Source: Dehalococcoidia bacterium (GTDB lineage Bacteria; Chloroflexota; Dehalococcoidia; DSTF01; JACRBR01). Taken from it: a DNA stretch of 64,000 nucleotides. Position numbers and translations under genes: made by a program. This document shows positions 1 through 64,000 of the stretch, piece by piece. Position 1 is the first letter of the stretch. The number at the start of each line of letters is the position of its first letter. The stretch spans positions 1 through 64,000 of the forward strand of contig JBGQBE010000007.1 in the NCBI GenBank assembly GCA_041494685.1, in the 5' to 3' direction. The notes beneath the pieces were generated by a model. The model was not told where the DNA came from and did no database searches. It saw only the letters and a list, made by a program, of their open reading frames with translations.

Positions 1-22
1 CTGCTGCGGTACCATGCCCGCG

Positions 23-988
23 ATGTCTGTCATCGACGCCGGCCGCCGCCGCTTCTCCGACTTCGATATCGCCAGCCGCGCCGCGTTCTTCTCCTTCTCG
101 TCGAACGCGCTGCTGATGGTACTGAAGCTCACCGTCGGCCTTGCCTTCGGCTCCATCGCCGTCCTCGGCGACGGCGTGGACAGCGCCGAGGACCTCTTCG
201 CGTCCGGGCTGGCGTTCTTCACCGTGCGCCTCTCGCTCCAGCCCGCCGACGAGGCCCACCCCTACGGCCACGGCAAGGCCGAGAGCCTCGCCGCCATGTC
301 ACAGGGTGCGCTCATCGCCAGCGGCGGCGTCTTCATCGCCGCCATGGCCCTGTACCGCTTCATCAACGGTGGCGCCGAGATTAGCGTCGGCCCCTCGCTC
401 GTCACGATGCTCATCGCCGCCGCCGCCAACGCCGGTGTCGCCGTTTATTCGCTGCACGCCGCGAAGGTCAGCGGCTCCGTCGCCATCGCCGCCGACGCTC
501 GGCACCTGCTCACGAACGTCGCGCAGGCCGCGGCGATCATCGTCGCGCTGCTCGTCGTAGGCGTCACCGGCAACCACATCTTCGACCCCATCGTCGCGTT
601 GCTGCTGGCGGCGTACCTGCTCTGGATCGCCTTCGGCATCTTCCGCGCCGCCCTGCACGAACTGGTCGATTCCGCGCTGCCCGCATCGACGCGCACCGCG
701 CTCGACGAGTGCCTGGCGCACGAACACCACGGCATCCGCGGCTACCACGCGCTGCGCACACGCAAGTCCGGCCGCGAGACGCACATCGACCTGCACGCCC
801 TCGTCGACCCCGAACTCACTGTCAGCGAGGCGCACCGCCTCGTCGAGACGGTGGAGGACGACATCCGCTCGATGATCCCCGGCGCGGTCGTGAGCGTCCA
901 CGTCGACCCGGACGAGCCCGGCATCATGGATCGAAATCCCGTGCCGCAGGCGCACGCCGACCACGGCCTGCACCTGCACCAGCACTGA
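23..988 (+). CDS. Cation diffusion facilitator (FieF/YiiP-like) metal transporter
   Basis: Several TM segments, DSAED motif, HPYGHGKAE signature, C-terminal dimerisation domain (LRTRKSG...HVDP), His-rich tail. Start at ATG 23 because TACCAT (10-15) lies 7 nt upstream; ORF track starts at 14. Confidence 0.9.
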   Translation: MSVIDAGRRRFSDFDIASRAAFFSFSSNALLMVLKLTVGLAFGSIAVLGDGVDSAEDLFASGLAFFTVRLSLQPADEAHPYGHGKAESLAAMSQGALIASGGVFIAAMALYRFINGGAEISVGPSLVTMLIAAAANAGVAVYSLHAAKVSGSVAIAADARHLLTNVAQAAAIIVALLVVGVTGNHIFDPIVALLLAAYLLWIAFGIFRAALHELVDSALPASTRTALDECLAHEHHGIRGYHALRTRKSGRETHIDLHALVDPELTVSEAHRLVETVEDDIRSMIPGAVVSVHVDPDEPGIMDRNPVPQAHADHGLHLHQH

Positions 989-1010
989 CAGATTGGAGGA
1001 GGCACACGAC

Positions 1011-1847
1011 ATGGGCGCACTCGAAGGCAAGGTCGCGATCGTCACCGGCGCGGCGCGCCAGCGCGGCATCGGCCGCGGCATCGCGCTCGGTCTCGCCGGC
1101 TCCGGCGCGGCGGTCGCCGCCGTCGGGTCGCCGCGCGCGTCCGAGCAGTACCCGGAGCACGAGCGCGCTGTCGGCTGGCGCGGCGCGGCGTCCGTCGCGG
1201 CGGAGATCCAGGCGGCCGGCGGCCGCGCGGTCGGCTTCGACGCCGACCTCACCCGCCCCGACGACGCGGAGCGCACCGTCGCCGAGACGATCGCCGCGTT
1301 CGGTCGCGTCGACATCCTGGTGAACAACGCCGGCCTCGCCTTCTGCGGCGAGAAGAACCTCTGGGAGATCGATGACCGCGAGTGGTTCGACGTCGTCGAC
1401 GTGAACCTCAACGCCGTCTACCTGCTCACGAGCCGCGCGCTGCGCCGCATGGTCGAGGCGAAGCAAGGCGGGCGCATCATCAACATCTCGTCCACCGCCG
1501 GACGCATGGGCGTCCCTCAGTACGGCGCCTACTGCGCGACGAAGTTCGGCATCATCGGCCTTACGCAGATGCTCGCGCTCGAGGCCGCGCCGCACGGGAT
1601 CACCGTCAACGCCGTCGCGCCCGGCTCCGTCGATACGGACATGATGGACGGCACGTTCACCCACATGGCGTCGCGCTTCGGTGCCGAGATGCAGAACATC
1701 AAGACCGCCGTCGTGCGCGGCATCGCCCTGGGCCGCCAGGGACGCCCCGCCGACATCGCCGGCGCGGTCGCGTTCTTCGCCGGCGATGACGCGTCGTGGA
1801 TCACGGGACAGACGCTGAACGTCAACGGCGGCGCACCGATGGACTGA
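1011..1847 (+). CDS. SDR family NAD(P)-dependent oxidoreductase
   Basis: TGAARQRGIG Rossmann motif, NNAG, YCATK (YxxxK), WITGQTLNVNGG; GGAGG upstream of ATG 1011. Confidence 0.9.
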   Translation: MGALEGKVAIVTGAARQRGIGRGIALGLAGSGAAVAAVGSPRASEQYPEHERAVGWRGAASVAAEIQAAGGRAVGFDADLTRPDDAERTVAETIAAFGRVDILVNNAGLAFCGEKNLWEIDDREWFDVVDVNLNAVYLLTSRALRRMVEAKQGGRIINISSTAGRMGVPQYGAYCATKFGIIGLTQMLALEAAPHGITVNAVAPGSVDTDMMDGTFTHMASRFGAEMQNIKTAVVRGIALGRQGRPADIAGAVAFFAGDDASWITGQTLNVNGGAPMD

Positions 1848-1851
1848 GCCG

Positions 1852-2601
1852 CTACCCCAGTTCGCCCGCAGCGTGCAGCACCAGCGTCGCCGCCACCAGT
1901 CCCGCCGTCTCGGAGCGCAGCACCCGCTCGCCCAGCGTGACCATCGTCACGCCCGCCGCCTCGGCTCGCTCCACCTCCGCCGGCTCATAGCCGCCCTCCG
2001 GCCCGATGAAGATGCTGACCTCGCCCAGCGCGTACAGCGCGTCGATCTCCTGGTTCAGCACCGCGTGGATGTTCGGCGCACTCCCGCCAGCTTCCTCATA
2101 CGGCAGCAGCAGCAGCCCCGGAGCGGCGGCCAGCGCCTCGTCGAAGCGCTGCGGCGCCTCCACGACCGGCACGGCGCCGCGCCCGCACTGCTCGGCTGCC
2201 TCGACGACGATACGGCGCCAGCGGTCCATGCGTGCGCCCTCGCCCGCCGTCTTCACCACGGCACGCGCCGCGATCAGCGGCACGAAGCGCGCCACACCGA
2301 TCTCCGTCCCCTTCTCCAGCAGCCACTCGAAGCGCTCGCCCTTCGTGATCGACTGGTAGAGATGCACCTTCACGTGCGGCTCGGGCGGCCCCTCGTGGCG
2401 CTCCACCGCTGCCGCCAGCACCCGACGCGACGAGATCGTTTCGATCCGCGCGCGCACGTCGCCGCCGCTGCCGTCGAAGAGCTCGACCTCGTCGCCTTCG
2501 CGCAGCCGCAGCACGTTCGCCAGCCGCTGCGCCAGCGCGCCCGTGATCTCGATCCGATCGTCCGCCAGCGCCGGCAGATCCACGTAAAATCGGCGAGTCA
2601 C
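1852..2601 (-). CDS. rsmE: 16S rRNA m3U1498 methyltransferase
   Basis: VLRL..GD, EKGTEIGV, EAAEQCGR, IGPEGG, LGERVLRSETA. GTG start overlaps prmA stop (GTGA). Confidence 0.93.
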   Translation of the reverse strand: MTRRFYVDLPALADDRIEITGALAQRLANVLRLREGDEVELFDGSGGDVRARIETISSRRVLAAAVERHEGPPEPHVKVHLYQSITKGERFEWLLEKGTEIGVARFVPLIAARAVVKTAGEGARMDRWRRIVVEAAEQCGRGAVPVVEAPQRFDEALAAAPGLLLLPYEEAGGSAPNIHAVLNQEIDALYALGEVSIFIGPEGGYEPAEVERAEAAGVTMVTLGERVLRSETAGLVAATLVLHAAGELG

Positions 2602-3518
2602 GCTGCACCTCCCGGCCCCACCGCCTCGATGCAGCGCCAGTCGCCCATCACCCGCACGCTCTCGACGCGCGCGCCGGCCGCCGCCAGCGCGTCGCAGGTC
2701 TCGCGCTCGCGCTCGCCGATCACGCCCGACACGATCAGCCGTCCGCCCGGCGCCAGCGCGGCCACCAGCGGCACGGCGATCTCGATGATCACGCGCGCGA
2801 TGATGTTCGCCACGACGACGTCGAACCCCGCGGCCGCGGCCGGCTCCGCGAACGGCCACGCGCCGCCCAGGCTCCCCTCCGCCGCGCGCACGATCGCGTC
2901 CGCGCCGTTCGCGCGCGCGTTCGCCTCCGTCACCCTCACGCAGTTCGCGTCGATGTCGACGGCCCGCACCTCGTGCGCGCCGAGCAGCGCCGCCGCGATC
3001 GCCAGGATGCCCGAGCCGCAGCCGGCGTCCAGCACACGCATACCCGGCCGCACGTGCCGCTCGATCGCCTCCAGGCACATCCGCGTCGTCTCGTGCTGCC
3101 CCGTCCCGAACGCCATCCCCGGGTCGAGCGTCAAGACCACGTCGCCCGCCCCTCGCTCGAACGCGCGCCACGACGGCACCACCACGATCCGCTCGCCGTA
3201 GCGTTCGATGTGGAAGTACTCCTTCCACGACTCCGCCCAGTCCTCCTCCGCCACGTCGCGCACCGCCACGCGCGGCTCGATGCCCTCGCCGCCCAGCGCC
3301 CGCGCCGCCTCCACCGCGACGTCGCCGCCGCGGTCACGCGGCACGTACGCGTGCACTTGCGCGCTGCCGTCGCGGCGGATCACCGCATCGGACTCCAGGT
3401 CGGCCTGCGTGAACGGCGTTTCGATCCACACGTCGCCTCCCGTCGCGGCGCGCAACGCGTCGGCCGCCTGCTCGGTCTGCGATGCGGGCACGGTGGCGAT
3501 GATCTCGATGTAGTCCAC
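2598..3518 (-). CDS. prmA: Ribosomal protein L11 methyltransferase
   Basis: EEDWAESWKEYF, DPGMAFGTGQHETT, LDAGCGSGIL, VVANI; adjacent to rsmE. Confidence 0.93.
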   Translation of the reverse strand: MDYIEIIATVPASQTEQAADALRAATGGDVWIETPFTQADLESDAVIRRDGSAQVHAYVPRDRGGDVAVEAARALGGEGIEPRVAVRDVAEEDWAESWKEYFHIERYGERIVVVPSWRAFERGAGDVVLTLDPGMAFGTGQHETTRMCLEAIERHVRPGMRVLDAGCGSGILAIAAALLGAHEVRAVDIDANCVRVTEANARANGADAIVRAAEGSLGGAWPFAEPAAAAGFDVVVANIIARVIIEIAVPLVAALAPGGRLIVSGVIGERERETCDALAAAGARVESVRVMGDWRCIEAVGPGGAA

Positions 3519-3522
3519 GGGG

Positions 3523-4092
3523 TTACGCGTTCGGCGCGGCGCTGGCGGCGGCCGAAGCATCGGGCGCGTCGGCGCGCGCGCCGCCCAGCCGGGCGGCGCG
3601 CTCTTGCTCGTACGTCTGCCACTCCACGATCAGCTTGCGGTGCGCGTAGTCGTAGCCGATCTGGTCGCCGATCCAGCCGCCCAGGATGCCAGCGAACACG
3701 CGCCCGCCGATGATCAGCGCCGCCGTCGCGCCCGCCAGCATCCACAGCGACTGGTTGTAGCGGTAGACCGCTACGGCCACCAGCGCGATGAACAGCACCA
3801 GCCCTAGTCCGAGGCCCGCGAACGCGAAGGAGTTGACGATCAGGCTCTCGCGCTTGCGCATCCGCCGGTACAGGTCGAAGAAGTCGCTCGGGATCTTCGC
3901 GCACGGCTCGACATCCGCAGTCGTGTGGCCGCAGTGGCCGCACGTGTCGGCCTTCTTGCCCAGCGGCGTATAGCAGTAGCCGCAGAAGCGCCCCACGTTC
4001 GGCGCTTCGCCGGCGATCATCGCCGCCATCAGCTCGTCGAGTCGCTTGGAGAAGACCGGTATCTCGCTGCCCTCGTACGTGCGCTCGTTCAC
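3523..4092 (-). CDS. Hypothetical membrane protein with double CxxC zinc ribbon and two TM helices
   Basis: CGYC...CGHC followed by two hydrophobic segments; GTG start overlaps mug stop. Confidence 0.7.
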   Translation of the reverse strand: MNERTYEGSEIPVFSKRLDELMAAMIAGEAPNVGRFCGYCYTPLGKKADTCGHCGHTTADVEPCAKIPSDFFDLYRRMRKRESLIVNSFAFAGLGLGLVLFIALVAVAVYRYNQSLWMLAGATAALIIGGRVFAGILGGWIGDQIGYDYAHRKLIVEWQTYEQERAARLGGARADAPDASAAASAAPNA

Positions 4093-4616
4093 GACGCCAC
4101 CGCCCGCGCCGACGCGCCCCGCACCAGTCGCCGCAACTCGCGGAAGTACCGCAGCTTGTCCGCGCGCTGGTACGCCGCCGTCCGCGCCGACGTCGACGGC
4201 ATCACGTATACGGCCGCCTCGCCGATGCGCTCCGGCTGCAAGCCGAACTCGCACGCGTGGCCGGCGAAGACCTCGTAGATGCGCTTGCCGTTGAAGCAGA
4301 CCAGCTTCGGCCGGCACGCCAGCAGCTTGCGCCGCAGCACACCCGCGCCCGCGCGCATCTCCGCCAGCGACAGGTCGCTGATCGACGGCGACGGCCGCGA
4401 CACCATGTTCGTCAGGCCGATGCCCCACTCCAGCACGCGCGCGTCCTGCTCGTACGTCAACGGCTCCGTCACCAGGCCGCATTCGTTCAGCAGCGGCCAG
4501 AAGTGGTTGCCGGGACCCGCGTAGTGGTGTCCCGCCGCGGCCGAGCGCGTGCCCGGATTGATGCCCACGAACACGAGGTCCAGCCCGTCACGGAGGTAGT
4601 CGGGAAGCTGTTTCAC
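4089..4616 (-). CDS. mug: G:T/U mismatch-specific DNA glycosylase (MUG/TDG family)
   Basis: VFVGINPG, GNHFWPLL, GIGLTN, MPSTSAR. TGC-TACCTT -10 element 7 nt before GTG 4616. Confidence 0.9.
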   Translation of the reverse strand: MKQLPDYLRDGLDLVFVGINPGTRSAAAGHHYAGPGNHFWPLLNECGLVTEPLTYEQDARVLEWGIGLTNMVSRPSPSISDLSLAEMRAGAGVLRRKLLACRPKLVCFNGKRIYEVFAGHACEFGLQPERIGEAAVYVMPSTSARTAAYQRADKLRYFRELRRLVRGASARAVAS

Positions 4617-4672
4617 GAGCGACAAGGTAGCACATCGCCCCCGCGCGGCAGAGCGCCGCGCCCGCGCCCTCG

Positions 4673-5455
4673 TCACTCCCCTGCCGCGGGTACCGCGATC
4701 GCGACCGTCCGCCGGTTCGCGCGGACGATCGTCACCGCGACGGCCACCGCCATCAGCCCGGTGAAGAAGATCTCGACGAAGCGCGCCATGCTCTTCGTGT
4801 CGCCGAACTCCAGGCCGAAGACGCCCAGCACGTAGCCGACCATCGTGAACACCACGGCCCACAGCGTCGCGCCCGCGTAGTCGAGCGGCGCCCAGCGGCG
4901 GTACGGGATGCGGAACAGCCCCGCCGCGACCGGGCCGAGCATCCGCGAGTAGCCCGCGAAGTGGTACACCAGGATGATCCAGCGGTGGTTCGACTCCATC
5001 GTCCCCCGCACCCGCTCCATCAGCCGTCCCGTCGCGCCGCGCTCCAGCGCCCGCGTCCAGCCCAGCCGGCCGATGCCGTAGCTCAGCGTGTCGCCGGTCC
5101 ACGTCGCCGCCACCGCCAGCACCAGCACGAGCCCGAGGTTGATCGCGCCGTTCTCCGCCGCCAGACCGGCCAAGATCAGGATGATCACACCGGGCACCAG
5201 CAGCCCCAGGAACATGCTGTTCTCCATCAGCACGCCGAAGAAGACCACGTAGTAGCCGTAGTCCTTGAACAGCGCTTCCAGCTTGCGGATGCTCCACTCG
5301 CTGAGGCGCTGCACGAACGCCAGATTGTGGTTCAGCGACTCGAACGGCGAGATGCGCGGCAGCACGAACAGCACGAACGCCGCGACGAGCGCGCCCGCCC
5401 GCACCGCCGCGCCGAACCACGGCGGCATCTTGCTCTCTGCCGGGGTCTCGTCCAT
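4673..5455 (-). CDS. DedA family membrane protein
   Basis: ENSMFLGLLVPG, GDTLSYGIGR, AGLFRIPYRRW, GATLW DedA motifs. Confidence 0.88.
   Translation of the reverse strand: MDETPAESKMPPWFGAAVRAGALVAAFVLFVLPRISPFESLNHNLAFVQRLSEWSIRKLEALFKDYGYYVVFFGVLMENSMFLGLLVPGVIILILAGLAAENGAINLGLVLVLAVAATWTGDTLSYGIGRLGWTRALERGATGRLMERVRGTMESNHRWIILVYHFAGYSRMLGPVAAGLFRIPYRRWAPLDYAGATLWAVVFTMVGYVLGVFGLEFGDTKSMARFVEIFFTGLMAVAVAVTIVRANRRTVAIAVPAAGE
5347..5418. repeat. Copy 1 of 72-bp imperfect direct repeat (in dedA 5' end)
   Basis: Aligns ungapped with 5775-5846, 6 mismatches by manual comparison. Confidence 0.9.
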
Positions 5456-5774
5456 CCCTCACCTGCTCCGAGTCGATTATGTCCATTGTCGGGAATCGCC
5501 CAGCGCGGCGCAAACTTGCGCTTCCAGGTACCTCAATTTTCGTTATGTCGCGCAAATCGAATCTGGCTGTGTACCTGTTTCGTAATTTCGACTTTTCCGG
5601 GACGGGATGGACAAAGGGGCGCGGAGGACACGGAGGGAGGCAATATTGGGCCCTTGTGGTACATCGTGCGCGTCATCGCAGACACCCCGGGTTCGGCATC
5701 GACTCACCGTGTGCTCTACGAACTTAGGGGGTGCGACGTACGTTGTCCAAGGCCGGAGGATCACCCCGCCCACC

Positions 5775-5846
5775 GCGAGATGGGCGGCAGCACGAGCAGC
5801 ACGAACGCCGCGACCAGCACGCCCACGCGCACCGCCGCGCCGAACC
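5775..5846. repeat. Copy 2 of 72-bp repeat; relic of a dedA 5' end
   Basis: Minus strand reads FGAAVRVGVLVAAFVLLVLPPIS versus FGAAVRAGALVAAFVLFVLPRIS in dedA. Confidence 0.85.
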
Positions 5847-5913
5847 GTCGCTGATCACGCTGCGGCTGCTGGAGCGGTTCAGCAACACCGACCAGATCGC
5901 CGCGAGGGCTCCG

Positions 5914-6513
5914 TCAGAATGGCTTCACATTGTCCGCGATCTTCTGGCGCGTTAGATAGACGAGAAACTCCACCCCGTGAGGTGAAATCGCATATTGATC
6001 ATCGGTTACGGTGACGAGCCATTGGTTCACCAAGAATTGCAGGTAGTCGGAACGCGGAAGGTTCCAATTCGGAAACTGTGCTCGCGCAAAGGTGAGGTGC
6101 TGCTGGTAGAACCAGTCCAGGTCATCCGCTGAGGCCCGCGGCACCGCATTAAGGTGCTTGAGCAACGCGAGCTGTGTGCCGTAGATGATGCGGTAGGCGA
6201 ACTCGAACGAATACAACTGCCTCCACGCCGACTCGGCGTCAACCGGCGTGGCCGCGGTCGTCGTGGCCGTTGTCGTCGCAGGTACTTCCTCCGCAGGGGC
6301 CTCCTCCGCTTCTGCTTGCTGCTGTAACGGCTCCGACTGCTGTTGGTTAAACGCTAGCTTGCCGAAAGGCGTTTCTGCCTGGATATCGCGCTGCAATAGG
6401 GTGCTGATTTCGTCACGGAACTTGAACAAGAGAATCGCGAGGAGCACACCAACGGTCGAGGGCCACGCGAGGGCACCAACGAGATCGACAGTCGTGCGAT
6501 ACCAGTCCAGCAT
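5914..6513 (-). CDS. Hypothetical protein with N-terminal TM helix and helical C-terminal domain (A/T-richer, likely acquired)
   Basis: 199-aa ORF with plausible composition: TM segment LAWPSTVGVLLAILLF, Q/T/A linker, conserved-looking C-terminus. Confidence 0.7.
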   Translation of the reverse strand: MLDWYRTTVDLVGALAWPSTVGVLLAILLFKFRDEISTLLQRDIQAETPFGKLAFNQQQSEPLQQQAEAEEAPAEEVPATTTATTTAATPVDAESAWRQLYSFEFAYRIIYGTQLALLKHLNAVPRASADDLDWFYQQHLTFARAQFPNWNLPRSDYLQFLVNQWLVTVTDDQYAISPHGVEFLVYLTRQKIADNVKPF

Positions 6514-6628
6514 ACGCCCCCCTTGCGCTACGTCGTTGCTATTCTAGTTCATCGCAGCTCTTTATGGATACATCACTACCGAGGTATACCAGAGTTATCA
6601 GCTAGAGATTATGACAAGGGCGGCGGCG

Positions 6629-6775
6629 ATGGCGAAGCGATTACTCGCCGCCGGCAGGTGCTGGTGCAGCTGCGGCGCGGAGGTGCCGCTCGGCAGGTTC
6701 TTCGCGCCCCGCCGCGCAAACGTGCGCACGCCCCACCGTGGCCCCGCGCCGGCCGCGCGCTACCCTGTAGCGTGA
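6629..6775 (+). pseudogene. Probable truncated small Cys-motif protein (CWCSCG...FFAP)
   Basis: MAKRLLAAGRCWCSCGAEVPLGRFFAP recalls small CWCGCG...FF.xGHD proteins, then degenerates into low-complexity sequence. Confidence 0.35.
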
Positions 6776-7407
6776 GCGAATCGCCGTTCAAGCCGCACTT
6801 CTTCGAGCGCGAGGATGAGTCGCCGGACGCGCTGTTCTACGCGCAGGCGCGGCTGCTCGTGCACATCGACGAGCACGCGATCGCCGCCGCCGGCGCGCTC
6901 TACGGCGCGCTGCTGCCGGTCGGCGGCGCCCTGCTCGACCTTATGTCGAGCTATCGCTCCCACCTGCCCGACGCGCTCGCCTGGTCCCGCCTCGCCGGCC
7001 TCGGCATGAACGAGGTCGAGTTGCGCGAAAACCCGCAGCTCACCGAGTACGCCGTCCGCGACCTCAACGCCGACCCGCGCCTCCCCTACGGCGACGCCGA
7101 GTTCGACGGCGCGGTCGTCACCGTCTCCGTCCAGTACATGACGAAGCCCGTCGAGATCTTCCGCGAGGTCTGCCGCGTGCTGAAACCCGGGGCGCCGTTC
7201 GTCGTCACCTACTCCAACCGCATGTTCCCCACCAAGGCCGTGCGCGTGTGGCGCGCGCTCGACGACCGCGAGCGCGCCGGGCTCATCGGCGCGTACTTCC
7301 GGGACGCGGGCGGCTTCGGCGACGTGACCGCGGAGGACCGCAGCATCGACAGCGGAGCGTACAATGATCCGCTGTACGCCGTGTGGGCGCGGCGATCGGC
7401 GGTGTGA
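6772..7407 (+). CDS. Class I SAM-dependent methyltransferase (type 11-like)
   Basis: FEREDESPDALFY, LDLMSS..SHLP, GLGMNEVEL, SVQYMTKP, SNRMFPTKAV. TACCCT just upstream of the GTG. Confidence 0.85.
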   Translation: MSESPFKPHFFEREDESPDALFYAQARLLVHIDEHAIAAAGALYGALLPVGGALLDLMSSYRSHLPDALAWSRLAGLGMNEVELRENPQLTEYAVRDLNADPRLPYGDAEFDGAVVTVSVQYMTKPVEIFREVCRVLKPGAPFVVTYSNRMFPTKAVRVWRALDDRERAGLIGAYFRDAGGFGDVTAEDRSIDSGAYNDPLYAVWARRSAV

Positions 7408-7505
7408 CGGACGGCACTGTCGCGGCGCCCGATGATGATATGTAATAGTCCGGAGCCGCGGCATGCGCGCCGCGCGCGGCCGGACGTGGCCGAGACCACG
7501 GGAGG

Positions 7506-8573
7506 GTGATGGTACACCAGACATTCGTGACGAAAGACGACCAGGCGCTGAAGATCTTCACGTGGGCGGCCGGCGCGGCCAGCCTGCGCATGGCCTACTA
7601 CGGCCTGCGGCTCGGCATCTTCAACGCCATCACCGCACAGCCCGAAGGGCTGACGATCGAAGGCATAATCGAGCGAACCGGCCTGGACGGGCGTTACGTG
7701 CGCGCCTGGGCGAAGACCGCGCTCGCCGGCGAGCTCCTGGAGTACGATCCGGCCAGCGGCCGCTTCATCATGGCCTCCTTCATGGAGGCGCTGCTCATGG
7801 ACGACCAGGACTTCCAGTACCAGGCCGGGCTCGTCACCAGCCACGCCGTCGAGTCACGGCTCGCTGACCGCGTGGTCGATTGCTTCCAGAGCGGCGAGGG
7901 CATCCCCTTCGCCGACTACGGGCAGGAGATGGTCGAGACGATCCATGCCTTCAGCAAGGCGGCCTACGAGCTCTTCCTCCCCAGCGTCCTCCTGCCGGCG
8001 CTGCCGGAGCTCACGCAGAGCCTCGCCGGCGGCGGCACGATCCTGGAGCTCGGTTGCGGCGCCGGCGCCGGCCTCGTCTCGCTCGGCAAGACGTTCCCGC
8101 ACTGCACCGTCACCGGCCTCGACCCCGACCCGACGTCGATCGCGCTGGCACGGCAGCGCATCGAGGAAGCCGGTCTCGGCGAGCGCGTCCACGCCGAGGA
8201 GATGCGCGGCGAAGACCTCACCGGCGAAGACGCCTTCGACTTCATCTACACGCAGATCTCGCTGCACGAGATGGACGACGCCCGCATCGTCCTGGCGAAC
8301 GCCTACCGCGCCCTCAAGGAAGGCGGCACCATCCTGATCACCGAGATCCGCGGTCCGGAGCGCATCGAGGACTGTGCCGGGCCGTACGACGCCGTGCTGT
8401 CTCACATCGACCTCTTCTACGAGATCCCGCAGGCCGTGGCGAAGGGCGGACACGCCGTCGGCTTCTTCACGCGCGGCGAGGTCGAGGAGATGGCGGCCGG
8501 CGCCGGCCTGCACGACGTGCGGGAACTGGAGCTCGAGCAGCCGCTCTACGCCGCCTTCGTCGCGACGAAATAG
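7506..8573 (+). CDS. SAM-dependent methyltransferase with N-terminal winged helix (Rv2258c-like)
   Basis: GLRLGIF...RYVRAW N-domain, LELGCGAG motif I, SLHEM; GGAGG RBS. Confidence 0.85.
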   Translation: MMVHQTFVTKDDQALKIFTWAAGAASLRMAYYGLRLGIFNAITAQPEGLTIEGIIERTGLDGRYVRAWAKTALAGELLEYDPASGRFIMASFMEALLMDDQDFQYQAGLVTSHAVESRLADRVVDCFQSGEGIPFADYGQEMVETIHAFSKAAYELFLPSVLLPALPELTQSLAGGGTILELGCGAGAGLVSLGKTFPHCTVTGLDPDPTSIALARQRIEEAGLGERVHAEEMRGEDLTGEDAFDFIYTQISLHEMDDARIVLANAYRALKEGGTILITEIRGPERIEDCAGPYDAVLSHIDLFYEIPQAVAKGGHAVGFFTRGEVEEMAAGAGLHDVRELELEQPLYAAFVATK

Positions 8574-8593
8574 CGGACTACCGGAGAACGAGC

Positions 8594-8618
8594 AACGCGG
8601 CGGGGTTCCCGCCGCGTT
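8594..8618. terminator. Hairpin between convergent methyltransferase gene and lepB
   Basis: AACGCGGCGGG-gtt-CCCGCCGCGTT perfect 11-bp inverted repeat. Confidence 0.7.
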
Positions 8619-8680
8619 TCATTGCACTGCCACCCGTAACCAGGCGCCAGTCACCGATCACCAGCACCCAGGTCACCAGA

Positions 8681-9619
8681 TCACGGTGCTACCGCGGCGA
8701 TCGGCTTGATCACCTTGTTGTTCACGAATCCCATCGCGTCCCACGGCCAGTAGCGTATCCACGCCTGGCCGATGATGTTCTCCTCCGGCACGAAGTCGCA
8801 CTGCTGCGTCGCGGCGCAGCTCTGCCCCCACGCGTGCGAGTCGTAGCTGTTGCGCCGGTTGTCGCCCAGCACGAAGTACTGTCCCGGCGGCACGGTCTTG
8901 GGCGCGAACGTGTAGTTCGGCGTGTCCTTGATGTAGTTCTCTTTCAGCGGCGCGCCGTTCACGTACACCTTCTCGTCGCGCACCTCTACCGTATCTCCCG
9001 GCACGCCGATCACCCGCTTCACGAAGTCGCGCGTCGGGTCCAGGGGGAAGCGGAAGACGATCACGTCGCCGCGCCGCGGCGGCCGGAACAGGTGCCGCTC
9101 CTGGCCGTTATCGCCCGGAACGAACGGAATGTAGTCGTGGATCTTGTCCATGTTCACCCGGAAGTACAGCGCCTTGTTCACCAGCAGATACTGCGAGTTC
9201 TGCAGCGAAGGCTCCATGCTGTTGCCCTCGACGCGGAAGTTCTGGACAACTCCCTTGACCGCGAAGAAGATCAGCAGCGCCAGGATCACGGTCTCGGCCA
9301 GCTCGCGGCCGATACGACGGGCGCGCGCCCCGGAACCGCGCCGTGTACGCTGCATCTGCTCGTACGGGACGGCGCGGTCCCATGCGTTCGGGCTCAGGCC
9401 CAGGTCGGACGTCGAATAGGCCAGCTCGAGCGAGGCCGGCACGTCCAGGTACGGCGCCGCCGGGTCATCGTCCGGGAGGGGCACAGCCGCCTCGGCCGGC
9501 GGCGCGTCGAACGCGCGCAACGCCTCATCACGCTCCGTGCGGGGCGTCAATGGCGGCTGCGGGGCCTCGTACGAGGGATCGCCGGGCGAGTTGTCCGGCG
9601 CGGCGGGATCGTAGGACAT
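8681..9619 (-). CDS. lepB: Signal peptidase I
   Basis: GNSMEPSL (catalytic Ser), DFVKRVIGVPGD (catalytic Lys), GDNRRNSYDS; long acidic/Pro-rich N-terminus. Confidence 0.93.
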   Translation of the reverse strand: MSYDPAAPDNSPGDPSYEAPQPPLTPRTERDEALRAFDAPPAEAAVPLPDDDPAAPYLDVPASLELAYSTSDLGLSPNAWDRAVPYEQMQRTRRGSGARARRIGRELAETVILALLIFFAVKGVVQNFRVEGNSMEPSLQNSQYLLVNKALYFRVNMDKIHDYIPFVPGDNGQERHLFRPPRRGDVIVFRFPLDPTRDFVKRVIGVPGDTVEVRDEKVYVNGAPLKENYIKDTPNYTFAPKTVPPGQYFVLGDNRRNSYDSHAWGQSCAATQQCDFVPEENIIGQAWIRYWPWDAMGFVNNKVIKPIAAVAP

Positions 9620-9662
9620 AAGCTCTCTATTCTAGCATGCCCGCCGGACGGCGGCGGTCGCG

Positions 9663-9676
9663 CCCTCTGTTAGAAT
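9663..9676 (+). promoter_or_regulatory. Extended -10 element (TGtTAGAAT) of ECF sigma gene
   Basis: CCCTCTGTTAGAAT 11 nt before ATG 9688; identical 14-mer at 13143-13156. Confidence 0.55.
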
Positions 9677-9687
9677 TTGGCCCACTG

Positions 9688-10302
9688 ATGACGAATCCTG
9701 CGACAGAGGCTGCCGACTTGCCCGATGAGGCGGCGCTGGTCCGCGGCGCCCGCGACGGCTCGCTCGACGCGTTCAACGCGCTCGTCGATCTGCACCAGCG
9801 GCCGGCGTACAACCTCTGCCTCCGAATGCTCGGCAGTTCCGCGGCCGCCGAAGATGCCGCGCAGGACGCGTTTCTGTCCGCATTTCGCCACATTGGCTCG
9901 TTCAAAGGCGCGAACTTTCGCCCCTGGCTGATGCGCATCGCCGCCAACGCCTGCCTCGACGAGCTGCGCCGGCGCGGCCGCCGCCCCGCCGTCTCGCTCG
10001 ACGCGCCGGTGCCCGGCAGCGACGACCCGCCCGACGCCCCGGACACCGCCGCTGGCCCGGAGGCACTGGCGCTGCGACGCGAACAGCGGGACGCTGTCCA
10101 GGCAGCCCTGCTGCTCCTGCCGCCCGACCAGCGCATGGCGGTCGTCATGTGCGACGTCCAGGGCTTCGCGTACGAGGAGATCGCGGAGGCGATGCGCACC
10201 TCCGTCGGCACGGTGAAGTCGCGGATCGCGCGCGGACGCGAGAAGATGAGACGGGAGCTGGGGCCGCGGCTGGAACAAATCAAAGGTGAGCACCGTCAGT
10301 AG
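9688..10302 (+). CDS. ECF RNA polymerase sigma-70 factor
   Basis: AEDAAQDAFL, FRPWLMRIAANACLDELRRR (region 2), YEEIAEAM...GTVKSRIARGR (region 4). Confidence 0.93.
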   Translation: MTNPATEAADLPDEAALVRGARDGSLDAFNALVDLHQRPAYNLCLRMLGSSAAAEDAAQDAFLSAFRHIGSFKGANFRPWLMRIAANACLDELRRRGRRPAVSLDAPVPGSDDPPDAPDTAAGPEALALRREQRDAVQAALLLLPPDQRMAVVMCDVQGFAYEEIAEAMRTSVGTVKSRIARGREKMRRELGPRLEQIKGEHRQ

Positions 10303-10344
10303 ATCAGAAGCCGGTTCATCCTACGGCCTCCTCCGGGGATTCTT

Positions 10345-11085
10345 GTGAAGAAACTGTTAGCGTTCGGACAACACCGGCCCGACACGGAGGCGCTCTCCGC
10401 CCTGCTCGACGCCCGACTCGACGCGGCACGGTCCGCCACGCTCGACGCGCACGCAGCCACCTGCGATGCCTGCCGCGCGCGGTTCGCCGAGCTGCGCGCC
10501 GTCCGCGACTCGCTCCGCGCGATGCCCGCCGCCGAGACGCCGCGCTCGTTTCGCCTGCGCGCCGCCGACGTCGAACGCGCGCGGCCCGTGGCGGCGCCGG
10601 GGGGCTTCGCGCGGGCGCTGCCGCTGATGAGCGCGGCCGCCGTAGCGGCCTTCATCGTCCTGATCGGCGCGGGCGTCTACGCGAACAGCGGCGGCTCCAG
10701 TTCGAGCCGAAACTCGCTCACCGCGTACACAGGCCAGCAGGCGAAGACCGAGGCGCAGTCCGCCGCCGCATCCGCCGCGGATAGCGCCGGCAAACGCATC
10801 GCGTCCACACCGGCCGCCAACGAGTCAGATCTCGGCGGCGCGGAGGCGCCCACAACGACGCAGGGCGCCGCCGCACCAGCGCCGTCCGGCTCCGGTGCGT
10901 CGGCGCCAACCGCGCCGCCGCCGACAGCGCCGACCACGGCCGCCTACAGCGACAGCGCCGCCCCGTCGGGCGGCACGCACGACAACGCAGGTTTGTGGTG
11001 GTACGCCGCAGCGGCCGCCGGCATCGTCGCCGCAGCGACAGCGGGAGCCGCGCTCTACGCGCGGAGAAAGAGAGACGGGCTATGA
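10345..11085 (+). CDS. Zinc-binding (HxxxCxxC) transmembrane anti-sigma factor
   Basis: LSALLD...HAATCDAC, one TM, S/A/P/T-rich outer region, second C-terminal TM; directly follows the ECF gene. Confidence 0.85.
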   Translation: MKKLLAFGQHRPDTEALSALLDARLDAARSATLDAHAATCDACRARFAELRAVRDSLRAMPAAETPRSFRLRAADVERARPVAAPGGFARALPLMSAAAVAAFIVLIGAGVYANSGGSSSSRNSLTAYTGQQAKTEAQSAAASAADSAGKRIASTPAANESDLGGAEAPTTTQGAAAPAPSGSGASAPTAPPPTAPTTAAYSDSAAPSGGTHDNAGLWWYAAAAAGIVAAATAGAALYARRKRDGL

Positions 11086-11831
11086 ACATCCGATCACACA
11101 GGACCATCGTCTTCGCGGCGGTCAGCGCAGTGCTGTTCGTCGCACTCAGCGCCGCGACCTGCGGCGGCACGACGACGCGCATCGAGAACGCCGGCTCGAA
11201 CCAGCCGACGGGGATCACCGTCAGCGGCGAGGGCAAGGCGACCGGCAAGCCGGACATCGCACAGATCTCGCTCGGCGTCTCCGTCCTCGCCGACACCGTG
11301 CAGAACGCCCGCGACCGCGCCGCCACGTCGCTCGACGCGATCATCAGCGCCGTGAAGAAGGACGGCGTCGCCGCCGACGACATCCAGACGCAGCAGTTCA
11401 ACATCTCGCCCGAGTACGACTACAGCAACGGCAAGCAGACGCTGAAGGGCTTCCGCGTCACCAACATCGTCGCCGTGAAACTCCGCGACATCAACAAGAC
11501 CAGCCAAGTCGTCGACGACGCCGTCACCGCCGGCGGAGACAGCACGCAGGTGCAGGGCATCTCCTTCACCATCGACAAGCCCGACGACCTGCAGCGCCAG
11601 GCCCGCGAGGCGGCGATCGCCGACGCAAAGTCGAAGGCGGAGACGCTGGCGAAGGCCGCCGGCATCAGCGTCGGCGACCCGATCAGCGTGTCTGAGGTTC
11701 AGGTCGGCGTACCGATCCCGGTCAGCGCCGGCAAGGGTCTCGATTCGGGGGCGACGACTCCGTCGACGCCGATCGAGCCCGGCACGCTCGACGTGACCGT
11801 AAGCGTCAACGTCACCTGGGCGATCAAGTAG
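11082..11831 (+). CDS. SIMPL (DUF541) domain exported protein, possible lipoprotein
   Basis: Signal peptide ending AATC-G, ITVSGEG...PD, IQTQQFNISPEYDY, AIADAKSKAETLA; ATGA overlap with anti-sigma gene. Confidence 0.88.
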   Translation: MNIRSHRTIVFAAVSAVLFVALSAATCGGTTTRIENAGSNQPTGITVSGEGKATGKPDIAQISLGVSVLADTVQNARDRAATSLDAIISAVKKDGVAADDIQTQQFNISPEYDYSNGKQTLKGFRVTNIVAVKLRDINKTSQVVDDAVTAGGDSTQVQGISFTIDKPDDLQRQAREAAIADAKSKAETLAKAAGISVGDPISVSEVQVGVPIPVSAGKGLDSGATTPSTPIEPGTLDVTVSVNVTWAIK

Positions 11832-12004
11832 CGCGCTTTACCGCAGGCCGCGTTCGAAGCTCCGCCGCCCCACAGGCGCGGGGCCTCGAAGCAGCCGCCT
11901 CCGCCGGGAACATGCGGGATGCCCCCGATCGGCGAAACAGCGGTCCGCCCGCTACAATGAACGCAACTACCCGGGACTGAATCACCCTGACGGCACAGAG
12001 GCAG

Positions 12005-13132
12005 ATGGCAACCGACCGCAAACAGGATTACTACGACTTGCTCGGCGTGGCGCGCGGCGCCAGCCAGGATGAGGTCAAGAAGGCCTTCCGCCGCCTCGCC
12101 ATGCAGTTCCACCCGGACCGCAACCAGGAGGCGGGCGCCGAGGCCCGCTTCAAAGAGGTCAACGAGGCGTACGAGGTGCTCTCCGACCCGGAGAAGCGCG
12201 CCATGTACGACCGCTTCGGCCACGCCGCCACGCAGGGCGGCGCGGACGCTCGTGGCTTCGAGGGCTTCGGCTTCGGCGGCCTCGGCGACATCTTCGACGC
12301 CTTCTTCGGCGGCCAGCAGTCCCGCGGCCAGCGTGGCCCGACGCGCGGCGCCGACATGCGCCGCGGCATCACGCTCACGTTCGAGGAAGCCGTCTTCGGC
12401 GTGGACAAGGACATCGAGATCCAGACCGCGGAGATCTGCTCCGTCTGCAACGGCCTCCGCGCCGAGCCCGGCACCGAGCCGGAGCGCTGCACCCAGTGCA
12501 ACGGCAGCGGCGAAGTCCGTCGCGTCCAGCAGAGCATCTTCGGCCAGTTCGTCAACGTCGCCGCCTGCGACCGCTGCCGCGGCGAGGGCCGCGTCGTCAA
12601 CACCCCCTGCAAGCACTGCCGCGGCACCGGGCGAGAGAAGCGGAAACGCAAGATCTCCGTGAAGATCCCCGGCGGCGTCGACAACGGCTCCCAGATGCGC
12701 CTCACGGGCGAGGGCGAGATCGGATCGCAGGGTGGCCCGCGCGGCAACCTCTACCTCCAGATCTCCGTCAAAGAGCACGAGGTCTTCCGACGCGACGAGG
12801 ACGACATCCTCCTGGAACTCGACCTCAACTTCGCCCAGGCGGCGCTCGGCGACGAAGTGTCGATCCCCACGATCGACGGCGAGCCGCACGCACTCCGCAT
12901 CGCCGCCGGCACGCAGAACGGCGAGATGTTCGTCGTCCGCGGCAAGGGCGTCCCGCACCTGCGCGGCAGCGGCCGCGGCGACATGATCGTGCGCGCGAAC
13001 GTCGTCACGCCGAAGAGCCTCACGAAGGAGCAGCGCGACCTCCTCAAGCAGCTCGCCTCGTCGATGGGGCAGACCATCACGCCGCAGGAAGACCGCGGCC
13101 TCATGGGGAAGATCAAAGGCAAGCTGGGCTGA
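12005..13132 (+). CDS. dnaJ: Chaperone DnaJ
   Basis: J-domain with HPD, G/F region, four CxxCxGxG-type repeats, C-terminal domain. Confidence 0.97.
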   Translation: MATDRKQDYYDLLGVARGASQDEVKKAFRRLAMQFHPDRNQEAGAEARFKEVNEAYEVLSDPEKRAMYDRFGHAATQGGADARGFEGFGFGGLGDIFDAFFGGQQSRGQRGPTRGADMRRGITLTFEEAVFGVDKDIEIQTAEICSVCNGLRAEPGTEPERCTQCNGSGEVRRVQQSIFGQFVNVAACDRCRGEGRVVNTPCKHCRGTGREKRKRKISVKIPGGVDNGSQMRLTGEGEIGSQGGPRGNLYLQISVKEHEVFRRDEDDILLELDLNFAQAALGDEVSIPTIDGEPHALRIAAGTQNGEMFVVRGKGVPHLRGSGRGDMIVRANVVTPKSLTKEQRDLLKQLASSMGQTITPQEDRGLMGKIKGKLG

Positions 13133-13198
13133 CGCCCACACCCCCTCTGTTAGAATCTCATCACAACTGAACCGCGCATCTTTCGGAATCGAGCCAGC

Positions 13199-13972
13199 GT
13201 GAGCAACGTCTTCCTGGTCCTTGCCGCGTTCCTCGCCAGCGCCGTCGAGATGGTCGAAGCGCTGACGATCGTGCTCGCCGTCGGCGTCACGCGCGGCTGG
13301 CGCTCATCGCTGATCGGCGTGGCGGCCGCGCTCGTCGTCCTGGCCGCGGTCGTCGCGGCGCTCGGCCCCGCGCTGACGCTCGTGCCGATCGACGCGCTGC
13401 GGCTCTTCGTCGGCGGCGTGCTGTTGATCTTCGGCCTGCAGTGGCTGCGCAAGGCGATCCTGCGCGCCAGCGGCTACAAGGCGCTCCACGACGAGGAGGC
13501 GATCTTCGAAGCCGAGGTCGAAGAGGCGCGACGCGCCGCCGCCGAAGAACGCGCGGGGCTGGACTGGTACTCCTTCACGCTCTCGTTCAAGGGCGTGTTC
13601 CTGGAGGGGCTCGAGGTCGCGTTCATCGTCGTGACGTTCGGCAGCAGCCAGGGCAACATCCCGCTCGCCGCGCTGGGCGCCGCCGCGGCGCTGATCATCG
13701 TCGCCGGCACCGGGCTGATCGTGCACCGGCCGCTGAGCCGCGTGCCGGAGAACAGCATGAAGTTCGCCGTCGGCGTCATGCTCACCTCGTTCGGCACCTT
13801 CTGGGGCGCGGAGGGCGCGGGCGTCGACTGGCCAGGCTCGGAGGGCGCGCTGCTGGGCGTGCTGGCGCTGATCGTCGCAGCGTCGCTGCTGCTCGTGCGG
13901 CTGCTGCGCCAGCGCCAGGACAGCTTCGAGCGCGCGATGCGCGAGCGCGCAGGCGCAGGGGCGGCGTCATGA
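13199..13972 (+). CDS. COG4280-like membrane protein with FTR1-like ExxE motifs; possible metal transporter
   Basis: VEMVEALTIV and LEGLEVAFIV repeated motifs, WLRKAILR, ENSMKF; multiple TM helices. Confidence 0.75.
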   Translation: MSNVFLVLAAFLASAVEMVEALTIVLAVGVTRGWRSSLIGVAAALVVLAAVVAALGPALTLVPIDALRLFVGGVLLIFGLQWLRKAILRASGYKALHDEEAIFEAEVEEARRAAAEERAGLDWYSFTLSFKGVFLEGLEVAFIVVTFGSSQGNIPLAALGAAAALIIVAGTGLIVHRPLSRVPENSMKFAVGVMLTSFGTFWGAEGAGVDWPGSEGALLGVLALIVAASLLLVRLLRQRQDSFERAMRERAGAGAAS

Positions 13973-14169
13973 CCTTCGTCCGCAACTTCGTCGCGTTCTG
14001 GTACGACTTCATCGTCGGCGACGACTGGCGCGTCGCCGCGGGCGTCATCGTCGCGCTGGTGCTCACCGCGCTCCTCGCCCATCGCGACGTCGCCGCCTGG
14101 TGGCTGATGCCGCTCGCCGCGCTGCTGCTGTTAGTGCTGTCCCTCTGGCGCGTCGCCGGCAAGCGCTAA
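13969..14169 (+). CDS. Small membrane protein (FWYDFIVGDDW motif)
   Basis: 66 aa, two TM helices, ATGA overlap with the upstream gene. Confidence 0.75.
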   Translation: MTFVRNFVAFWYDFIVGDDWRVAAGVIVALVLTALLAHRDVAAWWLMPLAALLLLVLSLWRVAGKR

Positions 14170-14186
14170 CAGCTGCGCAATAACCA

Positions 14187-14214
14187 TCTGTTGTCTGCTG
14201 TCTGCTGTCTGTTG
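14187..14214. repeat. Heptamer tandem repeat (TCTGYTG)x4
   Basis: tctgttg tctgctg tctgctg tctgttg between convergent genes. Confidence 0.85.
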
Positions 14215-14230
14215 TCGCGCCCCCGGCGCG

Positions 14231-14902
14231 CTACAGCCCCGCCAGCCACTCCCCCAGCGCCCCCACCGCCTCGGCCCAGATCTCCTCGCGAGTCCGCCCG
14301 CTCGCCTTCGGCGCCGAGAAGCCGTGATCGGCCGACTGCAGCAGGCGCACCTTCGCGCGCTTCACCCTCTTCGCGGCGGCACGCAGCTCCTCCGGCGTCC
14401 CGAACGCGTCGTTCGTGCCGGAGCAGAACAGCACCGGCGCGCGGATCGCCGACAGGTGCTCGACCCGCTGCTGGTCCGACCGCCCCGGCGGATGCAGCGG
14501 GTAGGCGAACAGCGCCAGCGCGTCCACCACCACGCCCTGCGCCACCACCATCGACGCGATGCGGCCGCCCATCGACCGCCCGCCCACGACGACCCGCCCC
14601 GCGTCGCTTCGCACTGCCTCGATGACGGCGCGCCATGTCGCCTCCAGCACCGGCGGCCGGTCGGGCGCGCGCCGGCCCGCCTCCATGTACGGGAACTGAA
14701 AGCGGACCGTGGCGATGCCCGCCGCCGCCAGCGCGTTCGCCGCGTACGCTCCGAACGGGTCGCGCAGGTTCGACCCCGCCCCCGGCGCATACACGAACGT
14801 CCACTCCGCGCCCGAAGCGGCCGTCCGCAGCGCCGTCACGGCCAGGCCCTCAGCCACCCGGATCGAGATCTTCCTGTCGCCTATACCGCGACGATAGCGC
14901 AC
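14231..14902 (-). CDS. Alpha/beta hydrolase (KANL3/Tex30-like)
   Basis: PGAGS, RFQFPYM, GGRSMGGR nucleophile elbow, YPLHPPG, ADHGF. Start position uncertain. Confidence 0.85.
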   Translation of the reverse strand: MRYRRGIGDRKISIRVAEGLAVTALRTAASGAEWTFVYAPGAGSNLRDPFGAYAANALAAAGIATVRFQFPYMEAGRRAPDRPPVLEATWRAVIEAVRSDAGRVVVGGRSMGGRIASMVVAQGVVVDALALFAYPLHPPGRSDQQRVEHLSAIRAPVLFCSGTNDAFGTPEELRAAAKRVKRAKVRLLQSADHGFSAPKASGRTREEIWAEAVGALGEWLAGL

Positions 14903-15040
14903 ACCACCCGTGCCGCGCGACCCCCAACCTCCAACCCCCCACCCCTCTGCGCCCGCTGAGCCTCTGTGTTGAATCCGTCCCCCGCGGTTCTGTCACGCGC
15001 TCAACGAAGCCGGTAATCTTCCGATACGGAGGATCACCCC

Positions 15041-16717
15041 ATGACATTCGACCCCAAGCACAACTCCCGCACCATCACCGAGGGCCCGACGCGCGCCGCC
15101 GCCCGCTCGTACTACTACAGCATTGGCTTCACCAAGGAAGACCTGCAGAAGCCGATCATCGGCATCGCCAACACCTGGATCGGCACGATGCCCTGCAACT
15201 TCAACCTGCGCCTCCTTGCCGCGAAGGTGGCCGAGGGCGTGCGCAAGGCCGGCGGCACGCCGATGGAGTTCAACACCATCGCCATCAGCGACGGCATCAC
15301 CATGGGCACCGAGGGCATGAAGACGTCGCTCGTCTCGCGCGAGGTGATCGCCGACTCGATCGAGCTCACGACGCGCGGCTACATGTTCGACGCGCTCGTC
15401 TGCCTCGTCGGCTGCGACAAGACCATCCCCGCCGCGGCGATGGCGCTGGCGCGGCTCAACATCCCCGGCATCATCGTCTACGGCGGCACCATCCTCCCCG
15501 GCAAGTTCGACGGCCGCGACGTCAACATCCAGGACGTCTTCGAGGGCGTCGGCCAGAACGCCGCCGGCACCCTCTCCGACGCCGACCTCGACCGCCTCGA
15601 GCACGCCGCCTGCCCGGGGCCCGGCGCCTGCGGCGGCCAGTTCACCGCCAACACCATGGCGCTGGCGATGGAGTTCATCGGCCTCTCGCCCATGGGCAGC
15701 GCCAGCGTCCCCGCCGTCGATCCGCGCAAGGACGACGTCGGCGTGCGCGCCGGCGAAGTCGTGATGGACGTGCTGCGCCGCAACGTCCGCCCGCTCGACA
15801 TCCTCACGCGCGCCGCGTTCGAGAACGCGATCGCCGGCGTCGCCACGACCGGCGGCTCGACGAACGCCGTGCTGCACCTGCTCGCCCTCGCGCGCGAGGC
15901 CGGTGTGCCGCTCACTATCGACGACTTCGACACCGTCAGCAGCCGCACGCCGCTGCTCGTCGATCTCAAGCCCGGCGGCCAGTACGTCGCCGCCGACCTC
16001 GACCGCGCCGGCGGCGTCCCGCTCGTCGCGCAGCGCCTCGTCGCGGGCGGCTACGTCGACGCGACGCGCCCTACGCCCAGCGGCCGCAGCTTCGGCGAGG
16101 AGGCCGCCGCCGCGAAGGAGACGCCCGGCCAGGTCGTCGTCCACGCGCTCAGCGACCCGCTCAAGGCCACGGGCGGGCTCGTCATCCTGCACGGCAACCT
16201 GGCGCCGGAAGGCTGCGTCGTGAAGGTGGCGGGGCACGAGCGCCTCACGCACCGCGGCCCCGCCCGCGTCTTCGACCGCGAGGAAGACGCGATGGCGGCC
16301 GTCACGCAGAAGCGCATCAAGCCGGGCGACGTCGTCGTGATCCGCTACGAGGGCCCGAAGGGCGGCCCCGGCATGCGCGAGATGCTCGGCGTCACCTCCG
16401 CGATCGTCGGCGAGGGCATGGGCGAGACGGTGGCGCTGCTCACCGACGGCCGCTTCAGCGGCGCCACGCGCGGCCTGATGGCCGGGCACGTGGCGCCCGA
16501 GGCGTACGTCGGCGGCCCGATCGCCGCCGTGCGCGAAGGCGACACGATCAGCTTCGACATCGCCAACCGCCGCCTCGACGTGGAGATCAGCGACGGCGAG
16601 ATCGCCGCCCGCCTGCGCGACTGGCGCGCCCCGGAGCCGCGCTACAAGACCGGCGTCATGGCCAAGTACGCCGCCCTCGTGTCGAGCGCGAGCGAGGGCG
16701 CGATCACGCGAGTATAA
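15041..16717 (+). CDS. ilvD: Dihydroxy-acid dehydratase
   Basis: [55 protein letters not shown]. Confidence 0.97.
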
Positions 16718-16724
16718 TGCGGCG

Positions 16725-17720
16725 ATGGCGCAACCGAAGGCATCCAGGAACAGAACCATCACGCTCTCACCGAACGAGCGTTCGTCTCTTGAGGACAAGC
16801 TGATACGGCTATCCGGGCCGACGACGATCGAAGAGATCAGAAACGGAACGATCAATCAGGATCTGCTTGCGATTCTCGACTGGCTGCCCCCGGCATTTGC
16901 TGATCTTCTGATTCTCGACCCGCCCTACAACCTCACCAAGAAGTTCGGCGACCAGACGTTCAGGCGGCGATCGTCCGCAGCGTATGCGGAGTGGCTGGAG
17001 TCGTGGTTGCCGAGGCTGCTCACTTGTCTCAAGCCGACAGGATCCGTGTATATCTGCGGCGATTGGCGCTCATCGTCCGCCATTCAGTTCGTTGCTGAGA
17101 AGTATCTTCGGGTACGCAATCGCATCACCTGGGAACGCGAAAAAGGGCGGGGTGCGGCGAGCAATTGGAAGAATTGCGCCGAGGACATCTGGTTCTGCAC
17201 GGTATCAGACGATTACCGGTTCAATACTGATGCCGTAAGACTGCGTCGGCGCGTGAAGGCGCCCTATCGGGACGCGCTTGGCCGTCCGAAGGACTGGGAG
17301 TTGTCGGAGGCTGGGAACTTTCGTCTAACCCACGCGTCTAATCTCTGGACCGATGTGACCGTCCCGTTCTGGTCTATGCCGGAGAACACCGAACACCCTG
17401 CTCAGAAGCCTGAGAAACTCATCGCCAAACTTATCCTCGCGAGTACCAACCCCTCCGACACCGTCTTCGATCCCTTCCTGGGATCGGGCACCACCTCCGT
17501 CGTGGCAGCGAAGCTCGGACGTGACTACCTAGGAGTGGAAATCGACCGGTCATATTGCGAAATCGCCGAGAAACGTCTGGCCGCCGTCGGACGTGATTCC
17601 TCCATCCAGGGCTACGCCGACGGAGTGTTCTGGGAGAGAAACTCTCTTCAGTCCTCGCCAAAGACGGCGGCCTCACGCCTCGCGCGTCAACCGCTCCTGT
17701 TCCGAGAACGCTCCCGGTGA
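16725..17720 (+). CDS. DNA methyltransferase, N6-adenine/N4-cytosine, beta class
   Basis: DPPY (motif IV) precedes HPAQKPEKL and DPFLGSGTT (motif I); A/T-richer than flanks. Confidence 0.92.
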   Translation: MAQPKASRNRTITLSPNERSSLEDKLIRLSGPTTIEEIRNGTINQDLLAILDWLPPAFADLLILDPPYNLTKKFGDQTFRRRSSAAYAEWLESWLPRLLTCLKPTGSVYICGDWRSSSAIQFVAEKYLRVRNRITWEREKGRGAASNWKNCAEDIWFCTVSDDYRFNTDAVRLRRRVKAPYRDALGRPKDWELSEAGNFRLTHASNLWTDVTVPFWSMPENTEHPAQKPEKLIAKLILASTNPSDTVFDPFLGSGTTSVVAAKLGRDYLGVEIDRSYCEIAEKRLAAVGRDSSIQGYADGVFWERNSLQSSPKTAASRLARQPLLFRERSR

Positions 17721-18373
17721 GCAGCAAGCTGTTCGTTCCGGCGAACGCACGGACCATTGAGACGGCCATCCTCGAAATGATCAACGCTCAGCCCGAGTTC
17801 CTTTCATCTCGCGCGGCACGAAGTACGCGGGGCGTCGGTGACGAACTCCAGTCGATCATTTCAGAAAACCTGGAGTCCATCCTCACCGGGCAGATCGGGA
17901 ACTACGTCGGACAGTTTGAGCGCCGCGCGATGGCAGACGTAGCGTTTTCCGACGACGACGGCTTCTACTACGCCGTCGACGTGAAGACGCACAGGCTCGA
18001 CACGAAGTTCAACATGCCGAATCTCACATCCGTGCGGCGGATCGCTGAGTTCTATCGCACGAGCAGCAATTTCTTCGTCACCCTCATCATCCAGTACCAC
18101 ATCGACGGAGGGCGGGTACGCGTGTCACAGGTGCACTTTGTGCCAATCGAGTTCATATCCTGGAAGTGTCTCCGCATCGGTGCGTTAGGACTCGGGCAGA
18201 TCCAGATCAAGAATGCCAACTCTATCGACATCGTGCAGGGTTACGCGCGGCGCGATTGGATGTTGGAGCTGTGCGACCACGTGGGCAATTTCCATCGCGC
18301 CGAAGTCGTGAAGATCGAGGAACAGCAACAGTTCTTCGAATCCATCCGTACGTCGTGGCTCGAAAGGCAATGA
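17717..18373 (+). CDS. Putative type II restriction endonuclease, PD-(D/E)xK fold
   Basis: MADVAF...AVDVKT catalytic-like motif; GTGA-coupled to the MTase and shares its atypical composition. Confidence 0.7.
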   Translation: MSSKLFVPANARTIETAILEMINAQPEFLSSRAARSTRGVGDELQSIISENLESILTGQIGNYVGQFERRAMADVAFSDDDGFYYAVDVKTHRLDTKFNMPNLTSVRRIAEFYRTSSNFFVTLIIQYHIDGGRVRVSQVHFVPIEFISWKCLRIGALGLGQIQIKNANSIDIVQGYARRDWMLELCDHVGNFHRAEVVKIEEQQQFFESIRTSWLERQ

Positions 18374-18407
18374 GCCACCCACCAGCGACCAGCGACGGCC
18401 CTACCGG

Positions 18408-20501
18408 CTACGGCGGGAACGCGGCCTTCAGCAGCGTGTCGCCGTTGAGGACGTAGATGATGCCGTTGCCCTCGTCCACCGACACCGCGCGCAGGTCCGT
18501 GAACGCCGGGCTGACGATCTGGCGCAGGAACGTGCCCTCCGCCGACGCCACGATCACCCGCTTGTTGCCGCGGTCGGCCACCACCAGCCGGTTCGAGCCG
18601 GGCAGCACCGCCAGCGATGCCGGCGACGTCATCGGCGTATCGATGCCCGCCAGCGGGAACGGCGCCTCGGCCTTGCTCACGAAGCGCCGGATGCCGGTCT
18701 TCGCGTCCAGCACGTAGACGTCTTGCCCCACGGCCAGCTCCGTCGCGTTGCGCAGGTCCACCGTGTCCAGCAGCGCCGTGCGCTCGCTGTCGTAGCCGCT
18801 CTGCCCGGGGAGGTAGCGCCACACCTGGCTCTGCTTCACGTCCAGCACGTACAGGTTGCCGCCGCCGCCCGTGATCGCGTCGATCGTGCCGATGCCGTCG
18901 ATGCCGCGCACCGTCAGCGGCAGCGTGCCGCGGCCCGGGAAGTAGCCGAACGCCTGCCGCTTGTCGTCGATCACCGTCAGGCTGCCCGTCTGCTCCGACC
19001 ACGCGATCTGCACCGGCCGCGACGTCTGGATGACGCCGGCGAAGCCGCCGTCCTGCAGCACCGTCTCCGGCGCCGTCTTGCCGTCCAGAGGCACGCGGAT
19101 GACGCGCTTGCCCTTCGCGTCCAGGAAGTACGCGTCGCCGCCGCCGATCACGCTGCGCGTCACGCTGAGCGAGCCGGTGACGAGCTGCGGCAGGTTCGCC
19201 ACGGTCGTGAAGTCCTTAATCTCGTAGATCGCGTCCAGCACCGCCAGCGCGGACGCCACGTCGGCCTGCAGCCCCGTGACGTCGGTGTTGTCCTTGTGGA
19301 TTTTCGCCGCGTCGGTGAGCTTGGAGCGCGCGTCGGCGAGCAGCTGCCGCTTGATGCCGGCGTCGCCGGTCGCCTGCGCGCGCGCGTTCGCCTCGCGCGC
19401 GCCCGCGACGAGCGCCGTGAACTTGTCTTCGCGGCTCTGCTGCACCGACCCGGGCAGGTACACGTACGCCAGCAGCCCGACGATCGCCAGCGCGAACACA
19501 GCGAAGACCGCCAGCTTCGGCAAACGCAGCTGCGGGATCGCGCCGGCGCCGGTGCTGCGCCGGTAGTGCGGCGTGGCGCTGTCGCCGCGCAGCCGCACGC
19601 CCGTCGCGGGCGGCGGCGCGTTCGACGCGGCGATCTCAGCCACCTGTTCGTGCATCGGGCGCGGCGGCAGCGCGAAGTCTCCCATCGTGCCGGCGGCCAA
19701 CGAGGCCTCGGCGGTCTCCGGGCCGTCTCCGGCGGGCACTCCCACCAGCACACCCAGCGCGGCCGGCGGCGTGTCGTCGAGCGGCGCGGACAGCCCCAGC
19801 GCGTCGCCGGCGCGCGTGAGGAAGTCCGGCGGGCGCTCCGGCTCCGGCTCGAAGCAGGCGAGCAGCACCAGCGCGAACTCCGGGATGTCGCGGCATAGCA
19901 GGTACAGCTCCGGCAGCGCGTCGTCCGCGCCGCGCGCCAGGATGCGCTCGATGTGCGACTCCGGCACCGTGTGCTCCAGCGCGGTCGACGCAGCCAGCAC
20001 CAGGTCGCCGGGGTTGAGCTGGATGCGCGTCAGCCGCGGCTCGAACTCCTCCGCCACGCCGAGGGAGTGCTCGAAGTCCTGCGTCTCCGGCTCGATGCGG
20101 CGCATCGCGCCATCGGCCGAGCGCACCCACGCCACGGCGGGCCCCGCCTGCGCGAGGTAGGCGTCGCCGCCGCGCAGCGCCAAGCAGGTCGCGCCGGCGC
20201 CGACCTGGTGCTCCTTCAGGCTCTTCTGGTTCCAGTCGCGCAGGTGGTCGTGCGCCGCGCGCAGCGAGCGCATCAGCGCGCCCGTCAGCGACAGCGGGTC
20301 GCGGTGATAGAGCTGCGAGACGACGTTGACGAGCTGGGACGTGAACTCGCTGCTCGCCGGCGAGGCGGGCTCGATGAGGATGTACAGCTCATCGGCTTCT
20401 TCGTCGGGCCGCTGGCGGATCAGGGAGCCCAGCCACGGCCCCTCCTCCGCGACGTGGCCGTCCGCCACGCAGAACCGCCCTACCCACGTACGTACGGTCA
20501 T
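18408..20501 (-). CDS. Membrane-anchored protein: degenerate PP2C-like N-domain, TM helix, C-terminal NHL/beta-propeller
   Basis: AYLAQAG, LNPGDLVLAAS recall the PP2C fold; TM LAVFAVFALAIVGLLAYVYL; repeated LYVLD/VYVLD/VVADRGNKRV blades; GGGAGG RBS. Confidence 0.7.
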   Translation of the reverse strand: MTVRTWVGRFCVADGHVAEEGPWLGSLIRQRPDEEADELYILIEPASPASSEFTSQLVNVVSQLYHRDPLSLTGALMRSLRAAHDHLRDWNQKSLKEHQVGAGATCLALRGGDAYLAQAGPAVAWVRSADGAMRRIEPETQDFEHSLGVAEEFEPRLTRIQLNPGDLVLAASTALEHTVPESHIERILARGADDALPELYLLCRDIPEFALVLLACFEPEPERPPDFLTRAGDALGLSAPLDDTPPAALGVLVGVPAGDGPETAEASLAAGTMGDFALPPRPMHEQVAEIAASNAPPPATGVRLRGDSATPHYRRSTGAGAIPQLRLPKLAVFAVFALAIVGLLAYVYLPGSVQQSREDKFTALVAGAREANARAQATGDAGIKRQLLADARSKLTDAAKIHKDNTDVTGLQADVASALAVLDAIYEIKDFTTVANLPQLVTGSLSVTRSVIGGGDAYFLDAKGKRVIRVPLDGKTAPETVLQDGGFAGVIQTSRPVQIAWSEQTGSLTVIDDKRQAFGYFPGRGTLPLTVRGIDGIGTIDAITGGGGNLYVLDVKQSQVWRYLPGQSGYDSERTALLDTVDLRNATELAVGQDVYVLDAKTGIRRFVSKAEAPFPLAGIDTPMTSPASLAVLPGSNRLVVADRGNKRVIVASAEGTFLRQIVSPAFTDLRAVSVDEGNGIIYVLNGDTLLKAAFPP

Positions 20502-20820
20502 GTCCCTCCCTGGACGCCGGCCTCACTGGCAGCACTCGGTGCGCGCAGACCCAGCACAGCGTTCTGCCTTGCAGCGCCCGCGCGGGCGCGACAACGGCAG
20601 GCTGTTGATGGGAGATGAACATCGAGCTGCGTCCGCAGCGGCACCGTGGTTTTCGCACAGTATACGCAGGCTCCGCGCGTCGCGCACGCGCGCACAGCGC
20701 GCAGAGCGCGCGCGTCGATCGTTATGTCCGAAGCGAGAGCACCGCACGGACTCGATGCGTCAGCCGTAAGGGCGGCGGCGCGATTGCGCCTGCGTCCGCC
20801 GCTGGTAGCATGAGCGTCAC

Positions 20821-21717
20821 ATGACGCTCATCCGCCTCTGGTCCGCCGCCCTGCGCCCCGTCTCGTTCACCGCATCGGTGATCCCCGTCCTCGTCGGCAC
20901 CGCGATCGCGGCGCAGGACGAGTTCCACGCGCTGATCTTCGCGCTCGCGCTCCTCGGCTCGATCGCGATCCACGCCGGCACGAACCTTGTCAACGACTAC
21001 TTCGACCATGTCAAGGGTACCGACAACGAGGAGTCGCTCGGACAGAGCGGCGTTATCCAGCGCGGCATGCTGTCCGCGCGCGCGGTGCTGGTCGGCGGCA
21101 TCGTGGCGTTCGCCGTCGGCGCCGCGGTCGGCCTGGTGATCATGTCGATGACGGGATGGCCCGTGCTGGCCCTGGGCATCGCCAGCGTGCTGGCGGGCTA
21201 CTTCTATACCGCGTCGCCATTCTCGTTGGCGTACCGCGGCCTCGGCGAAGTCGTCGTGTTCGTCTTCATGGGGCCGGTGATCGTGCTGGGCTCATACTAC
21301 GTGCAGACGCAGTCGTGGGCGTGGGAACCGTTCATCGCGTCGCTGTCCATCGGCCTGCTCGTCGCCGCGATCCTGCAGGCCAACAACGTGCGCGACATCG
21401 AGAACGACCGCCGCAATCACAAGTGGACGCTCGCCGCGCTGGCCGGCCGTCCCGCTGCCGACTACGAGTTCGCGGTGCTCGTGCTCGGCGCGTACGGCAT
21501 CGTCCTCGCGATGACGATCGCCGGCGCGGCGCCGTGGCCGGCGCTGGCCCCGCTGCTCACGCTGCCGATGGCGCTGCAGCTCGTGCGGCGAGAGGCGCGC
21601 CAACAGTCCGCGCGCGGGCTGAACGTCGTGCTGGCGCAGACCGCGGGGCTGCACATGCTGTTCGGCGGATTGCTGGCGTTCGGGTTCAGCGTGGCGGCGT
21701 GGATCGACGCGGCCTAG
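20821..21717 (+). CDS. menA: 1,4-dihydroxy-2-naphthoate prenyltransferase
   Basis: LRP.SF.AS, NLVNDYFD..KGTD, YRGLGE, ANNVRDIEND motifs. Confidence 0.92.
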   Translation: MTLIRLWSAALRPVSFTASVIPVLVGTAIAAQDEFHALIFALALLGSIAIHAGTNLVNDYFDHVKGTDNEESLGQSGVIQRGMLSARAVLVGGIVAFAVGAAVGLVIMSMTGWPVLALGIASVLAGYFYTASPFSLAYRGLGEVVVFVFMGPVIVLGSYYVQTQSWAWEPFIASLSIGLLVAAILQANNVRDIENDRRNHKWTLAALAGRPAADYEFAVLVLGAYGIVLAMTIAGAAPWPALAPLLTLPMALQLVRREARQQSARGLNVVLAQTAGLHMLFGGLLAFGFSVAAWIDAA

Positions 21718-22352
21718 CGGTGCTCCGGCGGCGCCGCCGCCGCCGGCGGGCGCAGCCGGAACGTGCAACTGCTGTCAGTGCGCAACAGACTCGTCGTCAG
21801 CTTCGTGTCGCAGCCGCTCAGCCGCCGCATGAACTCGACATCGAGCGCGCAGACGGCGCTGTTGCGCTGGGCGACGCTCCAGAACGGGCACGTGTACCTT
21901 TTGATCAGGAACTCACTCCCCGACCAAGATGACTCGGTCACGTCGGCGCGCTCAACGAGGATGCGCGCCGTCTCCTCCGCCCGCTCGGCGGCGGGTCGCC
22001 CTTCCAGCCTGGACATGTACGGGGCAGCGAAGCTGCCGGCGACGTTCTTCATCAGCTTTTGCAGCGAATCCGTGCCCAGCAGGATGCGTGACTCTTCGAT
22101 GAGCGCGGTCGCGAGTTCATCGTATCTCTTGGGAAATACCGCATCGCCCGTGCTCGTCAGGCGATACACCAGCGCGGGCCGGCCGACGTGGCCGCGCTCC
22201 TCGCGCGCTTCGACGAGACCGTCACGCTCGAGTACGGTCAGGTGCTGGCGGATGCCGGTCGAAGTCAAGCCAAGGTGCGGGCCCAGCTCCTTTACCGTCG
22301 CCTGCCCGTGCCTCCGCAGATAGTCGAGAATTTCCTGACGCGTCGCCTGCAA
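21714..22352 (-). CDS. HTH transcriptional regulator, SufR-like (C-terminal Cys triad)
   Basis: TRQEIL...GIRQHL..LERDGLV, GRPALVYRLT, CPF...C...C. Confidence 0.85.
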   Translation of the reverse strand: MQATRQEILDYLRRHGQATVKELGPHLGLTSTGIRQHLTVLERDGLVEAREERGHVGRPALVYRLTSTGDAVFPKRYDELATALIEESRILLGTDSLQKLMKNVAGSFAAPYMSRLEGRPAAERAEETARILVERADVTESSWSGSEFLIKRYTCPFWSVAQRNSAVCALDVEFMRRLSGCDTKLTTSLLRTDSSCTFRLRPPAAAAPPEHR

Positions 22353-22524
22353 CAGTCCCCCGCGATTCCGTACATAGTACCATGTGCTCGCTCACACACA
22401 CTGCCGCTCGGCGCCGGGATGCGTCACGAGTGCCGCATCGCCCAGCACAGCAACTCGGACGCCGATGGCGAGCCGTAGCCCGCCCTGGGAACGCGGACGC
22501 GGCACGTGGTACCGTGGCCGCACC

Positions 22525-22743
22525 ATGTGCCGAAGCATCAAGACACTACGCCGGGACGAAGACACGGCGACGGACGAAGAGATCCGGGCGGCCGCGCTGC
22601 AGTTCGTGCGCAAGGTCAGCGGCTACCGCACACCGTCGCGCCGCAACGCCCCCGCGTTCGACGCGGCGGTCGACGAGGTCAGCTCGGCGTCCCGCCGTCT
22701 GCTCGACGCGCTGAACGCCGTTCATGACGCCGGGAGCCCGTAG
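22525..22743 (+). CDS. DUF2277 family small protein
   Basis: MCRSIKTL...ATDEEIRAAALQFVRKVSG signature. Confidence 0.85.
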   Translation: MCRSIKTLRRDEDTATDEEIRAAALQFVRKVSGYRTPSRRNAPAFDAAVDEVSSASRRLLDALNAVHDAGSP

Positions 22744-24096
22744 TCAGCTGCCCGCGTTGGCGGGCGACGGCGCACGGCGGTACTGGTCGGCGAAGCGGAA
22801 CTGCGGCGCCTGCGTCAGCTGCACGTACGACCCGAAGCGCTCGTCCGTGCCGTCCGCCAGGTCGAGCGGGTCGTAGTGGTCGTCCGGCTCCGGCCCGAAC
22901 TGCCGCGTAATGCCGTACAGCGTGTTGCGCTCGGCCGGGATGCGCCCCATCTCACGGATCAGCTCGCGCATCTCGCGCGGCGCCATCCGCTGGCCGTAGA
23001 TCGCGCCAGCCGACGTGCTGATGCTCTCGTTGATCAGCGTGCCCATGAAGTCGTTGCAGCCGGCGTTCAGCGCCATCTGCGCCAGCTTCGGCCCCTCCTT
23101 CACCCACGACGCCTGCAGGTTCGGGATCCAGTTGTTGAGCATGATGCGTGAGACCGCGTACATCTTCATCACTTCCGCGCCGGTCGCGCCCGGCTTGATG
23201 CGCGGCACCAGCCCCTTGCTGTACATCGGCGACTCCGACGCGATGAAGCTCAGCGGCACGAACTCCGTGAAGCCGCCCGTCTCGCGCTGGATGTCGCGCA
23301 GCAGGCCGACGTGCGCCGCGCGGTGGCGCGTCGTCTCGATGTGGCCGTACATGATCGTCGACGTCGTGCGGATACCCAGGCGGTGCGCCGTCGTCACGAC
23401 GTCAATCCACTGGTCCTTCGTGATACGGCCCGGCGAGATGATGTCGCGGATCTCCTGGTCCAGGATCTCGGCCGACGTGCCCGGCAGGCTGCCGACGCCG
23501 GCGTCCTTCAGCGCCTGAAGGTACTCCTCGATCGAGCAGCGGGCGCGGATGGAGCCGTACAGCACTTCCTCCGGCGAGAAGCCGTGGATGTGCATCTCCG
23601 GCAACTGCTTCTTGATCGCGCGTGTCAGGTCGACGTAGTAGTTGCCGTCCATCTTCGGCGGCAGGCCCGCCTGCACGCAGATCTCGCGCGCGCCCAGGTC
23701 CCACGCCTCCTGCGCCCGCCGCACGACCTCCTCCATCGGCAGGAAGTAGCCCTCCTCCTCGCGGTGGTCGCGGCTGAACGCGCAGAAGCCACAGTGCTTG
23801 ATACAGACGTTCGTGAAGTTGATGTTCCGGTTGATGACGTACGTAACGACCTCGCCCGACGTGCGTCGCCGCAGCTCGTCCGCCGTCAGGATCACCGCGC
23901 TCAACGCCGGCCCCCGCACGTCGAACAGTGCCGTCCCCTCATCGACGCTGATGTCCTCGCCGTCGAGCGCGCGGTCAAGGATGCGCGCCACGTCGCGCTC
24001 CACGGGCAAGGACACGCTGTTCCAGGCCTCCCTGTCGTCCGTCGTCTGCTCGCTGTTGTCTGTGGTCTGCTCTTTGTTCTCGCCCCGCGTCACCAT
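22744..24096 (-). CDS. cofH: FO synthase subunit CofH (radical SAM)
   Basis: NRNINFTNVCIKHCGFCAF, LPGTSAEIL, TSTIMYGH, NLQASWVK, GTLINESIS; follows cofG. Alternative GTG start at 24015. Confidence 0.92.
   Translation of the reverse strand: MVTRGENKEQTTDNSEQTTDDREAWNSVSLPVERDVARILDRALDGEDISVDEGTALFDVRGPALSAVILTADELRRRTSGEVVTYVINRNINFTNVCIKHCGFCAFSRDHREEEGYFLPMEEVVRRAQEAWDLGAREICVQAGLPPKMDGNYYVDLTRAIKKQLPEMHIHGFSPEEVLYGSIRARCSIEEYLQALKDAGVGSLPGTSAEILDQEIRDIISPGRITKDQWIDVVTTAHRLGIRTTSTIMYGHIETTRHRAAHVGLLRDIQRETGGFTEFVPLSFIASESPMYSKGLVPRIKPGATGAEVMKMYAVSRIMLNNWIPNLQASWVKEGPKLAQMALNAGCNDFMGTLINESISTSAGAIYGQRMAPREMRELIREMGRIPAERNTLYGITRQFGPEPDDHYDPLDLADGTDERFGSYVQLTQAPQFRFADQYRRAPSPANAGS
24031..24079. 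repeat. Degenerate heptamer tandem repeat x7 at the cofG/cofH junction
   Basis: cctgtcg tccgtcg tctgctc gctgttg tctgtgg tctgctc tttgttc; same family as 14187-14214. Confidence 0.7.
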
Positions 24097-25304
24097 CGCT
24101 CGTCCTCCCGTCTCACCAGCCCGCTGCTGTCCGCGATCGGGTCGATGACCGCGCGGATCGCATCGGGGACGAAGCCGCGGTAGCCCGCGTCCTCGCGCAC
24201 ATACTCCGGGTACACGCCAAAGCGCTCGCGCAGCTCGAAGCCGGCGTCGGCGCAGGTCTCCTTCAGCTCAGCCAAGTTCGGCCAGGGCCGCTCCGGGTTG
24301 ATGTGGTCCTTCGTCACGGGCGAGATGCCGCCCCAGTCGTTGATGCCGGCCAGCAGGTACATGCCGTGCGCATCCGGCGTCAGGTTCGGCGGCGCCTGGA
24401 TGTTCATCTCCGCGCCCAGCATCAGCCGCGCCGTCGCGATCGTCCGCAGCATCTCGAAGACGCTCGGCTCGTCACGGTGGCGCATCGCGATGTCTTCCTT
24501 CACGCGGAAGTTCTGCACGATCACCTCCTGCACCTGCCGGTGCTCGTCGTGCAGGTCGCGGATCGCGCACAGCGAGTCCACCCGCTCCTCGCGCGTCTCG
24601 CCGATGCCGATCAGGATGCCGGTCGTCCACGCCACTTTCTCCTCGCCGGCGATGCGCATCGTGCGGAGGCGCTCCTCGGGCACCTTGCCGGGGCAGTTCC
24701 AGTGCGCGGCGCCCTTCTCGTGCAGCCGCATCGACACCGTCTCCAGCATCATCCCCATCGACGCGCTGACGTCGCGCAGCGAGACGATCTCGTCGCGCTC
24801 CATCAGCCCCTGGTTGATGTGCGGCTGCAGTCCTGTCTCGCGCAGCACCAGCTCCGCCATCTCGCGCACATACGACGACGTGGTCGCGTGCCCGAAGCGC
24901 GCCAAATCCTCGCGCACGAAGTCGTAGGTCTCCTCCGGCCGCTCGCCGAGCGAGAACAGCGCTTCCTTGCAGCCCTGCCGCTTGCCCGCGCGCGCGACCG
25001 CCAGCACCTCGTCTGGCGACATCGTGTGGGCGATGGGATCGCGCGGGCCGCGCGCGAAGGTGCAGTAGCCGCACTTCTGGCGGCAGAGGTTCGTCAGCGG
25101 GATGAAGACCTTGCGCGAGTACGTGATCGTGCGGCCGTGCGCGCGGTCGCGCAGCTCCGACGCCGCCGCCATCAGCACCGTCAGCTCCGTGGCGTCGACG
25201 CCGATCAGCCGGTAGCCGTCGTCGGCGGTGAGCCGCTCGCCGTCGAGCGCGCGGCGCAGGATCGCGTCGATGTCGTGCGCGGTGCGAGTGCCGGTGCTGA
25301 CCAC
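24090..25304 (-). CDS. cofG: FO synthase subunit CofG (radical SAM)
   Basis: TYSRKVFIPLTNLCRQKCGYCTF, SMGMMLE, QAPPNL, GINDWGGISPVT. Confidence 0.93.
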   Translation of the reverse strand: MVSTGTRTAHDIDAILRRALDGERLTADDGYRLIGVDATELTVLMAAASELRDRAHGRTITYSRKVFIPLTNLCRQKCGYCTFARGPRDPIAHTMSPDEVLAVARAGKRQGCKEALFSLGERPEETYDFVREDLARFGHATTSSYVREMAELVLRETGLQPHINQGLMERDEIVSLRDVSASMGMMLETVSMRLHEKGAAHWNCPGKVPEERLRTMRIAGEEKVAWTTGILIGIGETREERVDSLCAIRDLHDEHRQVQEVIVQNFRVKEDIAMRHRDEPSVFEMLRTIATARLMLGAEMNIQAPPNLTPDAHGMYLLAGINDWGGISPVTKDHINPERPWPNLAELKETCADAGFELRERFGVYPEYVREDAGYRGFVPDAIRAVIDPIADSSGLVRREDERW

Positions 25305-25328
25305 TGACAGTCCTTCAGGCCGCGGGCG

Positions 25329-25377
25329 AAAAAAAATGCCGCGCCGCCGCGCCCCCGCTTGGGAGGCGCCTCGCGGC
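25329..25377 (-). terminator. Intrinsic terminator in the cofG 5' leader
   Basis: Minus strand GCCGCG..GCGCCTCC-caagc-GGGGGCGC..CGCGGC then T8, 24 nt before the cofG start. Confidence 0.7.
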
Positions 25378-25441
25378 CCGGCGACTGGCTCGTACCGCCA
25401 GCAGGTATGACCCGCCAGGTCACTCTTCAGTTCGTGGCACG

Positions 25442-25470
25442 ATCTTAAGTACTGCGTCCGGCCGCGTCAA
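25442..25470 (-). promoter_or_regulatory. Sigma-70 promoter of cofGH
   Basis: TTGACG-N17-TAAGAT on the minus strand. Confidence 0.75.
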
Positions 25471-25535
25471 GCCGACCCCGTGCGGCTCCCGGGGCGCCCG
25501 TTGGTGCCGGCTTCCCGCGCGTGTACCATCGCCGC

Positions 25536-26726
25536 ATGACCGCGACCATCCGCGCCGCCCGCCGCGCCGACCTGCCGGCCATCTACGATCTGCTCGAGTC
25601 CGCCTTCCCGGAGGCCGCTCGCTCGCTCTTCGTCTCCCACACCGAGGACGATTCGACGTTCCGGCTGCGCCACGGCCGGGTCGCCGTGGTCGACGGCGAG
25701 ATCGCCGCATACGTCCGCGTCTTCGCGCGCCGTATGCTCGTGCGCGGCGTGCCTGTGGCCGTGGGCGGCATCGGCTCCGTCGCCACGGCGGCAAGCGCGC
25801 GGAGCGGTGGCCTCGCCACCGCGCTGCTGCGCGACGCCATCAATCAGATGCGGCGCGAAGGCATGGCGCTGTCGTTTCTCTTCACCGGCATCCCCGAATT
25901 CTACGAACGCGTGGGCTTCCGCATCGTGCGCGAGCCGCAGTTCTCGGCGAGCCGGGCCGAGATCCTGGCCGGCGCCACCACGCCGCAATTCGACGTACGC
26001 CCGCTGGTCGAGGCGGATGCGGCGCAGGCGATGCGTATCTACACGCGCGCCATCGCCGGCTCGACCGGCGCCATCGCCCGCACGCGCCGCACCAACGCGG
26101 ACGCGCTGAGCTGGCTCGACGAGACGGCGAACTTTGCGGCCTGCGAGCCTGCCACCGGGCGGATCGTGGGTTACGTGCGCTCACGCTGCCGCGCCTTCGG
26201 CCACCAGGTGCTGGAGGTGGAGACGCTGCCCGGCTACGAGACGGCGGTCGCGGAGCTGCTCGTCGCGGTCGCACGGCGGCCGTGCGCGTGCGGCGATACG
26301 ATCGTCGCCCAGGCGCCATCGGACCATCAGCTCGCCACGGCGTTGCGGACGTTGCCCTCAACCACCGACACGACGGAGGTAGAGCACCCGATGATGGTGC
26401 GCGTGATCTCGCTCGGCCGCCTCGTCGATGCGCTGCTGCCGGGGCTGCGCGCGCGCACCGCCGGCCATCCCGGCCCGGAGTTCCGCCTGCGCCTCACGTC
26501 ACCCGACGGCGACGCCGCGACGGTCGCCGCGCGCGGCCGGTCAGTGTGGCTGAACCACGGCCGCCCCGACTTCTCGTTCGACGCCACAGGCACGCTGGAG
26601 GCGCTGCTCGGCCAGCGCCGCACCAGCCGCGCCGTCCGCCGCCGCCTCGACCCCGCCACGGCGCGCCGCCTCGACGCGCTGCTGCCCGCAACGCCGCTGC
26701 ACTTCTGGAACACCGACCGGATCTAG
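25536..26726 (+). CDS. GNAT acetyltransferase, Eis-like
   Basis: GGIGSVAT...RSGGLATALL, FYERVGF, second GNAT domain and C-terminal SCP2-like region; TACCAT 6 nt before ATG. Confidence 0.85.
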   Translation: MTATIRAARRADLPAIYDLLESAFPEAARSLFVSHTEDDSTFRLRHGRVAVVDGEIAAYVRVFARRMLVRGVPVAVGGIGSVATAASARSGGLATALLRDAINQMRREGMALSFLFTGIPEFYERVGFRIVREPQFSASRAEILAGATTPQFDVRPLVEADAAQAMRIYTRAIAGSTGAIARTRRTNADALSWLDETANFAACEPATGRIVGYVRSRCRAFGHQVLEVETLPGYETAVAELLVAVARRPCACGDTIVAQAPSDHQLATALRTLPSTTDTTEVEHPMMVRVISLGRLVDALLPGLRARTAGHPGPEFRLRLTSPDGDAATVAARGRSVWLNHGRPDFSFDATGTLEALLGQRRTSRAVRRRLDPATARRLDALLPATPLHFWNTDRI

Positions 26727-26862
26727 CACCGTCGTCGCGCCGCGCTCGCGGCACCCGATTGCTCGCTCGATGTCCCGTTTGCGCAGAGGGATGCCGGTAG
26801 CCGCTGCACATTCGGCACCGTACACTGCCCGAAGTTGGGATTACCTGAACTGGAGCGATCCG

Positions 26863-28074
26863 ATGACGCCTACCGACACCGCCGCCGCGCGCTCGCAGCG
26901 CCTGCTCGAGATGGCCGGCCGCCTCGCCGACGACTTCGCCACTCGCGCCGATGAGCACGACCGCGACAACAGCTTCCCCTTCGAGAACTTCGAGAAGCTG
27001 AAGCACGAGAACTACATCGCCCTGCCGATCGCGGAGGAGCTGGGCGGCCTCGGCGGATCGCTGCTCGACTTCGTGCAGTGCCAGGAGCGGCTGGCGCAGG
27101 GCTGCGGCTCCACGGCGCTCGCCGTCAATATGCACCTCTTCGCGCTCGGCTCGATGATGGAGAGCATCGGCCCCACCGACATGCAGGCCAAGCTGATGGC
27201 GAGCATGCTCGTGCAGGGCAAGCTGATCATCGGCGGCGGCTTCACCGAGGCGGAGATCGGCGGCAACTGGGGCTTCCCAACGACGACCGCCGTGCGACAG
27301 GAGCACGACGGCGTGCCCGGCTTCGTCCTCAACGGCCGCAAGACGTTCACCTCGCTCTCGCCCATCATCGACCTCTTCTCGGCGAACACGTCTACGACCG
27401 ACGACGCCGGCAACGCGGCCATCGGCCTCTTCGTCGTGCCGCGCGGCACGCCCGGCATCGAGATCGTCGAGACGTGGGACACGATGTCGATGCGCGCGAC
27501 CGCCAGCCACGACCTGGTGATCAAGGACTGCTGGGTGCCTGCGATGGCCTGCGTCGGCTTCCGCCAGCCCGGCGACGCCGACATCGGCGCCAACGTGCTG
27601 CTCGCGTGGTTCTGCTGCAGCGTCGCGTCGGTCTACCTGGGCGTGGCCACAGCCGCGCGCAACTTCGCCATCGACTGGGCGAAGTCCCGCAAGCCGATCC
27701 TCTTCGAGCGGCCGATCGGCCATTTCCCGGGCGTGCAGTTCCACGCGGCCGAGATGGAGATCGAGCTCGCAGCGGCGCGCGCGCTGGTGCGCGAGACCGC
27801 GAAGGAGTGGATGGCGGGCGGCCTGCGCGAACGCGACGACCTGGCGCGGATCATCCTGCCCAAGTACCACGCCACGAACGCCGCGGTGCGCATCGTCGAC
27901 CAGGCGATGACGATCGTCGGCGCGCCCGGGATCTTCCGCCGCCACCCGATGCAGCGCTACTACCGCGACGTGCGCCCCGGCCCCTTCCACCCGATGACCA
28001 ACGACGTCGCGATGGAGCTGATCGGCAAGACCGCCCTTGGCATCCCCATGGACTTCCAGCCCCGCTGGGGCTAG
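26863..28074 (+). CDS. Acyl-CoA dehydrogenase-fold flavoprotein (DszC/YdbM-like)
   Basis: GSTALAVNMH, LNGRKTFTS, WDTMSMRATASHD, RYYRDVRPGPFHP; GGAG RBS. Confidence 0.88.
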   Translation: MTPTDTAAARSQRLLEMAGRLADDFATRADEHDRDNSFPFENFEKLKHENYIALPIAEELGGLGGSLLDFVQCQERLAQGCGSTALAVNMHLFALGSMMESIGPTDMQAKLMASMLVQGKLIIGGGFTEAEIGGNWGFPTTTAVRQEHDGVPGFVLNGRKTFTSLSPIIDLFSANTSTTDDAGNAAIGLFVVPRGTPGIEIVETWDTMSMRATASHDLVIKDCWVPAMACVGFRQPGDADIGANVLLAWFCCSVASVYLGVATAARNFAIDWAKSRKPILFERPIGHFPGVQFHAAEMEIELAAARALVRETAKEWMAGGLRERDDLARIILPKYHATNAAVRIVDQAMTIVGAPGIFRRHPMQRYYRDVRPGPFHPMTNDVAMELIGKTALGIPMDFQPRWG

Positions 28075-28215
28075 TGGCTCCGGGCGGCAGCGGCCCCATG
28101 ACCCCTCGGCCGTCGGCGATCCGCCTCCGTTTGCTTTGCGCAGGTCCCGCACGGCTTAACCGCACGATAATCCCCGATAACGGGACGTTAATCCCCGCAC
28201 CCTACTATCCGCACT

Positions 28216-28395
28216 ATGAACGGTGAGCGACGGCTGGAGCGGGTGAGCGGTCGGACATACCGCATACCGGGCGCGCGATTCAGCGCGCACTCATCGGCTA
28301 TCTCGACCGCCGGGCACGCGACGCGGCAGGCGCGCCCGATACCGGCGCTCAGCCGCTTCGCCGCGGGCGCGTTACGGCGCGCCCGACCAGGATAG
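28216..28395 (+). CDS. Possible leaderless 59-aa Arg/Ala-rich small protein
   Basis: TACTAT 7 nt before ATG in an otherwise empty 570-bp gap; no recognisable domain. Confidence 0.3.
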   Translation: MNGERRLERVSGRTYRIPGARFSAHSSAISTAGHATRQARPIPALSRFAAGALRRARPG

Positions 28396-28647
28396 CCCTC
28401 CCTCGGAATCGGGTCCGCACCCCTTGCGGACCCAAACCCTCGGAAGAAGAGCCACGCTCGCCCAGGCGTGGCTCTTCGCTTCCTGGTTGAGAATCCGAAA
28501 GGCACCGCTTCGCGCGCCGCCCGCGTAACATGTTCGCAGTACCTCGCGCGCGCGCCGAATCACATACTGGTAGCGAGGGATACGCCCTCCCGGGCCGCCA
28601 CGGGCGATCCCGGTGGCGGAGGTTGTTGGGCAGAGCGGAGAGATGCG

Positions 28648-29793
28648 ATGAAACGGCTTGGAACGACATTTTCGATCGTGCTCGTGAGCATGCTCGCCGG
28701 CGCGGCGATCGTCGGCGGCATCACGTGGGCGCGCGGCGGCAACAGCAGCACGACGAGCGCGCCGGTGTCCGCCGCAGCGGCGCAGAGCGGCACCAGTAAC
28801 ACCTCATCGGCGCAGGGAGGCGCATCCGCGAGTGGTACCAGCGGCGACTTCACGGCACTCTACGACAAGGTGCGTCCGTCGATCGTCCGCATCACGACCG
28901 GCACGCAAACGACCAGCCCCTTCTCCAACGGCACCCAGGGTCTCGGCTCAGGCATCGTGCTGGACACCGAGGGCCACATCCTCACGAACTACCACGTGGT
29001 AAACGGCTTCGACTCGGTCACGATCACGTTCGCCGACGGCACCGTCGTGCAGGCCGACGTCGTCGGCAAGGATCCCGGCGACGACGTCGCGCTGGTGAAG
29101 GCCGTCGGCGCCGACGCGAGCGAACTCAAACCCGCGACCCTCGGCGACTCGGGCGCCGTGAAGGTCGGCACGGTCGTCGCCGCGATCGGCAACCCGTTCG
29201 GGCTCGACGGCTCGTTCACTACGGGAGTGATCAGCGGCCTCGACCGCACGCTCTCTTCCAGCAGCGACGGCCGGCCGATCCGCGGCCTCTTGCAGACGGA
29301 CGCGGCCGTGAATCCGGGCAACTCGGGCGGCGCGCTGATGAACCTGAAGGGCGAGATCATCGGCATCAACACGGCGATCGAGAATCCGGGCGGCAGCGGC
29401 TTCGCGGGCATCGCCTACGCCGTGCCGATCAACACGCCGAAGCGCTTCCTCACGCAACTCACCACCGGCCAGACCATCACGCACGCGCGGCTCGGCATCG
29501 CCGGTTCGAGCCTCACGCCGGACGAGGCACAGAAGCTCGGTGTGCAGTCCGGGGTGGCGGTCGTGAGCGTTGAGAGCGGCAGCGGCGCCGACGCGGCCGG
29601 ACTCAAGTCTTCCGCGAACGGCACGGGCGACGTCATCACCGCTGTCGATGGCCAGCAGATGAAGACGTTCGAGGACCTGGCGAACTACATCGACGGGAAG
29701 CAGGTCGGCGACAAGGTCACGCTCACGGTCCACCGCGACGGCAAGGACATCGAGATCACCGCGACGCTCAAGAGTTGGGACACCTCCGCCTGA
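28648..29793 (+). CDS. HtrA/DegP-like serine protease with one PDZ domain
   Basis: N-terminal TM, LTNYHVV, DVAL, QTDAAVNPGNSGG, C-terminal PDZ (GDVITAVDG). Confidence 0.93.
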   Translation: MKRLGTTFSIVLVSMLAGAAIVGGITWARGGNSSTTSAPVSAAAAQSGTSNTSSAQGGASASGTSGDFTALYDKVRPSIVRITTGTQTTSPFSNGTQGLGSGIVLDTEGHILTNYHVVNGFDSVTITFADGTVVQADVVGKDPGDDVALVKAVGADASELKPATLGDSGAVKVGTVVAAIGNPFGLDGSFTTGVISGLDRTLSSSSDGRPIRGLLQTDAAVNPGNSGGALMNLKGEIIGINTAIENPGGSGFAGIAYAVPINTPKRFLTQLTTGQTITHARLGIAGSSLTPDEAQKLGVQSGVAVVSVESGSGADAAGLKSSANGTGDVITAVDGQQMKTFEDLANYIDGKQVGDKVTLTVHRDGKDIEITATLKSWDTSA

Positions 29794-29821
29794 TCGGACG
29801 CGGTCATACCACCGACACGAC

Positions 29822-29851
29822 GAAGCGGGGCCGCACGTGCGGCCCCGCTTC
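29822..29851. terminator. Palindromic hairpin between convergent htrA-like gene and leuD
   Basis: GAAGCGGGGCCGCACGTGCGGCCCCGCTTC is a perfect 30-bp palindrome. Confidence 0.8.
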
Positions 29852-29874
29852 TGTTATCTCACCGTGGGCTTGTG

Positions 29875-30477
29875 TTACGCCCGCGCCGCGGCCGTCGTCG
29901 GCAGCGATTCGCGCCGCTTCGACTCGTACGCGTCGATCGCCGCGGTCTCTTGCAGCGTGAGGCCGATCTCGTCCAGTCCGTTCAGCAGGCAGTTCTTCAC
30001 GAACGGATCGATGTCGAAGTGGCGCGACTTGCCGTTGCCCAGCGACACCGTCTGCGACTCCAGGTCGACCTCCATCTCGTAGCCGGGCGAATCCTCCGCG
30101 CGCGCGATCAGCCGGTCGATGCTCTCCTGGGGCAACTCGACGGTCAGCAAGCCGATCTTGGCGCAGTTGTTGCGGAAGATATCAGCGAACGACGGTGCGA
30201 TGATCGCCTTCAGGCCCATCTGCTGGAGCGCCCACGGCGCGTGCTCGCGGGACGAGCCGCATCCGAAGTTAGGGCCGGTCACCAGGATCTGCGCCCCGTC
30301 GTAGCGCCGGTCGTTCAGCACGAAGTTCGGATCCTTGCGCCACTCGTCGAACGCGAACTCGCCGAAGCCTGTGCGCTCAATGCGCTTGAGGTACTTCGCC
30401 GGGATGATCTGATCGGTGTCGACGTTCGCGCGGGGAAGCGGCAGCACCTTGCCATGGATCTTCTTGATGGGTTCCAT
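29875..30477 (-). CDS. leuD: 3-isopropylmalate dehydratase small subunit
   Basis: NVDTDQIIP, NFGCGSSREHAPWAL, SFADIF. Confidence 0.96.
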   Translation of the reverse strand: MEPIKKIHGKVLPLPRANVDTDQIIPAKYLKRIERTGFGEFAFDEWRKDPNFVLNDRRYDGAQILVTGPNFGCGSSREHAPWALQQMGLKAIIAPSFADIFRNNCAKIGLLTVELPQESIDRLIARAEDSPGYEMEVDLESQTVSLGNGKSRHFDIDPFVKNCLLNGLDEIGLTLQETAAIDAYESKRRESLPTTAAARA

Positions 30478-31883
30478 CAGTCGCTCCTCCAGGCGCGGAC
30501 GTCGACGAAGTGGCCGGCGATCGCCGCGGCAGCGGCCATCTGCGGGCTGACGAGGTGCGTGCGGCCGCCGCGGCCCTGGCGCCCCTCGAAGTTGCGGTTC
30601 GACGTGGAGGCGCAGCGCTCGCCCGGCAGCAGGAAGTCCGGATTCATGCCCAGGCACATCGAGCAGCCGGCATCGCGCCATTCGAACCCCGCGTCCACGA
30701 AGATGCGGTCGAGGCCTTCCTGCTCCGCCTGCGCCTTCACCAGCCCGGAGCCGGGCACCACCATCGCCGAGACGCTCTTCGCGACGTGCTTCCCGCGCAC
30801 GACCGCCGCTGCGGCGCGCAGGTCTTCGATACGCCCGTTCGTGCAGGATCCGAGGAACACCCGGTCGAGTGCGATGTCCTCGACCGCCATGCCCGGCTTC
30901 AGGTCCATGTAGGTGAGCGAGCGCTCCGCCAGCTCGCGGGCGCTCGCGTCGTCGAAGCTGTTGGGGTCGGGCACGCGGCCCGTGACGGGCACGCTCTGCG
31001 CCGGCGTCGTGCCCCACGTCACCGTCGGCGCGATCTCCTCCGCGATGAGTTCGACAGTGGCGTCGAAGGTCGCATCGGCGTCCGTCGGCAGCGCGCGCCA
31101 GAGCTCCAGCGCCTGCTCCCAGGCGGCGCCCTTCGGCGCGAAGGGGCGGCCTTCGACGTACGCGAACGTCGTGTCGTCCGGCGCGACCAGGCCGGCGCGC
31201 GCGCCGCCCTCGATCGACATGTTGCAGATCGTCATCCTGCCCTCCATGGAGAGCGAGCGGATCACGTCGCCGCGGTACTCGATGACGTGCCCGATGCCGC
31301 CGGAGACGCCGATCTGGTGGATGATCGCCAGGATCACGTCCTTCGCCGTCACACTCTCGTGCAGCGTGCCGTTCACCTCCACGGACATCGTCTTCGGCGT
31401 CCCCTGCGCCAGCGTCTGCGTCGCCAGCACGTGCTCCACTTCCGACGTACCGATGCCGAACGCCAGCGCGCCGAACGCGCCGTGCGTGGACGTGTGGCTA
31501 TCGCCGCAGACGATGGTCATGCCAGGCTGCGTCAGCCCCTGTTCCGGCCCGATGATGTGCACGATGCCCTGGCGCCGGTCGCGCACGCCGAACATCGGCA
31601 CGCCGAACTCCTCGCAGTTGTGCGTCAGCATCCGCACCTGCTGCGTCGAAAGCTCGTCCGGCCACGGCTTGTCGCGGTCGCGCGTCGGCACGTTGTGGTC
31701 CACCGTCGCAAGCGTGAGATCGGGGCGGCGTACCTTGCGCCCCGCGAGCCGCAGCCCTTCGAACGCTTGCGGCGACGTCACCTCGTGCACCAGGTGCAGG
31801 TCGATGTACAGCAGGTCCGGCTGGCCCTCTGCGCGGCGCACCAGGTGGTCCGCCCAGATCTTCTCGGAGAGTGTCTTTCCCAT
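30477..31883 (-). CDS. leuC: 3-isopropylmalate dehydratase large subunit
   Basis: [43 protein letters not shown]. Confidence 0.97.
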
Positions 31884-31985
31884 CGCCTCTATCCCGTTCT
31901 CGTCCCGGCACACAGGCCGTACGCCCGCGACCGGCACACTCTCGCGCGGCGTCGGGCGGCGGCCCGTGTGCTGCCACCTGTCCTG

Positions 31986-33533
31986 TTACGGGTTCGTGCG
32001 GACTTCCGAGTCCTTCCGGCGGTCCACCGCGAGCATGCGGTTCAGCGCGTTCATGTACGCCTTCGCCGACGCGACGATGATGTCCGTGTCGGCGCCGCGC
32101 CCCACGAAGCTTCGCCCGTTTCCCTCAACACGGATCGTCACCTCACCCTGCGCGTCGATACCCTCGGTGACGCTCTTCACGGAGAACTCCGTGAGTTCGT
32201 TCGGGATGTCGATGATCCGGTTGATGGCGCGGTAGACCGCGTCCACCGGGCCGGTGCCGATCGCGGCATCCGCGTGAATCGAGCCGTCGGGAGCGACAAG
32301 CCGCACCGTGGCCGTCGGCGCCGCGTGGTCGCCGCACGAGACCTGCACGAAGTCCAGACGGTAGATCTCGGCGGTCGTGCGCAGCTTGTCCGCGACGATC
32401 GCCTCGAGGTCGCGGTCGTCGATCTCGGCCTTCTTGTCCGCCAGCTCTTTGAACGCCATGAAGGCGCGCGACAGCTCTTCTTCCGTCAGGTCGTATCCCA
32501 GCTCCTCCAGCCGCGCCTTGAAGCCGTGGCGGCCCGACACCTTGCCCAGGACAATCTCGGCGCCGCCCGACGGCCAGCCGATGTCCTTCGCGTCCATGAT
32601 CTCGTACGTCTCGCGCATCTTCAGGATGCCGTCCTGGTGAATGCCGGACTGGTGGCGGAACGCGTTGGTGCCGACGATCGCCTTGTTCGGCTGTACGCTC
32701 ATGCCGGTCAGGTCGGACACGAGCCGGCTCGTGCGGTACAGCTCCTGCGTGCGGATGTTCGTCTCCAGGTTGAAGAAGTCGCGGCGCGTCTTGATCGCCA
32801 TCACGACTTCCTCGAGCGCGGCGTTGCCCGCGCGCTCGCCGATGCCGTTGATGCACGTCTCGATCTGTCGCGCACCCGACCGCACCGCCGCCAGCGAGTT
32901 CGCCACGGCGAGGCCCAGGTCGTTGTGGCAGTGCACCGAGATGCGCGCCTTGTGGATGTTCTTGACGTTCTCGTAGATGTCCTTGATGAACTGGCCGAAC
33001 TCCTCCGGCACCGTGTATCCGACCGTGTCCGGGATGTTCACGGTCGTCGCGCCCGCGTCGATCACCTGCTCCAGCATCGAGTACACGTACTGCCGGTCGG
33101 AGCGCGTCGCGTCCATCGGGCTGAACTCCACGTCGCCGCAGTAGCCGGCCGCTCGCGCGACCATGCTGCGCGCCATTTCCAGCACCGTCTCCTTGTCCTT
33201 CAGCAACTGGTGGGCGATATGGATATCCGAGCTGGACAGGAAGACGTGGATGCGCGGCTGGGCACCCACCTTTACCGCGTCCCAGCACGCGTCGACCGCG
33301 TCGGGGTTCGCGTGGGCGAGCCCGGCGATCTGGCTGCCGCGGATCTCGCGCGCGATCGTCTGCACCGCGTCGAAGTCGCCGGGCGATGTTCGCGGGAAGC
33401 CCGCCTCGATGATGTCTACGCCCAGCTTCTCGAGCTGGCGCGCGATCTCCATCTTGTCGGCTGTGGTGAGCGCCACGCCGGGCGACTGCTCGCCGTCACG
33501 CAGCGTCGTATCGAAGATGATGACCTTTTCCAT
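31986..33533 (-). CDS. leuA: 2-isopropylmalate synthase
   Basis: [26 protein letters not shown]-terminal regulatory domain (GTGPVDA). Confidence 0.97.
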
Positions 33534-33609
33534 GGAGATACCTCCGTGATGATCCCCCCGTGTGGGGGCTGGGCTGGCCGATGCTCCGCATGGCCCTCCG
33601 ACCGCTACG

Positions 33610-33780
33610 TCAGGCGGTCGAGGGCCGGCGAAGTGTGAGGCCGGCACGGGGCTGCCACTTACCGCACGCCATCACAATCTCCGCCGGGCTTCGGAGCCAG
33701 CCGCCGCCGCACGCGAACGCCGTCATGCTCGCGCCGAGCATTGGTACCCCGATCCAGGACAGCAGCCGGCGAGTCGTCAT
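33610..33780 (-). CDS. Possible 56-aa ORF with lipoprotein-like signal between ilvC and leuA
   Basis: ATG 2 nt after ilvC stop; [27 protein letters not shown]. Confidence 0.3.
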
Positions 33781-33782
33781 GG

Positions 33783-34781
33783 CTACCTGCTCTTCTTCAG
33801 CCAGGCCATCATGCCCCGGAGCTCCGCGCCGACTTCCTCGATCGGGTGCTCGGCGTTGATCCGGCGCAGCGCGTTGAAGCTGGGGCGGCCGGCCTGGTTC
33901 TCCAGGATCCACTCCTTCGCGAACGTGCCGTCCTGAATCTGTCCCAGCACGCGCTTCATGTTCTCCTTCACGCGCGCGTCCACCACGACCGGGCCGCGGG
34001 TGTAGTCGCCGTACTCCGCCGTGTCGCTGATCGAGTACCGCATGTAGCCCATGCCGCCCTCGTACATCAGGTCGACGATCAGCTTCAGCTCGTGCATGCA
34101 CTCGAAGTAGGCCAACTCCGGCTGGTAGCCGGCCTCGACCAGCGTCTCGAACGCGCTCTTGACCAGCGACGTCACGCCGCCGCAGAGCACCGTCTGCTCG
34201 CCGAAGAGGTCGGTCTCCGTCTCTTCCTTGAACGTCGTCTCCAGCACGCCGGCGCGCGTCGCGCCGATGCCCTTCGCGTACGCCAGCGCGATCTGCCGCG
34301 CCGACTCCGTCGCGTTCTGGTGCACCGCGAAGAGCGCGGGCACGCCGCCGCCCTCGGTGTAGACGCGGCGTACCAGGTGCCCGGGCCCCTTCGGCGCGAC
34401 CATCGTCACGTCAACGTCGTCCGGCGCCTGTACCTGGCCGTAGTGCACGTTGAATCCGTGCCCCCACATGATCATGTTGCCGGGCTTCAGGCCGTCCGCG
34501 ATGTGCCCGTAGTACACGTCGCGCGCCACCTGATCCGGCGTCAGGATCATGATGATGTCGGCTTCCTCCGACACCTCGCGTACGTTGCCGACGCGCAGGC
34601 CCGCGGCCTCGGCCGTCTTCCACGATTTCGAGCCCGGGTACAAGCCCACGATCACGTTGCAGCCGCTGTCCTTCAGGTTCTGCGCGTGCGCGTGCCCCTG
34701 GCTGCCGAAGCCGATCACGCCGATCGTCTTGCCTTTGAGCAGCGCGAGATCCGCGTCCTTGTCGTAGTACATCTCTGCCAT
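33783..34781 (-). CDS. ilvC: Ketol-acid reductoisomerase
   Basis: [39 protein letters not shown]. Confidence 0.97.
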
Positions 34782-34879
34782 TCGAATCAGTCCCCTGCTT
34801 CACTCATCTTCATCGCACCGTGCGAGATTCTACGTGTGTCGCGTTGGAGGGTGCTTGGCGCAAGCCGCCCCCGTCACCC

Positions 34880-35452
34880 TCAGATCAGGCTCCCCACCTT
34901 CGGCTTGCCCTCGCCCGCTGAGCGGCGATGGTACGCCCCGTTCACCGTCGGCGCGGTCACCGTGGACGTGCCACCGCGCACCATGGCCACGCGACCCGTC
35001 CGCACCAGCTCCTTCAGCCCGAACGGCGTCAGCATCGACACCAGCGCGTCGATCTTGTCCTCCTGCCCCGTGGCCTCGACGACCAGCGAGTCAGCCGCCA
35101 CATCGACGATCTTGGCACGAAATATATCGACGATCTCGATCACGGCGCTGCGGTTCTCCTTCGTCGTGGCCACCTTGATCAGCGCCAGCTCGCGCGCCAC
35201 CACCTGCTCGTCCGTGACGTCGGTGATCTTCACCACCTCGATCACCTTGTAGAGCTGCTTCGTCACCTGTTCGATGTCGTGCGCCGCGCCGTCCACCGTG
35301 AACGTCATGCGCGACAGGCCCGGCACCTCGCTGTGTCCGACCGTCAGGCTCTCAATGTTGAAGGCGCGCTGGCGCCACTTGTTCGCGATCTTGTTGAGCA
35401 CGCCGGGCCGGTTCTCCACCAGCGCGACGATGGTGTGCAGTCGGCCGCTCAT
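34880..35452 (-). CDS. ilvN: Acetolactate synthase small regulatory subunit
   Basis: ACT domain VENRPGVL, FNIESLTVG, RELALIKV, ELVRTG. Confidence 0.95.
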   Translation of the reverse strand: MSGRLHTIVALVENRPGVLNKIANKWRQRAFNIESLTVGHSEVPGLSRMTFTVDGAAHDIEQVTKQLYKVIEVVKITDVTDEQVVARELALIKVATTKENRSAVIEIVDIFRAKIVDVAADSLVVEATGQEDKIDALVSMLTPFGLKELVRTGRVAMVRGGTSTVTAPTVNGAYHRRSAGEGKPKVGSLI

Positions 35453-37149
35453 CGCGCAAACTCCGGTCGCTCCACGCGCGGCTGGTCGATGGTGTCGCTC
35501 AGGCTGACGCCGGGAGGCATCATGGGATAGCAGTTCTCCACGTCCTGCACCTGGAAGTCGATGAGGACGGCGCCCGGGTGGTCCAGCGCCGCGCGGATCG
35601 CCGAATCAACCATGGCCTTGTCGCTGACGCGCATGCCGGCAATGCCCATCGCCTCCGCGATCTTCACGAAGTCGGGCTGGAACATGCGGACGGACTGCTT
35701 GTTCCCATCGTAGAACTGGTCCTGCCACTGCCGGACCATGCCCAGGTAGTTGTTGTTGATGATGGCGAACTTGATCGGCAGTTCGTACTCCGTGCAGAGC
35801 GCCAACTCCTCCATCGTCATCTGGAAGCCGCCGTCGCCGCAGAACGCCCACACCGTGTCGTGCGGCCGCGCGAACTGCACCCCGATCGCCGCCGGCACTT
35901 CGAACCCCATCGTGCCCAGACCACCCGACGTGACGAACGAGTACGGGTTGTCGCTCCAAAAGTATTGCGCCGCCCACATCTGGTGCTGGCCGACGCCCGT
36001 GGCGTAGTACGCCTTGGGCCCGGACATCTCGTAGATCTTCTTGATCACGTACTGCGGCAGGATCTTCTCGCTCTCCGGGATCGCGATTGACGGGTGCTTC
36101 TCGCGCATGTCCGCGATCCAGCGCCGCCACTCGTCGTGGCGCGCCGGCTGCACGTTCGGCAGCAACTGCTGCAGCACCGTGCGCACGTCGCCCACGATCG
36201 GCAGCAGCGTCTTCACGTTCTTGCCGATCTCCGCCGGGTCGATGTCGATGTGCACGATCTTCGCGTTCGGCGCGAAGTCCTTCAGGGACCCGGTCACGCG
36301 GTCGTCGAACCGCATCCCGATCGCCAGGATCAGGTCGGCCTCCTGGATCGCCATGTTGTTCCAGTACATGCCGTGCATGCCGGGCATGCCCTGATACAGC
36401 TCGTGCGAGCCCGGGAAGCCGCCCAGGCCCAGCAGCGTCGTGATCACCGGGATCTGGGCCTTCTCCGCCAGCTCCTTCAGCTCGTCCGCCGCGCGCGAGA
36501 TCACCACGCCGTGCCCCGCCAGGATCAGCGGCCGCTCCGCCTCCGCGATCATCGCGGCCGCCTTCTTCACCTGCTGCGGGTGCCCCGTCACCGTCGGCTG
36601 GTAGCCCGCCAGCGACACGTGGTCCGGGTACTCAAACTCGCACAGCGCCTGCTGCACGTCGCGCGGGATGTCCACCAGCACCGGGCCGGGCCGCCCCGTC
36701 GTGGCGATGTGGAACGCCTCCGCGATCGCCGGCGCGATGTCCTCGACATCGAGCACCAGCACGTTGTGCTTCGTGATCGGGATGGTGATGCCCGTGATGT
36801 CGGCCTCCTGGAAGCCGTCGCGGCCGAGCAGCCATGACACCACCTGGCCGGTGATGCACACCAGCGGCACGGAGTCCATCCATGCGTTGGCGATGCCCGT
36901 GACGAGGTTCGTCGCGCCGGGGCCGGACGTGGCCCAGCAGACGCCGGCCTTGCCGCTGACGCGCGCGTACGCGTCGGCGGCGTGCGCGGCGCCCTGCTCG
37001 TGCCGCACCAGCACGTGCTTGATGTCGGGGTATTTCTTCAGCGCGTCGTACATCGGGAGGTTCGCGCCGCCGGGGTAGCCGAAGATGATCTCGACTCCCT
37101 CCTTGCGCAGGCACTCCATGATGATTTCCGCGCCCTTGATCTTCGTCAT
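35449..37149 (-). CDS. ilvB: Acetolactate synthase large subunit
   Basis: FGYPGG, RHEQGA, TSGPGATN, RFDDRVTG, GDGGFQM, LGMVRQWQ; AGGAG RBS. Confidence 0.97.
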   Translation of the reverse strand: MTKIKGAEIIMECLRKEGVEIIFGYPGGANLPMYDALKKYPDIKHVLVRHEQGAAHAADAYARVSGKAGVCWATSGPGATNLVTGIANAWMDSVPLVCITGQVVSWLLGRDGFQEADITGITIPITKHNVLVLDVEDIAPAIAEAFHIATTGRPGPVLVDIPRDVQQALCEFEYPDHVSLAGYQPTVTGHPQQVKKAAAMIAEAERPLILAGHGVVISRAADELKELAEKAQIPVITTLLGLGGFPGSHELYQGMPGMHGMYWNNMAIQEADLILAIGMRFDDRVTGSLKDFAPNAKIVHIDIDPAEIGKNVKTLLPIVGDVRTVLQQLLPNVQPARHDEWRRWIADMREKHPSIAIPESEKILPQYVIKKIYEMSGPKAYYATGVGQHQMWAAQYFWSDNPYSFVTSGGLGTMGFEVPAAIGVQFARPHDTVWAFCGDGGFQMTMEELALCTEYELPIKFAIINNNYLGMVRQWQDQFYDGNKQSVRMFQPDFVKIAEAMGIAGMRVSDKAMVDSAIRAALDHPGAVLIDFQVQDVENCYPMMPPGVSLSDTIDQPRVERPEFAR

Positions 37150-37248
37150 TCTGCTTCTCCTGGCCTGCCCCGCGGCGCGGGGCTGCATCGTCGCCTTGTG
37201 TCCACTGGTGGTTTCGTCCCCTTCCGTCCGCGCGCGGATGAGGGGACG

Positions 37249-37410
37249 CTAAAGCGGGAGGCCCAGCAGCAGGTCAAGCGGAAGCAAGAGACCCGCCGCG
37301 GGAATCAGGGGACGTACTACGACGCGGCCGCGGCTAATCCGCCGGGCGCGGTCAGCCGGGGCCGGTTGGACCTCGGTGCGAGAAGCTGTGAAGTGTGCCA
37401 TCTGCTCCAT
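37249..37410 (-). CDS. Putative ilv-leu leader peptide (53 aa, Leu/Val/Ile-rich C-terminus)
   Basis: Ends VVVRPLIPAAGLLLPLDLLLGLPL; sits between the T-box terminator and ilvB; uses GTA, ATT, TTG and CTT codons. Second possible ATG at 37401. Confidence 0.6.
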   Translation of the reverse strand: MEQMAHFTASRTEVQPAPADRARRISRGRVVVRPLIPAAGLLLPLDLLLGLPL

Positions 37411-37424
37411 GTATGACGCCGCCA

Positions 37425-37660
37425 ACAAAAAAACCCGACCCAGCAAAGGGACGGGTTCATGGCCCGCGGTGCCACCCTTCTTCGTCCGCCGTGGCGGACG
37501 CTCTCGGAGCGCTTTAACGGTCGCGACCCGGCCGGGGCTATCCCTGAGGTTCACCCCGGCGGCTCCGCGCTGAGTTCGATCCGCACCTGCCACCGGCCTT
37601 CCACCAACGCCGGCTCGCTAAAGGCTGCGACTGGACCTACTACCGCGCTTCTCAGCCTGT
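37425..37660 (-). promoter_or_regulatory. T-box riboswitch, Leu (CUC) specifier, transcriptional type
   Basis: Minus strand: stem I with AGUA, AGCGA and GGUGGAA elements, specifier loop GAA-CUC-A (37572-37574), T-box AAGGGUGGCACCGCG, antiterminator partner CGUCCC, terminator with U7; upstream of the ilv-leu operon. Confidence 0.92.
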
Positions 37661-37668
37661 TGCGGGGG

Positions 37669-37697
37669 AGTATACAGAGACATGACCAGCCTGTCAA
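37669..37697 (-). promoter_or_regulatory. Sigma-70 promoter of the T-box/ilv-leu operon
   Basis: TTGACA-N17-TATACT. Confidence 0.85.
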
Positions 37698-37802
37698 AGC
37701 GGCAAGAATTCCGCCGTCTGGACAAGCCCGCTCGCCCCTTCCAAGCGGCAAGGCCGCGCTCGGGTGCGCGGCCCTGTCTTGTCCAGTCGATCTCCGGGCC
37801 CA

Positions 37803-38090
37803 TCAGTCGGCCGAGGGGAGCACCTTCGGCTGCATCAGCGCCATCGCCTCGCCGTTGTAGCGGAGGTCGCAGGCGCCCGGCTTGATGCACAGCGCCTCCA
37901 CCGACCCGTCCGCCGAGGTGTAGCGCTTGCCCAGCGCAATGTCGCCTCCGGCGCCGCCCGCGGCCGGCGGCCCGTCTTCCTTGAGGTTCAGCGGCGTGCC
38001 ACCGTCCTGCAGCGTGCCGTCGGCGCCCTTCGTCACGATGATCTCGGCGCCGCTTGCGGCGACGTACCGCTTGCCCACTTGCGCTGCCAT
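37803..38090 (-). CDS. Small protein with two tandem desulfoferrodoxin-N-like repeats lacking most Cys
   Basis: GKRY...GAEIIVTKG and GKRY...VEALCIKPG repeats, ends PKVLPSAD; GAGGAG RBS. Confidence 0.75.
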   Translation of the reverse strand: MAAQVGKRYVAASGAEIIVTKGADGTLQDGGTPLNLKEDGPPAAGGAGGDIALGKRYTSADGSVEALCIKPGACDLRYNGEAMALMQPKVLPSAD

Positions 38091-38180
38091 GCTTGTCTCC
38101 TCTGTCCTCGTCCTCGCAAGACAGGACGCGTCTACCAACGCGTCCTGCGAGATGAGTCTAGTTTCCGCGTTTTCCGTTCG

Positions 38181-39407
38181 TCAAGGCGTCGACGACGCCA
38201 CCGGCGTCGCCGACCCGGCCGCCGCCGCTGTCGGCGCAACGGTGCCGCTGGCTGCCGGAGTGCTCGCCGCGGGCGTCGCCGCCCCGCCGGCGCCTGCCGC
38301 CTGCACCGTCAGCGTGCCCTGCATCTGCGTGTGCACGTCGCACTGGTAGTAGTAGCTGCCGGCGTCCAGCGGCCCGAAGTTCAGCGTTTGCGTCACCACG
38401 CCCGTCGCGATCTCGGTGCCGGCGACCTTATCGCCCGTCGCGTCTTTCCCCTTGTAGATGGAGAAGTTATGCGGGATGCCGGCATCGTTGTTCTGCACGG
38501 TCAGCGTCAGCGGTACGCTTGCCGGCGCCAACAGCGTGTCCGTGTTCCAGGCGATAGCCGACGCGGTGATTGTCAGTTTGTCAGACGCCACTGCCGGTAC
38601 CGTGGCCACGGCCGACGCGGCGCGCTGCCCGCAGACCTGGGTGCTCGCACCGGTGACTGAGGGAGGATCCGGCGGTACCGGCGGCTTCAGCACCTGGGCG
38701 CCCGCATCGTGCGCCTTCGCTTTTGTCGTGCCCAGCGCGCGCGTGACCTCTACACTCTTGTTGTCCTTGTCCGGGTTTGCGGTGATCAACATGAGCTCGC
38801 CGTCGATCTCAATCCGCGACCCCTTCCCCAGGGGATCGATGAGGTTCAGGTAGACCGTCGTGGACGTGTCCGTCAGCCCCTGCGCCAGGGTCATGTGGTC
38901 GCTGTCGTAGCCGAGGATGTGATTCTTGTGGTCCCCGTGGACCGCCAATTCTTGCGCCTGATCCCAACCAGTGCCCTCGGTGATGAAGGTGGCGAGCTGG
39001 CGGATCTGGTCGTCGTTCAGGGTGCCGCCGTTGACGATCGCCCACGGTGGCATCGACTTGCCGATGCGGCCGCACGTGATCGTGTCGGTGACCAGCTTGA
39101 AGGCCAATGCCTTCGCCTGGGCGTCCACCTGTCCGGTCTTCAGATCCTTGCCCTGCAAGTCGTTCCGGCCGTTCAACGGCGGCGCCAGCTTCAGCCGGTT
39201 CGCCACGGCCCCGCCTTCGCCTTTGTCGCCGTGGCAGACGATGCAGTTCTGCGCGAACAGAAACGCGCCGCGCGTGATCGTCGACTCAAGCTGCGTGTCC
39301 TTCGCGTCGGCCGAGCGCGTCGGGTCCCACATCGTGTAGACACCGGTCGCGATGACGGCCGCGAACACGAGCGCGACGATGACGTTGATCTGCTTGCTTG
39401 TGTTCAT
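38181..39407 (-). CDS. Membrane-anchored cytochrome c fused to a beta-rich domain and a C-terminal cupredoxin
   Basis: N-terminal TM, CIVCH heme motif, distal Met (SMPPW), type-1 copper ligands PHNF...CDVHTQM. Confidence 0.88.
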   Translation of the reverse strand: MNTSKQINVIVALVFAAVIATGVYTMWDPTRSADAKDTQLESTITRGAFLFAQNCIVCHGDKGEGGAVANRLKLAPPLNGRNDLQGKDLKTGQVDAQAKALAFKLVTDTITCGRIGKSMPPWAIVNGGTLNDDQIRQLATFITEGTGWDQAQELAVHGDHKNHILGYDSDHMTLAQGLTDTSTTVYLNLIDPLGKGSRIEIDGELMLITANPDKDNKSVEVTRALGTTKAKAHDAGAQVLKPPVPPDPPSVTGASTQVCGQRAASAVATVPAVASDKLTITASAIAWNTDTLLAPASVPLTLTVQNNDAGIPHNFSIYKGKDATGDKVAGTEIATGVVTQTLNFGPLDAGSYYYQCDVHTQMQGTLTVQAAGAGGAATPAASTPAASGTVAPTAAAAGSATPVASSTP

Positions 39408-39444
39408 CCCAAACCTTTACAGGCGCTCGCAGTCCTCTCGCGGC

Positions 39445-40122
39445 CTACCCGGGCATAATCGCGCGGGACGGGTTTTCCGTGGTGCCGGTGACGATCTTGC
39501 CGGTGTTTACAGTGATCTTTCCGTCCTTGATCGTCATGGCGAACGTGTCCAGCGACCGCGGCGCCGGCCCGAAGACGCGCACGCCCGCATCGCTGTAGGT
39601 GGAGCCGTGACACGGGCAGAGGAACCAGCCTGCGTACGTCTCTCCGTTGCGCGGATCCTCGCGGGCGAAGTCGGGGCGGTACGGCACCGTGCAGCCCAGG
39701 TGTACGCACTTGTGGTAGATCGCAAGCACCGAGCCTTCCTGCGCGCCGGGGTTATGCTTTGCCTGGTCGGCATCGAACCGAACGATCCATGCCTTGGCGT
39801 CGAGGTTGTGCAGCTTCTTGCCCGGCTCGAGCTGGTCGATCGTGCCGACGAACACAGCGCTGCCGAAGCCGGTGATGCCGCGCGGGTAGAGCGAGTTCAG
39901 GATCGTCGTGACGATGCCCAGGACCATCGTGCCGAGCGCCGCCCAGAATCCGATCAGCAGCACCTTGCGGCGGGAGATCTGCGGCAGCGCCGGCCGCTCG
40001 GACGGCGACTGCACGACGATGACGCCGTGGCCCGCGGCCGCCGCGGCGACAGCTCCGCCCCCGGCTGCCACGCGCGCAGGCTTCGTTTCCGGTGCGGCCT
40101 TCTGCTCGGTCTCGTCAGGCAT
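39445..40122 (-). CDS. Rieske 2Fe-2S subunit of a Rieske/cytochrome b complex
   Basis: Tat-like SRRKVL plus TM, CVHLGC and CPCHGS boxes, GPAPRSL. Confidence 0.93.
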   Translation of the reverse strand: MPDETEQKAAPETKPARVAAGGGAVAAAAAGHGVIVVQSPSERPALPQISRRKVLLIGFWAALGTMVLGIVTTILNSLYPRGITGFGSAVFVGTIDQLEPGKKLHNLDAKAWIVRFDADQAKHNPGAQEGSVLAIYHKCVHLGCTVPYRPDFAREDPRNGETYAGWFLCPCHGSTYSDAGVRVFGPAPRSLDTFAMTIKDGKITVNTGKIVTGTTENPSRAIMPG

Positions 40123-41257
40123 GTATTCCACTTCCGGGATCTGCAAGTCCGTACTGCGGGGGATGCGGCAGCTGGTACCGGATCGATGGATCGTGCTCCA
40201 GGTTCGGCACCTTCCAGAACGGCACGAGTTGCTGCCCGCGTCCGCGGAACGCCGCGCCGATGATCGTCAGCGAGAGGTACACCATGATGAAGCCCGTAAA
40301 CAGCGCCAGGAACGCGTCCCGCATCGAGTTCATCATGTGGAGCTTGCGCAGGATGAGCAGCAGCGCGCCGCCTGCGATCAGGATCGCCGCGATCGGCATC
40401 ACGAACTCGGCCGTGAGCGCCGGGATGTTCAGGTCGGAGTCGTACCAATAGACGTGCGCCATCCAGCCGGGCATCCAGGTGGGCTTGCCCCAGTGCCAGA
40501 TCCACGTGCCGTTCAGCGGCACCGGCACCTGGCTGAAGTCCTTCGGCCAATCGAGCGAGCCGTCGTGTGCGCCGTTGCCGAACTGCAACGACTTCGGCAC
40601 GGGCAGGCTCCAGTGCCATTCGTCGCGGATCGCGACGCGGTTCTTCAAGAAGGCGAAATCCCAGATCGCCTTCCAGAGGTCGCCGAGCGGCCACCCGTCG
40701 AACGGATTCTTGTCACCGATCCACTTCGCCTTGCCGTCGAAGCCGTGGAACGGCCTGCCGATGATCGGCCAGTCCTTGAAGGTCAGCGGGAACTGCTTGT
40801 AGATGCGCACGTGCGCGCCATCGTCCCAGAGGATGCAGAACGGGATGACAAACGCGGAGTAGATGGCGCTGAAGATCGTGATGCGGAGGGCGTTCGGTGT
40901 GGCGAACCAGCCGCCCTGTCCCTCGTTGCTGCGGTCGAGGTACGGGATCGCCATCAGGACGATCAGGGCCACCGTCGGTACGGTGACGCCGGCGAGGCCC
41001 TTGTCCATGTGCAGGAGCAGCTCCTGCAGGTTCATCAGGTACCACGGCGCCTTCGACGGGTTAGGCGTAATGTTTGCGTTCGCGCGGTTCAGGAGCGGCG
41101 CGTTCAGCACGGTCGACAGCACCACGAACGCGATCGTGAACACCATCGCGGCGATGAACTCGATGAAGACGAGATCGGGCCAGACCAGCAGCTCCTGGTC
41201 GCGCTCACGCTTCTGCCGGACCGACTCGCGATCGGCCGTTGGAGTAGCTACCGCCAT
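40115..41257 (-). CDS. Cytochrome b C-terminal / subunit IV-like protein with large Trp/Pro-rich insertion
   Basis: WPDL, APL..AN...TPNPSKAPWYL (PEWY-equivalent), IPYLDR, C-terminal LTIIGAAFRG. Confidence 0.85.
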   Translation of the reverse strand: MAVATPTADRESVRQKRERDQELLVWPDLVFIEFIAAMVFTIAFVVLSTVLNAPLLNRANANITPNPSKAPWYLMNLQELLLHMDKGLAGVTVPTVALIVLMAIPYLDRSNEGQGGWFATPNALRITIFSAIYSAFVIPFCILWDDGAHVRIYKQFPLTFKDWPIIGRPFHGFDGKAKWIGDKNPFDGWPLGDLWKAIWDFAFLKNRVAIRDEWHWSLPVPKSLQFGNGAHDGSLDWPKDFSQVPVPLNGTWIWHWGKPTWMPGWMAHVYWYDSDLNIPALTAEFVMPIAAILIAGGALLLILRKLHMMNSMRDAFLALFTGFIMVYLSLTIIGAAFRGRGQQLVPFWKVPNLEHDPSIRYQLPHPPQYGLADPGSGIHA

Positions 41258-41275
41258 GGTTCTTCTACCTCCAAC

Positions 41276-42031
41276 CTACAGCGGTCGCGCCAGGCCGCCG
41301 TCGCGGCGGATGCGCCAGAAATGGACCGACATGAAGATCGCGGCCAGTAGCGGCAGCCCGATGACATGCAACGTGTAGAACCGTATGAGCGCGTTCGGGC
41401 CCACCTCGAATCCACCGATCAGCACGAACCTGGTCTGGCCGCCCAGTATGGGCGCCGAACCCGCGATGTTCGTTCCGACGGTGATGGCCCACAGTGCCAG
41501 TTGGTCCCAGGGCAGCAGGTAGCCCGTGAACGAGAGCAGCAGCGTCAGCACCAGCAAGATCACGCCGACGACCCAGTTGAACTCCCGCGGCGGCTTGTAC
41601 GCGCCCATGTAGAACACGCGCATCATGTGCAGCAGCACGGTGATCACCATCGCGTGCGCCATCCAGCGGTGGAGGTTGCGGATCAGCATGCCGAAGCGGA
41701 CCTGCGTCTCCAGCGTGGCAACGTCGCCGTACGCGCGGTCAACCGACGGCACGTAGTAGAACATCAGCATCACGCCGGTGACCGTGAGCCCCAGGAACAT
41801 GAAGAAGCTCAGGCCGCCCAAGCAGTAGGTGTGCGTGATCTTGACGTGCGTCTTGTGGATGCGCGTCGGGTGCAGGTGCAGGAAGACGTTTGTGGCGATC
41901 GCCAGCATCTGGTTCCGCGGCGTGTTCGGATAGCCCGAACGGAACACCGAGCGCCAGAGGTAGTTATGGAACAGCTTGTCGTAGAGAAAATCGCCGAGCC
42001 CTGGACCCTTCGGCCGCTCCGAAACGGACAT
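41276..42031 (-). CDS. Cytochrome b6-like N-terminal cytochrome b subunit
   Basis: [48 protein letters not shown]...HF. Confidence 0.93.
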
Positions 42032-42048
42032 CCCCTATGCTCCCTCTG

Positions 42049-42204
42049 CTACCGCGACCACCACTGCCCCAGGACCACCATGATGCCGAACGAAATGGCC
42101 ATCGTAAGGGCGACGAAGACGAGTTCTCCGAAGTCCGTGGTGCCCGACGGCGGCCAGGTCAGGTGCGGGATCTCAAGAAGCAGCGCTGCTAGCGGGGTGA
42201 GCAT
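42049..42204 (-). CDS. 51-aa single-TM protein, first gene of the cytochrome b operon (not in ORF track)
   Basis: MLTPLAALLLEIPHLTWPPSGTTDFGELVFVALTMAISFGIMVVLGQWWSR; GGGAG RBS; stop 17 nt before the cytochrome b start. Confidence 0.7.
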   Translation of the reverse strand: MLTPLAALLLEIPHLTWPPSGTTDFGELVFVALTMAISFGIMVVLGQWWSR

Positions 42205-42276
42205 TCGAGACTCCCGGCGCGTGCGCGGCGGACGGCCGCCGCCGCAGCGCTGTTTGTGAATATCGTTTCAAGCGGG

Positions 42277-42306
42277 AATCTAGCACCGGCCCCTAGCTAG
42301 TGTCAA
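42277..42306 (-). promoter_or_regulatory. Sigma-70 promoter of the Rieske/cytochrome b operon
   Basis: TTGACA-N18-TAGATT with extended TG. Confidence 0.65.
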
Positions 42307-42428
42307 GCCAAACCGGGCTCCGCCCGGCTTCGCACGGAGCGCCATCAACGCGCCGGCGATCGCGCACCGCTTGCACGCTCCGAAGGGCGACGCAGCGCGC
42401 TCAACAACTGTTTTCGGCGACGCTTGTG

Positions 42429-43436
42429 TCAGACCAGGAGCTTCTCCAGGATCTTCCCCATCTCCGCCGCATCGCGGCCCGGCATGCCGATAAGCGGCAG
42501 ATCGACGCCAAGCGCGCGACGCTCGTCCATCTCTTCCTTGCAGCGGTCCAGCGGGCCGACCACGGCCGTCTGATCCAGCATGCGGTCCGAAACGCCGGCC
42601 GCGGCGGCCCTGGGGTCGCGGGCGGCCCAGCCCGCCTTGATCTTCGCCACTTCTTCCTCGAAGCCGTGCCGTTCCAGCATCTCGTAGTAGTACGTGCCCA
42701 TCCGGCCCACGTAGAACGCGATGGGGCCCCGTGCCTGCATGCGCATCTGCTCGTCGCTGCCCGCCTCCGTGATCTGCACGACGAGCGACGGCGCGACGGT
42801 GATCTGGTCGCGCGTCTTGCCCGCCTTCTTCGCGCCCTCCATCACGATGTCCACGCCCTCGCGGATCTTGTCCTTCGGCCAGTAGATCGGGATCCAGCCG
42901 TCCGATACCTCGCCCGTCTGCACCATGCTCTTCGGCGTGATCGATGCGATGAACGTCGGGATGTGGTCGCGGAACGTCGGGAACTGCATGGTGAAGCCGC
43001 GCGCCAGGTGGAAGACCTTCCCGTCGTAGTTCAGCTTCTCCTGCCGCATGATCATGTTGATGATCTCGATGTACTCGCGCAGCCGCGTCGCCGGCTTCTC
43101 GAACGGCACGCCGTGCCAGTGCTCGATCACGTTCTTGCCGCTGCTGCCCAGGCCGATGATCGCGCGCCCCTGCGACAGCTCGTCGAGCGTCGCGAACGTC
43201 ATCGCCAGCACCGCCGGCGTCCGGCTGAACACGTTCACGATCGCCGTCCCGAGCTGGATCTTCTTCGTCGTCAGCGCCAGCTGCGTCAGCATGCTGAACG
43301 CGTCGCGCCCCCACGCCTCCGCCACCCACACCGACTCCACGCCCAGGTCGTCCGCGATCTGCACGCGTTTCACCAGGTCTTCGCGCTCCGTCGGGCTGCC
43401 CGCGAAGCCGATCTGCAAGCCAAGACGCTTCGTCAT
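42429..43436 (-). CDS. LLM-class (probably F420-dependent) oxidoreductase
   Basis: WVAEAWGRDA, LGTAI, GRAIIGLGSSG, WHGVPF. Confidence 0.88.
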   Translation of the reverse strand: MTKRLGLQIGFAGSPTEREDLVKRVQIADDLGVESVWVAEAWGRDAFSMLTQLALTTKKIQLGTAIVNVFSRTPAVLAMTFATLDELSQGRAIIGLGSSGKNVIEHWHGVPFEKPATRLREYIEIINMIMRQEKLNYDGKVFHLARGFTMQFPTFRDHIPTFIASITPKSMVQTGEVSDGWIPIYWPKDKIREGVDIVMEGAKKAGKTRDQITVAPSLVVQITEAGSDEQMRMQARGPIAFYVGRMGTYYYEMLERHGFEEEVAKIKAGWAARDPRAAAAGVSDRMLDQTAVVGPLDRCKEEMDERRALGVDLPLIGMPGRDAAEMGKILEKLLV

Positions 43437-43545
43437 CTCATCCGGTCCTTCCGTGATCGGTCCACCGCGACCCACGCAGCGGCCCCGCGATCATCGCCGC
43501 GCGCCGCGCTACGGTCAACGTACGCACAGTGCTAGGATGCCGCCG

Positions 43546-44268
43546 ATGCACGTAGAGATCGTGGCGGATGGGTCAGCGGTCGCGGCGCGGGCCGCGGATA
43601 TCATCTGCGGAGCTGTGCGCGCAACGCCGGCCGCCGTGCTGGGTCTGCCCACCGGCGGCACGCCGGTCGCCACCTACGCCGAGATCGCTCGCCGCGTCGC
43701 CGCCGACGAGGCCGACCTCTCCCGCGCCACCGCATTCGCGATTGACGAGTTCGCCGGCTGCACGGCCGAGACCCCCGGCACGAACGCCGCCTTCCTCCGC
43801 GACTTCGTGCGCTTCCCCCTCCGCGCGCTCCGCTGCCCCGATCCCGCCGCGGCCGATCCCGATGCCTACATCCGCGCGTTCGCCGACGAGGTCCGCGCCG
43901 CCGGCGGATTCGATCTCTGCGTCCTCGGCATCGGCGAGACGGGCCACGTCGCGTTTAACGAGCCGGGCGCCGCGCGCGACTCCCGCGCCCGCACCGTGGC
44001 GCTCACGGAGACGTCGCGGCAGGCGCACGCCGCCAACTTCGGGACGATCGATCGCGTCCCCCTGCGCGGCATGACCCTCGGCATCGCGGATCTGATGGAG
44101 GCACGGGCGCTGCTCGTGCTGGCGCAGGGCGCGCACAAGTCCGCCATCGTGCACGCGGCGATCGACGGCCCCCCCACGCCCGACGTGCCGGCTTCGTGGC
44201 TGAGAGATCAGGTGGACGTGACCTGGCTGCTCGATACCGCGGCCGCGTCCGAACTCGCCCGCCGCTAA
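43546..44268 (+). CDS. nagB: Glucosamine-6-phosphate deaminase family protein
   Basis: LGLPTGGTP, IDEF, LGIGETGHVAFNEPG, VPASWL; TAGGAT 7 nt before ATG. Confidence 0.85.
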   Translation: MHVEIVADGSAVAARAADIICGAVRATPAAVLGLPTGGTPVATYAEIARRVAADEADLSRATAFAIDEFAGCTAETPGTNAAFLRDFVRFPLRALRCPDPAAADPDAYIRAFADEVRAAGGFDLCVLGIGETGHVAFNEPGAARDSRARTVALTETSRQAHAANFGTIDRVPLRGMTLGIADLMEARALLVLAQGAHKSAIVHAAIDGPPTPDVPASWLRDQVDVTWLLDTAAASELARR

Positions 44269-45176
44269 GTCGGCCCGGCGCCCGCCAGCGCGAAGCGCGC
44301 CCGCTCCCACGCCAGGCGCAGGGCGCCGTTCGTCGCGGCGACTCCCGCGATCACCAGCACGAGCCCGATGACGAGGTTCGGCCCGACCGATTCGCCAAGC
44401 AGCAGCCAACCCAGCGCCGTCGCGACCACCGGCACCAGGTACGTCACCACCGCCACCTGCGTCGCCGTCATGCTCTGCACCAGCGTGAAGAAGATCACGT
44501 ATGCCAGTCCCGACGACAGCAGCCCCAGCGCCAGCCACGAAGCACCCGCCTCCGCCGAGATACCGAAATCCGGCCGGCCATCGATCACCAGCGCCAGCGG
44601 CGCGGCCATCATCACCCCGAAGATCATCTGGCCGCTGGCCAGCGACAGCGGCGCGCCGCGCGACGTTTGCCGCGCCACCACCGTCGAGATCGCGTAGCAG
44701 GCCGACGCGGCGATCACGGCGAACTCCGCGAGCGTGTTTGAGTCCGTCAGGTCCGTGACGTCCGCGCCGATCAGCACCGCCGTGCCGACGAAGCCGATGA
44801 TCAGCCCCGCCACCTTCTCGGTGCTGGGCCGCTCGGTCCGCCCCGCCACCGCGAAGATCAGCGTGAAGAGCGGCATCGTGGCGACGAGCGTCGCGGCCAG
44901 ACTGCCGCTCACGTGCTGCTCCGCCGCCGTGATCAACGAGAACGGGAGCACGTTGTTGAACGCGGAGAGGAAGATCAGCGCCGGCCACGCCCTCCGCGGC
45001 GGCATGATGCCGCCCCGTCGCGCCGCCAGCGGCGCCAGCACGAGCGCGGCGATCGCCAGCCGTCCGGCCACCACCGTCACCGGCGGCACGTCGCGCACCA
45101 CCACGCGGATGAACAGGAACGCGCCGCCCCAGATCGCGCTCAGGACCAGCATGGCGGCGATCTGGCCGGGTTTCAC
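44265..45176 (-). CDS. EamA/DMT family transporter
   Basis: IWGGAFLF, two EamA repeats, YLVPVVA..LG..LLGE; AAGGAG RBS before GTG 45176. Confidence 0.9.
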   Translation of the reverse strand: MKPGQIAAMLVLSAIWGGAFLFIRVVVRDVPPVTVVAGRLAIAALVLAPLAARRGGIMPPRRAWPALIFLSAFNNVLPFSLITAAEQHVSGSLAATLVATMPLFTLIFAVAGRTERPSTEKVAGLIIGFVGTAVLIGADVTDLTDSNTLAEFAVIAASACYAISTVVARQTSRGAPLSLASGQMIFGVMMAAPLALVIDGRPDFGISAEAGASWLALGLLSSGLAYVIFFTLVQSMTATQVAVVTYLVPVVATALGWLLLGESVGPNLVIGLVLVIAGVAATNGALRLAWERARFALAGAGPT

Positions 45177-45213
45177 GATGCTGCTCCTTCGTACGCCTGC
45201 GGCTATCATCCCA

Positions 45214-45867
45214 TTGTCGCGGACGCGCACCAGAAGGGACACTCCGATTCTTGCGATCGCCGGCCTCTACCTGATCATCGACCCCGACGCGTGCCGCGGC
45301 CGCGCGCCGCTCGATATCGCGCGCCTCGCGATCGAGGGCGGTGCGCGCGTCATCCAGTGGCGCGACAAGCGGCGCGATAAAGGCGATCAGCTCCCGGACG
45401 CGCGCGCGATCGCGGCGCTGTGCCATGATCGCGGCATCCTGCTCGTCGCGAACGACCACGCTGATTTCGCGCTGGCCTGCGGCGCAGACGGCGTGCACCT
45501 GGGCCAGCACGATCTGCCGATCGCCGCGGTGCGGCCGATCGTCGGAGATGATTTCGTGATAGGCGTTTCGACGAACAATGCGCACGAGGCGCTCGCTGCG
45601 CAGGCCGCCGGCGCGGACTACGTCGCCGTCGGCGCGATCTTCGCCACCGCATCGAAGGAGACCACGCGCCCCGCGAGCCTCGACCGCCTGCGCGACGTGA
45701 AGGAGGCCGTGCGCTTGCCCGTCGTCGCGATCGGCGGCATCAACGCCGCGAACATCGCGGACGTTGTCGCCGCCGGCGCGGACGCCGCCGCCGTGATCAG
45801 CGCCGTCTGCGCGGCGGACGATCCGCGCGCCGCCGCCGCCGCGCTGGCGGCCGCGTTCGCTCGATAA
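45214..45867 (+). CDS. thiE: Thiamine-phosphate synthase (start uncertain: TTG 45214 or ATT 45247)
   Basis: LYLIID, IQWRDK, ANDH, GVHLGQHDL, GVST, VVAIGGI. Confidence 0.9.
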   Translation: MSRTRTRRDTPILAIAGLYLIIDPDACRGRAPLDIARLAIEGGARVIQWRDKRRDKGDQLPDARAIAALCHDRGILLVANDHADFALACGADGVHLGQHDLPIAAVRPIVGDDFVIGVSTNNAHEALAAQAAGADYVAVGAIFATASKETTRPASLDRLRDVKEAVRLPVVAIGGINAANIADVVAAGADAAAVISAVCAADDPRAAAAALAAAFAR

Positions 45868-45888
45868 CCGAAGCGAGACGGATGGGGA

Positions 45889-46641
45889 CTACGCCCGGTG
45901 CACCGACAGGGCGCGGAGAGCCTTCGTCGCGACGTCGATCAGCTGCGGCGGGATCTCCCACGCGCCGAACGACCAGCCGCGGAACTCGCGGAACGCGTCG
46001 AAGTCGATGGCGTAGACGTTGCGGCGGCCGTCGCGCGTCCGCGTGACGATCCCCTCCGCCTCCATCTGGTTCGTGAGCGCGACGATGGCGCGCTCCGTCA
46101 GTCCGACCGAAGCGGAAAGCTCGCGCACGGTGCGCGTGTGGTCGCGCGAGATCGCCAGCAAGACCAGCATGTGGTTCGTGAAAAACCCGAACGTGCCGAC
46201 GCGCTCTTCCAGCTCGTGTTCGGGCAGGCGATCGACCGGCGCGACGTGCGCTTCGGCGCGATCCTTGCCGATCTCGAACAGCGTCTTCACGATGCCGTCC
46301 ACGAACAGCCGCGGCGTCAGCGGCGACGACGATCCGCCTCGCCGCACCGCGCTCAGGCGGCCGAAATTCACCGAATACGTGTTGCGCCGCCCGTCGCGAT
46401 GGCGGTCGACGATCCCGTCCTCGTCCAGGTCCCGCAGGATCGCCAGCGTCGCCCGCTCGGTGATCCCGACGTCCGCCGAGACGGCTCGGACCGTCGATTC
46501 CGGATGCAGCACGACGTAGACCAGGACGATCGCGTGGTTGGTCAGGAAGCCCCAGCGCGCGCGGGTGGCGGCGATGCGGGGGCTCACGGCGGTACTGGTG
46601 CTGCGTGATTCAGGAATAGCTTCACCTGTTATGCTCTTCAT
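45889..46641 (-). CDS. Tandem winged-helix (MarR/AsnC-like) regulator
   Basis: Two copies of F(L/F)TNH..VL...G(I/L)TERA...GIV.R.RDGRRN.Y. Confidence 0.8.
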   Translation of the reverse strand: MKSITGEAIPESRSTSTAVSPRIAATRARWGFLTNHAIVLVYVVLHPESTVRAVSADVGITERATLAILRDLDEDGIVDRHRDGRRNTYSVNFGRLSAVRRGGSSSPLTPRLFVDGIVKTLFEIGKDRAEAHVAPVDRLPEHELEERVGTFGFFTNHMLVLLAISRDHTRTVRELSASVGLTERAIVALTNQMEAEGIVTRTRDGRRNVYAIDFDAFREFRGWSFGAWEIPPQLIDVATKALRALSVHRA

Positions 46642-46832
46642 GGATTCCCATTCTGCGCCTGGCTCCGTCTGCCTGACAACCCCCCAATTTCGCCCGGATC
46701 ACGCCTTCCGCGCCTCGGCTTCGCCTAAGCGCGCGCAGCTTTACAATGAGGGCAACATCTCGCTCGGACCTGGCCGCCCAGAGCGGGCCTCCCGCCCGGC
46801 ATTCCCGCCCGCGGCCTTGAAGGGAGCTTCCC

Positions 46833-49592
<2,760 letters not shown>

Positions 49593-49620
49593 CCGCAACC
49601 GGCAACACAGGAGGCGAGAC

Positions 49621-50670
49621 ATGAAGACCGCTATCGGCTTCGGCATCACGGGCGAGGACAACTGGGACGAGGCGGCGGCCTACGCCGTCGAGGCGGAGCG
49701 CCTCGGCGTCGATTTCGTCTGGTCCGCGGAGGCGTGGGGCCACGACGCGGTCACCCCGCTCGCCTATCTCGCGGCGAAGACATCGCGCATCAGGCTGGGC
49801 GCGGGCATCATGCAGGCCGTCGCCCGCACGCCCGCCAACACCGCCATGACGGCTATGACGCTGATGTCGCTCTCGAACGGGCGCTTCATCATGGGCCTCG
49901 GCGCCAGCGGCCCGCAGGTGGTGGAGGGCTGGCACGGCGTGCCGTTCCGCAAGCCCATCCAGCGCATCCGCGAGGTGATCGAGATCGTGCGCATCATCTC
50001 GCGCGGCGACAAGCTCCAGTACGACGGCCAGATCTACCACCTGCCCCTGCCCGGCGGCGAGGGCAAGTCCATCCGCTCGGGGGCGCGGCCGCAGCCCAAC
50101 ATCCCCGTCTACCTCGCGACCCTCAGCCCGAAGAGCCTGGAGATGACGGGCGAGCTCGCCGACGGCTGGGTCGGCACGTCGTTCATGCCGGAGCACGCCA
50201 ACGTCTTCTTCGACCACATCGCGCGCGGCGCGAAGGCAGCGGGCCGCTCGCTGGCGGACATCGACCTGCAGGCGGGCGGCGCCGTCGCCTTCTCGGACGA
50301 CGTCGACCGCCTCATCGCACGCCACAAGCCGGGGCTCGCGTTTACGCTCGGCGCCATGGGGTCGAAGGAGCACAACTTCTACAACGCGGCCTTCCAGCGC
50401 GCCGGCTACCAGGAGGAGGCGCAGGCGGTCCAGCGGCACTGGATCGAGGGAGACCGCAAGGGCGCCGCGGACCTCGTCCCCGACGAGATCGTGCGGCAGG
50501 CGAACCTGCTGGGTACCGAGGCGATGGTGCGCGACCGCATCCGCGCCTATCGCGACGCCGGCGTGACGACGCTCCGCATCCAGCCGGAGGGCCGCTCGCT
50601 GGAGGAGCGGCTGGAGACGCTGGGGCGGACGGTCGAGCTTGTGAAGGACGTCAGCGCGGAGAAGGCGTAG
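49621..50670 (+). CDS. LLM-class F420-dependent oxidoreductase
   Basis: WSAEAWGHDA, GLGASGPQVVEGWHG, GAMGS...NFY; AGGAGG RBS. Confidence 0.9.
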   Translation: MKTAIGFGITGEDNWDEAAAYAVEAERLGVDFVWSAEAWGHDAVTPLAYLAAKTSRIRLGAGIMQAVARTPANTAMTAMTLMSLSNGRFIMGLGASGPQVVEGWHGVPFRKPIQRIREVIEIVRIISRGDKLQYDGQIYHLPLPGGEGKSIRSGARPQPNIPVYLATLSPKSLEMTGELADGWVGTSFMPEHANVFFDHIARGAKAAGRSLADIDLQAGGAVAFSDDVDRLIARHKPGLAFTLGAMGSKEHNFYNAAFQRAGYQEEAQAVQRHWIEGDRKGAADLVPDEIVRQANLLGTEAMVRDRIRAYRDAGVTTLRIQPEGRSLEERLETLGRTVELVKDVSAEKA

Positions 50671-50673
50671 CCG

Positions 50674-51507
50674 CTACCCCACCAGGCGTCCGCCGATGAC
50701 GATCGCCAGCCCGGCCGCCGTGACGATCGCGAACTCCGCGAGCACAGCGTGGCTCAGGTGCTCGGTCAGGTAGTGAGAGATGACCCCCGTCGCCAGGTAG
50801 AACACCAGCAGGATGAAGACGCCCGCGAGGAAACCCTCGAGCGGGATGAAGTACAGCACCCAGCGCGCCTCTCCGGCGATGACGCCGATCACCGCCGCGA
50901 ACACCAGCGACCGCAGCGGATCGGCCTCCGCCTCGCGAAACACCTCGATCGACAGCAGCATGCTGATCAGTCCGACCGCGAAGGCGGCCGGCAGCAGGTC
51001 CACGTCGAAGCCGTAGACGACGGCGTAGAAGCCGAACGCCGTCAGGTACGTGATCACGTTGAGGATGAAGCGCGCCATCGGGAACTGCGGGTGCTCCGGC
51101 TCGACGGAGATGTGCTCCGCGTACAGCGTCAGCCCCATCAGCACGCCCGCGCCCATCACGGCGGGCACCGCCCAGTAGCTGAGCACGACGTCCTCCAGGA
51201 AGAGCCCGGCTGACAGCGTGAACAGCACCGGCACGAACAGGTACGGCGACGTGTCGGCGATCGTGTGGAACTCGCCGCGCGGGTGCGAGCGGATGATGCC
51301 ATCGGCGCCCAGCCCCACCAGCGCCGTCACCGCCATCAAGATCCACGGGCGCACCGGATCGATAGTAATGAACAAGGCGAGGCCGACCGTGAAGGCCAGC
51401 GCCAGGAGAGGGATGCGGCCCGCACGTGAGGCGCCGCCAAGTTGAGAGCCCGGCGGGCGCTCCGCTAAGGGCGGCGCGCCGCGCTCGAGCGCGGGAGATT
51501 GTGCCAT
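50674..51507 (-). CDS. Multi-pass membrane protein of unknown function (DUF5656-like)
   Basis: About 9 hydrophobic segments, GADGIIRSHP motif; upstream promoter present. Confidence 0.7.
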   Translation of the reverse strand: MAQSPALERGAPPLAERPPGSQLGGASRAGRIPLLALAFTVGLALFITIDPVRPWILMAVTALVGLGADGIIRSHPRGEFHTIADTSPYLFVPVLFTLSAGLFLEDVVLSYWAVPAVMGAGVLMGLTLYAEHISVEPEHPQFPMARFILNVITYLTAFGFYAVVYGFDVDLLPAAFAVGLISMLLSIEVFREAEADPLRSLVFAAVIGVIAGEARWVLYFIPLEGFLAGVFILLVFYLATGVISHYLTEHLSHAVLAEFAIVTAAGLAIVIGGRLVG

Positions 51508-51578
51508 AAGGTGTTGTACCTCGGGACAAGCGGACGCCCAGAAACCGGGGCGTGAACCTGTCGCGTCAGGACGTGCCG

Positions 51579-51607
51579 ATCCTATCCCCTGAGCCGGGGG
51601 GTGTCAA
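51579..51607 (-). promoter_or_regulatory. Sigma-70 promoter of the membrane protein gene
   Basis: TTGACA-N17-TAGGAT. Confidence 0.7.
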
Positions 51608-51665
51608 CTAAATGGGCGCGATGTGAATCTGAACATGGCAAGCCGCGACATCTCGACGCCCGCCG

Positions 51666-52694
51666 TCAGCGCGTACGCGCTCGCTTCGTCGCGGCTCGCT
51701 TCGGCGGCCCTCCGCGCTTCTTCGGCGACCGCGCCGCGGACGCCGCGCGCTTCGCGCCGCTCGCCGCCGCTGCCGGCGTGCGCACGACGATCGCGGCCGG
51801 TGCCGCGCGCGCACGCTTCTGCTTCGCCCACGCTACGGGCGCTTCGCCGTAGATCTCGGCGCCGTTCTCCCACCACATACGCTCTCGTGCGTCGGCCGGC
51901 ACGTCGAGCAGGTCGAAGATCGTGTCCCAGCGGCGGATGTGGTCGGCGATCTTCTCGGGCGCGGTGTCGGAGCCGAAGATCAGCTTCTCGAAGCCGATCT
52001 CGTGGCCGATCAATCGCCGCTCGACCGCATGCCGCTCGATGGTCGTGCCGCCGCTGAAGTCGAAGTAGACGTTGTGGCGCCAGCGCGCCACCGAGGCCGC
52101 CTCGTCGTAGTTGCCGGTGCCGCCCAGGTGCGCACCGATCAGCCGCAGCGAGGGGAAGTTGTTGGCGATCGTGTCCAGGTGGAACGGCCGCATGCGCGTC
52201 GCGGAGATGTTGCGCGGCGTCGCCGCCATCTGCCGCATCCGCCCGTACGCCTCTGCCGCCTGCGGGTCGCGGCGAGGATGCGTGACGCGGTAATCGATGC
52301 CGCCGCCGATGACGCCCATGTGCAGCAGGATCGGCCAGCCAAACTCCTGCGCCTTCTCGTAGATCGGGAAGTAGTCCGGGCAGTCGTAGTCGCGCAGCAC
52401 GCCGATCATCTTCAGGCCGCGGTAGCCCATGTCGCGCAGCTCGCCGAGGCGCGCAGGCGGCGTCGTCTCCGGGTCGATCATCGCGGTCGGGATGAAGAGA
52501 TCCGGGTGACGCAGCGCGTGCTTGATCGACGCTTCGTGCGAGATGCCGAAGCGGCCGCCGCACAGGAAGTTCGCCTTCGTAATGCCGGCCTCGACCGCGC
52601 GCCGGTAGAGGTTCTCGACGAGCGGCTTGGGGTCCGCGTCGAGCTGCTCCCAATTCCGCGGGAAGTGCATATGGATGTCGAAGATCTTGCGCAC
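51666..52694 (-). CDS. Amidohydrolase family protein (Amidohydro_2-like) with basic C-terminal tail
   Basis: DIHMH, GLKM, LLHMG, IGAHLG, IFGSD. Confidence 0.88.
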   Translation of the reverse strand: MRKIFDIHMHFPRNWEQLDADPKPLVENLYRRAVEAGITKANFLCGGRFGISHEASIKHALRHPDLFIPTAMIDPETTPPARLGELRDMGYRGLKMIGVLRDYDCPDYFPIYEKAQEFGWPILLHMGVIGGGIDYRVTHPRRDPQAAEAYGRMRQMAATPRNISATRMRPFHLDTIANNFPSLRLIGAHLGGTGNYDEAASVARWRHNVYFDFSGGTTIERHAVERRLIGHEIGFEKLIFGSDTAPEKIADHIRRWDTIFDLLDVPADARERMWWENGAEIYGEAPVAWAKQKRARAAPAAIVVRTPAAAASGAKRAASAARSPKKRGGPPKRAATKRARTR

Positions 52695-52781
52695 GCGCGC
52701 CCCCTGTCTCGCTGCCGTGATGATGTGTGCGGATCAGGTTAGCGAGCGGGGAGGTGCAAGCGACAGGGAGCGGGCGCCGGG

Positions 52782-53108
52782 CTACGGGATGAAGTCCTTG
52801 CGGCCCTGTTCCTTGAACGCCTTGCGCTCTTTCGGCGTGGACATCGGGCGGTCCATCGCGTACTGCTTCACAAGGTTGTCAAAGGAGAGGTCGGGGTTCG
52901 ACGCGTCGATCATCTTGTCGTACTTGGGGTCGAGTTGGTCGATCTGCGACCGCATCGAGAGGTGGAACGCGAACCGGCTGATCATCCGCGTCATCTTCTT
53001 GCTGCCGCACTCCGGGCATGCTGCGACGAAGTCATCGGCCGCCACGCGGCGCGTGATCACCTCGACGAACTTCTTGCAGCGGTGGCAGGCGTACTCGTAG
53101 ATCGGCAT
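52782..53108 (-). CDS. FmdB family zinc-ribbon protein
   Basis: MPIYEYACHRC...CPECGS..MTRMIS. Confidence 0.88.
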   Translation of the reverse strand: MPIYEYACHRCKKFVEVITRRVAADDFVAACPECGSKKMTRMISRFAFHLSMRSQIDQLDPKYDKMIDASNPDLSFDNLVKQYAMDRPMSTPKERKAFKEQGRKDFIP

Positions 53109-53195
53109 CTCTGCGGCTTTCCGTAGCACTCCGCGGGCGGCGCACCCGTACAGCCACTATAGCAGCGCCCGATGCGCGCCGCAGTGGCAGGCCGC

Positions 53196-54167
53196 CTATG
53201 CGCGGCGCTCCAGCACGTAGCCGGCGATGTCCTCCAGCGTGGCGCGCGCCGGGATGTCCGGGAGCGTGTGCAGCGACGCCAGCGCGCGGTCGCGGAAGTC
53301 GCGGGCGACGTTGTACGACTCGTTCAGGATGTCGGAGTTCAGCACCATGTAGACCGCTTCGGCCACCAGTTCGGTCTTGGGCTTGCGCGAGCGGAATGCC
53401 TTCTTGATCGGGTTGTCGTTCGGGTAGCGCTCCATCAGGATCAGCGACGGCAGCGTGATCGTCCCCTGCATCAGGTCGCTGCCGATCGGCTTGCCCATCT
53501 CCTGCTCATCGCCGGCGAAGTCCAGGATGTCGTCGACGACCTGGAACGCCATGCCGACGTTGAGCCCGTACAGGCGCAGCGCCTCGCGTTCGCCCGGCGT
53601 GCAGCGCGCCACCATCGCGCCGCCCTCGGCCGACGTGGCAAACAGCGACGCAGTCTTCCCCTCGATGCGGCCGAAGTATTTGATCGTGTCCTGGCCGTAG
53701 TCGTACGCGCTCATGTCCTGGTGCAGCTCGCCGCCGGCGATCGCCATGATCGTGTGGGCGAAGAGCCGGACGACGGCCGTGCTCTCGGTGCGGGAGATCA
53801 GCTCGGCGGAGTGCGCGAACATGTAGTCGCCGAGCATCACCGACGCGGAGTTATTGAACAGCTCGTTCGCCGTAGGCCGACCGCGGCGCGACGGCGATGC
53901 GTCGATCACGTCGTCGTGCACCAGGGTGGCGGTGTGCAGCAGCTCGATCGACGCGGCCAGCGGCACGTGCAGGCCTGCGTTGTAGTCGCCGAACTTCCCG
54001 GAGAGCAGCGCGATCGCGGGACGCAGCCGCTTGCCGCCCACGCCCAGGACGTGGCCCAGCATCTTCGACAACGCCGGGAAGTTCTCGACGTGCTTGATCC
54101 GGTCGAGCGTGTCTTCGACGAGCTGCAGGTCCTCCTGGACCGGCCCGTAGATCGAGGCGACCTTCAC
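53196..54167 (-). CDS. Long-chain polyprenyl diphosphate synthase
   Basis: GGKRLRP, LVHDDVID, RRG, KTA, FQVVDDILD; GTGA overlap with tatD. Confidence 0.93.
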   Translation of the reverse strand: MKVASIYGPVQEDLQLVEDTLDRIKHVENFPALSKMLGHVLGVGGKRLRPAIALLSGKFGDYNAGLHVPLAASIELLHTATLVHDDVIDASPSRRGRPTANELFNNSASVMLGDYMFAHSAELISRTESTAVVRLFAHTIMAIAGGELHQDMSAYDYGQDTIKYFGRIEGKTASLFATSAEGGAMVARCTPGEREALRLYGLNVGMAFQVVDDILDFAGDEQEMGKPIGSDLMQGTITLPSLILMERYPNDNPIKKAFRSRKPKTELVAEAVYMVLNSDILNESYNVARDFRDRALASLHTLPDIPARATLEDIAGYVLERRA

Positions 54168-54985
54168 CGCTCGCTCCTTCCCGCCGCGGAGACGGCCACG
54201 CCCAGCAGGCGCAGCGCGTTGCGCGATGTGATTTCCGCCACGTCTTCGACCGCCACGCCCTTCAGCTCCGCGATCGCGGCAGCGGCTTCGCCGACGTACG
54301 CAGGCTCGTTGCGCTTGCCGCGGAACCGCTGGGGCGCGCCGTACGGGCTGTCCGTCTCGATCACCAGGTGCTCCAGCGGCACCTGCCGCGCTACGTCCCG
54401 CAGCACCGTCGCCTTCGGATGCGTCACGGACGTGTGCACGGAGATCACGAAGCCCAGATCCGCATAGCGCCGCGCGTCGTCCGCGTCGGACGAGAAGTAA
54501 TGCATGACCCCCAGCGGACGCCCGTCCGGCAGGCACCCCCCCATCGCGCGTGACCACTCCGCCAGCAGCGGCATCATCTCTCCGTGCGCCTCGCGCGCAT
54601 GCACCGCGACTGGCTTGCCGGTGCGCTTCGCCGTCTTTAGCTGTCTACGCAGAACCTTCACCTGCTGATCACGCGGCGACAGGTTCCGGTAGAAGTCCAA
54701 CCCGATCTCACCCACCACCGCCACTCTCGGGCGCCGGGCCAGCTCCTCCAACTGGTCGAGCTCGGCATCGGTGGCGTCCTGCGCGTCGTGCGGGTGTACT
54801 CCCGCCGCCGCGAGCACGCAGGCGTGCCGCTCGGCCAGCGCGACGGCGAGGCGGCTGTTCGCCGCGTCGACGCCGAGTGTCAGTATCAACTCCACACCGG
54901 CCGCACGCGCCCGTTCGATGACGGCGTCGCGATCGGCATCGAACTCCTTGTCGTGAATGTGGCTATGGGTGTCGATGAGGCGCAT
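54164..54985 (-). CDS. tatD: TatD family nuclease
   Basis: DTHSH, GVHPH, GEIGLDFY, VHAR, ETDSPY. Confidence 0.92.
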   Translation of the reverse strand: MRLIDTHSHIHDKEFDADRDAVIERARAAGVELILTLGVDAANSRLAVALAERHACVLAAAGVHPHDAQDATDAELDQLEELARRPRVAVVGEIGLDFYRNLSPRDQQVKVLRRQLKTAKRTGKPVAVHAREAHGEMMPLLAEWSRAMGGCLPDGRPLGVMHYFSSDADDARRYADLGFVISVHTSVTHPKATVLRDVARQVPLEHLVIETDSPYGAPQRFRGKRNEPAYVGEAAAAIAELKGVAVEDVAEITSRNALRLLGVAVSAAGRSER

Positions 54986-54986
54986 G

Positions 54987-56669
54987 TCAGGCCGTGAGCC
55001 GCGCCTCCCCTTCGACAGCCGGCTGTTCGATCTTCTTGAACAGCGGCCCAGGCTGCCGCAGCGCCGAGCCAGGCTCCGGCCTGCTTGCTACCCACCCGGA
55101 TGCACCCACGTCCCCGCTCAGCCCCAGAAACTCGTGAATCTGCTGACTGGAGAACGGCAGGAACGGGTAGAGCGCCACCTTCAGCGCGTTTATAACACAG
55201 AGCGCGGTGTAAAGGGACGTGGCCGTGCGATCCCGGTCGGTCTTGGCCGTCTTCCAGGGTTCCGTTTCGTTCAGATAGGCGTTGGCTTCCTGCGCCAGCC
55301 CCATCGCCGAGCCGAGCGCCGCCTTCAAGTGCACCGCCTCGATCTGGGAAGCGCACTCGCGCAGCACGTCGTCCGCGCGCGCGAGCAGGTGGTGGTCGCG
55401 CGCGTCGAACGCGCCGGGCTGCGGCACCGCGGGACCGAAGTTCTTGTGCGTCATGGCGAGCACGCGGTTCACGAGGTTGCCCCACGTCGCCACCAGCTCG
55501 TCATTGATACGCCGGATGATCTCCGCTTCCGTGAGATCGGTGTCGGAGTTCTCGGGCAGGTTCGCGGCCAGGGCGTAGCGGATCGCGTCGGGCTGGTAGC
55601 GCTCCAGGTACGTCAGCACGGATTCGCCGACGCCTTCGCTCTTCGAGGCCTTCTCGCCCTTGAACGTCACGTACTGATTCGCAGGGACGTCGTACGGCAG
55701 GTTCAGGCCGCGATAGCCCATCAGGATCGCCGGCCAGATGATCGTGTGGAATGGGATGTTGTCCTTGCCGATGAAGTAGTAGGAGCGCGCGGCGGGATCC
55801 TCCCACCACTCCTTCCATGCGTCGGGCTCGCCGCGGAGCTGCGCCCACTCCTTCGCCGCGGACAGGTAGCCGATCACCGCTTCGAACCAGACGTAGATCC
55901 GCTTGCCGGGGCCGAGATCCTCCACCGGCAACGGGATGCCCCACTCCAGGTCGCGCGTGATCGCCCGGTCGTGCAGGCCTTCCTCGACGAAGCCGATGCT
56001 GAAGTTCAGCACGTGCTTGCGCCAGCCCTGGCGGCCGCGCAGCCACTCCAGGAGCGGCTCCTGGAATGCGCTGAGCCGGAGGAAGAAGTGCTCGGTCTCC
56101 CGTTGTTCGGGCGTCGCGCCGCTGATGGTGCTCTGCGGGTCGATCAGGTTCTCAGGATCCAGCGTGCGGCCGCAGTTGTCGCACTGGTCTCCCCGCGCCT
56201 TCTCGTAACCGCAGTTCGGGCAGGTACCGCGGACGTAGCGGTCCGGCAGAAAGCGCTCCGCCTGGGGGTCGTAGAACTGCAGCGTCTTCGCCTTGTGGAT
56301 GTAGCCGTGCTCCAGCAGCCTGCGGAAGACGTCGTGCGTGACCTCCGTGTGGTTCGGGGTGCCGGTGGTAGTGAAGAGGTCGAATGAGATGCCCAGCTCC
56401 CGCCAGTAGCGCAGGAACTCGGGGTGGAACTGGTCCACGACCTCCTGCGGCGTGCGGCCCTCTCGCTCGGCGCGCACGGTGATGGGCGTGCCGTGCTGGT
56501 CGCTGCCGGACACCATCAGCACGCGGTTGCCGATCATGCGGTGGTAGCGCGCGAAGATGTCCGCCGGCAGGTACGCGCCGGCGATGTGGCCGAGGTGGAG
56601 CGATCCGTTCGCGTACGGCCACGCGACGGCGACGAGAATGTGACGTGGAGTGTTTGGTCGGTCAGTCAA
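54987..56669 (-). CDS. metG: Methionine-tRNA ligase (short form, no C-terminal dimerisation domain)
   Basis: PYANG..HLGH, Zn knuckle CPNC/CDNC, YVWF, GKDNIPFH, KASKS. Confidence 0.96.
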   Translation of the reverse strand: MTDRPNTPRHILVAVAWPYANGSLHLGHIAGAYLPADIFARYHRMIGNRVLMVSGSDQHGTPITVRAEREGRTPQEVVDQFHPEFLRYWRELGISFDLFTTTGTPNHTEVTHDVFRRLLEHGYIHKAKTLQFYDPQAERFLPDRYVRGTCPNCGYEKARGDQCDNCGRTLDPENLIDPQSTISGATPEQRETEHFFLRLSAFQEPLLEWLRGRQGWRKHVLNFSIGFVEEGLHDRAITRDLEWGIPLPVEDLGPGKRIYVWFEAVIGYLSAAKEWAQLRGEPDAWKEWWEDPAARSYYFIGKDNIPFHTIIWPAILMGYRGLNLPYDVPANQYVTFKGEKASKSEGVGESVLTYLERYQPDAIRYALAANLPENSDTDLTEAEIIRRINDELVATWGNLVNRVLAMTHKNFGPAVPQPGAFDARDHHLLARADDVLRECASQIEAVHLKAALGSAMGLAQEANAYLNETEPWKTAKTDRDRTATSLYTALCVINALKVALYPFLPFSSQQIHEFLGLSGDVGASGWVASRPEPGSALRQPGPLFKKIEQPAVEGEARLTA

Positions 56670-56719
56670 AGCGGGGATATTCTAACCAATCCGGCGCCCT
56701 GGGCCTCGGGCCGCCGTCT

Positions 56720-57535
56720 TCAGTCGCGATGCCATGCCGCATACGCGGCGCGGCGGCTGAGACCGAAGCGACGCATCAGCGCCGCAACGGCGTCCTTCGC
56801 CGGCATGCCGGCCGCGCGCATCGCCGCGATGGCATCCGGCAGCGATTCCGTGCGTTCGGGCGCGGCTGCTGGCGCCGGGCCGCCCTCGATCACCAGCGTG
56901 AACTCGCCGCGCGGCTCTGTGAAGTGCTCGATCGCGCCCGAGATGCTGCCACGCCAGATCTCCTCGTACAGCTTCGTCAGCTCGCGGCAGACGGCGATGC
57001 GCCGGTCGCCCAGCGCCGCCCGCGCGTCGCGGAGCGTCGCCAACACCCGATGCGGCGACTCGAACACGACCAGCGTGTCGCCGGACGCGCCGGCTTCGGC
57101 GATCGCCCGCCGGCGCGGCCCGCCCTGTCGGGGCAGGAAGCCCAGGTAGTGGAACCGGCGCGACGGCAGGCCGCTGGCGGCGACCGCAGCGAGCACGGCT
57201 GACGCACCAGGAATCGGCACGATCGTGTGCCCTGCCTCGACAGCCGCAACGACGAGTTCGTGACCCGGGTCGCTGATGCCCGGCATCCCGGCATCGCTCA
57301 CGACCGCCACATCGCCCGTCTCGAGCGCAGCCAGGATCTGGGACGTGCGCGCGCGCGCGTTATGCTCGTTGTAGCTCAGGAGCCTGGCGTGGATCTGGAA
57401 GTGCGCCAGCAGCTTGCCCGCCGACCGCGTGTCCTCCGCCGCGATCAGGGGGACGGTGCGCAACACATCGAGCGCGCGCAGCGTTATGTCCTGCAAGTTC
57501 CCGATGGGCGTAGCGACGAGGTACACCCGCCCCAT
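56720..57535 (-). CDS. rsmI: 16S rRNA C1402 2'-O-methyltransferase
   Basis: VATPIGNL.DIT.RA, AEDTR, SDAGMPGISDPG, ESPHR, RELTK, RGE. Confidence 0.95.
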   Translation of the reverse strand: MGRVYLVATPIGNLQDITLRALDVLRTVPLIAAEDTRSAGKLLAHFQIHARLLSYNEHNARARTSQILAALETGDVAVVSDAGMPGISDPGHELVVAAVEAGHTIVPIPGASAVLAAVAASGLPSRRFHYLGFLPRQGGPRRRAIAEAGASGDTLVVFESPHRVLATLRDARAALGDRRIAVCRELTKLYEEIWRGSISGAIEHFTEPRGEFTLVIEGGPAPAAAPERTESLPDAIAAMRAAGMPAKDAVAALMRRFGLSRRAAYAAWHRD

Positions 57536-57627
57536 CAGCGGAGGCCTCGCGCAGCATCGGCGCGATGCGTCAGTGGCGAGGGAACTGGGCGAACGCTATA
57601 GCGATTCAATAATTTCTCCCAAGAAGC

Positions 57628-57657
57628 TTGACGGTCCCTGGCGGCCGACGCTACACT
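57628..57657 (+). promoter_or_regulatory. Sigma-70 promoter of the GuaB3-like gene
   Basis: TTGACG-N18-TACACT, about 200 nt before the start codon. Confidence 0.65.
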
Positions 57658-57855
57658 CAACGAAATCATACCCCCGACGCCCCGATGGGCGGACTGTCAA
57701 ACCGAATGAATCCAGACCAGCGGTAGAAACCGGTAGGAACCCTCCGCCGGCCTCGATCTCGTTATACCCGCATCCATGCGGGAGACGGACGGGGACCAGC
57801 ACCCAAAGCCTCAAGGCGGGCAGGCCCGGCGGCACTAGTTGGAGGTACCCGAACC

Positions 57856-59001
57856 ATGTCTCAGCCCCAGTTCAAGGAAATGCGGCGCGCGTACGGATTC
57901 GACGACGTGGCCATCGTGCCCGGCGGTCACCACACCCTCAACCCGGAACTCGTAGAAATCGGGTTCAAGCTCGGAAAGCTCGATTTCCAACTGCCCTTCA
58001 TCGCGGCCGCGATGGACGGGGTGACAGACGTGAAGATGGCCGTCGAATTCTCGAAGTTCGGCGGCCTCGCTGTTTTGAACCTGGAAGGCGTCCAGACCCG
58101 CTACGAGGACCCGGCGCCGATCCTGGCCGAAATCGCTGCCGCTCCCAGGGATCAGGTGACGGCGCTGATGCAGAAGGTCTACTCCGCGCCGATCCAGCCG
58201 AACCTCATCGCGGAGCGCGTCCGGCAGATCAAGGCCGCGGGCGGCGTCGCCGCCGTGTCCGCCACACCGATGAACACCAAGAAGTTCGCACCGATCGCGA
58301 AAGACGCGGGCGTCGACGTCTTCGTGGTGCAGTCGACAGTCACCAGCGCCCGCCACGTCTCGCGCAGCGAGAAGGGACTGATCTTCGACGAACTGGTCCA
58401 GAACATGGGGGACGTGCCGGTGATCGTCGGCAATACCGTGACGTTCTCGGCCACCAAAGAGTTGATGGAGACGGGCATCGCGGCCGTACTGATCGGCGTC
58501 GGACCAGGCGCGGCCTGCACCAGCCGTGAGGTGCTCGGCATCGGCGTGCCGCAGGTCACCGCCACGATCGACGCCGCCGCCGCGCGCGACACCTACTACC
58601 GCGAGACGGGCCGCTACGTCCCGATCATCACCGACGGCGGCGTGAGCAACGGCGGGGCGATGTGCAAGTCGTTCGCCGCCGGCGCGGATGCGGTGATGCT
58701 GGGCAGCATCCTGGCCGCGGCGGAAGAGGCGCCGGGGAACGGCCACCACTGGGGCATGGCTACACCGCACGGCGAGCTGCCGCGCGGGACGCGCGTGAAG
58801 GTCTCGATCGACACGACGCTGAAGCAGACGCTGTTCGGCCCCACCTCTCGCACCGACGGCCGCGAGAACCTGGTCGGAGCGTTGCGCACGGCGATGGGCA
58901 CGTGCGGCGCCCGGACGATCCGCGATTTCCAGAAGACCGAGATGGTGATCGCCCCCGCTATCAAGACCGAGGGCAAGTCCTACCAGATCGCGCAGGGATA
59001 A
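57856..59001 (+). CDS. IMP dehydrogenase family protein (GuaB3-type, no CBS domain)
   Basis: RRAYGFDDVAIVP, GLAVLNLEG, GVGPGAACTSR.VLGIGVP, HWGMAT; GGAGG RBS. Confidence 0.92.
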   Translation: MSQPQFKEMRRAYGFDDVAIVPGGHHTLNPELVEIGFKLGKLDFQLPFIAAAMDGVTDVKMAVEFSKFGGLAVLNLEGVQTRYEDPAPILAEIAAAPRDQVTALMQKVYSAPIQPNLIAERVRQIKAAGGVAAVSATPMNTKKFAPIAKDAGVDVFVVQSTVTSARHVSRSEKGLIFDELVQNMGDVPVIVGNTVTFSATKELMETGIAAVLIGVGPGAACTSREVLGIGVPQVTATIDAAAARDTYYRETGRYVPIITDGGVSNGGAMCKSFAAGADAVMLGSILAAAEEAPGNGHHWGMATPHGELPRGTRVKVSIDTTLKQTLFGPTSRTDGRENLVGALRTAMGTCGARTIRDFQKTEMVIAPAIKTEGKSYQIAQG

Positions 59002-59031
59002 GGCTTCGGCCAACCGTCAGGGTTCGCACGG

Positions 59032-59062
59032 ACGGCGCGTCAGGTGACGCGCCGTTCTTCTT
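59032..59062 (+). terminator. Intrinsic terminator after the GuaB3-like gene
   Basis: ACGGCGCGTC-aggt-GACGCGCCGT followed by TCTTCTT. Confidence 0.7.
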
Positions 59063-59089
59063 GCTGCATGCAGCAGGTCCGGGCGACCG

Positions 59090-59395
59090 TCAGCCCGGGC
59101 GGAACGGCCTCGCGAACAGGCCGAAGAACGTCTCCAGAAAGCGGCCGCACCGGCCCTGCCTTGCAAGGCCGTCGGTGCCCCGCAAACCGGCTCGTTCAGC
59201 GTCGTAACGGGCGCGGCGGTAGGGCGTGCCAAGCACTTCGTACGCCTCGTTGAGCCGGCTCAGCCGGCGCTGGGCTTTGCGCGTCGGCTGATTCTTCAGT
59301 TCGTGCGCCTGCTCCCAATACGACTCTTCGATGACGCGCAGGTGGGCGCGGGGCGGGATGCCCAACACCTGGTAGTAGTCCACGGGCTTCGTCAC
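59090..59395 (-). CDS. Small J-domain-like protein lacking HPD
   Basis: DYYQVLGI...LNEAYEVLGTP.RRARYD; GGAGG RBS before GTG 59395. Confidence 0.75.
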   Translation of the reverse strand: MTKPVDYYQVLGIPPRAHLRVIEESYWEQAHELKNQPTRKAQRRLSRLNEAYEVLGTPYRRARYDAERAGLRGTDGLARQGRCGRFLETFFGLFARPFRPG

Positions 59396-59560
59396 GGCAG
59401 ACCTCCCCTGCGAGCGGGCACGCGCCCGTACGGAGCCGGCGCGTCTCACAGATAGCATCGACATGCGCGGGAGCCGAACGTAGCGGGCGGGCCGGAATAT
59501 TCGCGGCCCTGGCGACTCGTTGTCCGCGCCCGAAGCCGCGGCTATAATGCGGGGCACCGC

Positions 59561-59635
<75 letters not shown>

Positions 59636-59859
59636 TCGGGCAATTTGGCGCACGGCTCAGATTCAAAATCCGGGGTTTCGGCCCCGGACAAGGAGTTGAG
59701 CCGTGCGCCGTTCTCTTAGCAGCCAGCATGTTGGCGCCCTGAGCCTCTACTTTTCAGCCTCGGCGACAAGGGGGCGACAGCAGCTTACGTCGCCCGCATT
59801 CCGCGTGACATAGCCCATCTTCTTGCCTCCAATCGGTTGGTCTTGTGCAGCGAGCGGGC

Positions 59860-59930
59860 TGGGCGCCGCGCATATCTCGAGCGTTCGAACATGATCACTC
59901 GACTCTTGGATTCGAAATATCACCTGCTGA
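59860..59930 (+). pseudogene. Internal fragment of an alpha-E (DUF403) domain gene
   Basis: YLERSNMITRLLDSKYHLL resembles the alpha-E ER motif segment (LERAD..ARLLDVKYH); no intact gene around it. Confidence 0.55.
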
Positions 59931-59933
59931 TGA

Positions 59934-60746
59934 ACACGGCCGACGAGATCGGCGGCCTACCAGTACGACCCTCGGGCGGCAGCCGGATTGACCGCCCTCC
60001 GGTTGAGGCCACGCGACCGCCCCGGATTGCGAGTCGATCGTTCGGTGCTGCGGGCGCACGCCGGAAGGGTCGTGCGTTCCTACGTCGACGGATGGGGCAC
60101 GCACGTCGACCTCGTCGAATCAGCCGGACGCCAAGCGGAAGCACGCTTCGATCTCGGAGCGCTGGTCGAGACAGCGGCGGAGGCGGACGGCGAGCAGCCG
60201 TCGTCCGGCGACCTGGTGATGTACCGACGCGACAGCAACCGCGTGCGCATGGACGCGGTCGGGCGTCTCGTGCAGCAGCTGGCGCTGGACCCGCGATCGT
60301 GGAGCTCCATTGAAGTGGTCCTGTCGTGCCTGCTGCAGTGGTTCGGATACCGGATCGGCGCGACCGATGCCCAGACGCCGATGGAGACGGAGTTGCGGAC
60401 GCGGGAGGGCGTGTGTCAGGACTTCGCGCACATCCTCATAGCCGTCCTCCGCGCATGGGGCTGCGCGGCGCGCTATGCGAGCGGATACGTCTACACCGGC
60501 AGTCGTGACGGCGGCCGCATCGAGGCGGAAGCGATGTACGCGTGGGTTCAGGCGTACCGGCCCGATTTCGGATGGGTCGGGCTGGATCCGACGACCGGCG
60601 GATACGCGGACGACGCCTACGTGCCGGTGGCGTTTGGCCGCGATTACGACGATGTTCGTCCCGTGCGCGGCGTCCTCTCCGGCGAGCCCACCACGCAGTC
60701 CCACTCGGCATCGCTCGCCGTCACCCTCCGCGCTGGCGAGCAGTAA
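59934..60746 (+). pseudogene. Transglutaminase-like protein, 5'-damaged, catalytic His replaced
   Basis: YQYDP...LRLRPRD N-domain begins after in-frame TGA 59931 with no start before it; GVCQDFAH, YAWVQ (normally HAWVE), GLDPT, GRDYDDVRPVRG. Confidence 0.7.
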
Positions 60747-60856
60747 ACAGGCCGTATTGCATACCAGCGTGCACGCCACCTCACCGGAGTGTCGTTCATC
60801 TGAACGTAACCTGGGCGCAACATGGTCGAAATTGCCTGCTCATACAGTCCGGTTGT

Positions 60857-61537
60857 ATGCAATATGCCACAAAGTTCGAACCGCCGTCCGCGACTCTGAC
60901 CGAGCAACTCACCGAGATGATCCGGCGTGACATCGTCCGGAATGTGCTGCTGGCGGGCGCGCGCGTAACGGAGGAAGCGCTCGCGGAGCGGTACGGCGCC
61001 AGCCGGACGCCCGTGAGGGAAGCTCTCCGGGTGCTCACGCAAGAAGCGCTGTTCGCCTACACACCTCGCAGCGGCTATCTCGTACTATCCGTCAACCTCG
61101 ATGAAATGGACGACCTGTACGCAGTCCGCGTAGCGATCGAGGAGAAGGCGGCGTCTCGCCTGGCGGTGGCCGATGCACGGCCAATCCTCGAGAACCTGCT
61201 GACCTACTGGGACGATATGCCAAGTGACGTCGCAGGCGGCGACGTCAATCTCGTGTTCCTGGACGAGCAGTTCCACGAGGCGCTCGCCGCGGCCGGTGGC
61301 AGCACGGTGCTGCCGCCGATGCTGCGCAATATCAACCACCGGCTCCACGCCCTGCGTATTCGCGACTTCGTCGATCCGGAGCGAGTCCGCCAGACGTTCG
61401 AACAGCACGCCGCAATCCTCCGCAGCCTGCTCGACGGTGACACGCGCACCGCCCGGGCTCTGCTGCGCGCGCACATCTGGCAGAGCTATGCGTTCGTGCG
61501 CAGCCGCGTCAGCGATACGGAAGCGGCGCCTCTATGA
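60857..61537 (+). CDS. GntR family (FCD) transcriptional regulator
   Basis: [36 protein letters not shown]; start uncertain. Confidence 0.9.
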
Positions 61538-63156
61538 GCCAGGCGCCCACCATGACTGCCGACGCGCACCTGAGCATTGAAGAAGGCACGTCCTTGCTCC
61601 ATCAACGCCCTTCGCTTTCGGTCCGCGGCCTGACGAAGCGATTCGGCGATCTCGTCGCGAATGACAGCGTCGACCTGGACATCTTCGGCGGAGAAGTCCA
61701 CGCGATCCTTGGGGAGAACGGCGCCGGCAAGAGCACGCTGATGAAGATGCTGTACGGATACTACAGCCCAACCTCCGGCACGATCAGCCGAGATGGTACG
61801 CCGATCCGCGTCCGCACGCCGCAGGACGCGCGGCGGCACGGCATCGGCATGGTCTTCCAGAACTTCACGCTTGTACCCGCGCTGACGGTGATCGAGAACA
61901 TCGCGCTCATGCTTCCCGAGCTGCCATTCCTCATACCGGTCGCGCAGCTCGAGCGTGAGATACGCGCCCTGTCTGATCGCTACAACTTCGGCATTGACCC
62001 TCGCGCGCACGTCCGTCAGCTCTCGCTCGGAGAGCAGCAGAAGGTCGAGATCCTGAAGCTGCTGATGGCGCGCGCGCAGACGTTGATCTTCGACGAGCCG
62101 ACCAGCGTGCTGGCGCCGCACGAGATCGACGAGCTGATGGACGTATTCCGGAAACTGCGCGCCGACGGCCTCGCCGTGCTCTTCATTACGCACAAGCTGC
62201 GCGAAGTGCTGGCGGTCGCCGACCGCATCACGGTGTTGCGGCGCGGCGTCGTCGTCGCGGCCATGCCTGCGGCGGGCGCCACCGAAGATTCGCTCGTCGC
62301 GGCGATGCTCGGCGAATCGAACGCCGACGAAGCGCGCTCGATGCCGCGCCGTGCCGCCTATCCCGTCGGCGCGGGAGACAGCGACGCGCCGCCCGCACTG
62401 GACATCCGTTCCGCCGACGTGCCCGACCCTGCCGGGCGCATGCATCTGTCCGCCATCTCACTGGCTTTGCGTCCGGGCGAGATCGTCGGCGTCGCCGGCG
62501 TTGCGGGCAACGGGCAGAAGGAGCTGGGCGAACTGATAGCGGGCCTGCGCCGCTGCCGCAGCGGATCGGTCAGCGTCTTCGGCGCGGACGCCACGCACTG
62601 GACGCCCTCGCGCTTGCTGGGGGCAGGCATCGGCTGCGTCCCCGAGGATCCGCTGCGACATGGCGCCGTGCCGTCGATGACCGTGCTCGAGAACATGATC
62701 CTGTCCGAGCGCAAGCGATTCTCCGGCCCTGCCGGACTATCGATCCACTGGCGGACGGCCCGCCGGGTGCTGGAGCACGCGCTGCAATCGTTCAACCTCA
62801 AGCTGCCGGCGTTCACGACGGCGGTCGGCGTCCTCTCAGGCGGCAACGTGCAGCGCATGGTGTTCGCGCGCGAACTGGCGCGCGCGCCGAAGATCCTGGT
62901 CAGCTATTACCCGACGCGCGGCATGGACGTCATGTCGGCAAACGCGGCACGCGAGGTGCTCCTGACGTACAGCGTGGGCGGTACGGCGGTCCTGCTTGTG
63001 TCCGAAGACCTGGACGAGCTCTTCGCGCTGAGCGACCGCATCATCGTCATGTACCTGGGCCGCGTGGTCGGCGCCTTCCGCCCGGACGAGGCGGACGCGC
63101 ACAGGATCGGCCGGCTCATGACCGGCGCGCTGGAGGACGGCAGTGGCGGCAGCTAA
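61534..63156 (+). CDS. ABC transporter ATP-binding protein, two ATPase domains (nucleoside/sugar CUT2 type)
   Basis: [46 protein letters not shown]. Confidence 0.93.
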
Positions 63157-64000
63157 TCCTTCCAGCCCGCTGCCGGGCGTTGTCGCCCCCCGAAGGCTCG
63201 CGCTGCCGTCGCTTGCGGAGCCAGCGCGCTTCGTAGTGGCGGTACTTGCCGCGCTGACGGTGTTCGGCGTCATCTTGCTGTTGCAGGGTGAGAACCCACT
63301 CGTCGCGTATCGCGACATCTTCGACACGACGCTGCGCACGAAGTACGGCTTCTCGGAGGTCATCGTGCGGATGATCCCGCTGCTCTTGTGCGCGCTTGCG
63401 GTCGCCATCCCTGCGCGGATCGGCCTGGTCAACGTCGGGGGCGAAGGGCAGCTCTACATCGGAGCGTGGGCTTCGAGCTGGGTGGCGCTGACGTTCACGG
63501 GACTGCCGGCGCCGGTCATGCTCCCGATGATGTTCCTTTCGGCCGTGATTGGCGGCGCCGCGTGGGCGCTGACGCCGGCGTTGCTTCGCGCGAAGGGCTG
63601 GTTGAACGAGACGATCTCCACGCTGCTGCTGAACTACGTGGCGATCCTCTTCGTCCAGTACTTCGTGTACGGAAGCTGGAAGGATCCGCAGAGCGCCAAC
63701 TTCCCCCAGTCCCGCACGTTCGTGCACGCCGCGCAGCTGCCGACCTTCGGCGACTATCGCGTGCACTGGGGCATCATCTTCGGACTCGTTGGAGCCGGCG
63801 TGCTGTTCTTCATCTTCCGGTTCACGCGATGGGGATACGAAATGCGCGCGATCGGCGGCAACGCGGAGGCGGCCCGTCGCAGCGGCATCCCGATCGCGAC
63901 GTACATCGTCATGGCACTGCTCGCCGGGGGCGCGATGGCCGGCATCGCGGGATTCGGAGAAGTGTCCGCGATCCAGGGTCGGCTGCGGCCGAGCGTGTCG
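63143..64000 (+). CDS. ABC transporter permease (nucleoside type), truncated by window end
   Basis: GTG 63143 after [42 protein letters not shown]. Confidence 0.9.

Follow-up and report, generated by a model that had tools for sequence, protein, structure and literature searches.

As sensors of amino-acid supply, T-boxes and leader-peptide attenuators tend to be treated as two alternatives. The closest precedent for the leader described here is the Bacillus subtilis anti-TRAP operon (rtpA/yczA), where the pairing of a T-box with a leader peptide is already known; the variant found here is new. Chen and Yanofsky (2003, 2004) reportedly found in rtpA/yczA a leader ORF of about 10 codons with three Trp codons, whose stop overlaps the target's ribosome-binding site. 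In this operon T-box antitermination is described as being followed by tRNA-dependent ribosome stalling, which controls downstream translation (PMC10327191). The ilvB leader that we analyze resembles rtpA/yczA in that one leader is proposed to sense the same uncharged tRNA twice, but it would sense Leu and Val instead of Trp, and it controls a biosynthetic operon instead of a regulator gene. The geometry differs as well: the ORF here has about 50 codons, a covarying helix lies within it, some 100 nt separate its end from ilvB, and long-range pairing is predicted to mask the ribosome-binding site. With the ORF stop (37251–37249) about 90 nt upstream of the ilvB Shine-Dalgarno (SD) sequence (37160–37153), the leader has no stop/ribosome-binding-site overlap of the rtpA type.

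In the translational attenuation of ermC and cat, the ribosome-binding site is paired with leader-ORF sequence and is opened by ribosome occupancy of the leader. The ilvB site is likewise predicted to pair with leader-ORF sequence; however, the signal here would be amino-acid supply instead of an antibiotic, and in the window's family the mask lies far from the presumed stall site. The Salmonella mgtA leader combines a Mg2+ riboswitch with the proline-codon ORF mgtL and acts by Rho-dependent termination. There, as is proposed here, a riboswitch and a leader ORF in one 5' leader bring different signals to one gene, but the mgtA elements overlap, whereas those described here are sequential and separable. 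Rare Leu codons are also used by the enterobacterial leu leader. Branched-chain attenuators are described as a short Leu/Val/Ile-rich ORF before ilvB or ilvD, with hairpins that start from the ORF end (PMC5794164; PMC1262725). An ORF of branched-chain codons with a hairpin at its end is what our leader shares with enterobacterial ivbL, ilvL and leuL, the Leu-rich ilvD attenuator peptide of S. aureus, and actinobacterial ilvB leaders. Classical attenuators, however, have a hairpin and poly-U terminator with an overlapping antiterminator, whereas the window has neither a U-tract nor a conserved competing pairing, and none of the classical branched-chain attenuators is preceded by a T-box. Among Bacillota, branched-chain operons with tandem T-box–T-box and T-box–'guanidine' (ykkC-type) arrangements are described (PMC12452182); these also place a second sensor in series with a Leu T-box before ilvB and leuA, but their second sensor is a riboswitch and ours a putatively translated ORF.

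The window is a stretch of 64,000 nt from a Dehalococcoidia bacterium (JBGQBE010000007.1), and coordinates throughout refer to its minus strand. The genome has 68% G+C, and the genes that lie 3' of the leader are ordered ilvB-ilvN-ilvC-leuA. The original prediction had placed a TTGACA-N17-TATACT promoter and a complete Leu T-box with a U7 terminator at the head of this operon, all of which we recovered:

37669–37697, minus strand: sigma-70-type promoter, TTGACA-17-TATACT, with 11/12 consensus matches
37444–37662, minus strand: Leu T-box leader (RF00230), a full-length match to model positions 1–219 at 105 bits (gathering score 93; E 9e-23)
37574–37572, minus strand: T-box specifier CUC (Leu), read GAA-CUC-A, from the covariance-model alignment and the sequence
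37477–37465, minus strand: T-box bulge sequence
37427–37457, minus strand: T-box terminator, a stem AACCCGUCCC/GGGUCGGGUU of 10 pairs with one U.U mismatch, then U7 (37433–37427), from the sequence and an alignment of 20 loci
35449–37149, minus strand: ilvB, acetolactate synthase large subunit, its start ATG (37149) set by the conserved N-terminus

Promoter-like sites of the TTGACA-17-TATACT kind occurred at a mean of 0.0 in 50 shuffles. The covariance-model match and the specifier place the leader in the T-box family, with Leu specificity. The genome has a tRNA-Leu(GAG) gene matching the CUC specifier, and the codon is followed by a purine in the specifier loop. The antiterminator bulge reads UGGC in the window and in 19/20 same-family loci; all 5 of the 5 full-length tRNA-Leu genes end in A-CCA, and UGG pairs with CCA, leaving a C.A mismatch at N:73. 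A simple terminator scan missed the T-box terminator because of the internal U.U mismatch in its stem, and the terminator is kept in the alignment of 20 loci. Each of the 30 loci that we examined from the order yielded a T-box, by sequence motif in 20/20 same-family loci and by the Rfam model in 10/10 other-family loci; here and below, the loci compared are related and hence not independent of each other.

Behind the terminator lies the ORF that had been singled out as a possible second sensor:

37249–37410, minus strand: leader ORF, 53 codons from ATG 37410, with a TAG stop (37251–37249)
37401, minus strand: probable conserved start ATG (50 codons), with GGAG at 37408–37405 before it
37380–37386, minus strand: anti-SD segment GCTTCTC (ORF codons 6–8), a 7-nt run complementary to the ilvB ribosome-binding site at 37159–37153
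37369–37374, minus strand: conserved SD-like GAGGTC inside the ORF (codons Glu-Val), its AGG invariant in alignments A1 and A2
37325–37364, minus strand: helix B inside the ORF, base CGGCC.CGG / CCG.GGCCG, covarying (RNAalifold)
37315–37320, minus strand: two in-frame GTA codons (rare Val), the first invariant (G, T, A) in all relatives examined
37307–37314, minus strand: internal copy of CGTCCCCT in the ORF, not conserved
37252–37290, minus strand: Leu-rich tail, codons 38–50, 9 Leu in 13 codons (CTC TTG CTT. CTT. CTG CTG CTG. CTC. CTT)

ATG 37401 appears more likely than ATG 37410 to be the conserved start; its spacing from GGAG is only 3 nt. As had been counted, the final 24 residues include 10 Leu, 3 Val and 1 Ile, and the A/T-ending codons that had looked rare are rare genome-wide: across 703 long ORFs, CTT and TTG make up 3.4% and 4.8% of Leu codons, GTA 3.5% of Val codons and ATT 3.2% of Ile codons, and the window leader has CTT three times, TTG once, and GTA and ATT twice each. 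By wobble rules, 5 of the 10 tail Leu codons (CTC, CTT) would be readable by tRNA-Leu(GAG), the tRNA that the specifier names, and the T-box is followed in the same leader by an ORF with codons for the same amino acid. Related ilvB leaders, in which the ORF is conserved at 20/20 same-family loci, support the proposal that a single leader combines a Leu T-box with a Leu/Val/Ile-rich ORF; its other half, a mutually exclusive pairing of two CGTCCCCT copies, was not supported, with 1/24 leaders allowing it.

How might such an ORF act on ilvB? Three further features lie between its stop and the gene:

37215–37248, minus strand: hairpin F, CGTCCCCT..AGGGGACG, −19.6 kcal/mol, beginning at the base after the stop codon as had been noted, no U-tract
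37167–37183, minus strand: hairpin H, GCCCCGC-GCC-GCGGGGC, immediately 5' of the ilvB ribosome-binding site, no U-tract
37153–37160, minus strand: ilvB SD region GGAGAAGC

We propose that the operon is probably gated twice, by uncharged tRNA and by ribosome speed on the mini-gene. To the specific form of this proposal, two sensors in series in which the T-box is followed by a leader ORF whose ribosomes unmask the ilvB ribosome-binding site, we give an even chance. At the first stage, transcription would pass the T-box terminator only if tRNA-Leu(GAG) is uncharged. At the second, ribosomes would translate the ORF, which is some 50 codons long and lies 26 nt past the terminator, through its GTA, ATT, CTT and TTG codons and its Leu-rich tail up to the strong hairpin F. 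The long-range helix 37386–37380 : 37159–37153 would mask the ilvB ribosome-binding site, and IlvB would be made only during ribosome occupancy of the leader ORF: when branched-chain codons are decoded slowly, a ribosome or a queue of them would stay on the ORF and the site would be open, and when decoding is fast the mask would re-form. Rho could add polarity on untranslated ilvB message. In sister lineages the mask would occupy other parts of the ORF; in one group it would consist of the terminal Leu codons themselves, so that stalling on them would be enough to open the site.

Several observations are consistent with such a mask. The ilvB SD of the window is predicted to pair with ORF nt 18–20 with a probability of 0.98, and in same-family leaders the predicted partner is mainly nt 17–24 (13 of 19) or nt 86–108 (4 of 19). 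An earlier covariation test of the anti-SD with wide windows gave a weak signal (p = 0.03); redone with tighter windows at 26 loci, it gave −12.47 kcal/mol for cognate against −10.81 kcal/mol for non-cognate anti-SD:SD duplexes (n = 26, p = 0.0004), and p = 0.22 in a control window. The SD has an unpaired probability of 0.21, against 0.40 when the upstream region is shuffled, and falls below the shuffle mean in 16/20 leaders; shuffled GC-rich leaders also often pair the SD, and 2/12 shuffles reached a value as low as that of the window. Two further points speak against the mask: its position varies from lineage to lineage, and the predictions for T-box-less loci leave the SD fairly free (0.16–0.64).

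We favor translational unmasking, with Rho-dependent termination as its rival, because no intrinsic terminator was found between the ORF and ilvB (terminator scan of the minus strand, 37249 to 37149) and because the pairing of the ribosome-binding site with ORF codons 6–8 covaries. The original prediction had reasoned from the missing U-tract behind the hairpin that a second switch would need translation or Rho; the U-tract is indeed missing, and the reasoning is plausible. A transcriptional output is unlikely but carries some weight: with the same sensing ORF, RNA polymerase would be halted before or inside ilvB by hairpins F and H, acting with Rho or a non-canonical terminator, unless ribosomes stall at Leu or Val codons, much as in the tna operon or in actinobacterial leader peptides for which no terminator is evident. 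The genome encodes Rho, and a strong hairpin adjoins the ORF stop codon in all lineages, with a mean of −18.0 kcal/mol against −11.7 at random anchors within ilvB. Relatives also have a stem at the position of hairpin H, with differing sequences, and in the T-box-less leader L110 this hairpin is followed by U5 and scores as terminator-like; L082 and L092, however, like the window, have no terminator-like site between ORF and ilvB. In Actinobacteria, leader peptides without obvious terminators and with candidate Rho sites have been proposed (PMC1262725), but the base composition here is not distinctive of a Rho loading site, with C at 0.30–0.43 and G at 0.27–0.38 in 60-nt windows and no strong C-rich, G-poor stretch. 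Nor did 24 leaders show any conserved pairing that would compete with hairpin F or H, and inspection of the T-box-less leaders by eye gave no convincing set of classical 1:2/2:3/3:4 exclusive pairings. Folded as a whole, the gap shows ordinary stability (z = −1.2), which is uninformative.

For translational unmasking, the Leu codons at the end of the ORF have to be connected with the mask, and here the lineages differ. Ten leaders end LLL(S/T)-stop, and in these the final Leu codons can pair with the ilvB SD over 6–10 nt (7–10 in nine of them); among the seven predicted to pair there, masking these codons in silico lifts SD accessibility from at most 0.08 to 0.40–0.55 in six, and from 0.27 to 0.82 in the seventh, L026. 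In the window's family, the anti-SD lies about 90–130 nt upstream of the Leu tail, and blocking the tail in silico leaves the SD as inaccessible as it was (in the window, 0.16 without and 0.15 with the block). Because the anti-SD is so far upstream and tail masking frees nothing, unmasking by Leu stalling would need a ribosome queue or some further step. We speculate, with considerable doubt, that the ORF could serve as a ruler for ribosome queues, its 3' end carrying the stall codons and its 5' end (codons 6–8) the anti-SD, such that a column of four to five ribosomes behind a Leu/Val stall would be needed to hold the ilvB site open. If true, translational output would be graded by how deep and how long branched-chain starvation is, atop a T-box that reads tRNA-Leu(GAG) only; such a ruler would make bacterial ribosome queuing a sensor and would account for both the long, length-conserved ORF (44–52 codons) and the roadblock hairpin at its stop.

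The failure of tail masking to free the SD in the window's family would also suit an ORF that is translated but senses nothing, merely coupling ilvB to ribosome traffic or shielding the leader from Rho or RNases, with the Leu tail arising incidentally from pyrimidine-rich, anti-SD-like sequence. In most lineages the anti-SD falls within the ORF, and CUC and CUU codons are anti-SD-like by sequence. We consider this reading improbable, as an in-frame excess of GTA, CTT and CTA is hard to explain without selection at the level of codons: 94 GTA triplets are in frame, compared with 5 and 12 in the other two frames, and in the leaders GTA makes up 36% of Val codons and CTT 17% of Leu codons, against 1.8% and 3.7% in ilvB of the same loci. 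The short ORFs of T-box-less loci, moreover, are nearly all runs of Leu and Val.

A further reading dispenses with the peptide altogether: the 280-nt gap would be a structured non-coding RNA, such as a second riboswitch or a protein-binding leader, in which an open frame is incidental at 68% G+C. Long spurious ORFs are indeed frequent in this genome. Helix B has 91% of its cells paired, with 5 of its 10 pairs changed on both sides and 0/500 shuffles reaching the observed score, and it covaries through second-codon-position changes in which Ala or Val is paired with Gly or Asp; RNAalifold on the 451-column alignment recovered helix B alone because the variable parts align poorly. Selection at the amino-acid level is not clear either, with a synonymous fraction of 0.183 where the other frames give 0.136 and 0.164, and substitutions in the ORF are no more frequent at codon position 3 than elsewhere. 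Against this stands the frame itself. An ATG-started open frame, anchored on the invariant GTA and ending 75–125 nt before ilvB, occurs in frame 0 at 20/20 loci but in the other two frames at 0/20 and 1/20. Frame, start, length (44–52 codons) and stop position are kept in 20/20 same-family loci, where every ORF ends at hairpin F, and the purine-rich stretch before the ATG is conserved as well. The stop codon changes its identity (TAG 19, TAA 16 and TGA 16 in 51 leaders) but not its place, and Leu makes up 41% of the last 16 residues in these 51 leaders against 5–6% in the other frames of the same bases. The ORF is retained in lineages without helix B, and an Rfam search of 37100–37800 at E ≤ 10 returned nothing credible besides the T-box. 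A frame-incidental RNA is therefore improbable, and on this comparative evidence the leader ORF is a real, conserved mini-gene; it is present in 56/69 loci where ilvB heads the operon, or 59 when three further homologous ORFs are counted.

Least probable is the switch originally envisaged, in which the hairpin 3' arm AGGGGACG pairs alternately with the post-stop CGTCCCCT or with the ORF copy according to ribosome position: both 8-mers are present in the window, the second inside the ORF as described, and just 41/5000 shuffled ORFs hold the 8-mer, but a run of at least 7 Watson-Crick bases between ORF and 3' arm occurs in the window alone (1/24 same-family-type leaders, with 6-nt runs at scattered positions in 7 others), and repeated 8-mers of any kind number 1 in the leader against 1.26 expected, which leaves the chance significance of the copy ambiguous.

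The two putative sensors also occur apart. The ORF module lacks a T-box in 7 loci; L082, L092, L100, L101, L105 and L110 have no T-box at Rfam E ≤ 0.01, yet carry the leader ORF with hairpins F and H, and in all three T-box-less loci that were scanned a promoter-like site lies directly upstream of the ORF. Because sister lineages without the T-box keep the ORF and its hairpins directly behind a promoter, the T-box and the leader-ORF sensor are, as judged from these arrangements, separate modules.

Why stack two such modules on one operon? Throughout an order of uncultured, high-G+C Chloroflexota from soil and sediment, both stand before the main branched-chain operon, and their separate occurrence in sister lineages offers a natural series for what each layer adds. 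Candidate gains of the second layer are a filter for basal T-box read-through, or Val and Ile input via rare codons. This layer has no terminator and seemingly masks a ribosome-binding site from inside a long, structured ORF, which, if confirmed, would widen the range of designs known for ribosome-mediated attenuation. Annotation is affected too: with gene callers and Rfam, the T-box alone would be listed and the conserved mini-gene overlooked.

Parts of the stretch are held in 24 sequencing runs, one of them an RNA library (share 0.08), in which uncovered parts of the stretch carry no meaning. Its sole contig spans 37360–37589, across the T-box terminator into the ORF, and is uninformative on expression because it comes from a close relative and may be DNA carry-over. 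A loose regular expression for the leader motif found no second copy of the module in the genome, the ilvB leader being the only genuine one among 31 matches. The other T-boxes of this genome lie just 46–143 nt from their genes.

The order of elements ahead of ilvB in the window is confirmed: a promoter, a Leu T-box and a Leu/Val/Ile-rich leader ORF follow one another upstream of the ilvB-ilvN-ilvC-leuA operon.

Features upstream of ilvB in the window
37697-37669, minus strand: promoter, TTGACA-17-TATACT, 11 of 12 matches to consensus
37662-37444, minus strand: T-box (RF00230), full-length, 105 bits (gathering score 93; E 9e-23)
37574-37572, minus strand: specifier codon, Leu CUC, as placed by the RF00230 alignment
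37457-37427, minus strand: T-box terminator, stem and U7, read from the sequence
37410-37249, minus strand: leader ORF, 53 codons, within the T-box-to-ilvB gap
37386-37380, minus strand: anti-SD GCTTCTC, an ORF segment pairing with the ilvB SD GAGAAGC at 37159-37153 (predicted probability 0.98)
37364-37325, minus strand: helix B, inside the leader ORF, with covariation
37248-37215, minus strand: hairpin F, CGTCCCCT..AGGGGACG, -19.6 kcal/mol, beginning at the base after the stop
37149, minus strand: ilvB start ATG, N-terminus conserved in 30 orthologous loci, which fixes this start

The first stage of control would be the Leu T-box, acting at the level of transcription. Its proposed promoter stands out from shuffled sequence (mean of 0.0 sites of equal quality), and the T-box, which had been called complete from the sequence alone, was recovered by the Rfam model with a specifier loop, GAA-CUC-A, that makes the codon Leu CUC; a tRNA-Leu(GAG) gene is present in the same genome. 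A simple terminator scan missed the terminator stem because of one U.U mismatch in it. In 20/20 loci of the window's own family (19/19 without L011, whose genome is flagged unpublished), 307-402 nt separate the T-box motif from ilvB downstream, so the long gap is conserved, and T-boxes were also found in 10/10 loci from the order's four other families (65-122 bits). In the window the gap from terminator to ilvB is about 280 nt; the other T-boxes of this genome with downstream DNA available lie 46, 54 and 143 nt from start codons. A search of the gap against Rfam returned no matching family.

The acceptor-binding bulge of the T-box (37477-37465, minus strand) is UGGC, the same in 19/20 same-family loci, and each of the genome's five full-length tRNA-Leu genes carries a discriminator A before CCA, which would leave a C.A mismatch at the fourth pair; in sister families the bulge is UGGU. 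A second tRNA-Leu(GAG), called by ARAGORN on contig C10 of the window's genome (about 61992-62065), is only 74 nt long, lacks CCA and the long variable arm, and is probably a false call or pseudogene. Just upstream of the ilvB promoter, on the plus strand, lies a terminator-like GC hairpin (37752-37773) with a weak tail (CTGTCTTGTC).

Is the ORF in the gap translated? As first described, it has 53 codons; among the final 24 residues are 10 Leu, 3 Val and 1 Ile. A purine-rich GGAG-like stretch usually lies 3-4 nt before the conserved ATG of same-family leaders, which in the window indicates the second ATG, 37401, and 50 codons. The A/T-ending codons CTT, GTA and ATT, which had looked rare, and TTG are rare genome-wide, each making up 3-5% of their codon family in 703 long ORFs; the leader ORF uses CTT three times, TTG once, and GTA and ATT twice each. 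In a near-identical strain (one contig, run X3, depth about 4), five differences fall in the Leu tail (window 37280-37300), two of them at synonymous third positions and three shifting the Leu pattern within a tail that stays Leu-rich.

For comparison, upstream regions of ilvB were gathered from 40 relatives (30 loci fetched) and from 80 named MAG loci; the nearest public records are all uncultured MAGs labelled Chloroflexota, Dehalococcoidia or Chloroflexia, and the window's own assembly spans 3.29 Mb in 87 contigs. The expected conservation of the ORF was borne out by a frame test anchored on an invariant GTA and independent of any ORF call. An ATG-started frame that opens at least 20 codons upstream of this GTA and ends 75-125 nt before ilvB occurs in frame 0 in 20/20 same-family loci, in frame +1 in 0/20 and in frame +2 in 1/20; the conserved frame has 44-52 codons. 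Across 51 leaders of several families, which are related to each other and include some near-duplicates, the stop varies in identity (TAG 19, TAA 16, TGA 16) while its place is constant, Leu makes up 41% of the last 16 residues versus 5-6% in the other frames of the same bases, and GTA, a rare Val codon, is found 94 times in frame versus 5 and 12 times out of frame. Rare codons are likewise commoner in the leaders than in ilvB of the same loci: GTA is 36% versus 1.8% of Val codons, and CTT and CTA are 17% versus 3.7% and 7.1% versus 1.8% of Leu codons. Substitutions in the ORF give no clear sign of amino-acid-level selection (synonymous fraction 0.183 versus 0.136 and 0.164 in the other frames), and third codon positions vary no more than the others, a pattern that fits a leader peptide of unimportant product but would also be expected of a non-coding RNA.

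The stacked-sensor reading of the original prediction is supported by the comparison of leaders. In 20 of 89 non-redundant upstream regions, ilvD stands immediately before ilvB and there is no leader; of the remaining 69, 56 carry both T-box and leader ORF, and three more have a homologous ORF below the cut-offs (L031 and L066 by one Leu/Val/Ile residue each, L027 owing to a GTG start, read by eye). One region (L049) has a T-box without a callable ORF, seven have the ORF without a T-box and two have neither. At E <= 0.01 the Rfam T-box search found nothing in L082, L092, L100, L101, L105, L110 and L115. The ORFs of T-box-less regions terminate in very Leu/Val-rich runs (e.g., the L082 peptide), and after their stop come the two hairpins also present in T-box-bearing sister leaders; in L082, L110 and L092 a promoter-like site lies just before the ORF. 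On this comparison, T-box and leader ORF are separable modules.

In L115 a hairpin with T5 ahead of the leader ORF resembles a T-box terminator; it may be the remnant of a decayed T-box, or another kind of element. The ORF ATG of L092 (668-710) lies about 10 nt past the -10 hexamer, and its leader mRNA may have little or no 5' untranslated region. The 20 ilvD-ilvB regions come from relatives with 62-68% IlvB identity (L080, L084-L091, L094-L099 and others), in which the ilvD 3' end directly precedes ilvB and any leader would sit further upstream.

The ORF also carries conserved RNA structure. In an alignment of 35 leaders (A2, from a list of 44), 91% of helix B cells are paired, versus only 30-48% in slid controls, both sides have changed in 5/10 pairs, and the covariation score was reached by 0/500 shuffles. 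Compensating changes fall partly at second codon positions (Ala/Val paired with Gly/Asp), which argues that RNA pairing is selected there. Short-ORF lineages lack helix B but retain the Leu/Val run, the stop and the hairpins. Hairpin F matches its description as lying right after the stop, with no U-tract following it in the window. Hairpins starting 0-9 nt from the stop's first base average -18.0 kcal/mol across these 51 leaders, compared with -11.7 kcal/mol at 204 random anchors inside ilvB, and 76% versus 32% reach -15 kcal/mol or lower, the loci not being independent; the stem sequence varies among lineages. An SD-like GGAGG/GAGGT, invariant in all relatives (window 37369-37374), lies inside the ORF, 5-8 nt ahead of helix B, and is not followed by a start codon.

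How would a ribosome on the ORF affect ilvB? The original prediction invoked two mutually exclusive pairings of CGTCCCCT. The internal copy (37314-37307, minus strand, inside the ORF) is real, and the 8-mer is present in only 41/5000 shuffled ORFs, but at least 7 ORF bases complementary to the hairpin F 3' arm occur in 1/24 same-family-type leaders, the window's alone, and repeated 8-mers number 1 versus 1.26 expected by chance. This switch is not supported, and we treat the copy as coincidental or private to the window's genome.

Termination would be another route. Rho is encoded in the genome, and no stretch of the window's leader is markedly richer in C than in G. The terminator scan flagged nothing between ORF and ilvB in the window, L082 or L092. 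U5 follows hairpin H, the second hairpin, just before the ilvB ribosome-binding site, only in L110, a T-box-less relative in which hairpin H and then TAGTTTTTGG (809-841) were flagged as terminator-like; the same hairpin may thus differ in role between lineages, as an intrinsic terminator in some and not in others.

We favor a second stage in which the translated ORF would sense Leu and Val (perhaps Ile) and unmask the ilvB ribosome-binding site. In partition-function folds of 19 same-family leaders (L017 left out), the predicted SD partner is mainly ORF nt 17-24 in 13, a C/U patch at nt 86-108 in four and neither in two. Anti-SD and SD variants co-vary (CTGCTCC with GGAGCAG, GATGTTCC with GGAGCATC, GCTCCCC with GGGGAGT), and pairing is stronger in cognate than in non-cognate duplexes (-12.47 versus -10.81 kcal/mol; p = 0.0004 by permutation, n=26, inherited changes being counted more than once; control window, p = 0.22). 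Predicted SD accessibility is 0.21 versus 0.40 with a shuffled upstream region and lower in 16/20 leaders; in the window it is 0.14 versus 0.31, with 2/12 shuffles equally low.

In a sister group with peptides ending LLL(S/T)-stop, the final Leu codons include 6-10 contiguous nt that complement the ilvB SD (7-10 nt in 9/10 leaders). Masking these codons in silico raises SD accessibility from at most 0.08 to 0.40-0.55 in 6/7 leaders predicted to pair there, and from 0.27 to 0.82 in the seventh (L026), suggesting that a ribosome stalled on them would directly uncover the ilvB start. For the window's family, about 90-130 nt separate the mask from the Leu tail downstream of it, and covering this tail in silico leaves the window's accessibility unchanged (0.16 to 0.15), so we infer the link from stalling to unmasking; a ribosome queue, or simply ribosome traffic, could provide it. 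We give the whole chain, from Leu T-box through a Leu/Val-sensing translated ORF to ilvB unmasking, an even chance of being how the leader works, with greater confidence in the translated sensing ORF and less in the output step.

Both components have precedents. PMC5794164 and PMC1262725 describe known or predicted Leu/Val/Ile-rich leader peptides before ilvB or ilvD in enterobacteria, S. aureus and Actinobacteria, which use hairpin and poly-U terminators. Bacillota ilv-leu operons have Leu T-boxes, often in tandem or with a ykkC-type riboswitch, according to PMC12452182, and T-boxes of Chloroflexi appear in PMC3766115 and PMC2494555. In our full-text literature search, no T-box combined with a leader peptide was described for a branched-chain operon or for Chloroflexota. 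In B. subtilis, the anti-TRAP operon has a T-box followed by a stage of ribosome stalling, which there is tRNA-dependent (PMC10327191, citing Chen and Yanofsky 2003, 2004).
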